Positions 1 to 64,000 of a stretch of 64,000 nucleotides of DNA are shown here, piece by piece (position 1 is the first letter of the stretch; each line of letters opens with the position of its first letter). The notes under the pieces are model-generated. The model was not told the DNA's origin. It did no database searches and saw only the letters and a list, made by a program, of their open reading frames with translations. A program made the translations under genes and the position numbers. The stretch is from Epithemia pelagica (taxonomy: Eukaryota > Protista > Bacillariophyta): NCBI GenBank assembly GCA_946965045.2, contig OX337232.1, positions 2,480,001-2,544,000 of the forward strand. Reading direction: 5' to 3'.

Positions 1-190
1 GTTCCGTACCATTGGAAGTCCTGTTCGTTATCAGGGATTGCCGTTGTGAACCTTGTTACCAAGTTAAGGAAGGATTGGAAGATGGTGGTGGAGGACGCAG
101 CAATTTGGATTACTGGAACGGTCGCTTGAGTGCCATCGACAGTCATGGTGCCGTCGCGAAAGCCGATGTTGTCTTTAAAGACGTAGAAGT

Positions 191-239
<49 letters not shown>

Positions 240-780
240 GGGGGGGGGGGGGCAAGTCTAGTAGATGAAGTAGGCCGCGTCTGTTTTTGATGGCTAGGGC
301 TGGAATTCCTCCAACTACTCCCATGGCCCTGGCATTGGGGTTGTTGCATGCTGGAATGTAAAGCACTAGTTGGTGTGCTCGTGGGTCAGTTGTAGGACTT
401 TGGTGGTTGGTGTTGGAGGCGGATGTTGGTTTTGGGCGGAGGACGATTTGGTCTCCGTGGGCGTCCTCGACAAAGTCGTCGCTGTGATGTTGGTGCCAGC
501 GCTGCAAGACAAAGCGGATGGCTTGGTCTTGGAAGAGCTCGATGTCAAATTATTCATTGGTTAGCGCAGGTTTGAGCGCGAGATGGTAGATACTGCGAAA
601 ATGGCCGGTCCTGTTGGCTGGCTTTTTCGTTTCGATGAATTCAATGCGATGGATGGCTATGGCGAGGGGATTCTCGCCTTGTCGATGCTGGTGATGTTGA
701 AGCGTTGCTTCCAACATGTCTTTCAAGAGCTTGCCGGTGACAGGGGCATGACGATGTTCCTCGTTCTTGGACTCGTGGTG
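1..780 (-). pseudogene. Degenerate coding relic of unknown identity (possibly a retroelement ORF1); runs off the window start
   Basis: One minus-strand frame reads HHESKNEE...ALTNE*FDIELFQDQAIRFVLQRW...RRGLLHLLD/FYVFKDNIGF...DFQWYG, with one TAA (550-552) and a 67-bp insertion whose removal restores the frame. Family not identified. Confidence 0.45.
192..253. repeat. (GA)n + poly-G microsatellite flanked by 5-bp direct repeats AAGTC
   Basis: AAGTC at 187-191 and 254-258 bracket a pure GA-repeat/G-run tract. Confidence 0.9.
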
Positions 781-959
781 GAAATACTACTATAGCTCCT
801 CGGAATGGAAGTAGGATTTTCGTCTAATATAGCCTTATATTGCCCACGACGGCCGCGCTCTCATACGCGAGCAAGTGCGGAGCAAAAAAGGGTAGTGCGG
901 AGCAAAAAAAACAGTCCTGGGAAAATTGTGTGACACTTAATTAGGGGGGGACTCGGAGG

Positions 960-1655
960 TTATAGAAGCAAGCGACATCCCCTCCTGGTCGTGGGGGCAC
1001 TTGTCGGGGCTATTGACTCCTCGGCGGGCAATAGCTCCTCGTCGTGGACCGCCAAATTCGCTGACGCGGATTTAGAAGGCGGTCCACTTCTCGGAGCTAT
1101 TGCCCTTCTCGAAGTCAATAGCCCCTCCTCGTGCCTCCCCACTCCGCGGAGCCGATGTAGATATACGCATGCACATGGAACGGCGGGTTCGGGGTCGTGC
1201 TTCTGTGGCATATAGGAGTAGGGGTTGACTGGTGCCGGTGGCGGTGATTCCGGTTGTCGCTGCGTTGGGGCTGTTGGCTGCGTTGGTGGAATCGTTGGGG
1301 GTGTTGTGTCGTCGGTCTTGCTGTCTTGGGGTCGTTTTTTAGCCGAACGACGTTTCGAACTGCTGCGAGGCATGGTGTGTTTGTTGGTTATAGCGTCAGG
1401 AGAGGTGGACAATTTGGACTGGATTGTTTTTTGTGGGCAGAAAAACAAAGGAAAAACTGGTTGATTGTTGGTCGAAAGATGAATGGGAGGGTTGATGTCA
1501 GAGGGTTCGGTTCGGGTTGAATAGTGTGGAGGAAGCGAAGAGTGGGGAATGGGCTCCCCATTGCGTGCGTCGTTGCGCGGTGGTATCGTGGCCGTGCTGA
1601 TTCGGCCGAAAGGCCACGGTGGCGCTGCCCTGAAACTTGGCACAGGGGAAGCCAT
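960..1655 (-). other. Pro/Thr/Lys-rich ORF, possibly the 5' part of the relic at 1-780
   Basis: MPRSSSKRRSAKKRPQDSKTDDTTPP-type basic low-complexity segment on the same strand; no recognisable domain. Confidence 0.25.
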
Positions 1656-1985
1656 GGTGGCGACAAGGGCAAATGGACAGGTGGAAGGTGTGTAAAGGCC
1701 GGTGGTTCGTAGATAGTATCCTTATGGTCAATTGAACGGGTTCTTGTTTTTTTTTCGGTTCGGCACTTTTTGCTAGCTGGAAGATTCATGGGGTTAGGGT
1801 TAGGAAAAGGGTGAGTATACTCGTAAGAGTGTTGTATGAAGTATTGGTCATTATTGCCCTTTTCCCCAGGTTGAAGAAAACTTGTCTGATAACCTGTTGG
1901 GAGAATTATTCGCTTGTGTCATTTCGAATTTTACGAGTGCGCGGTAGAGAAAGATATTTTTTTTCTGCAAGACAATGGTGACATT

Positions 1986-4589
1986 ATGGTATCCACAGAA
2001 CCAACGGTAACAACTGCGTTGTTCTTTCTCCTCTATTGTTGCTTCTTCCATTGCCAGATTGTGTACTGCAAGGAGGAATGCAGTCTCTGTCGTGATGGAA
2101 GTGATATTCCACTCGATGTAGTTAATGCATCGATCCAGTTGCCTGGATTTGAGACATTGTGAGCACCTGTGGTGAGTTACAAGAGGTTGCTTCGAACAGC
2201 TCCAGTGGTGATTTCCTTTGTACGTCCATTCAATCTATTTCAACGTTGTGTGGCTGCTCGGTCCCTCCCAACGCATGTACACTTTGCCCAGATGGAAGTC
2301 TGGTACCAAATGAGTTCATGGCAACCACCTTGACGGGTAGTGAGGTCGTTCAAGTATTGCCCAATCCATTTCTTCCACGGCAATGTGGCATATTACGAGC
2401 CACGTTACATGCAACAACGAGCAACAGTCAAGCATGTTCTCAAGGCCGTGCGCTTTCACAGCAATGTGGATGTCCAACCGGAAACTCCCACGGCAACGAA
2501 TTGGATCGATCCCCTCGAGACGAGTCACCCGCCATGCAATGTAGTCTTTGTCGCCATGGGGGGTCTATGATTTAACCTGACAAAAATCTTGCGCCCTTCC
2601 TGGCGAGAAACTCGAAATTATTCCGAGATTACCTGCCGACTGGTATCGATGTTCTTGGTGCAATAAGTTGTCAGACGGCTGAAGCACTAATGGTTTCTAC
2701 CTTCTCGGATGAATCAGACGAGTGTCAACTAGCACAGTCACTCTTCGACGGTATTTGCGGCTGTCCGCCTGTAAAAGAAACGGGGTACTGTACTTTCTGT
2801 CCGAATGATGAATATATTCCTGATACCGAAAGAGTCCTCAAGTTCCTGGATTCCCGAGAAGGAGGTCCCTTGCTGACCTGTTCAGAAATGAACTGGACTC
2901 TTACACAAGTAGATCATGGTTCAAACCATTGCTTCCTTTCAAGGAGTTACGGCTTTCTATGTGGCTGCGACGACGGCGAACGATACTATTTCGGAGCGGA
3001 CATTGAATTGAAACGTGCCTTTATCGCATGGATTCCTCGTGTCACTGGATTTTTCAGTATGGTTGGCTCGCTTTGGATTATTTTCACTGTCATGCGAGAT
3101 CGTTCCAAGCGAAACCTGATGTACAATCAACTCATGTTGAACATTAGCTTGTTTGATTGCATCAGCAGTGCGGGTTGGATCTTGAGTACAGCACCGATAC
3201 CAGAATACGAGAACGGAGAACCAACGGGAATTTATGGGGCCATTGGGAATACGGGTACATGCTCCGCACAAGGGTTCATCGTTCAATTTGGTATGATTGG
3301 TTCTGTTACAGTGAGCGCTCTGTTGAGCCTTTATTTTCTTCTGATTATTGTCAAGAGCTACCGCGAGTGGCACTTCAAAGGAATTCGAAAGTGGTTTCAT
3401 GTAACACCATTTGTATTGGCGTTGAGCTGGGCCTTGGCAGGGTTACCCTACTACGACTATGTCTTTCTCCTTTGTCACGTGACTCCCTATCCTGTGGCCG
3501 ACAGTCATGCCCAGTCCATTGTTTTTATCTTAATACCTATCGCATTGTCTTGGCTGGTTTGTTGTTTCAACATGATTTGGATCTATTGGAAGGTCCGTAA
3601 ACAAAGCGTTGCTGCGGAACGTTGGCGAATGATGGGGAGGGGACGAACGCATCTTAGTCATCATCAATCGCAAGACCGTCAATCTTCCGGTACAACAGCA
3701 CAACCTTCCAATTCCTTGTCGCATGCGACCACCGTGGATGAAACCGCCACTCAAACATCCAAAACCTCCTCTAGCATATGCACTTTCTTCTCCTGGCCCT
3801 GTCGATGACATTTGAAGAGTCAGACTACTGGAATCGAGAGGAACGCTATTGCGAGAAGAGGAGCGGCATCCTCCTTGGAACGTGCTGTCATGTGGCAAGC
3901 AACCTTCTATCTTGCCACCTTCTTTTCGACGTGGCCGTTTTATTTTGCTATTACATTGAAACCAACGAATGAAAATTACGGTTTTTGGGTAAGTTCCAGT
4001 TTCACCACCTCTATTGACGTATTTGTCTGGTCTTTCTAATACTCTCCACGATATATCTCAGGTCCTGGTTGTTGTATTCACGCCTCTTCAAGGATTCTTA
4101 AATTTTATTATATACATGCGTCCTCGCTGGGGACAAGCACTGCTCCAACGAAGACAGCGACGTCAACGAGAGTCCAAATCCATGGAAAGTGGAGCGAGTC
4201 AAGCGATGGTGACGTCCAATGTCGATTCGACGACCAAGGGTAGCACTCCTTTTGTCGTTGCTCCGCCTGACGAGAATGGAATGGTAGTAGATTCCGCGCC
4301 TTCTCCGACGCACGAGCAAGTTGATTTGATGGACGAATATGACACGAAACCACCCGAGGCAGCACCGGTCGTTGTCGGAACGCCTCGATCCAACGTCGTC
4401 TCATGGGAGGATGAAGTGGAAGAAGATAGTGAGGAGGGACAGCCGGAACAACAATCGGTTTCCGAAAATGAAGACAACGCTAGGGAAACAAAATATATGG
4501 ACCACGACTTGCCAAACGCTGTTATGGAAGAAAGGCGCAATTCACAAGTCGATGGGAATTTAACGAGTGGTGAACTATGCGAAATTTGA
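1986..4589 (+). pseudogene. 7TM GPCR-like receptor (cAMP-receptor/Git3-like diatom type) with Cys-rich ectodomain repeats, disrupted
   Basis: Signal peptide, repeated CSLC/CTLC/CTFC..CGC modules, TM helices and a PLQGFLNFIIYMRPR TM7 motif; phase-0 intron 3989-4061. Frameshift near 2158, in-frame TAA 2573-2575 and TGA 3806-3808, with the frame continuing past both stops. Confidence 0.8.
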
Positions 4590-4599
4590 AATGTCTTTT

Positions 4600-5466
4600 T
4601 TCTGTAGGTCGAGGCACAGGGGTGGGGTACGGATTGTCACCACTTTTTGCGGTCGTCCATGACAAGGTTACAAAGATTAAGACACAACGATCGGTATCAC
4701 AGAACTTGGTGGTTGTGTTGAGGTTCGCATCAGAACATCGAGGAATGGATCTTGTTGAGAGAGACATGGTTTTTTGTCATCACTGCAAGGACGACGCGGT
4801 GCTGTTTGAGGAGTCCCGTCAGTTTACAGCAAAGATTTCCAAGTATATTCTATTCTTGGAATCGACGGCACTCAGCACTCAGCATCCAGCACAGCCGCTA
4901 TTGCAGTCCGATCGAAGTGCTATCCTTGGTCATTTGGTCATCAAGGGTACCTAGAGGATCGATGATCCATTAACATACTCGTTATGTCCGCTAGGAAACT
5001 ACCTAGGAGAATCATTTGGTGTTGTGATGGGACCATTGCTAGGTTCATGTGTACTCCTGCGAGAAGGATGGCCGGCGACTGACGCATTTCAATGTTTTGC
5101 ATGCGTGGGCGGGACAAAAACTTTAGAGAGTGTCTGCTCTACATCTACAGCCGGCGCACCAATGACACGACATGACACGTGTGACAGCAATGATGACATC
5201 CATGTGAGATTTGAAAAGGTGTGGATGCGACAAACCCGCCAACACAACGTGGTGTCGAAGCAGGAAGAAGGCATTCTTTTTTGGCGTCTCGTAGACCCAT
5301 TCAGTGTTGCATACCTTGTCTTGGAAGGCCGTCCAGCAAGAACCAAAGGACTCTCTGTCAAATCGTTTCGACTCTTTTGTCGAGTGTCAAGTACGTGAAG
5401 CATCTCGTCTCGAAGCTGGTTGCCAAAATGATCAACCAACCAGGTCGAATCTGACTCTGTTGCCAT
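4600..5466 (-). pseudogene. Possible decayed multi-exon gene
   Basis: ATG ORF 5466-5089 has a GTATGC donor and protein-like composition; downstream frames are protein-like but carry several stops. Identity uncertain. Confidence 0.25.
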
Positions 5467-5542
5467 TTTCTTGTTCGACCCCTCATTTTTCTTTTCTCTT
5501 TGAAGGTTTGTGAAAGTGACGCTCTTTACAAGCTATTCTCTC

Positions 5543-8500
5543 ATGGCTTCCGTCTTGGTGGAAAAAGCTGCAAATGTCATGGCTTCGTTCTCCGCCTCTT
5601 CGGAGAGTGCGGTGACTGTTGGAAATGCTTCTTCGGCTTCTGCGACGTGGTCTCGCATGGTAGTGGAAGGTTTGGAAGGACTCATGCAACAACAACAAGA
5701 GTGGACAATGGCAGGCATATGGGATTCTATTCACGATTGTATCATGTTTGTTTTGGTTGACTTTCCAATGCAGGTTTGGAATGCCGTACCCCGTGATGCG
5801 GTCGTTCCCCTGTTGGTGATTGTGATTGTGTTTTGGCCCCTGTTGGTGTCCTTATTGTACGCCTTCATGACTGCATCTACCTGGATGATTTGGCTCTTGA
5901 CTAGTTTGATTTTGGGCATTTTGCAAGTCTTGTATGTCAGCTATCAATTTGTCATGATCACCTTGGATTTGTGCGGCTTGTCCCTGTTCAAATCCTACAG
6001 TACGGCCCGTAATTTAGTCTTGACCCATGTTTTGGCCATTAAGAAAAAGTCGAGGCGGCGATTGTGGCAGGAAAAACTAAAAAATGCTGGTTCCTATGAG
6101 AATTTTCTCAAAATTCGAATCGAACCCAAAGAAATGGCGACACTGGAAGAGACTGCCAATGGGTCGTCGCACAACAGAGGAGGGTCTACGTCCTTTTTTG
6201 GTAGACGAAGTGAGGCCCACGCCAACTCGTCCATGGCTCAAAGTGAGGTGCTCAAGCGTGATCCAGCTCTTCCTCCGTTGAGACCGGTTCCTACTCGATC
6301 CAACTCGTTTGATGGCAAACGATTGACCAATCGACGTACCGATGCAGCGTCGACCGATACAGGATCTTCATCTACTCTTTCGTCTACCACAGCCAGCACC
6401 AACGTTCCTCGTGTACGATCGTCCGGACATATATCCAACATGCTGTTTCGTCATCAGCCTCTCTTTTCGACATCGCTGGAAGACTTTATGGAATCGGAAA
6501 CCCAAGAACCAGCGAATGTGGAAGAGAAGAAGAATGACAACAGTCTGGTGGATCCAATTGTGTCGGAGGAGTTGGGAGAACGCGCCGCGTATTTGCTAGT
6601 GACAACAACGGAACGGCTGTCGGACGCACGTCGACAAGCAGAACGTTGTGCCAACAACGGTTCGCGAGAAGACGAAGAAGAAGCGTGGAATCGTCTCAAA
6701 TATTTACTCTCGGCTGTCGTAAAGCGAAATCACTTGCATTTGGACAATGTATTGTTGGAAAATGCCCGCACCGTCTCCTTTGCGGGACGGTATGGATTGA
6801 CGAGTCAGTCGAGACAAATTATTCGTGCCTTTTACGAGCAAGTGCAAAAAGGACTTGATTTGCTGGCCGATGGACCGGCGCTGCAATGCAGTAGCAATCA
6901 GAGCAACAGTTCCGCCAAAGATGCTCAACAATCACAGCTTCACCCGTCGCTTCTTCCAAAGAGTACTCATGATGCGGAGACTTCGTACAATGACGGTACC
7001 GCGTCTCCGCGGTCTTCTACATCATCCATATCCTTGCAACAAGAACACCAAAATGAAGAATTATCCGATCGTTTACGCGTGTTGCGGAAAATGAAACAGA
7101 ACATGGGTCGTACAGCCCTCATGTTATCCGGAGGCGGTGCGCAAGCCATGTATCATATTGGGATTATCCGGGCCCTGATTCAGTCGAAATTGTATTCCGA
7201 TATATCCGTCATTTCTGGAACATCGGGAGGCTCCATCATTGCTGCCATGTGTGCGCTCAAAACTCCCGAGGAACTGTTTACCCAAGTCTGTGTCAATACG
7301 GTAAGCACTGATTTTACCATGGATGGTGAACAGAAACGAAAAAACATTCGATGGTTCCCTAGTCCCATGGAAATGGCCTCGTACTGGTTCAAACACAAGT
7401 ACTTGGTGAGCAGTGAAGAGTTTCGACGAACCTGCCACTTTTACTATGGCACTACAACCTTTGAAGAAGCCTTTGACCGGACAGGCAAGAATGTTTGTAT
7501 CACTGTATCGGCCAGTCGTACCAGTGGCGATTCCGCGTCGCAACGACTCTTACTCAATCATATTTCGACACCTCGAGTTACCTTGGCCAGTGCAGTGGCC
7601 GCATCGTGTGCGTTGCCTGGCGTCATGGCACCGGCCAAACTATTGACAAAAAATTCAATGGGAGAATTGGAACCCTTTGAAGTCGACGGCGTGGAATGGA
7701 TTGATGGATCCGTCCAAGCCGATTTACCCTTTCAAAGAATTGCCACCCTCTTTGCCGTTTCCAACTTTATTGTGTCTCAAACCAACTTCCATATTGTCCC
7801 ATTACTCAACAAAGACCATCACCCCAATCAGAACTCTCTTTATTGGAGACTCTTCCAAACAATGGAATGGGATATTCGCAGTAGAGCGCTGAAGCTTAGT
7901 CGGCTAGGCCTTTTCCCGAGGATTTTTGGACAAGATATTTCAAAAGTCTTCAAGCAAAAGTATCATGGCAACTTGACTATTGTACCACGGTTTACCACGA
8001 TGCAGACATTTGGCTTGCATGCATTGTCAAATCCCACAGTGGAGGATATGAAGAACTACATCAAATACGGAGAAATTGCAACATGGCCCTATCTTAACGC
8101 CATTCGAGACATGATCCGTCTGGAAAAGGTGATTGACGACTGTTTGAATCGACTGGAACAACGACTGGGCACGTTGAATCCAGAATGGTACGATGACATT
8201 GAATCAATCACCAGTAGCAACTATCATCACTCTTCCTCGCTCCGTTGCACTGTTTCCACGACGCCACATCATGCGGCAGGCGGTACCACCATTTTGTCAC
8301 TCCCTTCCTCGAATTCGGCTTCGCAACGAGTGGTAAAGTACGGGCGAACAAGTACCAACGTTAGTTTGAATTCCAATAGTCGCAATGGAGGAGACGAAAA
8401 GATTCGTCGCAAGGCCAAGAAACTGGAAGAAGAGAACAAGGCCCTCAAAGAGAAATTGCAGCAACTTCAGCAATTGCTGCATGGATCAGGAATTGAAATG

Positions 8501-8548
8501 GATAAAGAAAGAGACAACGGGAATGGGGCTGCCGTGACGCAATCGTAA
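5543..8548 (+). CDS. Patatin-like triacylglycerol lipase (SDP1/TGL4-like) with N-terminal TM helices
   Basis: LSGGGAQAMYHIG oxyanion motif, GTSGGS (GxSxG) nucleophile, WIDGS catalytic Asp, hydrophobic N-terminal segments. First ATG is 5543. Confidence 0.92.
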   Translation: MASVLVEKAANVMASFSASSESAVTVGNASSASATWSRMVVEGLEGLMQQQQEWTMAGIWDSIHDCIMFVLVDFPMQVWNAVPRDAVVPLLVIVIVFWPLLVSLLYAFMTASTWMIWLLTSLILGILQVLYVSYQFVMITLDLCGLSLFKSYSTARNLVLTHVLAIKKKSRRRLWQEKLKNAGSYENFLKIRIEPKEMATLEETANGSSHNRGGSTSFFGRRSEAHANSSMAQSEVLKRDPALPPLRPVPTRSNSFDGKRLTNRRTDAASTDTGSSSTLSSTTASTNVPRVRSSGHISNMLFRHQPLFSTSLEDFMESETQEPANVEEKKNDNSLVDPIVSEELGERAAYLLVTTTERLSDARRQAERCANNGSREDEEEAWNRLKYLLSAVVKRNHLHLDNVLLENARTVSFAGRYGLTSQSRQIIRAFYEQVQKGLDLLADGPALQCSSNQSNSSAKDAQQSQLHPSLLPKSTHDAETSYNDGTASPRSSTSSISLQQEHQNEELSDRLRVLRKMKQNMGRTALMLSGGGAQAMYHIGIIRALIQSKLYSDISVISGTSGGSIIAAMCALKTPEELFTQVCVNTVSTDFTMDGEQKRKNIRWFPSPMEMASYWFKHKYLVSSEEFRRTCHFYYGTTTFEEAFDRTGKNVCITVSASRTSGDSASQRLLLNHISTPRVTLASAVAASCALPGVMAPAKLLTKNSMGELEPFEVDGVEWIDGSVQADLPFQRIATLFAVSNFIVSQTNFHIVPLLNKDHHPNQNSLYWRLFQTMEWDIRSRALKLSRLGLFPRIFGQDISKVFKQKYHGNLTIVPRFTTMQTFGLHALSNPTVEDMKNYIKYGEIATWPYLNAIRDMIRLEKVIDDCLNRLEQRLGTLNPEWYDDIESITSSNYHHSSSLRCTVSTTPHHAAGGTTILSLPSSNSASQRVVKYGRTSTNVSLNSNSRNGGDEKIRRKAKKLEEENKALKEKLQQLQQLLHGSGIEMDKERDNGNGAAVTQS

Positions 8549-9074
8549 AGATCAGGGTGGCCTCTTGTGAGAAATAATTCTCTGCACGATTGAAAGTACA
8601 TAGAAATGACGTCAATTTCTCCCCCTCTTTGCTCTGTGGCAATCATTGTATTTGCTGATATTTGATGTTGAAGTAGAGGTAACAAAAGTTTCGCTGTATA
8701 TCATTATAAGATTGACCTTCGTGTGACAAAGCACTTCACATTAATGAATTCATTTTTTAATCAAGGAACGAAAGTTTAGAAACATGCCTCACAGCTTCCA
8801 TTCTTCATTGAAATTGAACAATCCGGGCATGTGATTCGCCTTTCCGATTCTTCAGCGCGCGGATGAATGTCCATGATCACGGTCATTATCCGCCAGGAAG
8901 CCTCTCCCTCAATTCTTGTTTCAGGATCATACATAGCCATCAGAGGTCGAGGTGGACCTTTCGCCCTTGGCTCTGTACCTGCCCGTTGGATCTGCCACGG
9001 AACCGGCACCACCAAAGACTGACCAAAGACTGTTTTCACCAAAAGTCTGGCTTTTCACGAACTACCATGTCGTT

Positions 9075-10856
9075 TCAAGTGAAGTTGCTCGTTTCTTGAT
9101 TGGCGTACTCCTCCTCTTTTTGTTGAACCTTCCATTGTCGCAAGATTTCATACAAGACAATGGGAGCACAGGCAGCGACATTGAGAGAGTTTTTGACACC
9201 ATAGGTAGGAATTTCCACCAACGCATCCATTTCGGATAAGAGAGATGGGGTGACACCCGTGACTTCATTTCCCAATACCAAAGCGACGCCCTGTTTCATG
9301 TTTTTGGTATTATCCGTACTGCCCGACATTGTTAGGTATTGAACAGATGTGTAATCGACACTATGTTGGGTTGTTTCCAAGGCCACAACTTTGTATTGAA
9401 CCGTTGGGTCAAGAGGATATTTTACTCTTTCGGTGTGGACATTGCCTTTTGCTGATTCTTTCTCCTCTCCTTCCAGTGATGTCGACTTGGTGGTGGTTTG
9501 ATTTCTCAAATGGTTCAAGGCTTGTTGGAGGGTGACAAAATGTTGACTGGGAACAATGCGTTCGGCTCCCAAGGCAGATTTACGCAACTTTTCCGCTCCA
9601 TTGCCATGTGGATGTGGCGTAATGCCAATGGTCCATACCGCTTGACAAGCTGTGGCATCAGCCGTACGAAACAAGCTACCCACATTCATGGCCGATCGCA
9701 AATTGTCCAGTATCAAGACAATGGGAAATTTGTTGTTTGTTGTTTGGTCGGTCGTTGCATTCTGATGGGTGGAACTGGACGTGGTGGTTGTGGTAGGGTT
9801 GGCCGGGTCATGATGGCGGATCCATTCTTGTTCATGGGCAGCATGTCGTTTGAGCAAAAAGTTAATCTGTTGAGCAGTTCGATGCGCCATGGCCACCAGT
9901 CGAGGGTCGTTGTCGTCGTCTTGTGGCGATTTGGGCTGAAGAAAGGAACGATAGGCACGAATGGCCGACTTGCCAAATCGTCCATCGTATCCAGACAAGG
10001 GATCTTGTATCGACTGAAGGGCGGCTTGGTCCAATGCTTCCCCACTAATCTCCAACTGTTGCAGCTGGTGCTGTAGCAATTTTTTTCTTCGTGCTTCTTG
10101 TTGTTGCAACGGTCTCTTGTCGATGGATGTGGCATCCTGGCCTCGTTCGATAGGGTCCAGTTCCTCATTCTCAACTCCAGTACGGTTGTGAATGGTTCGA
10201 TGTATCGCTGGAGCTGGTACTGTATGATTCCGTTGATGTTGCGCTTCGTGGACTGACGACGACGAGGATAACGACAAGGCCATCCAATGGTTGGTAGGAC
10301 ACGGCTGTCGTTGTATTGTCCAGGCGTAGCTAGTGTGTGCACCACAATGGATTGTAGAGGGACAGCAAGACCTGGATGGGTGAATGAGTCCCAGTGGACC
10401 GTTGCGAATCAAACTGTGCGAGTGACGTCGCAGTGGCATGCACCACAGTGGACTGTGTAAATCGCGACGGAGAGTTCTTCTGGTGGTGGTGGTGGACATG
10501 CTAGTTGTTTGGGTGGAGGTAAAACAACAAGTCGTCATTTTCTTTGTACTTTGGAATATCGAGCTGCTACAGCCTCGAGCGACAACGGTTTCCATTTTCA
10601 CTCGAGTCAGGAGGAACAGGATCATTGGAAACAGCAACCGGCCGTGGTCGGTGGTCATCCAACGTGGATGTGGTGGTGAATCAGATGATGAGAACCTGTT
10701 TCGTTGCCGCGGCATGGTAGGGCAAAGCGTTCCCTCCTTCCAGGCCACCACTGCAGTCGATCCCTCCTCCTGTTGGATACCACAGAGAGACTCCACACAA
10801 CAAGATCCTGCAAAGGGGGGACAAGGCAAAACTGGCGGACGGGGTGATGTGTGCAA
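9075..10856 (-). CDS. SpoU/TrmH-family tRNA/rRNA 2'-O-methyltransferase (start uncertain)
   Basis: LILDNLRSAMNVGSLFRTAD, LVLGNEVTGV and VEIPTYGVKNSLNVA SPOUT motifs; long low-complexity N-terminus with several candidate Met (e.g. 10283). Confidence 0.92.
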   Translation of the reverse strand: MHTSPRPPVLPCPPFAGSCCVESLCGIQQEEGSTAVVAWKEGTLCPTMPRQRNRFSSSDSPPHPRWMTTDHGRLLFPMILFLLTRVKMETVVARGCSSSIFQSTKKMTTCCFTSTQTTSMSTTTTRRTLRRDLHSPLWCMPLRRHSHSLIRNGPLGLIHPSRSCCPSTIHCGAHTSYAWTIQRQPCPTNHWMALSLSSSSSVHEAQHQRNHTVPAPAIHRTIHNRTGVENEELDPIERGQDATSIDKRPLQQQEARRKKLLQHQLQQLEISGEALDQAALQSIQDPLSGYDGRFGKSAIRAYRSFLQPKSPQDDDNDPRLVAMAHRTAQQINFLLKRHAAHEQEWIRHHDPANPTTTTTSSSTHQNATTDQTTNNKFPIVLILDNLRSAMNVGSLFRTADATACQAVWTIGITPHPHGNGAEKLRKSALGAERIVPSQHFVTLQQALNHLRNQTTTKSTSLEGEEKESAKGNVHTERVKYPLDPTVQYKVVALETTQHSVDYTSVQYLTMSGSTDNTKNMKQGVALVLGNEVTGVTPSLLSEMDALVEIPTYGVKNSLNVAACAPIVLYEILRQWKVQQKEEEYANQETSNFT

Positions 10857-11301
10857 TGGAAAGATCCAACCTTTGGCAGTGGCATGGAGCTTGGCCGTTC
10901 ACTTGGGTGCAGCTTGAGAAGTAATGGCGTGCTGAAACGTACGGAGGACGGACGATGGAAGGACCCCGGAAGTTGGTAGCTATGCGCCATTCGTGCCCAC
11001 TATTTGATTAGACTATCACTCTCCAACAGGGAGCAGCTTCATTTCAATATACTCCTACACTTTAGAGAAACAAGTCCATATCCTCTTTCTTCGGGTGGTC
11101 CATGTCGTTGCGTATGGTAGCGTCTATTGACGAGAATAGCACTGTCCCACACCCAACCGTCATATAGCGAACCTTCCAAGGAGACGAAACGAGGACCGTC
11201 TGGATACCACCCCGGTGTCAGTGGAAGAAATGGAGGACGTTCTCTGTCTGGTTTCTCCATTACAAGTGTCCCTCTTTCGTGTTGTGATCTTGTCCGGCTA
11301 G

Positions 11302-12495
11302 CTAGTTCTTGTTGGAGGAGGAGGAGGTTTGGTTGGTCGAGGGAACGCTTGTTGTGGTGGATGGCTGTTGCTGTTGTGGAGAGGATTTGCGAGCCGCGTA
11401 TTGCTGTCGTTCATTGTCCAGCACGGTCCAGCCTCGTTCTTGTAGCAATTGCTCTCGTTCCTGTCGCAATTGGTTATCCAATCGTCGAAAAAGGGGTGTC
11501 TTTAGAACGGAATTGGTGGTTTGATAAAAGGACCGCAAGGGTTCTTGCAAACAATAGTCGTTGTCCTTGTCACTGTCTGCGACATTACTCGTCGGACTGG
11601 GAGTCGTTGTGGAAAGGTCGCCATTCTTACGGTCGGCTGTCGAATTCTGGTTGGGTCGTAAATGCAATTTTTCGTATTCGTAGGCTTGGACGACCATTTC
11701 AAATTTATCAATGTCCTTGGCATAATGCGATTCGGGGGTAATTTGTTGTTCGTATTCGTGCCACCATTGCATCAAGTCTGAACCCAATGTCGTGCCGACC
11801 ATGTCTTGAATGGTCTCCATGGCTTGTCGTTCAACGTCCTGTTTGGTGGCCACTTGACGGGGTGCACAATAGGGCGTAATGTCTCCGGCCAAGGCTTCAC
11901 AAACATCGTGCGTCAAGGCAATCCGCAACAATCGATTGGTATCAATATTTTGGGGATGATAGTGTGGACACAATTGGTACTCGTCTTCGTACTGCACAAC
12001 AGACGAGGGGACCACCATCAAGGCACACATGGCACATCGATGCATATGATCGGCATCGGATTCGGGAAAGGGAATTCCCTGACGGACCCATCCCGTTCGT
12101 TTCAAGCGTTTCAAGACGCCACAAATTTCTGTCAAGAATTGCAATGGATTGCCATGCTGGTTGCCCGTAGTATTCGTGTGTGGTGGCAGCAACGGTGACT
12201 CGTTTGGGGAAGAAGGACTGGACGACATGGAAGGAGCTGCCTGGTAATGCTGCTGTATTCGAAACGGGGAATCACCGTGACGTTCCACAGGGATTCTCGC
12301 AAATCCTTCAACCAATCCACAGCGGCAAAACCACCACGACAACCACACAAGGCCGACACGGATTCGCCCACCGCTCCACCAACGACCCCACACTCCACAC
12401 AGCAAGGCTCCAAGAATGGTGCGAGTCGTTGTAGTAGTAGTACAAACAAATTGTAGAATGGCTTTGGTTCTTTGGTTCACAGACACCAGCACCAC
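11302..12495 (-). CDS. HDDC2: HD-domain 5'-deoxynucleotidase-like protein (start uncertain)
   Basis: LKRLKRTGWV, ESDADHMHR, HDVCEALAGDITP and AKDIDKFEM motifs. Confidence 0.88.
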   Translation of the reverse strand: MVLVSVNQRTKAILQFVCTTTTTTRTILGALLCGVWGRWWSGGRIRVGLVWLSWWFCRCGLVEGFARIPVERHGDSPFRIQQHYQAAPSMSSSPSSPNESPLLPPHTNTTGNQHGNPLQFLTEICGVLKRLKRTGWVRQGIPFPESDADHMHRCAMCALMVVPSSVVQYEDEYQLCPHYHPQNIDTNRLLRIALTHDVCEALAGDITPYCAPRQVATKQDVERQAMETIQDMVGTTLGSDLMQWWHEYEQQITPESHYAKDIDKFEMVVQAYEYEKLHLRPNQNSTADRKNGDLSTTTPSPTSNVADSDKDNDYCLQEPLRSFYQTTNSVLKTPLFRRLDNQLRQEREQLLQERGWTVLDNERQQYAARKSSPQQQQPSTTTSVPSTNQTSSSSNKN

Positions 12496-12761
12496 TGCTC
12501 CTAGGATTGATAGCTCACAACAGCACCAACCTGGTCGTTCACCACAAAAGCAACCTTTTACAACAGAAAGATTCCCGATGCGTCACAAAACATGCGAAAT
12601 GTCGTTGATTCCTTTAAGAGCGACCAGTAAGCGACCTGCTGATGGCCAATCAATCAGCCCACCATTTTTTGGTGTTCTTTTTCTTTCGATTATTGATCGC
12701 TCTGTGTGAGAGCGTTGGTCATTCGATTCTTTTGGTGCAGTTGGCTGAGAGGAACGAACGA

Positions 12762-15401
12762 ATGGGAGTGTGTTTGTCGCAGCAACAACAACAACGGTGG
12801 TGGAAGAGGAGTGTGGTACCATCATCATCATGGCTGGTGATGATGGTGATTCTTGTGGGTGTCGCCCACGCATGGGTACCACCCCCATTATCTTCCTGGT
12901 GCAGCAGTAGACAATCTTCCCCACTACCCAAAACCACCACCCAAACACTCTTACTTGTAGTATCCTCCATGAAACAACCAGTCTTTCTTCCCGACGGTTC
13001 ACCACCCAAATCCACCGTTCCAACGAACACCGTCCAGAAGAAAAAGAAAAAGAAAAAGAAACGAGTCCCCAAACCGGCACGATTTACCCAATCGGTACAC
13101 CATCCACCATCATCATCATTATCATCGAATACGAGAAGGACTCGAGCTTCTCGCAGTCCCAGCAACAGGCACAAAAACGTCAAGTCGATTGATGAATTGG
13201 AACACACCATGATGCAACGATGGGGTACCGAACGAGATCAACGAATGGATGACAAGGATTATCTTGACCAAGACGATGAAGATGACGAATATGAGGACCA
13301 TGACATGTTGGACGACGACGACAAGAACAACAGCAAGGATACTCGCCACCGAATGGTTCGACCACAAATGAATTCCTTCCAGCCAAACAACAAACTCCAG
13401 GGCACCACCTTTGATCCATCCCAGTCCAGAGACTATAAAGATCCCGATGCGATATTGTTACAACGGGTTCGACGCAATCAAGAACGAATGCAATCACCCA
13501 TCACGCGACGAGACACTGCTTCTCCTTCTTTGTTTCCAAAGGACTCGAAGACAGGTACGAGAGAGACTTCTGCACCATCCACCTTTTTCTTTCGACCTCA
13601 GGACGACAACAACAACAGCGAGGTGGAACGGTCTCCATCCTCACGTTCCAAAGCCAACGAAAACGACAAGACCACCCGTCGGAACGTGGAAAGAGACTTC
13701 AATAATGAGCCATCCTCTTCTTTGGTATCATCCAAACAAGCGGCTGCCACAAAAGAGCCAAGATATGTACCCTTGACCAATGAGCAGGGTCAACCTCTGT
13801 ATTTGACCACAAAACAAGCACAAATCAATTTTGACACGGAGCGAGAACAACAACAAGCAGCTCTAGGGCGAATGGCCGACTCCACGAAAGAAACCACGGA
13901 CAAGACCGAGAACGAGGCTCCACAGCAAGTATCTCAGCATTCTTCCTTGGAAAACGACAATCTCTTGGCCGTACCACAAACCTGGCAAGACATTGGTATC
14001 ACCCATCCCATTTTATTGCACAATCTCCAGACCATGAATTGTCCATCGCCTCTGTCCGTGCAAGCCAAGGCTTGTCCAGATATTTTACAGGGAACCACGG
14101 ACCTGGTGTTGGGAACCTACACGGGCAGTGGCAAGACTCTGGCCTTTTTGGTACCACTGATTCAACGATTCCTATTGAATGAGCGTCCGGGTGATGCAGC
14201 GACGGAGTATGCCAACAACAACAAGAGCAAGAATTCAAAGTTTCTTTCCCTTTTGATTGTGGCTCCTGGTCGGGAATTGGCGAGTCAAATTGGAACGGTC
14301 GCGCGTCAATTGGTCCAGGGAACCGACTATACGGTCCTCATGGCCATTGGAGGTACCACCTTTGCCCGCAATGTAGAACAAATCCGGAAACGCAAACCAG
14401 CCATTCTGGTGGGAACTCCTGGACGGGTGGCGGAATTGGTTGTGGGACAACCGGGAAGTAGTTGTCGTCGCAGCAGCAGGGGTGGAGGAGGAGGACGACT
14501 CACCACCTCGTCTCTCCAAGCCTTTGTGTTGGATGAATTTGATGCCCTGCTGCAATACAAACCTCATGCCGAACCGACCTTGGCCATTTTAGAAACCTTG
14601 CAACGACGACGACAACAACAACAGAACCAACCACCCTCCAGCGACAACAATAAGATGGTTTCCATTTTTTGCTCGGCAACAGCATCCGATGTATTGAATT
14701 TACCCAAGGTCAAGAATTTCTTGGACCCCAACTTTGTCTTGACCATGGCCGATGAACACGACGCCTATGTCACATCGGCGGCAACCAGGGGTGACGCAGT
14801 CTTGTCGTCTTCTCGGACCACTGTGCCTCCTCCTCGTGTGAGCAAGACTGTGATGCATGGCGTGGTCCATGTGGCACATCGACGGTTTGTGTTGGAAACC
14901 GTACGACGAATCCTACATACTGAACCCTATCCACAACAGGTACTGATTTTTGTTCAAGATTCACGCAAGGTGGAAATGATGGTGGAACGATTGGGTAAAA
15001 TGGGAATTTTGGCGGCGCCACTTCATGGCGGTCGCAACAGCGAAAAACTGGACCGGGCTGAAGTGAACAAGGCACTGCGAGAGGGACAAGTGGGCATTGT
15101 GGTGGCAACTGAATTGGCGGCTCGGGGATTGGACGCTCCCCTCTTGACCCATGTGATTAATGTGGATTTGCCCACAGATGCTTCGCATTATGCGCACCGG
15201 GCGGGACGATGCGGTCGAGGCGGACGACCGGGTGTCGTCCTCAATCTGACTGTGGATCCCAAAGAACGCAAAGTGCCACACAAATTGACGCAGCAATTGG
15301 GAGTCCCACTCTTTACCGTACAAGTTGGAAATGGCAAGCTGAATCTGGTTGTCGAAGATTCCTCACAAAAGGGCGAAGAACAAAGATCGAATGAAGAATG
15401 A
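12762..15401 (+). CDS. DEAD-box RNA helicase, probably plastid-targeted
   Basis: GSGKT, APGRELA, GTPGR, DEFD, SAT, ARGLD and HRAGRCGR motifs; hydrophobic leader ending AHA-W. Confidence 0.93.
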   Translation: MGVCLSQQQQQRWWKRSVVPSSSWLVMMVILVGVAHAWVPPPLSSWCSSRQSSPLPKTTTQTLLLVVSSMKQPVFLPDGSPPKSTVPTNTVQKKKKKKKKRVPKPARFTQSVHHPPSSSLSSNTRRTRASRSPSNRHKNVKSIDELEHTMMQRWGTERDQRMDDKDYLDQDDEDDEYEDHDMLDDDDKNNSKDTRHRMVRPQMNSFQPNNKLQGTTFDPSQSRDYKDPDAILLQRVRRNQERMQSPITRRDTASPSLFPKDSKTGTRETSAPSTFFFRPQDDNNNSEVERSPSSRSKANENDKTTRRNVERDFNNEPSSSLVSSKQAAATKEPRYVPLTNEQGQPLYLTTKQAQINFDTEREQQQAALGRMADSTKETTDKTENEAPQQVSQHSSLENDNLLAVPQTWQDIGITHPILLHNLQTMNCPSPLSVQAKACPDILQGTTDLVLGTYTGSGKTLAFLVPLIQRFLLNERPGDAATEYANNNKSKNSKFLSLLIVAPGRELASQIGTVARQLVQGTDYTVLMAIGGTTFARNVEQIRKRKPAILVGTPGRVAELVVGQPGSSCRRSSRGGGGGRLTTSSLQAFVLDEFDALLQYKPHAEPTLAILETLQRRRQQQQNQPPSSDNNKMVSIFCSATASDVLNLPKVKNFLDPNFVLTMADEHDAYVTSAATRGDAVLSSSRTTVPPPRVSKTVMHGVVHVAHRRFVLETVRRILHTEPYPQQVLIFVQDSRKVEMMVERLGKMGILAAPLHGGRNSEKLDRAEVNKALREGQVGIVVATELAARGLDAPLLTHVINVDLPTDASHYAHRAGRCGRGGRPGVVLNLTVDPKERKVPHKLTQQLGVPLFTVQVGNGKLNLVVEDSSQKGEEQRSNEE

Positions 15402-15883
15402 AATTACTATGGACGATAGATGTTAACTCAATTTTATGTGTTGGACACAGCAGGAACTTCAAGACAACCTCAACAAGCTGCTCTTGTTCATCTACAGAGA
15501 TATTGACACCTCCTACCTTTTCCGGCGTGACAAGATGTGCGGTTTGCCACAAGGTTACGACATACCCCTGTGATCCTACCATGCTGGTTGTTTCTTCCCC
15601 CCAACCAATGAAGTAGAAAACCCTGAGGCTCGGCATCCTGTCCTGTTAGAAGAATCTTTGACCATCCTTCTTGTACTTCTCCTTCTTCTAGTATGGGAGA
15701 GAACCAAGGACTCTATCGATTAATAGAAGTATTAACAAGTAGCAGTAGGTAGTCTGAACATACGAGAAATTCTTGGGTAGACTACTAGAGGTAGAGAGGA
15801 GCTTCCCCTAGCTAACTATCCGTAGCCAGCTATCTCGAAATCGAAGGTAGTCCTTGGATTCCCATGAGATTTGCTTGCCATTC

Positions 15884-18800
15884 CCGACTTTATAGGGGGA
15901 AGTCGCAGAAGAGGAGGGGAAAGAAAGGAAGAGAAAAAAGAAGAAGAAGAAGGAAAAAAGAAAAAAGAGGAAGAATTAGTGGTAAGATTCCCTTTGCTAC
16001 GAACGTGCGATTGCCACCATCATATTATGATCTCATTGGTTGATCCATTTGTCACTGCTTCTGGTCTGTGTGGGATGTGTGGTGACTACGTGTTGCTCCA
16101 ATGTCCCGGTGGAGGGGGATTTGGCAGTTCCCTACGGTCGTTCTACGTATCTGGCTACGGTAAGTGCTGACACCGTGTGTCTTTTACCTATACAAAACAT
16201 CGTCAGCCTCACATATGCCTTTGATCTCTGATTGTATTGCCTGTGCGAAGATATTGGCATACATTGTTTCCAGTATATCGCGCAATCATAGCTACGGCAT
16301 GGACGAGAAGTTTTGCACAGTTTTTGTTAGTTCATTATTTTCTGATCGATGGTTTTCTCACTACTGTTGTTGTTGTCGTCGTTGTTGTTGTTATATCTCT
16401 TGAATCTTTGTCTTAAAGTGTCTGGCCTCCATGGTAAGTCGCGACTGTTGGCTGTTGATGCTGTGTTGATTTTTGCTGCTCTCTAACCGATGTTGTTGTT
16501 GTGTTTTAAGGGTACGATGCATTACTGGGATGGTTGGAACAAGATTTGTCATGGGGTGGGATGCCCCGACGATTGGGCCTCTGCCAATACTGAATATTGC
16601 GGATGCAACAATTTTGAGTCGGTTGTGGATGTGTTGGTTGTTGATGGAGCGGTTGGCAACCAAGGTACGACGAGTAATACGCCGCTTGCTGCAGCAGCTG
16701 TTGCTGAAAGTGATGAACACTAGCAAGCGGCGTATTTGGCGGAAGCAATGGTGGAAGTGATGGCATTTGTGGTTGTGGCATGGTGATTGGTCTGGGGGCC
16801 GGTTGTATTGCTGTTCTTGGTGGCGATTTGGGAGCAGGTTGCTGTTGTGTTTGTGGTGGTGGTCGTTGTGGTCGTGTTGGAGAAGACTGTTGCACTGTTG
16901 GAGCTGGTGGTGGCGGCAGCTCTTCCTCCTCATCACTCAACATTGGATCATCGTCATCTTCTTGGTTTGCTTCGTCTTGATGCTCTTCTTTTTCCTCAAC
17001 TTGTTGCTCTTTTTCATTTTCTCGTGATTGTTCTGTATCTTGTTGTTCCAGTGTCTCGCTTGTTTGCATTGTTTCTTCATCTTGCATATTGCGCTGAGCC
17101 TCACATTTCTCACAGGGACAGAAGTCATGCTGTTGGACCGAGATGTTCCAGACCTCGTTGAGTTGCTCATAAACTTGCAAGTACTCAGAAAAAAAGCGTT
17201 CACCATTGTCTTGCGGTAAGTGCTCGACGTCATCAAACAACTTGGATGCGCCGCATCGAACGGCCAACTTGTTGATAAAGGCAAGTTGCTGGTGGTTCCA
17301 ATGACTCACCACTGTTTCCCACGCCGCAGGCATTTTCTTGTTGCGTTGTTCCGTTGTCTTCGACACAAAGCGCAGCTTGTGTCGAATCTGACGGTTGTAC
17401 CGCGCCGTTCCGCACAAGTTCAAGTCGTCCGAGAGTTTTTCATTTGTGCCCCCATTACTGAAATGGGCCAAGTTGTTGTGCCATGACTCCAATTTGGATT
17501 CCCCTCGGTAAGAGACCCATTCGGACAATTGATGGCTTGAATTTGGGTGTTGTTTGATCTCACGATACATGTCTTCGATTGGAATCGGATCTGCGAGAAA
17601 CTCTGCCTTTTTTTTACAGTTTTCGATCGCTGAGTGTGTATCTTGTGTGAACAATGGTTGTTGTGTCTTGTGATCGAGCCTTCCTCGTGCCGGTGGCCCA
17701 CTGTCACTACTACTTCTCACTTTATATTTTATCTTCCACTCCTCCCGGCGCATCACGATTGTTTGGAACGCGCGGATGATTTTCCGTAAGTACTTGCCGT
17801 ATCTTTCGCGAAAAACCTTGGTCTGTCTCATTTCTGCTATTTGCTTGTCACTACATTTCTTGCCTCCAAGGGTGCCATTCTTCAGGGCCGTGATGACTTT
17901 ATGGAAGTCACCATCGTGATACTCGTAGATGCAATCCAACAATTCGCGCAACGCGTCACCAAAGTCCATGTGTTTATGGCGCAGGGTCTTTATAATTTGC
18001 TGGAGGAAATGAAAGAGTCCCAGTCTTGGGACTACATCTTCACCCAACAATCCAACCCAATAATCGCTCTTGTGGGGGAATGTGTCGGAATAGATGACGC
18101 TCGGGTTAAAATTTCCACGGCTGCAAAGTTGTTGGGCAGCATGGGAGAAGGTCTTGGTTTCCAAGTTTGGAACCAAGATGCACATGCAATCTCGCCTACT
18201 TCATTGGCAGCATCCCATACAGCTTCTGCCTTGAGCCTCTTGGGATAGTTCTTGACTGCTTGGAAGGTGTGGTCTTGGGCAAAACTTGTTTGGCAGCCCA
18301 CTGCTTGGATTTCCCTGGTGTGCCTCTCATAGTCACTTGTTCTCCAGGGATTGAGTCTGGATCTTGATGCCTCGTGGTAGGCCTGTCTGATTGTCTCACC
18401 AAGAGGAGGATACCTGGTGAGCCACTCTCCATCTTTCGCTGGATACTCTTGCCCTTGCTGATGTGTTGCATCACAGAAGGAGTAATAGTTAGTTATTCTA
18501 TTCCTATAATCCCTGTTGATTGCAGCATACAATAGTCCACTACAGTGGTCACCATTGCCATAGGTAAGCATCTCCTCCTCCAACACTGTTGTTGTTGTAA
18601 TGTCGAAGTGCTGGGCACCTCGAGCCCACTTTGCTTCGACCGGATACCATTTCGCAAAATGTGGAGGCAGCGAATTGAGAAGTGCTCCGTCGTTGCCGGC
18701 ATGCGTGGTATTGCACTCCTTGCAATGGTAGTGCGTGACAAGGGCGTAAGACGGTGCGCCATCAAGACCAAAAATGGGGAATAGACTTTTGCTCTTGGAA

Positions 18801-20050
18801 AGGTTGGTCCGCTCGCGTTGTAGTGTACAGTTGCTACACTTTGGACACTTAAGCCCAATTTTCTGAAACTCCACCGGCATAAACAGCTCCCAGTCAACAA
18901 TGTACAAACGTCGCCCTACAATTGAGTCCCACAGGGCATTATTGTTGTTTCGCACGTCGGGTACAGTCAAACACATGTCTCGCATGAACGGCTTAAGTGA
19001 CCGCACGTCGCGCTTCCGTTCCAAACAAGTTTCGGCGATAGTCTTGGCAAGCGCGTACATTGTTTTCGGACACGTGATCGACTCGTCTTGTTCTATCTCC
19101 TTGTATTTAGCCAGTACCGATTGCATAAATACATACTCATCGGACCCAACGGCGGACGTCACCTGATTATTGATCAGGCAGTCCGTGCGCGCAATACAGT
19201 TGCGCTTCCCCTTTCGAACCCTGGAAAGTTTCAAATCGTCCTCTGTCACGGTCGTTGCTTCATTTGAAGCTTCCGAGACAGGTTTATTGTTGAGACGAAA
19301 GAAGAGGTTGAAATCTTCTTGCCTCATGATGATTGGATGGTAAGTCACTTCCTTGTTGGCCTCTTTCTTCAGTCGTTCCTCCTCCTTCATGGCCTCTACC
19401 AAGTGGTCTGGTATGCCCCTGGTCTTTGTGTTCTTCGGGCAGAAGACGTGATGGGGGCGCTTGGGAGGCTTGGTCCCAAGCCTTTTGGAACTGCAGATGG
19501 TGCAGTCCCTGTCTGGCTCAAAGGCCTTTTTTCTTCTCAAGCGTGAGCTGCCTCAACTGCTTTGCCTCTTGTTGCTTCCTCTTCTTGTTGCTTCTCTGTT
19601 GTGCTAACGACTTTGCCCTTTTTGTTTGGTTGTTTCGTCGTTGACTCTGCCCACCCATCTCTTGCTCCTTGCTGAGCTTTTTGTATGGGTTCACCACCAA
19701 GGGTGCTGGTGGTGGTGGAGGAGAGTCATTCTCCTCAGGGACAGTCATCGTGGTTGGGTCCATTGTCGCTCCAGAAACATCGACACCATTGTCCATGTCC
19801 TGGGGCACGGCAACCGCGACCGGCCTCATTGGCACGGAATCGTGTTGGAGACGAAATCCCTGTCGTTTCGGCTGTTTTCGTGGGGAAGTCGGCAAGATTC
19901 CGTGGCTTTTTGCGCGTGGCGCGCGATGTCTACTGGTAAGAGAAGACATGTCTTGTGTGAGTTTTCGTTAAGTATTTTGATGTCTTGTCTATGTCTTGTG
20001 AGTTTTCTAACCCAATCATATTTCTGCCTTCTATTTCGTGAGCCCCGAGG
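15884..20050 (-). mobile_element. Tandem unit 1 (4167 bp) of a putative DDE-type DNA transposon; ORF frameshifted
   Basis: Near-identical to 20051-24217 at constant offset 4167. Two SNPs and two 1-bp indels seen by eye. Confidence 0.85.
16506..19949 (-). pseudogene. Frameshifted copy of the 1147-aa transposase-like ORF
   Basis: Split into three ORFs by +1 T in a T-run near 19527-19532 and -1 T near 18179 relative to copy 2. Confidence 0.8.
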
Positions 20051-20210
20051 CCGACTTTATAGGGGGAAGTCGCAGAAGAGGAGGGGAAAGAAAAGAAGAG
20101 AAAAAAGAAGAAGAAGAAGGAAAAAAGAAAAAAGAGGAAGAATTAGTGGTAAGATTCCCTTTGCTACGAACGTGCGATTGCCACCATCATATTATGATCT
20201 CATTGGTTGA
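20051..20210 (-). promoter_or_regulatory. Candidate promoter at the unit 3' end: CCAAT, CT-rich tract, TATAAA in a 6-bp stem-loop
   Basis: Minus strand has CCAAT (+ attgg 20202-20206), a long polypyrimidine tract and TATAAA (+ tttata 20056-20061), about 107 nt upstream of the copy-1 ATG at 19949. Confidence 0.4.
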
Positions 20211-20672
20211 TCCATTTGTCACTGCTTCTGGTCTGTGTGGGATGTGTGGTGACTACGTGTTGCTCCAATGTCCCGGTGGAGGGGGATTTGGCAGTTCCCT
20301 ACGGTCGTTCTACGTATCTGGCTACGGTAAGTGCTGACACCGTGTGTCTTTTACCTATACAAAACATCGTCAGCCTCACATATGCCTTTGATCTCTGATT
20401 GTATTGCCTGTGCGAAGATATTGGCATACATTGTTTCCAGTATATCGCGCAATCATAGCTACGGCATGGACGAGAAGTTTTGCACAGTTTTTGTTAGTTC
20501 ATTATTTTCTGATCGATGGTTTTCTCACTACTGTTGTTGTTGTCGTCGTTGTTGTTGTTATATCTCTTGAATCTTTGTCTTAAAGTGTCTGGCCTCCATG
20601 GTAAGTCGCGACTGTTGGCTGTTGATGCTGTGTTGATTTTTGCTGCTCTCTAACCGATGTTGTTGTTGTGTT

Positions 20673-23600
20673 TTAAGGGTACGATGCATTACTGGGATGG
20701 TTGGAACAAGATTTGTCATGGGGTGGGATGCCCCGACGATTGGGCCTCTGCCAATACTGAATATTGCGGATGCAACAATTTTGAGTCGGTTGTGGATGTG
20801 TTGGTTGTTGATGGAGCGGTTGGCAACCAAGGTACGACGAGTAATACGCCGCTTGCTGCAGCAGCTGTTGCTGAAAGTGATGAACACTAGCAAGCGGCGT
20901 ATTTGGCGGAAGCAATGGTGGAAGTGATGGCATTTGTGGTTGTGGCATAGTGATTGGTCTGGGGGCCGGTTGTATTGCTGTTCTTGGTGGCGATTTGGGA
21001 GCAGGTTGCTGTTGTGTTTGTGGTGGTGGTCGTTGTGGTCGTGTTGGAGAAGACTGTTGCACTGTTGGAGCTGGTGGTGGCGGCAGCTCTTCCTCCTCAT
21101 CACTCAACATTGGATCATCGTCATCTTCTTGGTTTGCTTCGTCTTGATGCTCTTCTTTTTCCTCAACTTGTTGCTCTTTTTCATTTTCTCGTGATTGTTC
21201 TGTATCTTGTTGTTCCAGTGTCTCGCTTGTTTGCATTGTTTCTTCATCTTGCATATTGCGCTGAGCCTCACATTTCTCACAGGGACAGAAGTCATGCTGT
21301 TGGACCGAGATGTTCCAGACCTCGTTGAGTTGCTCATAAACTTGCAAGTACTCAGAAAAAAAGCGTTCACCATTGTCTTGCGGTAAGTGCTCGACGTCAT
21401 CAAACAACTTGGATGCGCCGCATCGAACGGCCAACTTGTTGATAAAGGCAAGTTGCTGGTGGTTCCAATGACTCACCACTGTTTCCCACGCCGCAGGCAT
21501 TTTCTTGTTGCGTTGTTCCGTTGTCTTCGACACAAAGCGCAGCTTGTGTCGAATCTGACGGTTGTACCGCGCCGTTCCGCACAAGTTCAAGTCGTCCGAG
21601 AGTTTTTCATTTGTGCCCCCATTACTGAAATGGGCCAAGTTGTTGTGCCATGACTCCAATTTGGATTCCCCTCGGTAAGAGACCCATTCGGACAATTGAT
21701 GGCTTGAATTTGGGTGTTGTTTGATCTCACGATACATGTCTTCGATTGGAATCGGATCTGCGAGAAACTCTGCCTTTTTTTTACAGTTTTCGATCGCTGA
21801 GTGTGTATCTTGTGTGAACAATGGTTGTTGTGTCTTGTGATCGAGCCTTCCTCGTGCCGGTGGCCCACTGTCACTACTACTTCTCACTTTATATTTTATC
21901 TTCCACTCCTCCCGGCGCATCACGATTGTTTGGAACGCGCGGATGATTTTCCGTAAGTACTTGCCGTATCTTTCGCGAAAAACCTTGGTCTGTCTCATTT
22001 CTGCTATTTGCTTGTCACTACATTTCTTGCCTCCAAGGGTGCCATTCTTCAGGGCCGTGATGACTTTATGGAAGTCACCATCGTGATACTCGTAGATGCA
22101 ATCCAACAATTCGCGCAACGCGTCACCAAAGTCCATGTGTTTATGGCGCAGGGTCTTTATAATTTGCTGGAGGAAATGAAAGAGTCCCAGTCTTGGGACT
22201 ACATCTTCACCCAACAATCCAACCCAATAATCGCTCTTGTGGGGGAATGTGTCGGAATAGATGACGCTCGGGTTAAAATTTCCACGGCTGCAAAGTTGTT
22301 GGGCAGCATGGGAGAAGGTCTTGGTTTCCAAGTTTGGAACCAAGATTGCACATGCAATCTCGCCTACTTCATTGGCAGCATCCCATACAGCTTCTGCCTT
22401 GAGCCTCTTGGGATAGTTCTTGACTGCTTGGAAGGTGTGGTCTTGGGCAAAACTTGTTTGGCAGCCCACTGCTTGGATTTCCCTGGTGTGCCTCTCATAG
22501 TCACTTGTTCTCCAGGGATTGAGTCTGGATCTTGATGCCTCGTGGTAGGCCTGTCTGATTGTCTCACCAAGAGGAGGATACCTGGTGAGCCACTCTCCAT
22601 CTTTCGCTGGATACTCTTGCCCTTGCTGATGTGTTGCATCACAGAAGGAGTAATAGTTAGTTATTCTATTCCTATAATCCCTGTTGATTGCAGCATACAA
22701 TAGTCCACTACAGTGGTCACCATTGCCATAGGTAAGCATCTCCTCCTCCAACACTGTTGTTGTTGTAATGTCGAAGTGCTGGGCACCTCGAGCCCACTTT
22801 GCTTCGACCGGATACCATTTCGCAAAATGTGGAGGCAGCGAATTGAGAAGTGCTCCGTCGTTGCCGGCATGCGTGGTATTGCACTCCTTGCAATGGTAGT
22901 GCGTGACAAGGGCGTAAGACGGTGCGCCATCAAGACCAAAAATGGGGAATAGACTTTTGCTCTTGGAAAGGTTGGTCCGCTCGCGTTGTAGTGTACAGTT
23001 GCTACACTTTGGACACTTAAGCCCAATTTTCTGAAACTCCACCGGCATAAACAGCTCCCAGTCAACAATGTACAAACGTCGCCCTACAATTGAGTCCCAC
23101 AGGGCATTATTGTTGTTTCGCACGTCGGGTACAGTCAAACACATGTCTCGCATGAACGGCTTAAGTGACCGCACGTCGCGCTTCCGTTCCAAACAAGTTT
23201 CGGCGATAGTCTTGGCAAGCGCGTACATTGTTTTCGGACACGTGATCGACTCGTCTTGTTCTATCTCCTTGTATTTAGCCAGTACCGATTGCATAAATAC
23301 ATACTCATCGGACCCAACGGCGGACGTCACCTGATTATTGATCAGGCAGTCCGTGCGCGCAATACAGTTGCGCTTCCCCTTTCGAACCCTGGAAAGTTTC
23401 AAATCGTCCTCTGTCACGGTCGTTGCTTCATTTGAAGCTTCCGAGACAGGTTTATTGTTGAGACGAAAGAAGAGGTTGAAATCTTCTTGCCTCATGATGA
23501 TTGGATGGTAAGTCACTTCCTTGTTGGCCTCTTTCTTCAGTCGTTCCTCCTCCTTCATGGCCTCTACCAAGTGGTCTGGTATGCCCCTGGTCTTTGTGTT

Positions 23601-24116
23601 CTTCGGGCAGAAGACGTGATGGGGGCGCTTGGGAGGCTTGGTCCCAAGCCTTTTGGAACTGCAGATGGTGCAGTCCCTGTCTGGCTCAAAGGCCTTTTTC
23701 TTCTCAAGCGTGAGCTGCCTCAACTGCTTTGCCTCTTGTTGCTTCCTCTTCTTGTTGCTTCTCTGTTGTGCTAACGACTTTGCCCTTTTTGTTTGGTTGT
23801 TTCGTCGTTGACTCTGCCCACCCATCTCTTGCTCCTTGCTGAGCTTTTTGTATGGGTTCACCACCAAGGGTGCTGGTGGTGGTGGAGGAGAGTCATTCTC
23901 CTCAGGGACAGTCATCGTGGTTGGGTCCATTGTCGCTCCAGAAACATCGACACCATTGTCCATGTCCTGGGGCACGGCAACCGCGACCGGCCTCATTGGC
24001 ACGGAATCGTGTTGGAGACGAAATCCCTGTCGTTTCGGCTGTTTTCGTGGGGAAGTCGGCAAGATTCCGTGGCTTTTTGCGCGTGGCGCGCGATGTCTAC
24101 TGGTAAGAGAAGACAT
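20673..24116 (-). CDS. 1147-aa putative DDE transposase (DUF6729-like Zn domain plus RNase H-like core; Mutator/hAT-like insertion clade)
   Basis: CPKC...YHCKEC Zn domain, QDHTF (D), ANEVGEI, IYSDT (D), RLGLFH, RGESKLESWH (E); N-terminal CxxC..HHxxC and C-terminal CC..H..C Zn motifs. Assigned by motif recall only. Confidence 0.7.
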   Translation of the reverse strand: MSSLTSRHRAPRAKSHGILPTSPRKQPKRQGFRLQHDSVPMRPVAVAVPQDMDNGVDVSGATMDPTTMTVPEENDSPPPPPAPLVVNPYKKLSKEQEMGGQSQRRNNQTKRAKSLAQQRSNKKRKQQEAKQLRQLTLEKKKAFEPDRDCTICSSKRLGTKPPKRPHHVFCPKNTKTRGIPDHLVEAMKEEERLKKEANKEVTYHPIIMRQEDFNLFFRLNNKPVSEASNEATTVTEDDLKLSRVRKGKRNCIARTDCLINNQVTSAVGSDEYVFMQSVLAKYKEIEQDESITCPKTMYALAKTIAETCLERKRDVRSLKPFMRDMCLTVPDVRNNNNALWDSIVGRRLYIVDWELFMPVEFQKIGLKCPKCSNCTLQRERTNLSKSKSLFPIFGLDGAPSYALVTHYHCKECNTTHAGNDGALLNSLPPHFAKWYPVEAKWARGAQHFDITTTTVLEEEMLTYGNGDHCSGLLYAAINRDYRNRITNYYSFCDATHQQGQEYPAKDGEWLTRYPPLGETIRQAYHEASRSRLNPWRTSDYERHTREIQAVGCQTSFAQDHTFQAVKNYPKRLKAEAVWDAANEVGEIACAILVPNLETKTFSHAAQQLCSRGNFNPSVIYSDTFPHKSDYWVGLLGEDVVPRLGLFHFLQQIIKTLRHKHMDFGDALRELLDCIYEYHDGDFHKVITALKNGTLGGKKCSDKQIAEMRQTKVFRERYGKYLRKIIRAFQTIVMRREEWKIKYKVRSSSDSGPPARGRLDHKTQQPLFTQDTHSAIENCKKKAEFLADPIPIEDMYREIKQHPNSSHQLSEWVSYRGESKLESWHNNLAHFSNGGTNEKLSDDLNLCGTARYNRQIRHKLRFVSKTTEQRNKKMPAAWETVVSHWNHQQLAFINKLAVRCGASKLFDDVEHLPQDNGERFFSEYLQVYEQLNEVWNISVQQHDFCPCEKCEAQRNMQDEETMQTSETLEQQDTEQSRENEKEQQVEEKEEHQDEANQEDDDDPMLSDEEEELPPPPAPTVQQSSPTRPQRPPPQTQQQPAPKSPPRTAIQPAPRPITMPQPQMPSLPPLLPPNTPLASVHHFQQQLLQQAAYYSSYLGCQPLHQQPTHPQPTQNCCIRNIQYWQRPNRRGIPPHDKSCSNHPSNASYP

Positions 24117-24229
24117 GTCTTGTGTGAGTTTTCGTTAAGTATTTTGATGTCTTGTCTATGTCTTGTGAGTTTTCTAACCCAATCATATTTCTGCCTTCTA
24201 TTTCGTGAGCCCCGAGGCCCGCCTTTTGC

Positions 24230-24260
24230 ACTCCCTACTCCCTACCCCTACTCCCTACCC
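24230..24260 (-). repeat. G-rich 6-7-mer repeat (GGGTAGGGAGTAGGGGTAGGGAGTAGGG), potential G-quadruplex
   Basis: Five G-tracts of 3 or more separated by 2-4 nt loops. Confidence 0.7.
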
Positions 24261-24810
24261 GAAAGCATTGCACGATCCAAAAGTCCCAAATGAATTATTT
24301 GTTCGCGTCCGCTCGGTCTCGGACTATGTACGAGTAATATACACTTCGCTCTATTGCAAGCGCGAGCAAAAGTTAAACAGTGATAGTATATATTTTAGTG
24401 TACTACTCGGAAAAATTACAGACAGTTGAAGCAATAAGCCCAACCCGTTTCAGAATCGAGAAATATATGCCCTCTGATGATGACTTCCTCTCGGGTTTAC
24501 TTATTAAGCCCCCTAGTCTGATCCGTCATGTCCTGCAATAATCCGACTTGTGCCCAGACATGAGTTCCTATTTCTACACTAAATAGCTTTAGCAATACAA
24601 TCCTTGCCCAAAGTCTAGCGTGCCCAACACCCAACACACTATCTGGACCTCTCACCTTTTCTCCAACGCAGGGATGGTGGTGACTAGAAACCAAGCCATT
24701 TTCATCAATCCAAACAGTTCCTTTCCCGACCGTGTATGCTAGCTTGTCTTGACTGGTTCATTGACCATTGAGATAGATTGGTTGTATTGAGCGAAAGAGT
24801 CTCTGTTGCA

Positions 24811-27291
24811 ATGGCGTCCTCCAATATGCAACATCCCCTCTATGCCGGGCTCGAATATTTGAAAGAGCTGAATACGGAGGAAGACTATTGGTTTGGACTC
24901 GAAAGCTTGTCCAAGCTATTGGAAAATGTAAAAAGCAATCCCTTGGATGAACGATTTCGAAAGTTTCAGGTCGATGACCCGTTCTTCAACTCTCGAATTG
25001 GATGCTTGATCGGATCAGAGAAACTTATGCTTGCTTCAGGCTTTCTCATTGATGAGATGAATGGAAAGGAGTTCTACTACATGCATGCGACTGCGGAAGC
25101 TTGGGAGGAGCTCTTGACAGTGACTGCCATTCTGCAGGGAGAGTTGCAGAAGAGCACAACGGAACGGAGACCTCCTCAGAGAATGGCGAGCCGTGAGAGG
25201 AGTATTGAACGGGTTCCTAGTCGAGACAAGAGTATTGAGAGAATGGCACTTTCTCGTGGGGGGTCCAAACGGACATTGCCAAAGAGCAGTAGCACCCATA
25301 GCAGGAGCATGAGTTCGCACAATCTTGGTGGTGAAAAGAAGAGTAAGCATTCCAAACACCGGCGTGGGAGCAACGGGGATTCCACGCAACGTTCGTTCAA
25401 CGATAGTGGTGAATCCTTTTTCTCGGACGACCCCGAACCTGGAATGGCCAGTGAATCCGGTTACGACAGTGAACAGGCATCCAATCTAACAACCAAGAAG
25501 AAGTCAAAGGGCAAGAAAAAGAAGAAAAAGAAGAAAAAGAAGAAGGTGTCCGACAAAGCTCACGACGAAATCAGTACATCGGGTGGCTATATGGGAGAAG
25601 GCACGTCGCTTGCGGAAGGCGAAACAAAGCCCAAAAAGAAGAAAAAGTCGGCTGGCAAAGATGGCGAAAAAGCATTGTCCAACAAGTCTGGAAACAATGG
25701 TTCAACAAGTTCCATGTCATCAGGATCATCATTGGAAGACGCATTGGGGAGATCCAAAGGGTCATTGGCGTCTGGTGAAGAACCAGCCGAAAAAATTGAA
25801 GGAACCGCCAGGACAGCTACGAAAGACTTCTGGAAAAATGCCAACACTCAAGCCGTAGTTGCGTCCCGAATGCAGAACGAATCCTCATCTCGGTCGAAGT
25901 GGGGCATGGTTAAGAATGCGACTCTCGCCGCTGCGAGGTTGAATCGCATCGGAAAATTGGAAGGCGAGGGTGGTGACCTGTCCGGTAACGAAGGAGGTGA
26001 AAAACTGAGCTTTGGGAAAATGCTATCCTCACGCGTTCTCGGAATAGGAAATCTTCGTGGCAGCGACGACGAGGCCGAAGACGATGAGGATGATGAAGTT
26101 CGATCGACATCCACGAAGAAGCGTCGTGGCATTAGAATTGATGCCATGCATAAAGTCATTTCATCAAGAAGAGGTCTCACTGACAAGACAGCATCTTTGC
26201 GCTCCATGGGCTCGTCAAGTGCGGGAAGGAACACTTCATCAAGACCTTCACGGAAACTGGAAAGGGCGGAGTCTCGTGCCAGTGTGGCAGAGTCTCGTGT
26301 CAGTATGAAGGACCTTGAGCGGGGGCTGTCCCAGAGAGAAATCAAAGAGCTACGTGAAATGGCTGAGGAAAAACGGCAGCTGCGTGAGATGAGAAAGAAG
26401 CGTTTGCTAGAACAAATCAAGAGAGAGCGTGGACCGCGGTGGTCTCTCTTGAAGCTTGCCGTGACCATCATTACAGCTGCTGAACTTGGTCTCGATCTTG
26501 GTACCACAATCATTTCTTTCGTTTCCCTCCTGGAATCATTTGATTGTTGTGGAAATGTAATCGATGCAGGAGGACTTACTCTTGGTGTGACCATTCCGTA
26601 CTTTATTCTCATTGTTATTGAACTAGCGTTACTCGCATTCTCGGTTCGCCATGCCCGGGCCAATAGTGCTAGAGACAGGGAACGCATGCAGAGGATTGAA
26701 GACGAAAACGACGACCTTGAATTTTTTGACGACGAAGACAGTTTGGATTCAGACTTCGATGAAGATGAAGAAACAAAGTTCCATTGTTCCAAAGTTATAT
26801 CATGGGTCTTGATTTGTAACCCTTTTCTTGGATGCCTTATCACATGGGTGCTTCTATACGAAGTGTCCAGCAAGGACGAAGCTTTTTTGATCTTGTTTCT
26901 CGAAGCTGGTGCTGTTGCGTTAATGTTCACTTCTCTCTATCTTGAACGCGAGAAGCTAAACTTTTGCACGATGTCACTGCATGGTATTCCATTGGTAAGT
27001 TTGTGGTGACCTGTTGTTGGAGAGACGTGTTTTGACCACTAAAAGATACTCATTATGGCCTGTCTTGACCAGCTCCCGTTTGCGGCCACATGCTTCGTTG
27101 TTTGGTATTATTTAGAAAAAGGTGGGATCTGCTTCCGAGATGGAAACTTTTGGTTTGATGGCTGTGGGCTCTGTGCCCACAATACACCGTCTCCTCCAAA
27201 CGATGGTCTCTGTCCCAATGGAACATTGCCCTATCAAGGAACATATTGTGGGAACGGACTTGACGAGCAGTTCTGCTATTTTACGTATTAA
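24811..27291 (+). CDS. PUB-domain protein with long charged linker, several C-terminal TM helices and a Cys-rich tail (2 exons)
   Basis: LSKLLENVKSNPLDERFRKFQVDDPFFNSRIGCLIGSEKLMLASGF is PUB-like; phase-0 intron 26995-27072 (GTAAGT...CAG); exon 2 ends FCYFTY-stop. Confidence 0.8.
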
Positions 27292-27419
27292 ATCATGCTC
27301 ATTCGTTTGGGAACCCGCGTGTGGAGGTTTTCTACTCGTGGTGTCAGGTGTGGTCAAGCCTGAAAAAGAGCATAACTTGATATATCCAGCAATATTGAAG
27401 GGCTTTTATGGATAGACAT

Positions 27420-28113
27420 AGGCACTTGTTGGGGAAACAGAAGGGCTACCGTTTCCATCAGAGTCTCTGTCGCTCTCTGGCCATTCTCCGATCGCTATGA
27501 CTTTTTCGCTTTCTTAGAGTTACTCGACAACGAGGCTATTTCTGACTTGCGCTTGGGGTATTTGATCCGTGACATCGGTGCCTGTAGTTTAGGTAGATCT
27601 AGTTTGCAACAACAACTCTTGACTTCGATCGGCTTCAAACGTTCGAGTTGTAGGAAATGGCGACACCAGTCTATATACTCGTTCCAAAGTCAAGCTCGTC
27701 TCCTGTGAGATGCATGACAATGCAAAGATATTCCCATATTTTACGTTTTGCACTTGTTAAAGATCCCGATTGTTGATCATGGAATTGTCGTTCCACGTCA
27801 TTGTAGAAAACCTGAAAGCTGTAAACTTTGCAAAATGATTTACGGGTTAGCCTTGGTGGTAACCATGACCGCGCGATGAATCTGTTGGGTGATCTGTTTG
27901 CTCCAGAGCGTTAAGGACAGCTTCTGTAATGCCATTTTTACGCAATCCCGTCACATTGCTCCTTGGCACGGTCGTGTCCGACCACTGCGTTGATTTGGTG
28001 TTGACGGTTGCAGCGTTGGTGTTGATAGTTGCATCATCAGTGTCATCACCATGTGCCCTAGCATGACTTGGTCCCGTTTGTTGTTGTTGAGATTGCTGCG
28101 CCGCTGTCGTCAA
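27420..28113 (-). pseudogene. Fragmented coding relic of unknown identity
   Basis: Short protein-like stretches (e.g. FCKVYSFQVFYNDVERQF...KIWEYLCIVMHL) in shifting frames with many stops. Confidence 0.25.
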
Positions 28114-28569
28114 TCTAGGTAGAGTCTGACTAGGTCGTCTTTTGCCCGACCAAACTCATTCTTTGTTCTCTTTCTTCGTGAATGACAGCAGCACAACGTG
28201 CAGCCACACGGAGTGACTGAGTTCTACTCTTGGAATCCTGAAACCGAAGTCCCCTCCCTTTATCGTGCTCCGGCTCAGTTCATCTCGGCAGTCGTTATGT
28301 GCATCCATAAGCAGAAGTGGACATGGTGCCCGAACTAGATCGCGGGGTTCGGGCTTCGGGCGGCGGGAGTCCGTCCTTGTAGCGAAGAGCTAGCAGCTAG
28401 CAGGGAATAGATACAGTTAGTACTCCACGAGTACTAATACTAAAGTCGCTAGCAGCTAGCAAGACCTCCGTCAGTGTCAGTCGTCGACATGGGATTGATG
28501 TCGAGATGGATCAACGAGAATTGCAACGCTCTCATAGCAATTGGAAACACATGATCGAGAAGTCATGAG

Positions 28570-29613
28570 ATGGACTGTCTAATGACGATGGAGGAGGCGT
28601 CTCAAGGATCCCAGAAGAAAGCTCGGACTCGCACACCGCTGTCACTTCCAAACTGCAACACCAGTCTAAAGAAAGCTCTAGTGGAAGATTTTAACAACTT
28701 CTTCTTGGAATGGGAAGATGAGCCTCACTGTACACGCCTACGGTGCACCGTGTGCTACTTGTACTGGATCACAAATGCCACCCAAGGATCTATTAGTAAG
28801 CGACAGGCAAAGTATCCATTTGTTGGCATTGTCGACCCAAAGAATGACCCCGATCAAACATGCCGAACACCGTCCAAATGGAACGAACACCAACAAAACG
28901 CGTATCATCAAGAGGCGTGTCAAAAAGGAAATGTCCAAGAAACAATGGGGAAAACGCAGGAAGTGCCGACATGTCGGCGTGTCACAAAGCCATCTCAGGA
29001 AGTGAAGCCCGGAAGTGATTCACAGGACAGTCAAGAGGATGTTCAACAGCCGACAAGGTTCAAAGGCCCTCCGGAGGATGAAATGTCGCCGGAGCAACTT
29101 GAAATTCGACAAGAGATTCTCGCCAGTAGACCTCGGACGGGTTTGTCTGGTCCTTTTGGTCCATGGCTTGCTGTTCCTGACATTGCACGACCTGCTCAAG
29201 CTCTGGGGAGAGCTTGTCGGTATGGAACATCTTTGTCTTTTCGAGAGTCGGAACTCGTCATTCTCTTGACCGGGGCCAAGACTAGATCCAACACTGAGTT
29301 TCAGATTCATACCGGAGAAGCTCTCAAAGCAGGCCTCACAATGGAGCAGATCAGCGCCATACCGAGGGACACTGAGTTTTCGTTACGATTGGTGAACGAA
29401 CGTCTATGTCCACTTTTGAGCAGTGACCGCGAACGGTGTATTGTACAATTCGCCGCGGAACTATTGGATACTTGTGCCGTCTCCGATGCAACCTACAGTG
29501 AAACTCGAAGAAAAGTGGGAGACAGTGACCGAGTACTCGTGGAAATCACGAGTATTGTGGGATACTACACGTTTGTCGCTTACACTCTGAATGTTTTTCG
29601 AATTGCTCCATGA
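28570..29613 (+). CDS. Carboxymuconolactone decarboxylase/AhpD-like protein with N-terminal C2H2 (TTF-type-like) zinc finger
   Basis: C-terminal GPFGPWLAVP...LSFRESELVIL...EFQIH...ALKAGL and ITSIVGYY CMD motifs; N-terminal LRCTVC...WNEHQQNAYH. Confidence 0.82.
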   Translation: MDCLMTMEEASQGSQKKARTRTPLSLPNCNTSLKKALVEDFNNFFLEWEDEPHCTRLRCTVCYLYWITNATQGSISKRQAKYPFVGIVDPKNDPDQTCRTPSKWNEHQQNAYHQEACQKGNVQETMGKTQEVPTCRRVTKPSQEVKPGSDSQDSQEDVQQPTRFKGPPEDEMSPEQLEIRQEILASRPRTGLSGPFGPWLAVPDIARPAQALGRACRYGTSLSFRESELVILLTGAKTRSNTEFQIHTGEALKAGLTMEQISAIPRDTEFSLRLVNERLCPLLSSDRERCIVQFAAELLDTCAVSDATYSETRRKVGDSDRVLVEITSIVGYYTFVAYTLNVFRIAP

Positions 29614-29733
29614 GATTTCAAACTTTGTACGAAAACACTTTTCTATGAAGATATGTACTTCTTAATTGTACAAACTTGTCTCAAGGTCCAAATTGAATAT
29701 CAAGTTTCGTGCATGGCCACAGTCGCAAGAACG

Positions 29734-30228
29734 CTACGACACACAGGGAGTTCCGTCTTCCATTTTACAATGATTAGAACATCCCCACACGAAATTGGTC
29801 TCTCGACATTCATAGTCGCATACGCAGGCACTGGCTTGGTTAGATGCGCCAGCGTCCTGAAACTCGCTGCCTTCCTTTGATTCCTTTTTTTTGTGCTTTG
29901 TCTTCCTCGCGATCTTTTGATCTCGCTCATTGCCATCTCCCTCTTTCCTATTAGCTGGGGCTTGTGAAACGGAGGTATGTCGAGTAGCGAGTGTCATGGA
30001 CAGAAATCCCCCTGTATCGAAACTGGTAGCATTGGCCAGTGAGTTCCACTCTGAGTCTCCCCGATGATGAGTATGATCTTTTCCCGTCCATGTTCCGTTT
30101 ACTCCCTGTCTCAACACAGGATGAGGGAGCAACGAGGACATGGTTGTTCGTAGGCCGTGAACGGGTGTGGTTTCAACTGAAGAGAGACTCAAGAAAAGGG
30201 AAAGGAGGAGACTACAAGGCAGATTCAT
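29734..30228 (-). CDS. Small secreted Cys-rich protein (putative)
   Basis: Signal-peptide-like MNLPCSLLLSLFLSLSSV, Lys-rich spacer and six Cys in the last 31 aa. Confidence 0.5.
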   Translation of the reverse strand: MNLPCSLLLSLFLSLSSVETTPVHGLRTTMSSLLPHPVLRQGVNGTWTGKDHTHHRGDSEWNSLANATSFDTGGFLSMTLATRHTSVSQAPANRKEGDGNERDQKIARKTKHKKKESKEGSEFQDAGASNQASACVCDYECRETNFVWGCSNHCKMEDGTPCVS

Positions 30229-30552
30229 CTTTATCGTCGGGATCTTTCAACAAGTTGCTAGTATCTTTGAAAGGACACATGGGAGATAAGAAGAGCCCAC
30301 CTAGAGAGACAAAAGAAGGATCAGGAGTATATGCCATTGTCAAATGTCATCTAGGAGTAGAGCATGGATAACGTTTCGATATCGACCTGCCTAGTGCCTA
30401 GAGGTAGGAGGTAGGAGTAGGAGTAGATGCTGCTATCTGCATCTCTGCGGGATTCAATCCATCGACAGTCGATTCATGAGACGTCATGTACACGTCATCC
30501 GCATCGCTCTGAGGCGAAATTTCCTTCTGTCTCCTCCACAATTGCAACGACC

Positions 30553-32328
30553 ATGATCTTTTCGCCTTCAAGCTCAGTGGCTTCCACAGTCGCTGTCTTG
30601 TTGGGGCTGGCTATTCATGTTATACAGAGTGGAAGTTATATCCTATCATCCCCGGCATTCAAAGTTAGACAATGGAGGAGGACTTTGACAACAAACCGGA
30701 TGGCGGGAGAAGGAGGCGACAGTGAATGGGCCAAGGCACTGTTTGAGAGTTCTGGTGATGCCATAGAGCAGTTCGAGAAGGAAATGAAAATGAAAGGACT
30801 GATGAAAGGAAGTGGAGCATCGGGAGACCCTAAAGTAACGGCGAACAGCAACTTGGTTGAATGGTTATCAGAGGAAGGTGACGTATACTTGTCGGAACAA
30901 TCGACCTGGGGGGAAGCTCCACATCCAATGGTTATTTCGACTGAGACAAGAGACGAGATTACAAACGAGTCTTCCGGACGTGGTCTGCTTGCAAGAAGAG
31001 ATATCAACGATGGTGACGAACTTTTAAAGATTCCGATTAAACTTTGCATCACCAGGGACTCGGCTCAAAAGGCCCTCGGCAAAGATGCGCTCCCAGATGG
31101 AATCAACGAGTATCTGGCTGTTGCCTGCCAGCTAATACACGAAAGATATGTATTGGGGAGCAAGTCCTTTTACAAGGCTTATTTAGATGTACTACCTGAG
31201 GTTGAAGAGGTAAATCCAACCTTTACTTGGAGTGAAGAAGATCTTGACTTCCTCCAAGGATCTCCCGTGATTGCTGCGTCCAAGTCGCTTCAAATGAAGC
31301 TACAGCGAGAATTCGATGCGCTTCTAGGTGGAGATGATGGACTTATCACTAAGTATCCTGCACGCTTTCCTGCGGAACACTTCACCTACGAGAACTGGGT
31401 CTGGGCATTTACTATGCTTTTCTCCCGAGCCATTCGACTCAGAAGTTTGCAACAGGGTGAAACTTTAGCACTTGTTCCTTACGCCGATCTAATCAACCAT
31501 TCTCCTTTCTCACAAGCCTATATTGATGCTCGAGAGTCAGGTGATTGGTTGTTCAAAACAGGAGAAGAAGAGGTTATTCTTTTCGCGGATCGCGGATACC
31601 GACGAATGGAACAAATCTATATCTCATATGGTCAAAAATCGAATGCTGAGCTTTTGTTGCTTTACGGTTTTGCTGTTGAACGAAACCCATTCAACTCGGT
31701 GGATGTCACAGTCTCGATCAACCCAAGAACTTCTTCTTTCATCAAGGAACTGAACGACGACTCTGTGGAGGTTGACCCGTTGGCAGAGGAGAAAATTGAG
31801 TTCCTTCGTCTTGTCGGTCGTGAGAATACTGTTGACTTTCCGTGTTACGCTGACCGTTACCCTGTTGAAATGTTGGAGTACCTTCGTTTAATGCAGATGA
31901 CAGTCGAAGACACGAGAGGAAAACCGCTCGCCGATTTTGATTATTCACGAACCATTTCGTCTGCAAACGAAGCCGCCGTCCTTACTTCGGTCGTTGATGC
32001 TGTTCAACGGCAGCTCTCCAAGTACCCTCAAACGGAAGAAGAAGACGCGGCCTTGATCAAAGATAAGAGTTTATTCAAATTGCTTTCCTACAATCAACGC
32101 ATGGCTGTTCGTCACCGTCGAAACGAGAAGCGACTGTTGAAGCGAACCATTGCTGCGCTCGAACGGCAGATCCAACAACAAGGACTTGACAAAGAAGATT
32201 TGGAACGTGCCGAGGGAAGCACTTTGGGACAAGTTCTCGCTGGTGACGAAAGGAAGTACGGAATGAAACAGAAAACGGCTCTCGAAGAAAGGCTGGAGAA
32301 GATGGGACTACCAGTTGATATAAAGTAG
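30553..32328 (+). CDS. Rubisco LSMT-like SET-domain lysine methyltransferase, probably plastid-targeted
   Basis: GRGLLARRDI, LVPYADLINHS and QIYISYGQKSNAELLLLYGF motifs, followed by an LSMT substrate-binding region; N-terminal signal peptide. Confidence 0.93.
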   Translation: MIFSPSSSVASTVAVLLGLAIHVIQSGSYILSSPAFKVRQWRRTLTTNRMAGEGGDSEWAKALFESSGDAIEQFEKEMKMKGLMKGSGASGDPKVTANSNLVEWLSEEGDVYLSEQSTWGEAPHPMVISTETRDEITNESSGRGLLARRDINDGDELLKIPIKLCITRDSAQKALGKDALPDGINEYLAVACQLIHERYVLGSKSFYKAYLDVLPEVEEVNPTFTWSEEDLDFLQGSPVIAASKSLQMKLQREFDALLGGDDGLITKYPARFPAEHFTYENWVWAFTMLFSRAIRLRSLQQGETLALVPYADLINHSPFSQAYIDARESGDWLFKTGEEEVILFADRGYRRMEQIYISYGQKSNAELLLLYGFAVERNPFNSVDVTVSINPRTSSFIKELNDDSVEVDPLAEEKIEFLRLVGRENTVDFPCYADRYPVEMLEYLRLMQMTVEDTRGKPLADFDYSRTISSANEAAVLTSVVDAVQRQLSKYPQTEEEDAALIKDKSLFKLLSYNQRMAVRHRRNEKRLLKRTIAALERQIQQQGLDKEDLERAEGSTLGQVLAGDERKYGMKQKTALEERLEKMGLPVDIK

Positions 32329-32811
32329 GTTTAAAAGGGCTAGTCTAAGAAATTCAAGTCCTCCACGTTGTTCTCAGCGCCTAGTGACAAGACTAACGAG
32401 TACGAAACATGTAAAGTGTTGTTCGACACTTCTCCTGTAATGGAAGGGATCCTAGCGTACCAGGTGCTTTATAGACTTTGTCTTTTCGAAAGAGATTGCA
32501 GCAAAGGCCTAAATTCGTTCTTCATTAACATCAACAGTAATGTAAATTCATCGTCTAGTAATCTCCTACTAATCTACCTATGTACTAAGGCATCATGCTT
32601 TTATTGACCGTCGGGATTCAACATTCTCAGATTGGTGCACAGGAAATTCTCGTGCTGGAAAACCCTTATAGGTGTTCGCAACTCGCAAGAGTAAAGATTG
32701 AAGTCCAAAGTTCCATTCGTTCGACAAATGAAATCAAATAGACATCTGCAAACATGATGTCCATATTGAAAATACATCCACAGACATGCAGATACATGTT
32801 CATTTCTGAAA

Positions 32812-34763
32812 TCAATCCACTTTTCTCACCCCTCGTAATTGGCGATCACAATTAGGATAGCGGCGGCACCCAAGCACACTACCAATATCTTTCGGGTCCG
32901 GATCACGTTGTCGAACTTGTGAGGCCATTTCCAATGCTTGTTGTATTTGAGCCTGTACAGGATTGTTTTCGTTGCCTGTAGTGGAACCAGGATTGTTTTC
33001 GCTGACTGGAGTGGAACCCGGGGCACATGGCATGGCGTTGAGAATTCCAGCTGCTGTGTCAAAGTTCGGAATACCTGCACCAACCCTGTGTTGCTCCGCG
33101 GTGGCTGTAGCAGAATCTATGATGGCCTGACCGACTTCACTTTTACAGCCCGGGTACAAACTCATCAGCCAGGCAGCAAAGCTCGAAACATGAAAAGCCG
33201 CAATGGATGAGCCTTGTGCGACGGTATAGGCGGACATAGCAAAATTCATCACTACTTCATCTCCATTCTCAAGCGCCTGCTCGATGATTGCACTGTCTTC
33301 AAAGTTGATTTGAAGATATGGTTGTTCCCTTGTATTCTGGAAAGTTGGATCGGACCCGACCCATATAGAGAGGGGGTCTTCTGCCACGACAACCACACCT
33401 ACACAATTTGTAAAATCTTGACATTCTTGAAATGCTGCCGTCAATCCCCCCTCATCATTATTCGGACATCTGTTGAAAAACATGAAAAACTCCGACTGGG
33501 ACTGCTGAAACTCAGGATTCGCGCAGTCTACACCGATTGTGAAGCCGCATCCGTCGTTAGCTCTACAAACTTTGGCTGTTACTGCGGCGGTCGGAACAGA
33601 AGACAAAAACAGCACATCTCCCCGCAATTCTTCATGCGTGGGCCCTATGGAGAGGCCGGCGCTTAAGGACAAGGTGATAACCCCGGCACCTGGTCCGACG
33701 ACATCTGGGTTGTCTGAGGAGAACGACGCCGGTTTCAATGCTTGGTCCACCGCGCCAACGGCAATCACATTTTCGTAAGCCGCGGGATACATTGCGCTCG
33801 AGCCTGGTCCGGAATTTCCAACCGCCGCCACAAACAGTCTCTCCTGGGCATTGTCTGAAATAATTTGTTGCATTTGGGTATTGTAGTCGGGTGATCCCAA
33901 TGACAAATTAATAATATCAGCTTCGTGTAATATAGCCCAGTTAATGCATTGAATGACTTTCTCGTTCGTTGTCTCGGCTGTAGCCCCGTCGCCGAATATT
34001 TTTGCAAAACGAAATCTCCAAGACTGATCTTCGCAAGAACCCAACAGCCCCGCAGTTCCAATTCCATTGTTATACTCCGCACATCCAACGCCACTAACTT
34101 CAGTACCATGGCTGGAAAACAACGTAGGGGAATCATATTGGGCGCCGTCCACAAAAGATGTTCCAACCCAGTTGGTGTAAAACTAACCAGCGCAAATCAT
34201 GAGTGTCAAGGAAGCAAAGCCGAAGCGCGGAAACATTCTTCACTTACGGAGTCAACATGATCCATGGAAATTCCGGAGTCGCAGATAGCAATTGTCACTG
34301 GTCCAGGTGTTTCAAGATTTGGATTCGATGGAGGGAAGGTCTTTCCCATCATGGCTTCAAGTCCCCAGGAAGTATGCTCGGTTGTTCCAATCGATGATAA
34401 TTCTTCATTGTGATCCCCCAAAACAAAGGACAGTTCATACGAGATACCATCATACTCGATCAAGACAATCTTTTTTCCATCCAGTTCCATTACTTCTAAC
34501 AGGTCCTCGTACTCTTCAATTGTTACTTCCCTGCGCTCTACTTCTTCGGTCCCTTCAAAATGAATATCAACCAGAATCGTCCTTGAAACATCAAGCCTTC
34601 TTCGAATGTTTTCCACTTCTTTCAGGTGTCGTTCCGCCATGACTCGGGTTCGTTCCTCATTTCGATCGAACGCAAAACTCAAGGGAAGACAGACAGCAAG
34701 GAACGCCAAAATTTGGCAAAGTAGGTACAATGATCGACCATGTCTTGCAAGGTATCGCATCAT
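32812..34763 (-). CDS. Secreted subtilisin-like S8 protease with inserted PA-like domain (2 exons)
   Basis: CDSG (Asp), HGT (His), AAVGNSG (Asn), GSSIAAFHVS (Ser); 65-nt phase-0 intron 34247-34183 joins DHVDS/FYTNW in frame. Confidence 0.88.
32958..33017. repeat. Two 30-bp tandem copies encoding GST(P/T)xxENNP in the protease C-terminus
   Basis: caggattgttttcg...gtggaac repeated with period 30. Confidence 0.85.
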
Positions 34764-36353
34764 TGGTTACTATTGATGTTTTCCAAGGTTGGTGGTTGGT
34801 ATTTCAATGTGTGTGTGCTTTGCAGAATGAAAGATAAATGAGCTCGTTCAAGTCTTTCGTTGGATCAATCGAAGGCGAGCTCCCTCTGGTAAAGAATGCG
34901 GGTTCGGTGTTCACAACACCTTTGGGCGTTGCAATAGAGAGGCCAACAAGAGTCGATTTGTGCGTCTCTGAGGTAACGATTTGAAGCAAGAGGGAAAGGC
35001 CCTCGGAGTGTGACAACTGCAACAACTCCGCCTCGAGAATTAATAGTGCAGTGGGTGGAGGGAATGCTTGTTATTAGTGTTTGTGGTCTGTTTCATGCTT
35101 CTTACACGTAACTACTCGTACACTACATCCTCGATGGAGGGAAGAAGGGGTCCAACATCCAACGATCAGGGAGCGCAGTTCGCCTGGCGGGCAACCTCCC
35201 AGATAAAGTGATTCTACAGCTCTGAATTTTAAATTAACGGAACCAGAGACAGCCTCACAAGACTGTCGGCAGTCGCGCCAAAAATTTTTCAGTTTGGATG
35301 CCTCTTTCCAATGGAAACATCGGCTACTTGACTTTCCGTTCAAAAAAGGCCATAATCAAAAGGGGTATTTCTGTGCGCACATCTCTAAGTAGATCAAATT
35401 CGATTAAATAATTAATACAGCCTCAAATTTTCACTCGTTCCCCACGGTCCCCCATCTTTGAAACACGATTGGTCACCCAGTCCCCATCAATTTTAGTTTC
35501 TTTCTTCACGAAACTTGTTCTGACGATTGTACACTGTAATAACGGAGACTCCGTCCTGGTCATCCGACATCCGATGCGAGTTCTTTGGTAGCCAACCAGA
35601 TTTTTGCCTCACAATGTCCGTTCGATGGGGTCAGTCTTGGGGGTCCACCCTGCGCGCCTCGGGTGAGTCGTATTTCTGGTTTGTGGAGTTTGTAAATTTT
35701 GGTCGTCCTCACAATTTTTGAATTCGCTGTGATCTTGCCAGGACCGCGAAAGATTTTTTCTTGCGGACGCAAGGGACAAGGTAAGGGTTCCCAGTTGACT
35801 ATGGCATATGGCAAACGGCAAGACACATGCATATTTCCCGGTGGTTCGGCGTAAAGGGTGACTCGAATCTCGAACTAGGAATTCGCACTACTCCTACTCC
35901 ATCTATCTAGCTAGGACTGCTTGTATGTGCAATAAATTTTTAATAATCCATGATGGATTTCTCGAAAAGTGAGCTTTCGATATAGGAACTGTTTCTTTCC
36001 GTCTTTCCTGAGCCATATGGTATCCCAGGAACCAGGCCTACCTTATCATTTTGAATAATATCAATAGCAAATCCCACGTTCTATTGTAGTCGTAAGTAGG
36101 AGTAAACAATACAGATTCGAGACCATAGACTGATGAAGCGCAGCTGCGGCCGAGTAAAGTCAGAGGACTTGAATAACGGGTAGAGCGGGTAGACTCCTAC
36201 ATTGGTCTGTCCGGCGTCAGGAGCGTTTATGGATCATTGATGGGAGTGTTGTTGGGCAGTGATGGATTGAGGACCACCGGTTGTGTTTCAGTTTGCAGTA
36301 GTCGCAAACACTTCGGCCAAACGGTTGCGGAAATATAAGCCTTGTGTGTTAGA

Positions 36354-37721
36354 ATGCAGTTGATGGCCAAACAAGAGCACTTGATGGTAAAACAACAGCA
36401 GCAAAAACAACATGATCCGGAACAAAAGCTTCCGACAAGGATGGAGCTGTTGATGGATCTGGAGGAACACAATGATTATTTTGATATGATGGCCGAATTG
36501 TTCTCCGGCACTGCAAGGCCTAAATCCTGGACGACGACCACTCTTCCTCAGGGAGCAAAAAATAAAAGTAAGACAAAGAATGATACAGCAGCGTCCGTTC
36601 CGCAACCAAAGGCTGCAAAGAACAGCAAATATTACAAGAAGGAGGCAGCTCCACCTGCTCAGAAAATGGCCAAATTGCAGAAACGCTCACCCGCTTCCAA
36701 AATGGATACCGACCAAAAATTAGAATCCGAACCGGAAGCCAAACGTCGCAAGCTTGAATCAGCAAACAGCGGAGACCAATCCAAAACGAACGAGGCAAAC
36801 GAGACTTCTCAGGCCAGCACGAAAGCCGAAGTTCCGTCAGAAAAACAGTCACAAACTGGAAAGGACCATGACAGCAGCAATAACACCAACAAATCTCGCA
36901 TTGAAAATTTACGCGCCAAACTTCAAGCAAAGATTGCAGAAAAACAGTCCAGTCGGCCTTTGCGTCCGGATCAGGTGAGCAAACGAGCTGCGCGACGTGA
37001 TGAAAAACGAAAGCGCCAGGAAGAAGCCAAGAAACGTGCGAAAAAGGCTGGCTCTTCTGCAGACTCGAGATCGACCAATATAAACTATTCCAGTAATGGC
37101 AATCCAGGTGATGGAGATGAAACTGTCAGCTCACGGACGCCAGCGCAAGATTTGGCCTTGGTGGATTATGGACGATTGACTGGGTTAAGCCCTCGAAGCC
37201 GTATGGATCCAGCAACCGCGCAGAGCCAAAATATTTTGCAAAACCTGACCAAACCCAAGAATTTGCACAAAATGCTCAAGGATGCCGAAAGCAAACGCCA
37301 AAAGATACAAGAACTGAAACAGAAACAAAACGAAAGTAGCGAGGCACAAGCCAAGTTGGAGGCCATACAATGGAAGGATGCCTTTAAGGAAGCCGATGGA
37401 ACCCGGGTCAAGGATGATCCAGCCCAAATAAAATCAACCTTGAAGCGCAAGGCTGCCAAAAAGGCCAAGAGTCAAAAGGCATGGCAGTCACGAACAGAGC
37501 AACAGGCAGCCACTTCCAAGGAACGTCAAGAGATTCGGCAACACAATCTCAAATCGAGAAAACAGGGCGGAAAAGTGGGTGCCAATCTCAGTCGCAAAGA
37601 AATTCGACAACATCCAACGTCCGAGGGGAACACTGATGCCACTAACAAACGCTCTCGAGCTGGTTTTGAGGGAAGAAAGAGGGAGTTTTTGAACAAGGAA
37701 AAGAAAAAGACGCATCAATAG
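36354..37721 (+). CDS. SURF6: Surfeit locus protein 6 / Rrp14 ribosome biogenesis factor
   Basis: N-terminal LEEHNDYFDMMAELF; C-terminal VKDDPAQIKSTLKRKAAKKAKSQKAW and RAGFEG. Confidence 0.9.
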   Translation: MQLMAKQEHLMVKQQQQKQHDPEQKLPTRMELLMDLEEHNDYFDMMAELFSGTARPKSWTTTTLPQGAKNKSKTKNDTAASVPQPKAAKNSKYYKKEAAPPAQKMAKLQKRSPASKMDTDQKLESEPEAKRRKLESANSGDQSKTNEANETSQASTKAEVPSEKQSQTGKDHDSSNNTNKSRIENLRAKLQAKIAEKQSSRPLRPDQVSKRAARRDEKRKRQEEAKKRAKKAGSSADSRSTNINYSSNGNPGDGDETVSSRTPAQDLALVDYGRLTGLSPRSRMDPATAQSQNILQNLTKPKNLHKMLKDAESKRQKIQELKQKQNESSEAQAKLEAIQWKDAFKEADGTRVKDDPAQIKSTLKRKAAKKAKSQKAWQSRTEQQAATSKERQEIRQHNLKSRKQGGKVGANLSRKEIRQHPTSEGNTDATNKRSRAGFEGRKREFLNKEKKKTHQ

Positions 37722-38036
37722 TTTTCTTACATAGAAGGTTCAATTGTGACGTCCACTAGCTCTGAGTATATTTAGGTAGTCTTCCTTGCATATCAACGTT
37801 GAAGAATCGGTGATTCTCGAGAATATGAAGGAGACGTACAGTGAGAAACACGTGCAAACAGTCAACTCATCGTTTTGAGCAAGATCTGAGGATTCCATCG
37901 CAATCCTCTGCCAGCACTTGATCATACACATGCCATGCCGACTACGAGGTACACCATAAGACGGTTCAGTGACATGTCGTGGCAAAAAGCTCTTGTATTT
38001 CCGTGTGGACCACACCGCCACGACGACTGCACCATT

Positions 38037-38780
38037 TCACGATAAGCCGTCATGAGTCAATCCAAAGTACAAGAATTTGAGTGGTTCTCCAGACGATTTG
38101 GACACGGACAAGGAATGATTTTGATGGGGGCCAACCAACACAAACGATCCAGCTTGAACGGTATGCTGTGAAGTAGATCTTGCTCGTGTAGTCGAATCGC
38201 TGCCATGAATAGTCGTTTCGGAATCATGGATGTTGACGTTGACCGGAGGAGGATCCACTTGGACCCATCCTTGACCTTGCAAAACGAAAAAGAACTCGCT
38301 CATGCTGTCATGTTGGTGTCGCTCTACTTTTTGCTGTTGCACATGGTCCAATATTCCAATTGATACTCCCGACAAGGCCGGATGCGCCACAAAGGCATCC
38401 ACCAATTGTTGTTTCTCTATGCCCGAGTGAGACGTGGATTGAAGTGGTACCTGGTTGATATGCTGGACCATTCCAGGGTGGAACCGTATGGGTCCTTGTT
38501 GTTGCTGTTTGTTGTCGTTTTGATGCTCCAGTAACATGGCACTGTGTGTACCAGAGGCATCCGTTGCAACACTGTGCCATACTCGTTCCGATGAAGTTGC
38601 CGTTGTGCCTAATGACGACGTTGCCGACCAGAAATTGGAATGTCCATCTTGATGCGACAAATGACAGGATGGAAAAGGAATGTTCGCAATCATAAATCCA
38701 AAAACCATTCCACTGGCAAAGCAAAGAATACAAACATGAAAGAAGGAGGATCCGTTTGAACGGCGTCGATTAAACTTCAT
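38037..38780 (-). CDS. Cupin-domain protein with N-terminal membrane anchor
   Basis: HQHDSMSEFFFVLQGQG and VQAGSFVLVGPHQNHSL cupin motifs; hydrophobic segment near the N-terminus. Confidence 0.85.
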   Translation of the reverse strand: MKFNRRRSNGSSFFHVCILCFASGMVFGFMIANIPFPSCHLSHQDGHSNFWSATSSLGTTATSSERVWHSVATDASGTHSAMLLEHQNDNKQQQQGPIRFHPGMVQHINQVPLQSTSHSGIEKQQLVDAFVAHPALSGVSIGILDHVQQQKVERHQHDSMSEFFFVLQGQGWVQVDPPPVNVNIHDSETTIHGSDSTTRARSTSQHTVQAGSFVLVGPHQNHSLSVSKSSGEPLKFLYFGLTHDGLS

Positions 38781-39083
38781 GGTCGTCGTCTCTATCTTTT
38801 TACGGATACCGCGTAAAAATTCCATCCGAAGATGAAAACGCCCTACCAAAATCAGAAAATGATGCTATGTCAGTTTGTCGGTAAAAGTATGTCAGTATAT
38901 CCATTTTGTCGGTTGAATGTCAATTCCGTCAGCCATCCATTTTGCGAGCCATCAACAACCGCATCAGAAGCCTTTCTGTGCTTCCATGTCTGATATATTG
39001 ATATCACCATCCTCTAGTAACCAAAGAATGGTGATCGATTTGAGTGAGGCATGTTTTCCAGAGTCCAGAGAGATGGCAAGACG

Positions 39084-41705
39084 ATGAAGAAAAGAGCGTT
39101 ATGGTTTGGGGTTCTGTTGCTTTTCAGTTCCGTGGGGTCGTTGCACCACGCGACGGCCTTCTTGTCACGGTCGGTGATGGATTGCCGGCGGTGTAGTGGT
39201 AACTCGGGGCCGGTTCGGATAACCCTTGGCAGTCGCAAGAGGGGAGGTATTCAGGATCTTTGGCACAGTTCGGCATCCCTCTCGTTGGAAAGTCACGCTG
39301 AGTCTCAGTTCCATCATCCAAAGAGATTGGGTCGCGTTTCCGACGACATGGGGAAACCAGTGAATGCTTCATCCTTTCCTTGGTTGGAGAATAGTACAGG
39401 TCCACCAGATACCTCCAATGAGATTGCTGAAGTACTAGTTCAGAAGTCCAAACGGTTGGTCCAACGGCAGCGAGCAAATGCTCGAAATGAAAAGGAAGAG
39501 TATTTTGTGAGGCCGAACCAAACCGATGTTTTATTAACCAGTGAGGAGGAAGAGTCCATTTGGAAACTAGTATCGAGCATCAACGTGTCTGATTTGAACC
39601 TTTATTCGACGCACAACACCCTTGCATCCCTGTCCCATCTTGTTCAAATGCAAAAATCGCAAAACTTGGTCTTGGCCTTGGATCCGTACATTCAAACTCT
39701 TTGGAGACACTTGGAGATGCACCAAGCGGAGCGATATCTCTGTCCACGGCGATGGTTGGAATGCCTCCAAACCGCAACTGTGCTTCGTCTCCGATACATT
39801 TCACCCCTCTATACCAAGATTTGTGAACGTTTGACCAAGGGAGATTCTCTGGCCCGATTGAAACCTCATCAATTGGTCCAAGTCTTGCAGTGGGCATGGA
39901 CAACCACCAGAGCCCGTCATGGCCGACGTTCGTTTGGAACGGACCGCCCTGCTGATTATGTAGAGCATTGTGAGACGCAGTTGGTACGGTTGGTTGCCAA
40001 ACGCTTGCGCAAACAGCAAATGAGACAAAAGACCGACAATCCTACTCTCTCCCGTGCCATTTCGGGAACCTGCAAACTACTCAAGTATCAACTTATTCAA
40101 AAGGCCAAGATCCAGCATTCAAAGTCCATTTCTTTGGACAGTGAATTAAAACAGCTTGCCTATACTCTTGTGAAGGAGCGAACATTGAGACTGGCAAGAG
40201 AAACACAGGACGACCAGAATCAAGGACCAAATGCCACAACATCATCATCATCATCATCTCCGTTGACTTCAACAGAGGTGGCATCCATGTTTCAATGTGC
40301 GCAACTTGTTGTCGTCAATAGAACCGATGCCTTGGTACACCAACTTTCGTCCGTGTTGGAAAATCACACCACAATGGATTATTTGAGCTTTTCGCAATGT
40401 GCGACTATATTTGAAGCATTGGTACAATGGCGTGCTCCACCCTCCTCCATGGCTGTCCAGGCCATGGGTCAAGCGTTGCTCCTTCACCAACTGGAGTCAG
40501 AGTCCCCTGTTCGTCCCAAAGACGTTAGTTCAATTCTCCGAGGTGTGGCGCTTCTTTGTCGTTCTTCGTCTTCATGGAACGATGCTGTATCGCCGTTTCG
40601 GACCTTGGCGGAACAACTCTTTCGAGAAAAGGAATTCCTCAACACTTGCAGCCTTCGGATATTGTCGAATTTTATTTGGTTCGGCTCCATCCTGGGTCTC
40701 TCAGAACATGCTGCCAATATTCTGGGCAATCAAGTCCTCCAGACGTTGGATCGCATCAACGTTCACATGGTTTCGCCCAAAGTAGCTGGTCGGGTTTTGA
40801 GTTCATTTACCATATGGATTGTGGATCGAATCGAGTATACAAGTGGTGGCGAGAGGATTGCTTCGATTCGCCTCCGTGATCTTCTTGTTCATTCCTATGA
40901 CATTCTCGGGGAGTACCTAATGTCGAATCGATTGGATCCACACGACATTACATCTGCCCTTTTGGCCTATGCCAAGGCGGGGTATACCCTCGACCCCACT
41001 GTCATTGACCATTTGGCGGCCGCCTTGGTCGTACGATTGGAAGAGTGCTCGGTTCGTCAAGTAGCCCAAAGCCTCTGGGCCTTGGCCAAAATTCGCGAAT
41101 GGAATCTGGCTCGTGATTCTCCCACCATCAGCCAACGCAATCCGCTGTACCTCTCCCATATACCTTCCATTGTCTTTTACTTGAGTTCTCATGCATCTCA
41201 GCTCTCGACTGCAGATGCCACACAAGCCATTTGGGCCATTGCAAAACTAGAAGCCTTCAACGAACCCGTACACAGTCTTATGCAACCTCTCTTTGAACGA
41301 ATCAACAATATCAAACATCTCATGTCTGCACAGGAGACGGCCAACTGTCTTTGGGCGTTGAGTAAAATTCCCAAGAAGGCCTACCAGACGATATTTCATC
41401 TCACGCAACATTTACGAAACAAAGAGGTTTTCAATACCCTGGAACCGCAGGAAGCGACGGCAATTTTGTATGCCTTGGGTCGATTGGATATTCGGGAGGA
41501 ATGGTTGTTTGGTCAGCTTTCGCAAGTGATACTGTCCAACGTGGAGAATACCAGCTCTCCAGCCATTGCCCATATTTTGTGGGCACACAAACGTGTACAC
41601 TTGAAACCCCCAAAAGAAATCTTGAATGCCTGGACGTCCAAAAAACTGGGAATCATTCCCGTTTCTAGTATGAATGATGATTGGTACGATGGGGAACTGA
41701 TCTGA
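39084..41705 (+). CDS. Helical-repeat (OPR/FASTK-like) organellar RNA-binding protein, probably plastid-targeted
   Basis: Signal peptide + ATA-FL; repeats of about 38 aa (VAQSLWALAK, ATQAIWAIAK, TANCLWALSK, ATAILYALGR). Confidence 0.75.
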   Translation: MKKRALWFGVLLLFSSVGSLHHATAFLSRSVMDCRRCSGNSGPVRITLGSRKRGGIQDLWHSSASLSLESHAESQFHHPKRLGRVSDDMGKPVNASSFPWLENSTGPPDTSNEIAEVLVQKSKRLVQRQRANARNEKEEYFVRPNQTDVLLTSEEEESIWKLVSSINVSDLNLYSTHNTLASLSHLVQMQKSQNLVLALDPYIQTLWRHLEMHQAERYLCPRRWLECLQTATVLRLRYISPLYTKICERLTKGDSLARLKPHQLVQVLQWAWTTTRARHGRRSFGTDRPADYVEHCETQLVRLVAKRLRKQQMRQKTDNPTLSRAISGTCKLLKYQLIQKAKIQHSKSISLDSELKQLAYTLVKERTLRLARETQDDQNQGPNATTSSSSSSPLTSTEVASMFQCAQLVVVNRTDALVHQLSSVLENHTTMDYLSFSQCATIFEALVQWRAPPSSMAVQAMGQALLLHQLESESPVRPKDVSSILRGVALLCRSSSSWNDAVSPFRTLAEQLFREKEFLNTCSLRILSNFIWFGSILGLSEHAANILGNQVLQTLDRINVHMVSPKVAGRVLSSFTIWIVDRIEYTSGGERIASIRLRDLLVHSYDILGEYLMSNRLDPHDITSALLAYAKAGYTLDPTVIDHLAAALVVRLEECSVRQVAQSLWALAKIREWNLARDSPTISQRNPLYLSHIPSIVFYLSSHASQLSTADATQAIWAIAKLEAFNEPVHSLMQPLFERINNIKHLMSAQETANCLWALSKIPKKAYQTIFHLTQHLRNKEVFNTLEPQEATAILYALGRLDIREEWLFGQLSQVILSNVENTSSPAIAHILWAHKRVHLKPPKEILNAWTSKKLGIIPVSSMNDDWYDGELI

Positions 41706-42232
41706 TGTCAAATGTTGTATTGGACTTGTACCATCGTGCCGCGACAACGAAAACTCGGATGAAGCTCAATCCGCAAGATGGATTCGTGGTGTTTCCCGCC
41801 ACAATTAGCAAGGTTCATGATCCATCGTTAGTCAAAAGACAACGGATCACTAGCTTGGTTTCCGTTGACACTGTCATTGCGTAATGCACTTGCCTATAGG
41901 GTCGCATCAAGAATATTGACCATATTCTTTGTAGAAGTCCAGCAGCTTACAAGGACATGAACAGCAAAATGCTAAGATTGAATGATTCTATTGCATTGAC
42001 TTTCAATTTCTTTTAAGTCTACACAGGAAGCGATTGATCTAAGAATGGTTTTGGAAATGAGAAACAGCGGAATAAGCAGAGGATTCGTTCATGGAATCTC
42101 CCATCTGTTCATTGATGTCATCACCAACGTTGGTATTCATCCCAAGGTGAATGTGGAGTCGGCAAACCTTCTCTTCATGTGTCATACACAGGATTCTCGT
42201 CAGTCAAGCTGGAGCGAAAGTAAAGAGTATCT

Positions 42233-43612
42233 CTACTGCATGGCTCCGACCTGTTGAAAGTACTTCCACAAGACACTAAAGACAGCCCCTTGAATGGCAT
42301 TGGTCAAGAGTCGCGTTTGAAGGCCACGTCCCAAAAGACCTTGAATACCATCTTGTTCCACAATCATGGCCACAATTTGTGGATAAGACAATTCCTGTTG
42401 GCTACCATCTTTGTTGAGTTGCGCCGTTTGCTTGGTTGTCTTTATGACCCGTAAGGAATTGGAGGTACAGTCCGACACACAGGAGGCACACAAACCAAGC
42501 AGGGCCGATCGGGCCAAAGACAAGAGCAAGTCATCAGAGGCGTCGACGACAGGAAGTTGTGCATCCAAATAATTGAAGGTCGCAAACCATGGAAAATGGC
42601 CCACTGCCGTAGCTGCTCCCTGTGCCAAGGCTCCACGATACAAAGGCGCCGGACCTTGAGACACTGCACTGGACCACAAGCGTTCCAATCCCTCTTGTCC
42701 CTCTACTTGCATGCTTGTTTTGGCAGCATCTACCGGCATGAGGACGATTCGCCACAACCCCGCAGCTATGCTCCCCATGGCCGTTTTAAGAGGAAGGGGC
42801 CAGTCTCGAGTTTCCTCCAAACTCTCTAACAACGCTAAGATCCCAACATTGGCCGCTGTGTCTCCAAATCGCGTCAATGGTCCTTGGATCAGAGCAAAGG
42901 GAAGTCCTTGGTACAAACGAGCCAACCCGCCTTGCTGCCACAAGGTTTGCAAAGAAGATGATAAATTTCCTCCGTAGCGATACTGGTAATTCATGCTGGT
43001 ACGAAGCCACATGAGACTGCATACTTGGACGACGGCTGCGGAGGCACCGGCTTTACCACCTCCCAAAGCGCGTTTGGATGCCTTTTTGAAAATGGCCTGC
43101 CAGTCCACGGCCGAAGACGCTGTAGTCGAAGCAATGTCCAAACTTGTTGAGCGAGGAGCATTTAATGAAGAAGAATCCTTCCAATTTGAGGGACGTGGAG
43201 GGTGGGCCATGGATGATGAGGATTGTAGCACGGTGGAAGCGTCCGCTGCGCATGGGTCACTTGTTGTTGTGGCAAAAGCTCCTGTCATTACGGCAAGTCC
43301 CAGTAGAACCGCTCTTCTTGATGGCTGGTCTCGCAATTCATCTTCCTCCAACTCAAAGTGAATTGACTTTCCTTCTCCTGTTTTCTCGTGGACATTGAGA
43401 GCCGCGTCATTGTCGGTATGAGCATGCAAACCATGCAACGATCGAGGTGCAGCATAATTTTTTGCAGTAGGAGACTCAATTGGAAAGCATTCCTGGTAGA
43501 GACGTCGCCCTTCGTTCTTCCGTACTAACGAGAATCCCTTCACACATGGATATGAAGAGAAGAGTGCCGGAACCACAAAAAGTAGCATCATTTTCTTCAG
43601 TTCGAACGCCAT
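42233..43612 (-). CDS. Mitochondrial-carrier-family (SLC25) transporter with bipartite-like presequence
   Basis: PVDAAKT and NSLRVIKT signatures, three-repeat pattern; leader MMLLFVVPALFSSYPCVKG-F. Confidence 0.85.
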   Translation of the reverse strand: MAFELKKMMLLFVVPALFSSYPCVKGFSLVRKNEGRRLYQECFPIESPTAKNYAAPRSLHGLHAHTDNDAALNVHEKTGEGKSIHFELEEDELRDQPSRRAVLLGLAVMTGAFATTTSDPCAADASTVLQSSSSMAHPPRPSNWKDSSSLNAPRSTSLDIASTTASSAVDWQAIFKKASKRALGGGKAGASAAVVQVCSLMWLRTSMNYQYRYGGNLSSSLQTLWQQGGLARLYQGLPFALIQGPLTRFGDTAANVGILALLESLEETRDWPLPLKTAMGSIAAGLWRIVLMPVDAAKTSMQVEGQEGLERLWSSAVSQGPAPLYRGALAQGAATAVGHFPWFATFNYLDAQLPVVDASDDLLLSLARSALLGLCASCVSDCTSNSLRVIKTTKQTAQLNKDGSQQELSYPQIVAMIVEQDGIQGLLGRGLQTRLLTNAIQGAVFSVLWKYFQQVGAMQ

Positions 43613-43918
43613 TGTCCAGATTCTGGGTCTATCAAACAAAAGTGGGCAGACACGTCATCGCATTGTCAAACAGCTGAGAAGGTAGCAGACATAGCTTATC
43701 GGGCGAAAGTCCAGTATTGGAGCGTAGCAATAGCTTCTGATCAAATGCTTTGGATTCTGCACTACTATTTGATATTTGATTCATTCTCTTCTTTCTACTG
43801 TGATTCAACACCATCACTTGATCGCCGAGCATACCCTTGGAAGAGGATGACCAACCCATGCTTGCAAATATAGCAGATCCTATTCAACAACAGCATATCG
43901 CAACAGCCGACTTATCCA

Positions 43919-44644
43919 CTACAGTTCACGACTTTCCGCAGTTGGCAATGTGGGTGGAGTCATACCCAATCGTTTTTCTTCATGCCGAATGGCGGTATCG
44001 TACTTTTTCAGTATCCGGTAAAACAATCCCGCCAACTTTTTGACAACAGACGCACCACCATTGTCGGCACCAACAAGCGTTGTAGCCCCAACCTTGGACA
44101 TGAGATTGTTGACCGTCTCTTCAATTTCTGTGGACGTTTTGTTTGAATGCATTTGGTAAATACCTCGAAATAATTCTCTGTAATGAGTAATAACCTCCTT
44201 TCGATCCACGCATGTGCAGTGATCATTTTGGAGCTCCCCAAATCCTTTGATACCAAACATGGTCGTACCCATTTGATACATTTGCGCCGCTTGAGGACAT
44301 TTGGCATTGTCGGGAAACCTTGTGGAACACAACCGTTTCATGCAATTTCCAAAATCTTGTTCACAAAACTGTTTGTCGATCCCGCACGTGGCATAACAAA
44401 CATCGTGTCGATCGCAACAATAGGTAAAATCTTCTTCTCCATCAACGACCAATGCAGAGGGCTTTGAACATCCATTGGACGCAGGAAGAGGTGATGTCTT
44501 TTGCACAAGAATTTTCGGTCCAATGCATGTCATGGCAGCCAAACAGCCACCACCATGCAACGACCACAACCCAACCAGGAATGTGGCCAACAAAGAGTGT
44601 CTTCCAATCAAGGCACGGTGCAAGTGGTAAATATTCTGCACCAT
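43919..44644 (-). CDS. PLA2G12: Group XII secretory phospholipase A2
   Basis: Signal peptide, NGCS, CCDRHDVCYATCG (His-Asp) and FCEQDFGNCM. Confidence 0.88.
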   Translation of the reverse strand: MVQNIYHLHRALIGRHSLLATFLVGLWSLHGGGCLAAMTCIGPKILVQKTSPLPASNGCSKPSALVVDGEEDFTYCCDRHDVCYATCGIDKQFCEQDFGNCMKRLCSTRFPDNAKCPQAAQMYQMGTTMFGIKGFGELQNDHCTCVDRKEVITHYRELFRGIYQMHSNKTSTEIEETVNNLMSKVGATTLVGADNGGASVVKKLAGLFYRILKKYDTAIRHEEKRLGMTPPTLPTAESREL

Positions 44645-44871
44645 TTGTGATAGCTCCTAAGTCAGCAGACCAAATCTTTTTTGTGTGCTTTCCTGTTTCC
44701 TGTATCTTTCCACAAAAGTGCACGAGAACCGTCACGAAGCCCCATCACAAAATCATCGAGACGTGCTCGATATACATGCCACGTGGCAAAAATGATGACT
44801 TCGACAAACACAAGAGATCTTGTCCAATCATGCCTTTGGACCCTTTTTGGTCATTCAACATGATTCATGGA

Positions 44872-47151
44872 TCATCCGATATGGCGGTGGATTGTCAATT
44901 TAACATATTCATTCGTGACCAGATTGTCGACGTATACACCACTGGTTCCCATAACATCGGTCTCACTTTTGCTGTAGTGTTCCCCTTGACGAGTAGGACG
45001 ATTCTCTCTGTCTTTGGTATCAAATACCATTGGTTTCTTGATTAACTTGTCTTGATCAGTCGAGGCCACCAACACGGCTCGGTCCACGTCTGAAAAGCGA
45101 AGTTCCCCGAGATCGTAACGGTCTGCCAAAAGGACAAGTCCATGGCCAAAATAATCATCCTCCATGTTGCCATTGTCGGAGGGTGTCGTTCGGTTCGGCA
45201 ACAACCATCCAACATCAAATCCTTGAACCTTGTTACTCCGGCCGAGGGCAGTGTTCACTGACATTCCCAGTGCACAAGGTCCCGTTAACAACAGCACTGG
45301 AATACTTCGCAATTTCCAAATCTCGCAATCCAACGATTCGCTGCACACTGCATTTTCCACATCGTAGTAATCCCAACGATTTTGGATCCGATTCAACAAA
45401 TCTTGAACTGCTTGCACAATAATGGGATGACCAGGAGCAGCCGCCATGAACCCATTCCACAAACAAAAGTTACTGTTGGGCCACCGATCAATGGGGACAT
45501 CACGAGGAACCAGAAAGGACACATTGGCAGGCAAAAACTGATCCAAGTTTGGCAGATCGAGTTGGACATCAATGTCTGCGTAGATTCCACCCTCTCGCAA
45601 CAATACCAAGAGGCGGAAAAAGTCAGCCTTGAATGCTCCTGGCAACACGGCGTCGTAAGCCTCCACAAACGGTGCTGGAAAGTGGTCTTGAATGTAGCGT
45701 CGCGCGGTCTCGTCCGTGTAGAAATTATAGTGCCAACCCGACGCTTTCCACGAGTTTTGTAGCCTCGATAAATGTGGGTACCGCTCTATAGAAAGGTCTT
45801 CAAACCAGGTCTGGTGAATGATTCGAGGAATTCGTTTGGCTTGTGCGCTGGCAGGAGTGTCTCGTACTTGGTTAATGTGGACCAGCAACTCCACCTCCCG
45901 AAACAATGGGCTATCCTGGAACGGTGTCGTTATGTGCTTGACGTAGCAGGAACGACAAATTTCCAAACACTTGGACAAGGACCCCCGCCATGGCATTTTG
46001 AGACAACGGTGACAGAACCATCCGGGTGAACAGGCTTCCTGTTTCATTCGTTCGTTATGAGATTGCTTTGGCGTCCGATTCACGTCGTTTGCTAGTTCTG
46101 GCGCAACGACAGAAACGTCGTAACGATTCGAAACTGCAAGACTCTTACTGGGAGCGTTGAGAGATGCATCCATGGGTTCGTCGAGGTGAAGTTTGCAGCA
46201 TTCCGCCGAATCTAGGCACTTTTGCGTCTGTTCGACATACTTCAAAATCCCGGTCCAAGACACATTAGGGAAAAAATCGTTTTGGTATCGGTCCTGCTGG
46301 ACCCAGTAGTCAAACAAACAACGCAGTTCCAATGGTTTGGCATCTCTTGAAATGACATGGGAAAGAAACGTGGGACCTGCGTTGTCCACCAGCTTCCACT
46401 CAAACAAGTTGGGTGCATTGCGATTGTTGGACATGTGCAATGCAGTTTCCACGAAATCCTTGGCATTGGTACTAGGTCCCCAAAAGACACCACCATATTC
46501 CCAAATCATGGCCAAACCCCAAAAGTGGGCTCGATCCACAATCGGCAAGGACTGATAAACATTCAACACGCCGTTGGACGATCCATAGTGCTTCAGGATC
46601 CATAGATCCATTCCCGATTCCAAGTAGGGAACAACTACAAAGTCAACAGAGTGCTTCTTGTTTGACAGAGAGGACATGGAAGCCACTGTTGTGTCATTTT
46701 CACCAACGTTCATGGGTTGAAACCAATCACCCATCAAGGGTTGAAAGAGGCACAGAGTGTACCATCCCTTCTCACTGAGGGACGAACAAAGATTGCCCTG
46801 GTACACCTGTTCGTGTAAGTCTCTTCGCTTTTTGGATCGCACGAGAATTTCCGTGTAAAAGGTACTCAACAAAACGGGGACACCCTTGAAATTGGCATTG
46901 GGTTCCGGACACGCCGGTACGTGGTAGCCCATCGTATTGTAAAATTCTTTTCGATACTCTCCATCACGAACATAAAACAACCATCGTTTCAACGAATTGT
47001 CAATCCGACGACCAATCGAACCTCCTTGCAAGGTTCCACTCCCAAACAAACGAGATCGGAGAAACCACAACACCACAACAGGGACCACCATGGCCACGAC
47101 CAAGACTCGTCGTAAGAGGCGAGCCACTGTCTTGGAGCATATCGCATTCAT
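44872..47151 (-). CDS. GT32 (OCH1-like, DxD) glycosyltransferase, type II membrane
   Basis: IPRIIHQTW, KADFFRLLVLLREGGIYADID and MAAAPGHP motifs; N-terminal TM; degenerate upstream GT32-like segment. Confidence 0.9.
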   Translation of the reverse strand: MNAICSKTVARLLRRVLVVAMVVPVVVLWFLRSRLFGSGTLQGGSIGRRIDNSLKRWLFYVRDGEYRKEFYNTMGYHVPACPEPNANFKGVPVLLSTFYTEILVRSKKRRDLHEQVYQGNLCSSLSEKGWYTLCLFQPLMGDWFQPMNVGENDTTVASMSSLSNKKHSVDFVVVPYLESGMDLWILKHYGSSNGVLNVYQSLPIVDRAHFWGLAMIWEYGGVFWGPSTNAKDFVETALHMSNNRNAPNLFEWKLVDNAGPTFLSHVISRDAKPLELRCLFDYWVQQDRYQNDFFPNVSWTGILKYVEQTQKCLDSAECCKLHLDEPMDASLNAPSKSLAVSNRYDVSVVAPELANDVNRTPKQSHNERMKQEACSPGWFCHRCLKMPWRGSLSKCLEICRSCYVKHITTPFQDSPLFREVELLVHINQVRDTPASAQAKRIPRIIHQTWFEDLSIERYPHLSRLQNSWKASGWHYNFYTDETARRYIQDHFPAPFVEAYDAVLPGAFKADFFRLLVLLREGGIYADIDVQLDLPNLDQFLPANVSFLVPRDVPIDRWPNSNFCLWNGFMAAAPGHPIIVQAVQDLLNRIQNRWDYYDVENAVCSESLDCEIWKLRSIPVLLLTGPCALGMSVNTALGRSNKVQGFDVGWLLPNRTTPSDNGNMEDDYFGHGLVLLADRYDLGELRFSDVDRAVLVASTDQDKLIKKPMVFDTKDRENRPTRQGEHYSKSETDVMGTSGVYVDNLVTNEYVKLTIHRHIG

Positions 47152-47746
47152 GATTCCTTCTACTTGGACAATGGATATACCGTTCTAGCAGCCAATCATG
47201 GACGCCATCTTGGATATTGCATCTTCACTGTACAGAAGAAGGGCCGTGGTCGTCGTCACTTCGGAACGGGTTTCCAGTCGCATATAGATCGAAGGTCGCT
47301 ATGTATGCTATGCTCGACGTAGAGGGGGGGATGGAGATAGGGGAGTCGGAAGCCTAAGAAGGAAAGGATGCATCAGAAGACGCAATTCCATCCATATTAC
47401 TTCTCTGGGAACATGTCGCACCCGTCTGGTTCCGTTATGGTTTCCATTCCAGGTCGCAAAGCATCAAAGTCCACTACTGGTTCCTGTCCAGGAACACTGT
47501 GCTACCCTGTATTCTTCTCTGGACAGCAAACAGCCAAAAGAACCGCATGTGATGATAGATCCCTTTTCTTTCAGCTCTCAACCACCGAAAAGGATGATGC
47601 CAAACGCACACGCACACAGGAAATCACTTGTTCTCGTCGCAAATTGTGGTGGAGGGTCCAGGGAACCAACCACGTGTACTGCACCGGAAACCCAGCCATG
47701 TTCCGACAAACCTACCCGCGTGTTTCTTCCACGCAGACGTTTCTTC

Positions 47747-48979
47747 TCATTCGTTGACGACGACCAGAGACGGATGACGCAAGGCCAATCCAATGGTGGC
47801 ACTCCATTGGGCTTCCAAAAACTTGCCTGCTTCATAGGCTTGTTGGACTTGTGGCAATGTCATACGTTGCAGGAGTTGGACTTCGGTATCCGCGGCTCCC
47901 ACTTGTGTTACTGATGATGACGAATCAGCGGGATGGCCCCCCGTTTCATCTGCTGGACGACACCCCGTGGCCAAGAAGGAATTCAACCATCCCATTCCTC
48001 GATTGACATCCGTGACAAACCGTCCCAAGAAATGATAGTCGTGACAGGTGTGACGCAATTCTTCCAAAACCTCGCGTTGCGCCGTCCGGTGTGGATCTTC
48101 ACCGGGTTCCACAATCCCACCCACAATGGCCAGCGATTGTCGTCCCTCGAGGGCATATTTGGTTTGTTGCAAAATCATAAAGTCTCCATCGACCGTTTGT
48201 ACGAGTACATTGATTCGATCATGGTAATCGATCCAGACCCAATCGTCAATAATCTTATCCTCCTGCTTCTTGCCATTCTTGTTCTTGTTGGATGGCACCA
48301 CGACATGGGTATGCAGTTGCAATTTGAGAAATTTGGTATTGACCAAACACTGAATGGACTTTCCGAGTGGATCGTTGGGATCGGGTCGGGCTTCTCGACC
48401 CTGGTAGTGACCCAAGGATATTTGACACGAATCGTCCTTCCGTCCGGAGGAGGAACGCACCATGGAAGCGGTGGTGGTGGTGGACGTTGGAATCATCAGC
48501 GAGGACGGTGTGACCGTTGCCGCGGCACTGTTGTGGGGTGGGTGGTGGCACAAGGCTGACGCCACACACCAGCCCACCACGGCCACCAGGGATCCTCCCA
48601 CCAGACACCCACAGAAAAAGGACCACACCATGGGCCAAGAATAATGAGTGCGACCACAGGACCACCATGATTTGGTTGGAAATTTGGGAGGATCCAAAGG
48701 ATAATAGAGGAGGTACTTTTGTTTCCGAGGATGACTCCCCGAACTACTAGTAGTATTAGTGGTGCGTAGGGGCCAGAGCGATCCCGATGATTTCCAGGCT
48801 GTGGTCGTCATGCTGTCGTGGTATTCGTTGCCGTCGTATTCCTTTATGTGCGTTTTGTCACAACCAGTTGTGCTTTGTAAAGGGATGACAACGCAACGAC
48901 ATTCAGCTTCGTGGTTGTCTTCATCGAAGTCGACGACAAAGTTGATGCCACATTGCCACATGTCCCCAACCCCGGTCAT
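47747..48979 (-). CDS. Nudix hydrolase with TM anchor
   Basis: GGIVEPGEDPHRTAQREVLEEL Nudix box; hydrophobic segment WSFFCGCLVGGSLVAVVGW. Confidence 0.88.
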   Translation of the reverse strand: MTGVGDMWQCGINFVVDFDEDNHEAECRCVVIPLQSTTGCDKTHIKEYDGNEYHDSMTTTAWKSSGSLWPLRTTNTTSSSGSHPRKQKYLLYYPLDPPKFPTKSWWSCGRTHYSWPMVWSFFCGCLVGGSLVAVVGWCVASALCHHPPHNSAAATVTPSSLMIPTSTTTTASMVRSSSGRKDDSCQISLGHYQGREARPDPNDPLGKSIQCLVNTKFLKLQLHTHVVVPSNKNKNGKKQEDKIIDDWVWIDYHDRINVLVQTVDGDFMILQQTKYALEGRQSLAIVGGIVEPGEDPHRTAQREVLEELRHTCHDYHFLGRFVTDVNRGMGWLNSFLATGCRPADETGGHPADSSSSVTQVGAADTEVQLLQRMTLPQVQQAYEAGKFLEAQWSATIGLALRHPSLVVVNE

Positions 48980-49318
48980 GCTGACGCTCGAATGAGTCGT
49001 CTTTAGAACGCGGATAGGTCCATTCTTTTTTCGGATCGACGTATCCGTACTTTCAAAAGCATAGTGGGATCGGAAGGAAATTCCATATACACCCCAGACG
49101 ACAAGAAAAGGATCTATATATGAGTTTAGTTGACATTACTTCCCTTCAACCTCTGAGTTGTCCTCGAGGGACCACCGAAGCAACAAGCACATCTCGACGG
49201 AACAAATCCAACAGTTGGCGTGTTCGAGAGTTCAGACCCAGAATAGCTAAGAACACGGAGCCAAGGAGCGGAACCACCACCACAACAACACAAACGATCA
49301 TATAGACAGCGACAGAGA

Positions 49319-49568
49319 ATGGCAATCCCCGAGATGATCACGTTGGACAAGGAAGACGCGGTCGTGGACGAAGAATCTCATTTGTTGCCTCTGGAAGATC
49401 GACCAACCACCAAAGGATTGCTCACGACCGAGCAACAACAACAGCAACAAGAACACCAACCAAACGGACACGCCACGAACCACCCACACCCATTGACCAA
49501 TGGACATGCGGATGCAAGACACCCCCTGGACTTTAACTCTTAGAATGGACCAGACGGAGTGTACCTTT
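49319..49568 (+). pseudogene. 5' exon of a host gene interrupted by the transposon stack
   Basis: ATG ORF with host-like low-complexity N-terminus, in-frame TAG 49541-49543, then a GTATGT donor at 49569 and a pyrimidine tract ending at the TTA target site. Confidence 0.45.
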
Positions 49569-49905
49569 GTATGTAGGGTTTGCGTAACTTGCTTTGCGGG
49601 ACGCTGCAATTATTTTTTTCGTTCTTAGGCCGTCCCTATAGCATCGACAAAACCAAACCTGAAGCGTGACGTCATCACTGAATTCAGTTTTGGCGCGTTT
49701 CGCCGTCCTATAGCACCGGCAAAACCAAAACCCGATTCCGCGCTTTTTCGAAGCCGATCCCCCCCCCCGACCCCCAAAACGCCCTCGCTTTACTTTGAAT
49801 TATTCAATACTAATTTTAAGAACGCGTTGGCCGTTATGTCGTTCCTCACTTTTTAGGTTTCACACGTCGCTGTTGCCCGTTAGTTTCAACAATTCGACAA
49901 GAACA

Positions 49906-51324
49906 ATGGCTGCCAGTGCTGACTATACTCCTAAGGCCTATCTTGTCAAGGAGGTCCAATCCGTCATCTCATGGGTAATTCTAAACCATGTGAACACACA
50001 AGGTACCATGACGAGGACAGAAAGGAAGGAACTTATGTTTAACTTGTACCATGGTCTCACGAAAGATCCCAAAAAAGTGGGTTTTGCTCGTCAATGTGTG
50101 CTCGGTTGCAGCATTTTCCGCCATCTTTTTGTTGAATGTAAGAAGGACAAAAATGCCCGTTTGACAGACAGCCCAAACTCCCATGTGACATTCCAAATCA
50201 ACCCCAGGTTGCTGCCTGGTGAAGACAAACCAGTGTTTGTCGGAACAGGGCCTACGGCGCACATTAGATTGGAACATTTGGAGGTTGCATCAGTCCATCA
50301 AGCCAAGAAAGGAAACAGGAAGCTTATTGCTTCACGCACGCTGTTTCGTAGCGCCATGACTGTCTCTGCCAACTTGAAGACGATGTTACCGCTCGTCACC
50401 GCACAGATTCTCAATGCCAACGGTGAAATGCCTTCGGGCAAAAACGACGATGATTTTTTTGCTGAATTGGCGGTCAAGGTACTAGAAAGCAAGGCACAGG
50501 GTATTTTTGTGGAAACTCCTTCGGACGATGATGTAACACCTCCCGTGGAGACTCTCACTCAGGGAGTCGAGGCTGAAAAAAAAAAGGCCGAGAAACAAAA
50601 CAAAATGAAATGGACGTACAAGGCCATTCCAGCTGCTGGTTGGTTTACAGTTTGTCTGTTCACTAAAAACGGAATCGCCACAGAACACGTGAAGAACTCA
50701 TTGCCTTTGATTATGGACAAGGACTATGGAACCTTGGAAAAGCACAAGCACTCCCGGGCTGCCGCGAGAAAAGATGCTGCTTCGTCCAAGGCCCGTGAAC
50801 GTGGAAGTCGTGATAACTTGAGCCACGGTGGACAACAGGACTCTGTGCAGGACCAGACCAGGAACCGTCTCATAGCTTCCATAGTCGATCTATTGGCGGA
50901 CGACAAGGAAATTGACAGCGACATTTCCAAGCTTGAGAACATGCAGAAACGCTACAAGAACCTCCAGCAGAGCTTCAAGCGTTTGGAATGGAAGATTGAT
51001 CTCAGGATGAAAAGTGGATTCGATTGCTCTGAACTTCTTTCCGAACATGATCAGAAATGGGAAGAATCAGAGATGCTGCAGGAAGCAATCGATGCACTAA
51101 TTGAGAAACAGGAGGCAAGTAAGCGGCAGTCGGGTCAGCCCATTATTGAGAGGGCCAAGAAAGTCGTGAAGTTGGTGGATTCAAATTTGGCGAATGAACA
51201 TGCCCTCGAGACTCCGAAAGCAAGCGTACCCAAGACAATTGTTACAATTGACACATCAACCAAGTCAGTCAATTCTGAAATCGTACCGCGTCGTATCTCC
51301 GAAGGTGGAAACACAGAAATTTGA
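49906..51324 (+). CDS. Harbinger accessory (second) ORF, presumed DNA-binding protein
   Basis: Long open ORF inside the TIRs, convergent with the transposase; coiled-coil-like C-terminus; Myb/SANT motif not obvious. Confidence 0.75.
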   Translation: MAASADYTPKAYLVKEVQSVISWVILNHVNTQGTMTRTERKELMFNLYHGLTKDPKKVGFARQCVLGCSIFRHLFVECKKDKNARLTDSPNSHVTFQINPRLLPGEDKPVFVGTGPTAHIRLEHLEVASVHQAKKGNRKLIASRTLFRSAMTVSANLKTMLPLVTAQILNANGEMPSGKNDDDFFAELAVKVLESKAQGIFVETPSDDDVTPPVETLTQGVEAEKKKAEKQNKMKWTYKAIPAAGWFTVCLFTKNGIATEHVKNSLPLIMDKDYGTLEKHKHSRAAARKDAASSKARERGSRDNLSHGGQQDSVQDQTRNRLIASIVDLLADDKEIDSDISKLENMQKRYKNLQQSFKRLEWKIDLRMKSGFDCSELLSEHDQKWEESEMLQEAIDALIEKQEASKRQSGQPIIERAKKVVKLVDSNLANEHALETPKASVPKTIVTIDTSTKSVNSEIVPRRISEGGNTEI

Positions 51325-51329
51325 AATCC

Positions 51330-51495
51330 AAAAGAATACTTTTAACAAACGAGAATCCCAAAAAAATACAATCAATGAAAGAGAATGCCGTGAAAGAGAA
51401 TGATACGAAAAGAATATTTTTAACAAACGAGAAACGAGAATCAAAAAAAAATATAGTCAGTTCAAGAGAATGCCGTGAAAGAGAATGATAACAAA
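51330..51495. repeat. Imperfect ~80-bp A-rich tandem duplication between the converging Harbinger ORFs
   Basis: aaagaata(c/t)ttttaacaaacgagaa and agagaatgccgtgaaagagaatgata each occur twice. Confidence 0.75.
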
Positions 51496-51530
51496 AGAAA
51501 AGTTGGTGATTAATCTTATAAGAACATTGG

Positions 51531-53141
51531 TTAGTCTATACCGGGCCATTTCACTTTTCCCTGACTTTGCAATATGTCAAAGTTCTCGATTAGTCGATTA
51601 CGGAACACTGACAACGGAAGCAGACGAACCCGTATAATACCTTTTTCGTCTTTTGCTTTCTCAAGATACTCCTTTTCAGCCTCTGGAAGTACTTCTTGCT
51701 CTATTTCAATTGTTGGAGAATCAGCTTGACTCTCGTCGTCGTCGAGATCTTCACAGTAGTCATTACCCCGGCCCATGTCGGACGAATCGAAACGACGAAT
51801 ATCACCATGTTGTAGAATCCGATTCGTGATTGCCTGAGGAATAGCCTGTTCTATGTCTTCGTCATCAAAATCTCCAAGCTCTGTCAACCATTCGTCGGTC
51901 TCTAAGCTTCCATCATTTTCCAATAGGAGATTATGTAGAGCACAACAGGTTAGCCATACCTTGTCCACGGCTTTGATTCCGTGGAGTCGCACTCCCGCTT
52001 TTAGTACACGCCATCTGCCTTTGAGAATACCAAACGTACACTCAACATCTTTACGTAAAGACTCCACCCACTCCGAAAACTCCAAAGCTGGCAAATTATC
52101 CGAAATTTTGATGGGAGGTACGGTACAAGACCAGTTTAGATACCCGTTATCAACGAGCAACCATGCACCTCGGTACTCAACCTCTATCACTTCTCCCTCT
52201 GAAGTTCTCTGCAGTAACTTGAAAGGGAAGTTGTCGAGCTTGTCATTTTTTCCGTACCGAAGAGTCGTGGCCAGTTCATCATACTTGACCAATGTCTTGT
52301 CATTCCACCTGGCAGGATGACCTTTGGTGGTACAAAGAATCTTTCGACGGTGGTTAGTTACTATGTTATAAGTCCTTGCGGTACCATGCAGTTTGCGGGC
52401 AGTGTGTTCCTGTTTTAGGTCATGCAATATTTTCTCCGCCAAAATATGAGTCGCATCCATGGAACCTATGCACCCAATCATGCCTGCTGCTTCGTATTCT
52501 GCCGATCTGGCTTCATTGGACGAGGACGGTACTTCAACGTAGTGCTTGAATAGAACTTCACTACCCCAATCGATAAACTTGTGAAAAAACTGTCTATTCG
52601 TTTCTTCATCGATTCCTGTATTTTCTTCTAGATCGTCAAATGTCCACCCCCGACCAAGATATCAGAGTGCTCCTAAGCACAATAGCTCTATAGGAACGGA
52701 GGGAGCTTTTTGTTGTCTTGGTGTTCCGCCGAACCATCGTCCAAAATATTTTTGGTTTTCGGGCGATTTTACCATGTCCAGTAGAGATATGAACGCAGAA
52801 AATGGGACACGGAAACGAAGACGGAATTTTTTCAACCACTTGGGGTCAAGGGACTTTGGGTTTTCCACATAGTTCATATACCAAGGTGACAGCTGCGGGG
52901 TCATTTCCACCAAATTACCGGTTGCATCTTTGACAAAGAACTTGGGGGACTTTCCTGACCTGGGAGCTCTGGTACGAGGAGTCTTGGAGGTCGAGTTGCA
53001 TGAGTCGGATGGTGGATCCTCAGTAGAGGCTAAAGCAACAGCTGCGGCAGCCAAAAAGCGCAGTGTCTCCTTAACTCTCCTCCTCTTGGTTCGTCTGTCA
53101 ACAGAGGACTCGTTCGATGAATCGGTGTCATAATCGTTCAT
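51531..53141 (-). pseudogene. Harbinger DDE transposase with a single nonsense codon
   Basis: RFRVP, LGAL*YLGRGW (TGA 52662-52664), GCIGSMDATH, LVDNGY and ESLRKDVECTFGILKGRW; the frame is otherwise continuous. Confidence 0.93.
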
Positions 53142-53381
53142 TGTCGAGGAACAATGACACAAAGGACGAGAAACAAATGAGGCGGAGAAATTTATCCCTA
53201 ATGCGATTTCAGGTTTGGAGGTTGGTTTGGAGGGTTAAAAAAATTACAAAACCTGCGCTCAGGTTTTGTCGTTGCAAAACCTGAAATGACAGAAAACCCG
53301 GATTTGACATCATATTTCCGGGTTTTTAGTGACGTGTCACGCTTCAGGTTTGGTTTTGTCGATGCTATAGGGACGGCCTTA

Positions 53382-53815
53382 GGCCGTTCCTTACGCCAAA
53401 CCCAACCCAATCTGAAACCTTACATTTCGTCATCATGACGCCATATATCCGGGTATTTTGGCTTTTCAGGTTTGGTTCAGATTATTTTGACCCAATCAGA
53501 TTGGCGCGTTTACCAAACCTGAAACACACTAGGGATAAAGTTTTCGTTATGCTACTGTACGAATTTCCTACAGTTTGGAATTCGACTTGGCATGCGTGCG
53601 TTCAACTCCAACGGTCACACGTCCCCTTATGTCCTTTGTACGCTGGAATTCTTTTAGTACTCAATTTAATGAAGTCAAATGGGGGAAGTTGGGGGACGAG
53701 GCGCGGTCTCTGACTTTGGTTTGGTTGAGTGTAAGGACGGCAAATCGCGCCTTTTTCCAAACAAATCCTTGAAAGGTCTTCACAGGTTTGGTTGGGTTCG
53801 CCGTAAGGAATGGCC
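53382..53815. mobile_element. Tourist-like (Harbinger-type) MITE, 434 bp
   Basis: Imperfect ~28-bp TIRs GGCC(G/A)TTCCTTACG...AACCCAACC; TTA on both sides (53379-81, 53816-18). Confidence 0.88.
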
Positions 53816-54639
53816 TTAGGCCAATCCTTTAGCTCGCAACCCTCGGTATCAGTGTCCACTGCTTAGCTGTTTTTTGTCTGTGCCATCTTCAAAGGTTCCC
53901 AAGTGGACACAGACAGCATTTTTCGTTTTTCGTCTGTCTGTCTAACCATTAAAATTCCTCAGGGTTGAAGCAAGGCCAGCGTGCAAGTGACAGTTGACGG
54001 TTGGTGGTTGTCCTCGCCGGGTCACCACGATTCAAATTTGGGCATCCATCATCATCTCGACACCTGTCACAAAAACCAAAAACCGAGCCAAATGCTTGAC
54101 CATGACGGGGGTGAGGTGAGAACAATGGATGGATCATGCTGGACTGAACCGTTTCTCTCTATTGCTACTTATTACTTATCTTGTGGTCTCTTTTCCCTTT
54201 TTCTCACACATCACTGCTGCAGCTGTCTTTCCTATTGTTCTTGCATGATCCTTTACTTTTGTCTCATTTCGTACGAGTAGATGACAAGCCGCCAGATGTC
54301 AACTGGAATATCTTTTCCTTGTTGTAATCGTTTGTTGTTTGATTGTTTTTTGGCTACTGTCATATGCTCTATAGGATAGATTATTCTCTCTTGTCTCTCA
54401 TCATAGTGTCATTCTCAATCATTTCTCAACAATGTTGTTTTTGCATCAAATAGATGGGAAGCCATCTTGCCACACCCTACTGACCAATTATCATATCCTA
54501 CCTAGGTAGGCGACACAAAGTGCTCAAAGTGAGCGGTACAAGCTTGTGAGAGCTGTTCTGTTGTGTTTTCATAGCAAAACTGAGGGCCGTCGTCGTGCTC
54601 AAAACAAAGAACAGAGCTCCAACGAATTCAGAAGGCTCA

Positions 54640-55425
54640 AAAGTCTCATGGATGACAAGTAGTAGAATTCCGTCAGTACACGCTCTAGAAGAGCCACAAT
54701 CGATTACCAACTGATACCAAGGTTCTCCACGGGTCAGAGAACAAAGGAAACCCAAGGGTTCTATCGTAGGGATAGTCAGGACACTGAAGACGTGATGATA
54801 TGGTAATGTTAATGATTGTGAGCTTACTACTAGGTTTGGTGTGTGAGATTTCCATTCTTGTTGTCGATCGTGTGAAATAGGTTCTTGGCGGTGATAGGTC
54901 TGGAATGGTTGGAGTTGATGTATGTGAGGTATATAACATGTATAAGTGCTTGTATATCATATACAGCCTCAACGATTCTTGGCTAAAGTTGGTATATGTA
55001 GTTTTGTTGGCGCGTCCTTGTTTGCAATCTTGAAATAGTGGGAACGATGATATGGTCTCGCGTGATCGTGATTCGTGCCTTGTGTACTTAGACCGTTGGG
55101 TCGGATACATGATCGCCACGCTCGGATAGTTCTTGCGCGCATCTTGACGAATTTGGGCGCGCACGCTTAGGGCATAGGTCAGGCTCGGATGTTCAACGGA
55201 TGATCATCCGTTGATGGGATATCAAGACCAAAGTTGATTCTTGATAGCACGTTCGTCAATCTGTTCTCACTTTTTGGTATATGCGACCGAAATATAGGTT
55301 GAGCTAGCGCGAAGCTAGGTATGTAGTGTGGATGTAGGTGATGTAGGTGATGTTTGAAGCCACGGGACCCGACTAACCGATGAGGTGCCGAACCTAACCG
55401 ATGATTTTCGGTGAGAGTTCTACTA
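54640..55425 (-). repeat. 3' LTR
   Basis: Matches 61260-62045 with 3 substitutions seen by eye; preceded on the minus strand by purine tract GGGGAG. Confidence 0.92.
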
Positions 55426-58400
55426 CTCCCCACAGCTCGTTGGTTCAGCCTTGTCATCGCTGGATTCGTAGAGATCTTGAACTTCTCCTCTCCAAAACAA
55501 TAGGGGCTTGAGTAGAGGCCAAATAGTTGCAAATTCCCAATGCTTGCTGAGGATGTCGGCAGGGTTGGTCTTCCCATCCTTCCAATCGAATGCAACGTAT
55601 TGCGCTGCTATCGCTTCTCGTACCCGGTGATATGAAAGGAGATGATGTCTCTTGGACAAGATAGAATGAGGCATTGTTGCGTTAACAACCACAGATCGAT
55701 TGTCTCCAAACAGATAACTGCGATCCCTGATTGGTACTCCAAGGTAACGAAGTGAATGCCGTAATTCAGTGATTTGGTCGACTGCTGTCCTTGCTGCCAC
55801 AAATTCTGATCCATATGTTGCCGTTTCCACAGTGCTCTGTCGTTTGCTGTACCAATCAATTGGTGTCCCATTCAAGAGATGCAGGATGGCTGTTACAGAC
55901 TTTCCTGTGATCATGTTGTGCATAAGGTTAGCATCAACATAGTGCGTTGTCGTCACATATTGTCCAAGTGGTTCTGGGCAATCATGAGGGATGTATTCCT
56001 TGGCATCTGAATAGACCGTACGACTCCAATCAAAGTCTTGACTTGGAATGCTTGAGAAATCGGGCTCTCCGATTCGGAATCTGATTGCACCATCAGAAAG
56101 ATTGAAAAGGTATCCATAGATGCGTTTAGCTCTGTTGAGATGTCCCTGTCTTGGAGCGTCGCGGAACCTGGAAAGGGTCATCGTAGCAGTAAAAACATCA
56201 GAGCGACCAATTGTAATCACCCACTGAAGCTGTCCAATCAAGGTCTGGAAGTGCTGTGTACCTTCTTCATCAAGGAGTTCGGTGTCGTCCAATTCCGGGT
56301 GATCACCAGCAATGAGAGGGGTTTTAGCCTTCTTGGGTTTCTCTTTGAAGATACGTTCGAAGGTGTCCATCATTTTGCTAATGTATCGGCGTGGATCAGA
56401 GACTAGGGTTCCGTCAGGGTCCTTGGTGTACCGGCATCCCAGGTGATAGTCAATAGGTCCATCTCCCTTAAGCTTGAAGTTGTACTTTTCCTTGAAGACT
56501 TTGCAAATGTTTCCAGGGTCAGTAGCTATGATGGCTAAGTCATCCACATATACGGCGATGTATTCGTAGCAATCCTCCCCAGGTGCTTTTCTCATCCAAA
56601 TGTCAGGATCTGCCTTGCTTGGTGAGAAACCCATATCGGTGAGGACGTCAAAAAGGACATCATGCCATCGTGCACCTGAAGATTTGAGACCATAGAGGGC
56701 CTTGTAGATGATGAGGATGTGACCTTCTAGCTCCTTGAACTCGGGTCCTGCCACAATATATAACTTCTCCCCAGTCAATGCTTCAAGATACGCATTCCCA
56801 ATGTCTGCTCCCCATACTTCTAGATCGTTCAGAGATCCAAGGAATAAAGCAATTCGTAGGTTGCAAATAGAAACAACTCCAGAGTAGATCGTTTCCACAG
56901 GTTCCTTCGTCAAGTGTCCATCTGCAACAAGTCGTGCCTTGTGCCTACCATCATGTTTCACATCAAAAACGAGATGCACTCGAATCTTTTGATATCCCTC
57001 AGGTGCATTTGATACCTTGCCATTTGTGAAGATGGCCTTCCCATGGTCCTTGAATGTCTCATATGATTGTATCTGAGACAGTTCCAATTCAGTTGCGTCT
57101 TGCCACCTTGTGGTACCATTTTGTTTGTCAAGATTGACAGCCTCGGCGTAATCTCGAGGGACTTGGAATCCAAACTTATACTTGACTGATCGACGTACTT
57201 GTTTGATCCTTGATTGTTTTGCAGCACGTATCAGGCGTTTACTCGTCTTGACGTAGCGTTTCAGGTGTTTCCATCCTGGTTCGTTGAGGAGCCCATGCTT
57301 CTTTCCATATATGGCAACGGTGATTGGGTCCTCGTTGGCAATAAGGGAGAGTGGTTCATAGGTTGTCTCCCCAGTTTCCCAATCCACAAGCAAGTTATAC
57401 TTACTCCCCTTATAATCCGGGTCGGTTGAAGACAGTGGGCCTTGATGTGCAATAACATCCCTGAAACGGAACAAATTATCTCCCGAGGTCTGCGCTTGAT
57501 TGTCCCTCTCAATATACTCCATCAACTGGTTATAAGAGATCATTTCATCAACGTCAGAATTTGTCTTGCGGCAGATGTACTTGATGCGTTCTTCTTGCTT
57601 GAGTGATTCTTCATTAAGATCTACAACTCGTTTGACAACGCGTGCTCGATGACGCTCCCCATTTTCTTCAGTGTCGCATAGGAAAGTGCGTCCTATCATG
57701 TCTTCGTAATCGATTGTAGGCATTGGTTTGGATGGATCTTCACTTTTACTGCGAATGAAGACAGTGTCAGCCTGCTTATCAGTGTCATCTTTCGGAGACG
57801 TCTCCCCTGAAGGTCGATCCACACGAAGGTTGGGTGTAGTGGAAGCGACACGGCGAACAGCGGAACGGTAGAGGATATGGTTGTCAGCAGACAAAATCTT
57901 CCATGTAAAAGCATCACCAACGTTGTGAGCAAAACCAACCCAATGGCCAAGTTTCTCATCGGTCGAAGAAGGGTAGGGACCAGACGACGGTTCGGAGGGG
58001 TCAACACGATAGTAGACTTCATCCCAGAAGGGAAAGAACAGGAGGTGCGAAATGTCGGGAGGGTGACCGGTGAGAGCCTCAATAGGAGTACGTCCAGAGT
58101 GTGCATGTGAAGAAGAATGATTCAATAAGTCACAGACATATTCAAGGCAAAGTAACCAAACATTGGCCGGGCATCCAGTTGCATTCATGATAGCGTTTGT
58201 CATTCGTTTAACGGTCTGATAACGATTCTCGGCTTTGTTCTGATGCTGGTGGTATGGTTCAGAGCGATACTCCCCGATGAGCAAGGTGCGAAGGATATCC
58301 TTAACCTTATGGGAAATGAGAGATGAACCCCCATCACTAATGAGTGTCTCCATAACACCTCGCATGCGTATATTGTCTTGAAGAGTGTTCACAAATTGCT

Positions 58401-61089
58401 TGGTAGACTTGATACCGTAAATATCAGTGACAAGAGTATCGCGGCCAACAAAAATTTGAGCCACCTTTCCACCATGATCAACAGCAGGTGTATCAGAAAA
58501 GATTGAATCGGTAGCAACGGGTTCATGACGACGTGGTAGATTCAGGATAGGGTTGCGTGCCTTGAAATGTTTCTTGAGAGTGTCACAGTCGAAAATCACA
58601 TTAGCATGTCGTGTAGTATGCTTGAAAGTATCGGCAATAACTTCCTCGGATTGCCAACCAAAGAAGGGACGAAATTGTTTCCAATCATGTTCTTCCACAT
58701 AACGACGATGGACAGATGCATGTTGAAGGGTTGGGTCTTCACCATTAGCATCAGCATAGATAGAGAAATATGTGGTGTTGTCGGGTCCGTGGTCATAAGG
58801 AAGGTCAAGGAGAAGATTGAGATTGCAGACAACACGATCAGTGTACTCCCCATACGTGTCATATGGATAATGTGCCATACTGCCGTCGGTCGCAACCTGA
58901 TGCCATGTAGTAGAAGCATCATGCTGTGGATCTGAATGAGTATGGTCAAGAACAGAGGGGTCCCAAGTAGATGGCGAAGTAAAGATGATTTGCGGCAATC
59001 GGTCCATGTCATCATCAGAAGGGATACCTAATGAGTGGATAAAGGCAAGTCCATCCTTGATACACAGAGGTAAAGCACGTCCATCAAGGGTAGTGATACG
59101 TTGCTTTCCATCCACCTTGACAGAACGTTCATCCACAGATAGCCCATAATGTTCCAATTGACAAGGCGCATGTATAGACTGTCCTTTTCCATAGTATGCA
59201 TATTCGTTGAAGATACCAACGATTGGTCCATCATTAGTTTCAAACTTGGCAGCACAAGTGACAATGGGGAGACCAGTAAGTTCATGGTTGTCGATTCCCA
59301 CAATCGTGATGTTACGACCTGTCTTGGAAAGGATACGCATATCAGCTCCGGCTAAACCACCATTGGCACCACGATCAATGAGTTGATTCCCAGTATAAGT
59401 CGACTTTCGAGAGAACATATATTGAGTCATGTGGACCTTCTGCTTGTGCTCATTCTGTTTGAAACTAACTTTCTTACTCGTCTTGGATGCGGCATTGGAT
59501 AGAACATTAGACAAATCAGAAGCTGGGTGATTGAGGTCGGTTGACGTCATTGCTTGATGGATGAGATGGGTGGCTGGATCGGAATCGTCCTGCGGATATG
59601 TGGGGTTGTCCAGGTCATCGAAAACATCTTGACCAGGGTCAGGATCAGGTTCAGGATCAATGTCAAGGGAGTGTTGCTGTACTTTTCTTGGACTCGGAGT
59701 AGAAGCTTGCACGTTCTTGTTATACTCAACAATCATCTTGCGAGCATCCTCAGGAAGTTTAAACCATAGGTCACGAGGAAGACTGGCTTTTGGAGATGCC
59801 GTGTTATCATCTTGGACATTGGTATTGTTTATCTGATATGCATCGCCTTCCTGAAGGGATCCCTCAATATCATGTTGTGTTTCGTGTTGCTCGTGTTGCT
59901 TGACACTACGACGACGACCAGTTGCAGAAGATTGCGTGACTTGATCATGGTCATATGCTGCGTCCATCAAAATGGAGAAGTACGACTGATAACATAAAGA
60001 CTTTGCTCCAGACTTTGTGTTGACGACGTTGTCCAAGATTTTAACTCTGCGAAGGTCAGGTACCTTCTCGACAGCTTGCATAAGAAACGTCATCCTGGTG
60101 TGATCAGGTATGCGATCAGAGAGATCAACAAGGTTATCGAGTAAACGTAGTTTGTCTTGGAAATGAAGCAAAAATTGACGTGATGATCCACGCCATGTAT
60201 CATCGAGGCGAAGGTTGGAGATGTGATTGGTTAATCGTAAGACCTCTCGTTTCGCTAAGTCTGACTTCGTATGCAATGTGTGAAGCTTCTGTAACACTGC
60301 TCGTGCGTCTTCATCATGTTCATGTTCGCAAACATAAGCTCTTCCTTGATCAGTCTGGATGATGCGCACAAGGACGGAGTATAGGAAGATTTGTTGCTCT
60401 TGGAAAAGTTCTGTTGCATACGTATCATTCGTCGGCGGCTTGTATCGGAAGTCAAGAACATTAGATAAACCTTGGGCTTTTGCTGTGGTCTTGAAAGTCC
60501 TCCAGAACGTGTCGTAGTATCGTTCATCCTTGAATGTTTCATATGCCATAGCGTCACGCTTGGTTCCCTTCTTGAATGCGGTTAGGTCCAGTTGGGACTG
60601 TGATGCAGCAGAAGTAGTACTAAACGATTTGGGTGACGTCGAATGGGATGGAGATTTCATAGGTGATACTGGGTCATTGATAGGGCTTCCGGAGCGAAAG
60701 TCAGTCTTTATCCTCCATAGATCAAATTCTGCCTTGGTCAGATTCATCCAGGTTGCCTTGGAAGGTATACCCTGAATGTCGATACTCGTTTGTCGGAACC
60801 AATGGGCAAGCAACTTGATCTGCTGGCTTGTATTGACATGTAGGTCGTGCATTTGTTTTCCTGACTTGTATTTTGTCATACTATCCATGTTCTTCTCAGG
60901 GTCAATTGCCATATGTTCAATGATACTAAGGATATCATCAAAAGCATGATGGTGCATCCATTTCACAAGTACATCGACCCTTTCCTTGGAAAAGTTGAAC
61001 AACACCTGAGTAATATGATCAAAGACTTCTTGATCAGATATACTTTGATTGGTGTTGAACTCTGGTGTGGTCGGTGTAGTTGGTTCCAT
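55423..61089 (-). CDS. Copia Gag-Pol polyprotein (1888 aa)
   Basis: LIDRGANGG (protease), ATDSIFS/ISDG/KAENRYQTVKR (integrase), HKARLVADG, LYGLKSSGARW, YVDDL (RT), YVDAN/GSEFVA/GDNRSV/NPADILSK (RNase H). Confidence 0.96.
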   Translation of the reverse strand: MEPTTPTTPEFNTNQSISDQEVFDHITQVLFNFSKERVDVLVKWMHHHAFDDILSIIEHMAIDPEKNMDSMTKYKSGKQMHDLHVNTSQQIKLLAHWFRQTSIDIQGIPSKATWMNLTKAEFDLWRIKTDFRSGSPINDPVSPMKSPSHSTSPKSFSTTSAASQSQLDLTAFKKGTKRDAMAYETFKDERYYDTFWRTFKTTAKAQGLSNVLDFRYKPPTNDTYATELFQEQQIFLYSVLVRIIQTDQGRAYVCEHEHDEDARAVLQKLHTLHTKSDLAKREVLRLTNHISNLRLDDTWRGSSRQFLLHFQDKLRLLDNLVDLSDRIPDHTRMTFLMQAVEKVPDLRRVKILDNVVNTKSGAKSLCYQSYFSILMDAAYDHDQVTQSSATGRRRSVKQHEQHETQHDIEGSLQEGDAYQINNTNVQDDNTASPKASLPRDLWFKLPEDARKMIVEYNKNVQASTPSPRKVQQHSLDIDPEPDPDPGQDVFDDLDNPTYPQDDSDPATHLIHQAMTSTDLNHPASDLSNVLSNAASKTSKKVSFKQNEHKQKVHMTQYMFSRKSTYTGNQLIDRGANGGLAGADMRILSKTGRNITIVGIDNHELTGLPIVTCAAKFETNDGPIVGIFNEYAYYGKGQSIHAPCQLEHYGLSVDERSVKVDGKQRITTLDGRALPLCIKDGLAFIHSLGIPSDDDMDRLPQIIFTSPSTWDPSVLDHTHSDPQHDASTTWHQVATDGSMAHYPYDTYGEYTDRVVCNLNLLLDLPYDHGPDNTTYFSIYADANGEDPTLQHASVHRRYVEEHDWKQFRPFFGWQSEEVIADTFKHTTRHANVIFDCDTLKKHFKARNPILNLPRRHEPVATDSIFSDTPAVDHGGKVAQIFVGRDTLVTDIYGIKSTKQFVNTLQDNIRMRGVMETLISDGGSSLISHKVKDILRTLLIGEYRSEPYHQHQNKAENRYQTVKRMTNAIMNATGCPANVWLLCLEYVCDLLNHSSSHAHSGRTPIEALTGHPPDISHLLFFPFWDEVYYRVDPSEPSSGPYPSSTDEKLGHWVGFAHNVGDAFTWKILSADNHILYRSAVRRVASTTPNLRVDRPSGETSPKDDTDKQADTVFIRSKSEDPSKPMPTIDYEDMIGRTFLCDTEENGERHRARVVKRVVDLNEESLKQEERIKYICRKTNSDVDEMISYNQLMEYIERDNQAQTSGDNLFRFRDVIAHQGPLSSTDPDYKGSKYNLLVDWETGETTYEPLSLIANEDPITVAIYGKKHGLLNEPGWKHLKRYVKTSKRLIRAAKQSRIKQVRRSVKYKFGFQVPRDYAEAVNLDKQNGTTRWQDATELELSQIQSYETFKDHGKAIFTNGKVSNAPEGYQKIRVHLVFDVKHDGRHKARLVADGHLTKEPVETIYSGVVSICNLRIALFLGSLNDLEVWGADIGNAYLEALTGEKLYIVAGPEFKELEGHILIIYKALYGLKSSGARWHDVLFDVLTDMGFSPSKADPDIWMRKAPGEDCYEYIAVYVDDLAIIATDPGNICKVFKEKYNFKLKGDGPIDYHLGCRYTKDPDGTLVSDPRRYISKMMDTFERIFKEKPKKAKTPLIAGDHPELDDTELLDEEGTQHFQTLIGQLQWVITIGRSDVFTATMTLSRFRDAPRQGHLNRAKRIYGYLFNLSDGAIRFRIGEPDFSSIPSQDFDWSRTVYSDAKEYIPHDCPEPLGQYVTTTHYVDANLMHNMITGKSVTAILHLLNGTPIDWYSKRQSTVETATYGSEFVAARTAVDQITELRHSLRYLGVPIRDRSYLFGDNRSVVVNATMPHSILSKRHHLLSYHRVREAIAAQYVAFDWKDGKTNPADILSKHWEFATIWPLLKPLLFWRGEVQDLYESSDDKAEPTSCGE

Positions 61090-61259
61090 GATTGCTTGAC
61101 TTGGTGATAAGATATGTTGATATGTGTCCTGTGATGTCTTAGTCGAAAACTTTAGTTATAACTTGTAACCCGGATGTGTGGTGTGCCTTGTGAACCCGGA
61201 TGTGCCACGTATGTCCACGTGTGATGTGATGTCCGAAAGGTAACCCGGATGTGCGGAAC

Positions 61260-62045
61260 AAAGTCTCATGGATGACAAGTAGTAGAATTCCGTCAGTACA
61301 CGCTCTAGAAGAGCCACAATCGATTACCAACTGATACCAAGGTTCTCCACGGGTCAGAGAACAAAGGAAACCCAAGGGTTCTATCGTAGGGATAGTCAGG
61401 ACACTGAAGACGTGATGATATGGTAATGTTAATGATTGTGAGCTTACTACTAGGTTTGGTGTGTGAGATTTCCATTCTTGTTGTCGATCGTGTGAAATAG
61501 GTTCTTGGCGGTGATAGGTCTGGAATGGTTGGAGTTGATGTATGTGAGGTATATAACATGTATATGTGCTTGTATATCATATACAGCCTCAACGATTCTT
61601 GGCTAAAGTTGGTATGTGTAGTTTTGTTGGCGCGTCCTTGTTTGCAATCTTGAAATAGTGGGAACGATGATATGGTCTCGCGTGATCGTGATTCGTGCCT
61701 TGTGTACTTAGACCGTTGGGTCGGATACATGATCGCCACGCTCGGATAGTTCTTGCGCGCATCTTGACGAATTTGGGCGCGCACGCTTAGGGCATAGGTC
61801 AGGCTCGGATGTTCAACGGATGATCATCCGTTGATGGGATATCAAGACCAAAGTTGATTCTTGATAGCACGTTCGTCAATCTGTTCTCACTTTTTGGTAT
61901 ATGCGACCGAAATATAGGTTGAGCTAGCGCGAAGCTAGGTATGTAGTGTGGATGTAGGTGATGTAGGTGATGTTTGAAGCCACGGGACTCGACTAACCGA
62001 TGAGGTGCCGAACCTAACCGATGATTTTCGGTGAGAGTTCTACTA
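61260..62045 (-). repeat. 5' LTR
   Basis: Direct repeat of 54640-55425. Confidence 0.92.
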
Positions 62046-62346
62046 ACAAGCACTGGCGTTATACTACTAGTAAATAAACAAAAGAAGGTCTAGAGTATAG
62101 AGTATGTATTTTAATGCAATCAAAGTTATGGGGCTCAGCAAAAACCAGTCATTTCTGTTCGACAAGAATGAACACTGGCAAGTAATGAGCTGCCCAGCGA
62201 CTAAACAGATGAGTAGCGTCTCACACGAGCAGAGCAAACAAAAGTGGCAAGTGGCAGTGAGCATGACTGATGTCATTGACAACATGGCAATTGGCAATGG
62301 ATCAAGCTCACCTGGAAAGCCAGTAACATTCGTAAGTACCTACCTA

Positions 62347-62781
62347 CCGTAATTTGCGGATTCCTGGACCCCACAGAGTCCTGGACCCCCCGCTCCCCTT
62401 AAACGTACATGGCCCCCTAACTTTTGATCTGTAGGTTCTTTCCGGGTTTTAGGGTTACCTCCACATTCCTCACGTTTCGAGCTTTCTATCGCACTGGCTA
62501 ACATTAGATGGGAGTGAATCAAAGAGGAGAAACAAGAGATACAGCATGATGGGTAGTATTGTTAGGGTTAAGGCTACGCTTGGAAGCACGGTGATATCCC
62601 TTACTGGAATAGTGCGACCAACCGTTCTCTACAACTCCGATGTTTATCATGAAATTTACTATCAAGTTAATTGTACACTGTGAATGGAATCTTAAAAAAA
62701 ATTATCGAAAATTGTGGAGTTCTGGACCCCCCCAAGTTGTTTCATGCACATTCCTGGGGTCCAGGACTCCGCAAATTACGG
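62347..62781. mobile_element. Tc1/mariner-type MITE, 435 bp
   Basis: 27-bp TIRs CCGTAATTTGCGGA(T/G)TCCTGGACCCCA with TA on both sides (62345-46; 62782-83). Confidence 0.88.
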
Positions 62782-63346
62782 TAGTAAGTACGATGTGCTT
62801 TGGCAAAAGAAAAGAGAATTGTGAGCCTGCCCCAAATTATGCAACAACCAACCGCCATCCACGCAGGGGACGCTTGTTGGGCTTGCGTCCGCTTCAAACG
62901 TCGAAAAATTCAGCTGGGCATGCGTGTCAATTTGCAATTTGATAATTTCTATTTGCATCAAAAGCGAAAAATGCTGTCTGTGTCCACTTGGGAACCTGTG
63001 AAGGTGGCACAGACAAAAAACAGCTTAGCAGTGGACACTGATACCGAGGGATCCGTGCTGTCTGGGCTTTATTTTGTTTTGGTAATTGTGCCTAACGCTG
63101 TCCTTACGCATTCGCAAAACAAATCCAAAAGACCGCGCCTTTTCGAATCCTCTCCCCCATCCTCCCCCAGTCTTCACTGACTACTAAAACTTTTGGGTAC
63201 GAAGACAGCGACACCTTAGGCCATTGACGTTAGGGATACCGTTGTAGTCGAACGCCCGCTCGCCATGTCGAACGCCCGCCTGACATATCGAAACTGTATG
63301 TTACGCATACACTATCATAGGTACAACACTATCCCTAATGTATTTC

Positions 63347-63399
63347 CCGGATTTGTCGCTCGCAAATCCGGAGGCCCGGATTTGTTCGAACAAATCCGG
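63347..63399. repeat. Two adjacent hairpins: 9-bp stem-loop and a perfect 24-bp palindrome
   Basis: CCGGATTTG-tcgctcg-CAAATCCGG (63347-63371) and CCGGATTTGTTCGAACAAATCCGG (63376-63399). Confidence 0.9.
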
Positions 63400-63498
63400 A
63401 GAGGCCATATTACCCGGATATATGACGTCAACGTGACGCAAATTGATGACGTGTACGGTATCGGGATTTGGTTTTGCGAGCTAAAGGAACAGCCTTAG

Positions 63499-64000
63499 GC
63501 AACAACGGCTGCTCCATTGTCCGTTGATGCTTGATGTATCGTCCGTTACCCCCAAGCAGGGGTGAGTCAGTCACGCGTGATTGGATGCACGATGTGCATC
63601 CGTATACTCACCCCCTTGGCTCGACCTGGTCGCTCTCGACATTGATACAAATTTCTAAAAACCACATTGTACCTCCACACATCCATCACGGTGGTGGAGG
63701 TGCAGTGGTATCCAAACGACCTACATCATGTCTTCTTCTTCACATAAATCACTTGCAGAGTCCATCAATGTCGATAGGGTGGCTTCGGGCGCCAAGGAAG
63801 ACTTCCAGGCTGCCCGAGAAGCCACCAGCTCGTTAAAAAGTTCAGTACGATGAGAAACACTAAGAAAATCCAGCAACATGCGATACATTCAGCAATCAAA
63901 GACTATTTCGACAAATCGTCGCTGAAGATCCATCTACGAATAAGATGCACCATAGTCCCTCAAAATGTGTCAACGTTTGGACAAGGTGTCCATAAAAGCA
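63499..64000 (+). pseudogene. Probable downstream exons of the host gene begun at 49319, decayed
   Basis: Phase-compatible continuation after the last TTAG, a GTGAGT donor at 63562 and a CAG acceptor at 63758; several in-frame stops. Confidence 0.35.

Follow-up and report, generated by a model that had tools for sequence, protein, structure and literature searches.

The head-to-tail pair at 15884-24217 of the window (the whole 64,000-nucleotide stretch of Epithemia pelagica DNA analysed here) represents a transposon type that is known, if little studied, rather than a new system. It probably consists of two DNA transposons of the Dada superfamily that belong to a diatom-specific clade, the right-hand element (E2) having inserted into 6 bp beside the resident left-hand element (E1). 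The evidence lies in the anatomy of the elements, their 6-bp target duplications, the 6-nt stacking found across the family and the fold of the transposase. To our knowledge, Dada is among the least studied of the DNA-transposon superfamilies.

Structure of the pair and its transposase

As the first-pass annotation had stated, two 4167-bp units abut exactly, at 20050/20051. They differ at four sites: two G/A transitions and two one-base homopolymer indels. E1 and E2 are thus separated by 2 substitutions, as opposed to at least 17 from any other copy. Comparison with other genomic copies, a check proposed in that annotation, redraws the unit: the other copies align to unit positions 3-4163 only, and the element is therefore 4161 bp long, with a 6-bp target site duplication (TSD). 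Because GAGGCC is present on both sides of E2, this element has a perfect TSD; ATTCCC, the left flank of E1, differs from GAGGCC, which leaves E1, like the entire pair, with none. The earlier claim that no TSD exists is therefore true of E1 but wrong for E2 and for the family, while its observation that the outer flanks of the pair (ATTCCC and GAGGCC) have only CC in common is correct. Both flanks are single-copy in the assembly, and no empty allele was found there.

Features of the tandem pair (positions in the window)
Feature	Position	Strand	Remark
E1, left 4161-bp element	15886..20046	-	taken as resident copy
E2, right 4161-bp element	20053..24213	-	taken as newcomer; GAGGCC on either side
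Left flank of E1, ATTCCC	15880..15885	.	no copy of GAGGCC
6-nt spacer GAGGCC between E1 and E2	20047..20052	.	left copy of E2 target duplication
GAGGCC, right copy of E2 6-bp target duplication	24214..24219	.	
Intact Dada-like DDE transposase gene, 1147 aa	20673..24116	-	in E2
E1 ORF pieces of broken transposase gene	16506-18185, 18032-19540, 19518-19949		
Subterminal repeat GCAGAA of E1	15905..15910	+	nt 20-25 from left end
Inverted partner TTCTGC of E1	20022..20027	+	nt 20-25 from right end
Subterminal repeat GCAGAA of E2	20072-20077		
Inverted partner TTCTGC of E2	24189-24194		

The pair had also been described as lacking terminal inverted repeats (TIRs). This is accurate for the termini themselves, where 3 of the 14 terminal bases of E1/E2 match as inverted repeats (2-3 of positions 1-14 across subfamilies), but it leaves out a 6-9 bp subterminal inverted repeat that lies in register, equidistant from both ends, in all four subfamilies; in three of them the repeat is GCAGAA (nt 20-25), TGGCAG (nt 18-23) and CCAAGGCAG (nt 15-23). 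The CGACTT/AAGTCG stem-loop noted earlier at one end proved not to be a conserved feature, because the stem takes in one flank base that varies between copies and is missing from the ends of the older subfamilies. The three variable bases at the left end were considered as a spacer derived from a donor circle junction, a possibility that we rejected: only 2 of 8 fit the flanks of other copies, which is near chance. The third of these bases is mostly G and heritable, and is therefore part of the element. As the G000 end motifs are not conserved in distant metagenome elements, the starts of those elements were located with another conserved 5' motif; the ends of the copies on contigs C2, C4, C6 and C20 were examined in part only.

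The transposase gene, the single ORF of the element, is intron-less and intact in E2. In E1 it is frameshifted by two 1-nt homopolymer indels, so that the description of the unit as transposase-bearing applies to E2 and not to E1. The E2 protein contains D559, D622 and E821, with GLFH at 644-647; a zinc-binding region lies in its N-terminal part and a CC..H..C cluster in its C-terminal part. Among 33 homologs, D622, H647 and E821 do not vary, and at least 90% retain D559. No Pfam family was assigned to the E2 protein; the only recurrent Pfam match, found in 6 of the 33 homologs, was DUF6729, and these matches are borderline (26.1 bits against a cut-off of 27). In the ESM-Atlas, DUF6729 proteins from chordates and basidiomycetes form the nearest clusters (chordate 0.97), followed by Mutator-like clusters (0.82).

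The core of the AlphaFold model has a pLDDT >90, and the best structural match of the predicted fold is ISCth4, an IS256-family transposase (Foldseek E 1e-3; Z 11.9, 276 residues), with retroviral integrase cores next (Z about 9). As modelled, the catalytic domain adopts an RNase-H-like fold into which a helical domain is inserted, an arrangement also seen in IS256 and Mutator enzymes. Protein searches gave unnamed diatom-clade proteins only, and a large profile search listed close kin only, so that they yielded no E-value against published Dada sequences; the named homolog comes from the diatom Seminavis. This homolog, together with the DEAD-box helicase and PUB-domain genes that neighbour the pair, bears out the first-pass assignment to a eukaryotic DDE element, and the parallel drawn there with IS256 agrees with the nearest solved fold.

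Target duplications and stacked neighbours

At least four of the six flank bases match in 10 of the 18 elements of this genome. We found perfect 6-bp duplications at window E2, in the C13 array, at C8 unit 4 and at L070, L083 and L119; the 6-bp duplication of the L040 element is offset by 1 nt. About 40% of the elements in this genome, and most complete metagenome elements, have no target duplication. Because elements that lack a TSD, such as E1, are this common, events that are aberrant or one-ended, or rearrangements that came later, must be frequent too. Among the solo copies, the duplicated positions match in 10, 10, 9, 8, 5 and 5 of 10 cases: the two bases adjoining the left end mismatch half of the time. 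The simple insertion model leaves this mismatch unexplained. A 4-bp TSD with 2 extra bases was rejected in favour of a 6-bp TSD, because the arrays and several solo copies carry perfect 6-bp duplications.

Upstream of the insertion point, C occupies target position -2 at 15 of 19 sites; over positions -3 to -1 together, 47 of 57 bases are pyrimidines (p = 7.5e-7). We also looked for a longer resemblance of the flanks at solo targets to the element's right end, and discarded this idea, as the enrichment is restricted to the last 3 bases. Rfam detected no small-RNA gene at gathering score in about 134 kb of sequence that covers 17 insertion loci on both strands, nor any at E up to 0.1 in the window from 10 to 30 kb.

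Stacking of elements is widespread. This genome holds four arrays (contigs C5, C8, C11 and C13) and two mixed-subfamily pairs that combine a young element with one of the third subfamily, all with 6-nt spacers; arrays reach up to 5 units. On diatom metagenome contigs, 19 of the 70 distinct 5' ends come after the 3' end of another element, with a 6-nt spacer and the same orientation in 19 of 19 cases; no inverted neighbours were found among the 70. Tandem copies separated only by the TSD, a known Dada trait, are thus seen in the window, at C8, C11 and C13, in the pairs at L006 and L008, and at all 19 metagenome junctions. A 3-nt target motif alone is insufficient for about a quarter of insertions to abut another element.

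In five tandem pairs, one member has a perfect 6-bp duplication that takes in the spacer: window E2 (GAGGCC), the third-subfamily element in L040 (TATTGC, with a 1-nt offset at the right end), C8 unit 4 (GTGAGT), L070 (TGAGAA) and L054 (TGCACG, if its 3' tail exceeds that of its relatives by about 7 nt). These pairs fit normal two-ended insertion beside a resident copy. In addition, L068 and L069 carry the same element with the same 6 nt, in one case with and in the other without a stacked neighbour, and are 99.96% identical from the spacer onward.

Origin of the tandem pairs

The explanation that we prefer would work as follows. The transposase presumably reads the 6-9 bp subterminal motif, about 15-25 nt from each tip, and would make a 6-bp staggered cut at insertion, preferably after a C-rich triplet, that gives rise to the 6-bp duplication. 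The right end of the element (...CCCC) plus its flank may resemble such a C-rich target, and the left duplicated copy would retain the original upstream context, so that new copies would land beside a resident copy in fixed orientation. Mimicry of the target by the element's end would then be the reason for the targeting, and the resident end is presumably recognised by the transposase. In the window, E1 would have come first, and its sister copy E2 would then have entered GAGGCC beside the right end of E1. The excision or copying route of the element is a part of the explanation that we infer. The larger arrays elsewhere may reflect later growth by unequal recombination between units.

Could the pair have formed without a transposase? 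We consider it unlikely that a solo copy was duplicated in tandem, whether by unequal sister-chromatid exchange, replication slippage or microhomology-mediated repair, even though E1 and E2 are almost identical and mutually closest, and the repeat unit is edged by CC on both sides (15884-15885 and 20051-20052), as microhomology-mediated repair would use. Duplication of units does occur in the family: the arrays on C13 and C11 clearly grew by copying whole units along with foreign insertions, and an internal insertion of about 0.8 kb is common to all units of the C13 array, which therefore grew by unit duplication. In the window, however, duplication would require break points that lie, by chance, no more than 2 and 4 nt from the element ends, and the mixed-subfamily pairs, which share the same 6-nt spacing, have no such origin, which argues against duplication as a general route. 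These mixed pairs also led us to reject unequal exchange between flanking repeats as the source of the first dimers, as did the C11 spacers, which read TTTTAC, the right-flank type, where such exchange predicts the left-flank type TTTTGC. It is far less probable still that the assembler wrote a single copy twice. The units are 99.9% identical, and two of their four differences, in homopolymer length, are of a kind that long-read errors typically produce; the other two are substitutions that separate the units, and the family has arrays with diverged units at three further loci and also in metagenome assemblies made independently. Because of these four differences and the many other arrays, we regard an artefact as very improbable.

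The first-pass annotation had proposed a circular or copy-out intermediate. In IS256-like copy-out/paste-in, the 3'-OH of one end would attack 6 nt outside the other end, giving a circle if the attacked end belongs to the same element and a tandem dimer if it belongs to a sister copy or a neighbour; under this model, head-to-tail junctions would be products or intermediates of the circle-junction type. The nearest solved fold, ISCth4, is indeed a transposase of the IS256 family that acts by copy-out/paste-in. This enzyme joins ends with 6-8 bp spacers from either flank, 6 bp being best, and IS256 forms tandem dimers and circles (PMC7780238). In the diatom elements, spacers are invariably 6 nt and, as at C8, can be identical to the flank on either side. 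Among the left-hand members of pairs, several (window E1, L006 and L008) have no TSD at all. Contig L095 spans a single unit, with a terminal redundancy of 164 nt that crosses a 6-nt junction, as fits either a tandem or a circle. Against this, the spacer has the same length as the TSD of the diatom elements, and the far-side duplication of the spacer in five pairs is predicted by two-ended insertion and not by end-to-flank transfer. Furthermore, most pairs join diverged subfamilies and are therefore not dimers of one element, and only chromosomal junctions are visible, with no circle observed. The similarity in fold leaves the pathway unfixed, because Mutator-type eukaryotic relatives of IS256 move by cut-and-paste, and we know of no eukaryotic DDE transposon for which copy-out/paste-in has been demonstrated. 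Nothing in these data requires a circular or copy-out intermediate, and we judge that route improbable. A related idea appears slightly more doubtful: that Dada-type transposases as such may work like IS256/ISCth4, by asymmetric transfer of one end to a position 6 nt outside another, with junctions that are, or mimic, a reactive circle-junction substrate.

Insertion of E2 beside a resident E1 thus remains our preferred reading. The diatom clade provides several intact, recently active copies with cleanly defined ends, and its signature is a 6-bp duplication, a fixed orientation and about one insertion in four beside another copy. These features suggest that one enzyme surface reads both the target and the element's own end; if true, this would account for TIR-less tandem arrays in gene-dense algal genomes. 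For genome annotation, the analysis identifies these "tandem genes of unknown function" as transposases; they have no Pfam family and account for more than 2500 clusters in public data.

Comparison with known systems

Several other transposon types resemble the diatom elements in part. We found no Rep, helicase or recombinase Pfam match of the kind expected for Helitrons or Cryptons, and the single ORF has a DDE RNase-H-like fold. For KDZ (Kyakuja-Dileera-Zisupton) elements there was no match to the catalytic domain, and the only match was to CxC5, in a single homolog out of 33 (E = 0.037; 14.6 bits, with the cut-off at 26.9). MULEs are members of the same DDE clade, whose enzymes carry an inserted helical domain along with a C/DxxH motif; they have long TIRs and 8-10 bp TSDs, and no MULE Pfam model matches the diatom transposase. 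IS30 and IS21 insert beside a resident end and so form head-to-tail dimers whose units lie a few bp apart, much like the end-adjacent dimers seen here, but their transposases, which serve TIR-bearing bacterial elements and act through hyper-reactive (IS)2 dimer intermediates, are unrelated to that of the diatom elements. IS256/ISCth4 is closer, as it provides the best structural match for the catalytic and insertion domains (Z 11.9) and shares the 6-bp end-to-end spacers and the tandem dimers. However, IS256 is bacterial and has TIRs and an 8-9 bp TSD, whereas the diatom element is eukaryotic and has no TIRs and a 6-bp TSD; in addition, the IS256 spacer differs from its own TSD in length and origin, whereas the diatom pairs carry true TSDs.

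The closest correspondence is with the Dada superfamily (Kojima & Jurka 2013), whose elements encode a DDE transposase about 1000 aa in length, in which the second D is followed by an xxxH motif, Cys residues cluster at the N-terminus and a CCHC cluster lies at the C-terminus (PMC3706591). They have no TIRs, short subterminal inverted repeats and a 6-bp TSD preceded by a C-rich context, as in zebrafish CCCCT|GCGAAx; copies, including those of different families, occur head to tail with only the 6-nt TSD between them (Fig. S3); many copies have lost the TSD on one side, and in Dada-tL_DR, too, TSDs are often imperfect or missing (PMC3706591). Dada has also been reported from stramenopiles, in Ectocarpus (PMC3706591). 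The diatom elements share the transposase layout, with a DDE triad and a D/CxxH-type motif after the second D; the TIR-less ends, with short subterminal inverted repeats equidistant from them; the C-rich target context; a TSD within the 6-7 bp typical of Dada, although it is imperfect or missing in many copies; and the TSD-spaced tandems. The order of protein motifs, and their wording locally, also agrees with Dada-1_CGi in the alignment of the Dada paper (Dataset S1): an LKCPxC zinc region, DxT, YxD, RLxxxHF and RGxxxLESxH. Because this motif order is shared, and because TIR-less ends, subterminal repeats, a 6-bp TSD, TSD-spaced tandems and one-sided TSD loss are all published Dada traits (PMC3706591), the earlier proposal of an undescribed system does not stand, although this diatom clade of Dada-like elements is absent from the searchable literature. 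The diatom elements nevertheless differ from classical Dada in three respects. Their motif is GxxH (GLFH) where Dada has DxxH. Classical Dada inserts specifically into multicopy small RNA genes, whereas none was found by Rfam at the 17 loci or in 20 kb of the window, and the preferred "gene-like" target of the diatom elements seems to be the end of another copy. Finally, stacking is far commoner in the diatom elements than in Dada, involving about 27% of metagenome ends, with arrays of as many as 5 units.

Boundaries, ends and flanks of the tandem pair

The first-pass annotation had described a head-to-tail dimer of a 4167-bp transposase-bearing unit, with neither TIRs nor TSD. We found the tandem to be genuine: alignment of unit 15884-20050 with unit 20051-24217 gives 99.9% identity across 4167 bp, and only 4 sites differ, comprising 2 G/A transitions and 2 one-base homopolymer indels. 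The indels disrupt the gene of the left copy, so that the term "transposase-bearing" applies to the right copy, which alone retains an intact ORF of 1147 codons. On either side of the pair lies a plus-strand gene, one for a DEAD-box helicase and the other for a PUB-domain protein; the host is therefore eukaryotic.

We searched the whole window genome (60.5 Mb, 23 contigs) and found 7 further full-length copies at 98-99% identity, as well as older subfamilies at ~70%. Alignment of the copies' ends revealed fixed boundaries, but not those of a 4167-bp unit: because the other copies match only positions 3-4163, the element (G/A-ACTTTATAGG...GTGAGCCCC) is 4161 bp long, and the remaining six bases per unit are flank. 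Since GAGGCC lies on both sides of E2, the right copy, this element is enclosed by a perfect 6-bp direct repeat. Left of E1, the left copy, the adjoining hexamer is ATTCCC, and the flanking bases contain no direct repeat around E1 or around the whole pair; the reported lack of a TSD thus holds for these, but not for E2. Similarly, the 14 outermost bases of the two ends are indeed not inverted repeats, but a subterminal inverted repeat of 6-9 bp, equidistant from both tips, is present in 4/4 subfamilies. A terminal hairpin, also proposed, did not hold up: one of its bases comes from the flank and varies among copies, and older subfamilies lack it.

The ~620-nt 3' untranslated part past the stop codon is conserved (70-79% identity between subfamilies) and includes a purine-rich AAG tract, and the C-terminal coding part beside it (unit positions about 730-1294) cannot be aligned between subfamilies. 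About 4 copies of a short repeat, ACTCCCT, lie 11 nt right of the pair.

Features of the window pair, related loci in its genome (G000; C, contig) and metagenome contigs (L068-L070, L054); L, fetched locus
Feature	Location	Sequence or remark
E1	window 15886-20046	minus-strand gene
Spacer between E1 and E2	window 20047-20052	GAGGCC
E2	window 20053-24213	minus-strand gene
Repeat right of E2	window 24214-24219	GAGGCC, duplicated spacer
Intact ORF	window 20673-24116	minus strand
3' untranslated parts	window 15886-16505, 20053-20672	
Short repeat	window 24230-24260	ACTCCCT
Subterminal repeat	nt 20-25 from tips	GCAGAA
Subterminal repeat	nt 18-23 from tips	TGGCAG
Subterminal repeat	nt 15-23 from tips	CCAAGGCAG
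Array, young subfamily	G000:C13:1706279-1731375 (L035-L037)	five units
Array, older subfamily	G000:C11:3249945-3283529 (L031-L034)	four units
Array	C8	four units
Third-subfamily element	G000:C7:2190436- (L040 436-4894)	
Third-subfamily element	G000:C5:1434242- (L041 242-2109)	
Duplicated spacer, third-subfamily element	L040	TATTGC, 1-nt offset at right end
Duplicated spacer, unit 4	C8	GTGAGT
Duplicated spacer	L070	TGAGAA
Duplicated spacer	L054	TGCACG, provided the element's 3' tail is ~7 nt longer than its relatives'
Stacked pair	L068 1-210; L069 1-806	TCAGCC
Solo copies, left (3') end flanks noted	L003, L005, L007, L009, L012, L013	

The encoded protein

The 1147-aa protein has no Pfam match above threshold; the sole recurrent weak match, in 6/33 homologs, is DUF6729 (top score 26.1 bits; cut-off 27). 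A word search returned 104 homologs, of which a single one, an "unknown protein" from Seminavis robusta (a diatom), bears a name, and an exhaustive profile search returned 2564 homologous clusters. In the alignment, D622, H647, E821 and H824 are invariant and D559 nearly so, with conserved Cys clusters close to both termini. The AlphaFold model is confident across residues 270-975. Structurally it most resembles ISCth4, a transposase of the IS256 family (Z 11.9 over 276 residues; Foldseek probability 1.0, E 1e-3), with retroviral integrase cores next (Z about 9). Judged by the invariant residues and this predicted fold, the protein is a DDE transposase, from the clade characterised by a C/DxxH motif, GLFH in this case, and an inserted helical domain.

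Stacking and its origin

Stacked elements recur in the window genome, in arrays and at two loci, each with a young copy and, immediately to its right, an element of the third, more distant subfamily; all these arrays and pairs have 6-nt spacers. In third-subfamily elements (~4.46 kb), the left end reads GAAAATGGGGGGGG and the subterminal repeat, CCAAGGCAG, is 9 bp long; the C5 copy is interrupted past about 1.9 kb. The C13 array has a period of 4955 bp, versus 4167, all of its units carrying an identical ~0.8 kb insertion at unit position 1644-1648, where the 5-bp overlap points to a TSD of the insert itself; a further ~0.8 kb insertion breaks the leftmost unit. The insert in one C11 unit, 8.4 kb long with direct terminal repeats of 783 bp, is probably an LTR retrotransposon, and the entire 16.8-kb [unit + insert][unit] block is present in two copies that are 99.93% identical. 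Because the C13 units share an insertion and the C11 block is duplicated, we attribute array growth to unequal recombination from an existing pair.

Elements are stacked in other diatoms, too. We examined 80 microbial-mat metagenome contigs encoding relatives at 35-46% identity, whose elements have GGCAG..AT.TGATTGG as a common 5' subterminal motif, placed 18 nt in from the tip. Upstream sequence was present for 70 distinct 5' ends, of which 19 directly follow another element's 3' end, with a spacer of exactly 6 nt at 19/19 junctions and no inverted neighbours. Two of the assemblies (L068 and L069) contain the same stacked pair and are 99.96% identical from the spacer on; upstream lies a third element's end in one and unrelated DNA in the other, likely a presence/absence polymorphism of a stacked insertion.

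In five pairs, the spacer sequence is duplicated on the far side of one member. These duplications mark an ordinary insertion by both ends, staggered by 6 bp, into the hexamer next to a resident end, and the L068/L069 pair provides further support. Both spacer types are present in C8, so insertion is possible on either side of a resident. Simple tandem duplication as a general origin of pairs is excluded by the mixed-subfamily pairs. The first-pass annotation had suggested a possible circular or copy-out intermediate. The nearest fold does belong to a copy-out/paste-in enzyme, ISCth4, whose spacers of 6-8 bp (6 bp preferred) derive from either flank, and IS256 forms tandem dimers (PMC7780238). 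The 3815-bp metagenome contig L095 (Ga0163144_10130403) has the length of one element, and its initial 164 nt reappear (98% identity) at the other end, beyond a 6-nt junction; it represents either a circular form or two slightly different copies in tandem. However, the spacer is as long as the TSD, genuine duplications flank the newcomers, and heterologous pairs are in the majority; we thus consider this route improbable, and circles are not required by anything found here.

Insertion beside a resident end also gives the simplest history of the window pair. Just 2 substitutions separate E1 from E2, and at least 17 separate them from any other copy, indicating sister copies; E1 would have been resident first, and E2 would then have inserted into GAGGCC beside its right end. 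An empty allele of the site was not found in the assembly. TSDs are absent from about 40% of elements in the window genome and from most complete metagenome elements, resembling the frequent absence reported for Dada-tL_DR (PMC3706591). In solo copies, the two duplicated bases touching the left (3') end match in about half and the other four nearly always (per position, 10, 10, 9, 8, 5 and 5 of 10), and the two vary even between copies 7-15 substitutions apart. Speculatively, these two bases, retained on the non-transferred strand, may derive from the donor flank or be untemplated.

Solo-copy target sites have C at -2 (15/19) and pyrimidines at -3 to -1 (47/57, p = 7.5e-7), a C-rich context similar to the element's own ...CCCC end and to the CCCCT context of zebrafish Dada targets (PMC3706591). 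Since stacking, at a rate of about one in four, is too frequent to be explained by a 3-nt motif, we infer that the transposase recognises a resident end as target, in parallel with the Dada authors' proposal that RNA-gene targets containing the subterminal motif are recognised (PMC3706591).

Comparison with the Dada superfamily

Dada, defined by Kojima & Jurka in 2013, has a DDE transposase bearing a DxxH motif, weakly related to integrases and Mu, with a CCHC finger at its C-terminus (PMC3706591). Its elements lack TIRs, carry 7-9 bp subterminal inverted repeats, generate TSDs of 6-7 bp and target small-RNA genes; tandem copies, even of two different families, are separated by a 6-nt TSD alone (Fig. 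S3), and one-ended events were suggested to explain the many copies with the TSD missing from one side (PMC3706591). The window protein resembles Dada-1_CGi (alignment in PMC3706591) in motif order and local wording: LKCPxC...C..C, D-x-T, Y-x-D, RL-x-x-x-HF and RG-x-x-x-LES-x-H. Its nearest ESM-Atlas neighbours, ahead of Mutator-like clusters, are chordate and basidiomycete DUF6729 proteins, from the taxa in which Dada was described. At the sequence level, membership rests on this motif correspondence. What had been put forward as an undescribed system is thus, by its shared traits and motif order, assigned to a known kind, the Dada superfamily. The insertion sites differ, however: neither the 17 insertion loci scanned nor the surroundings of the window pair contained any Rfam family. 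The diatom elements apparently form a Dada clade undescribed until now, in which small-RNA-gene targeting is swapped for a marked habit of insertion beside their own kind.
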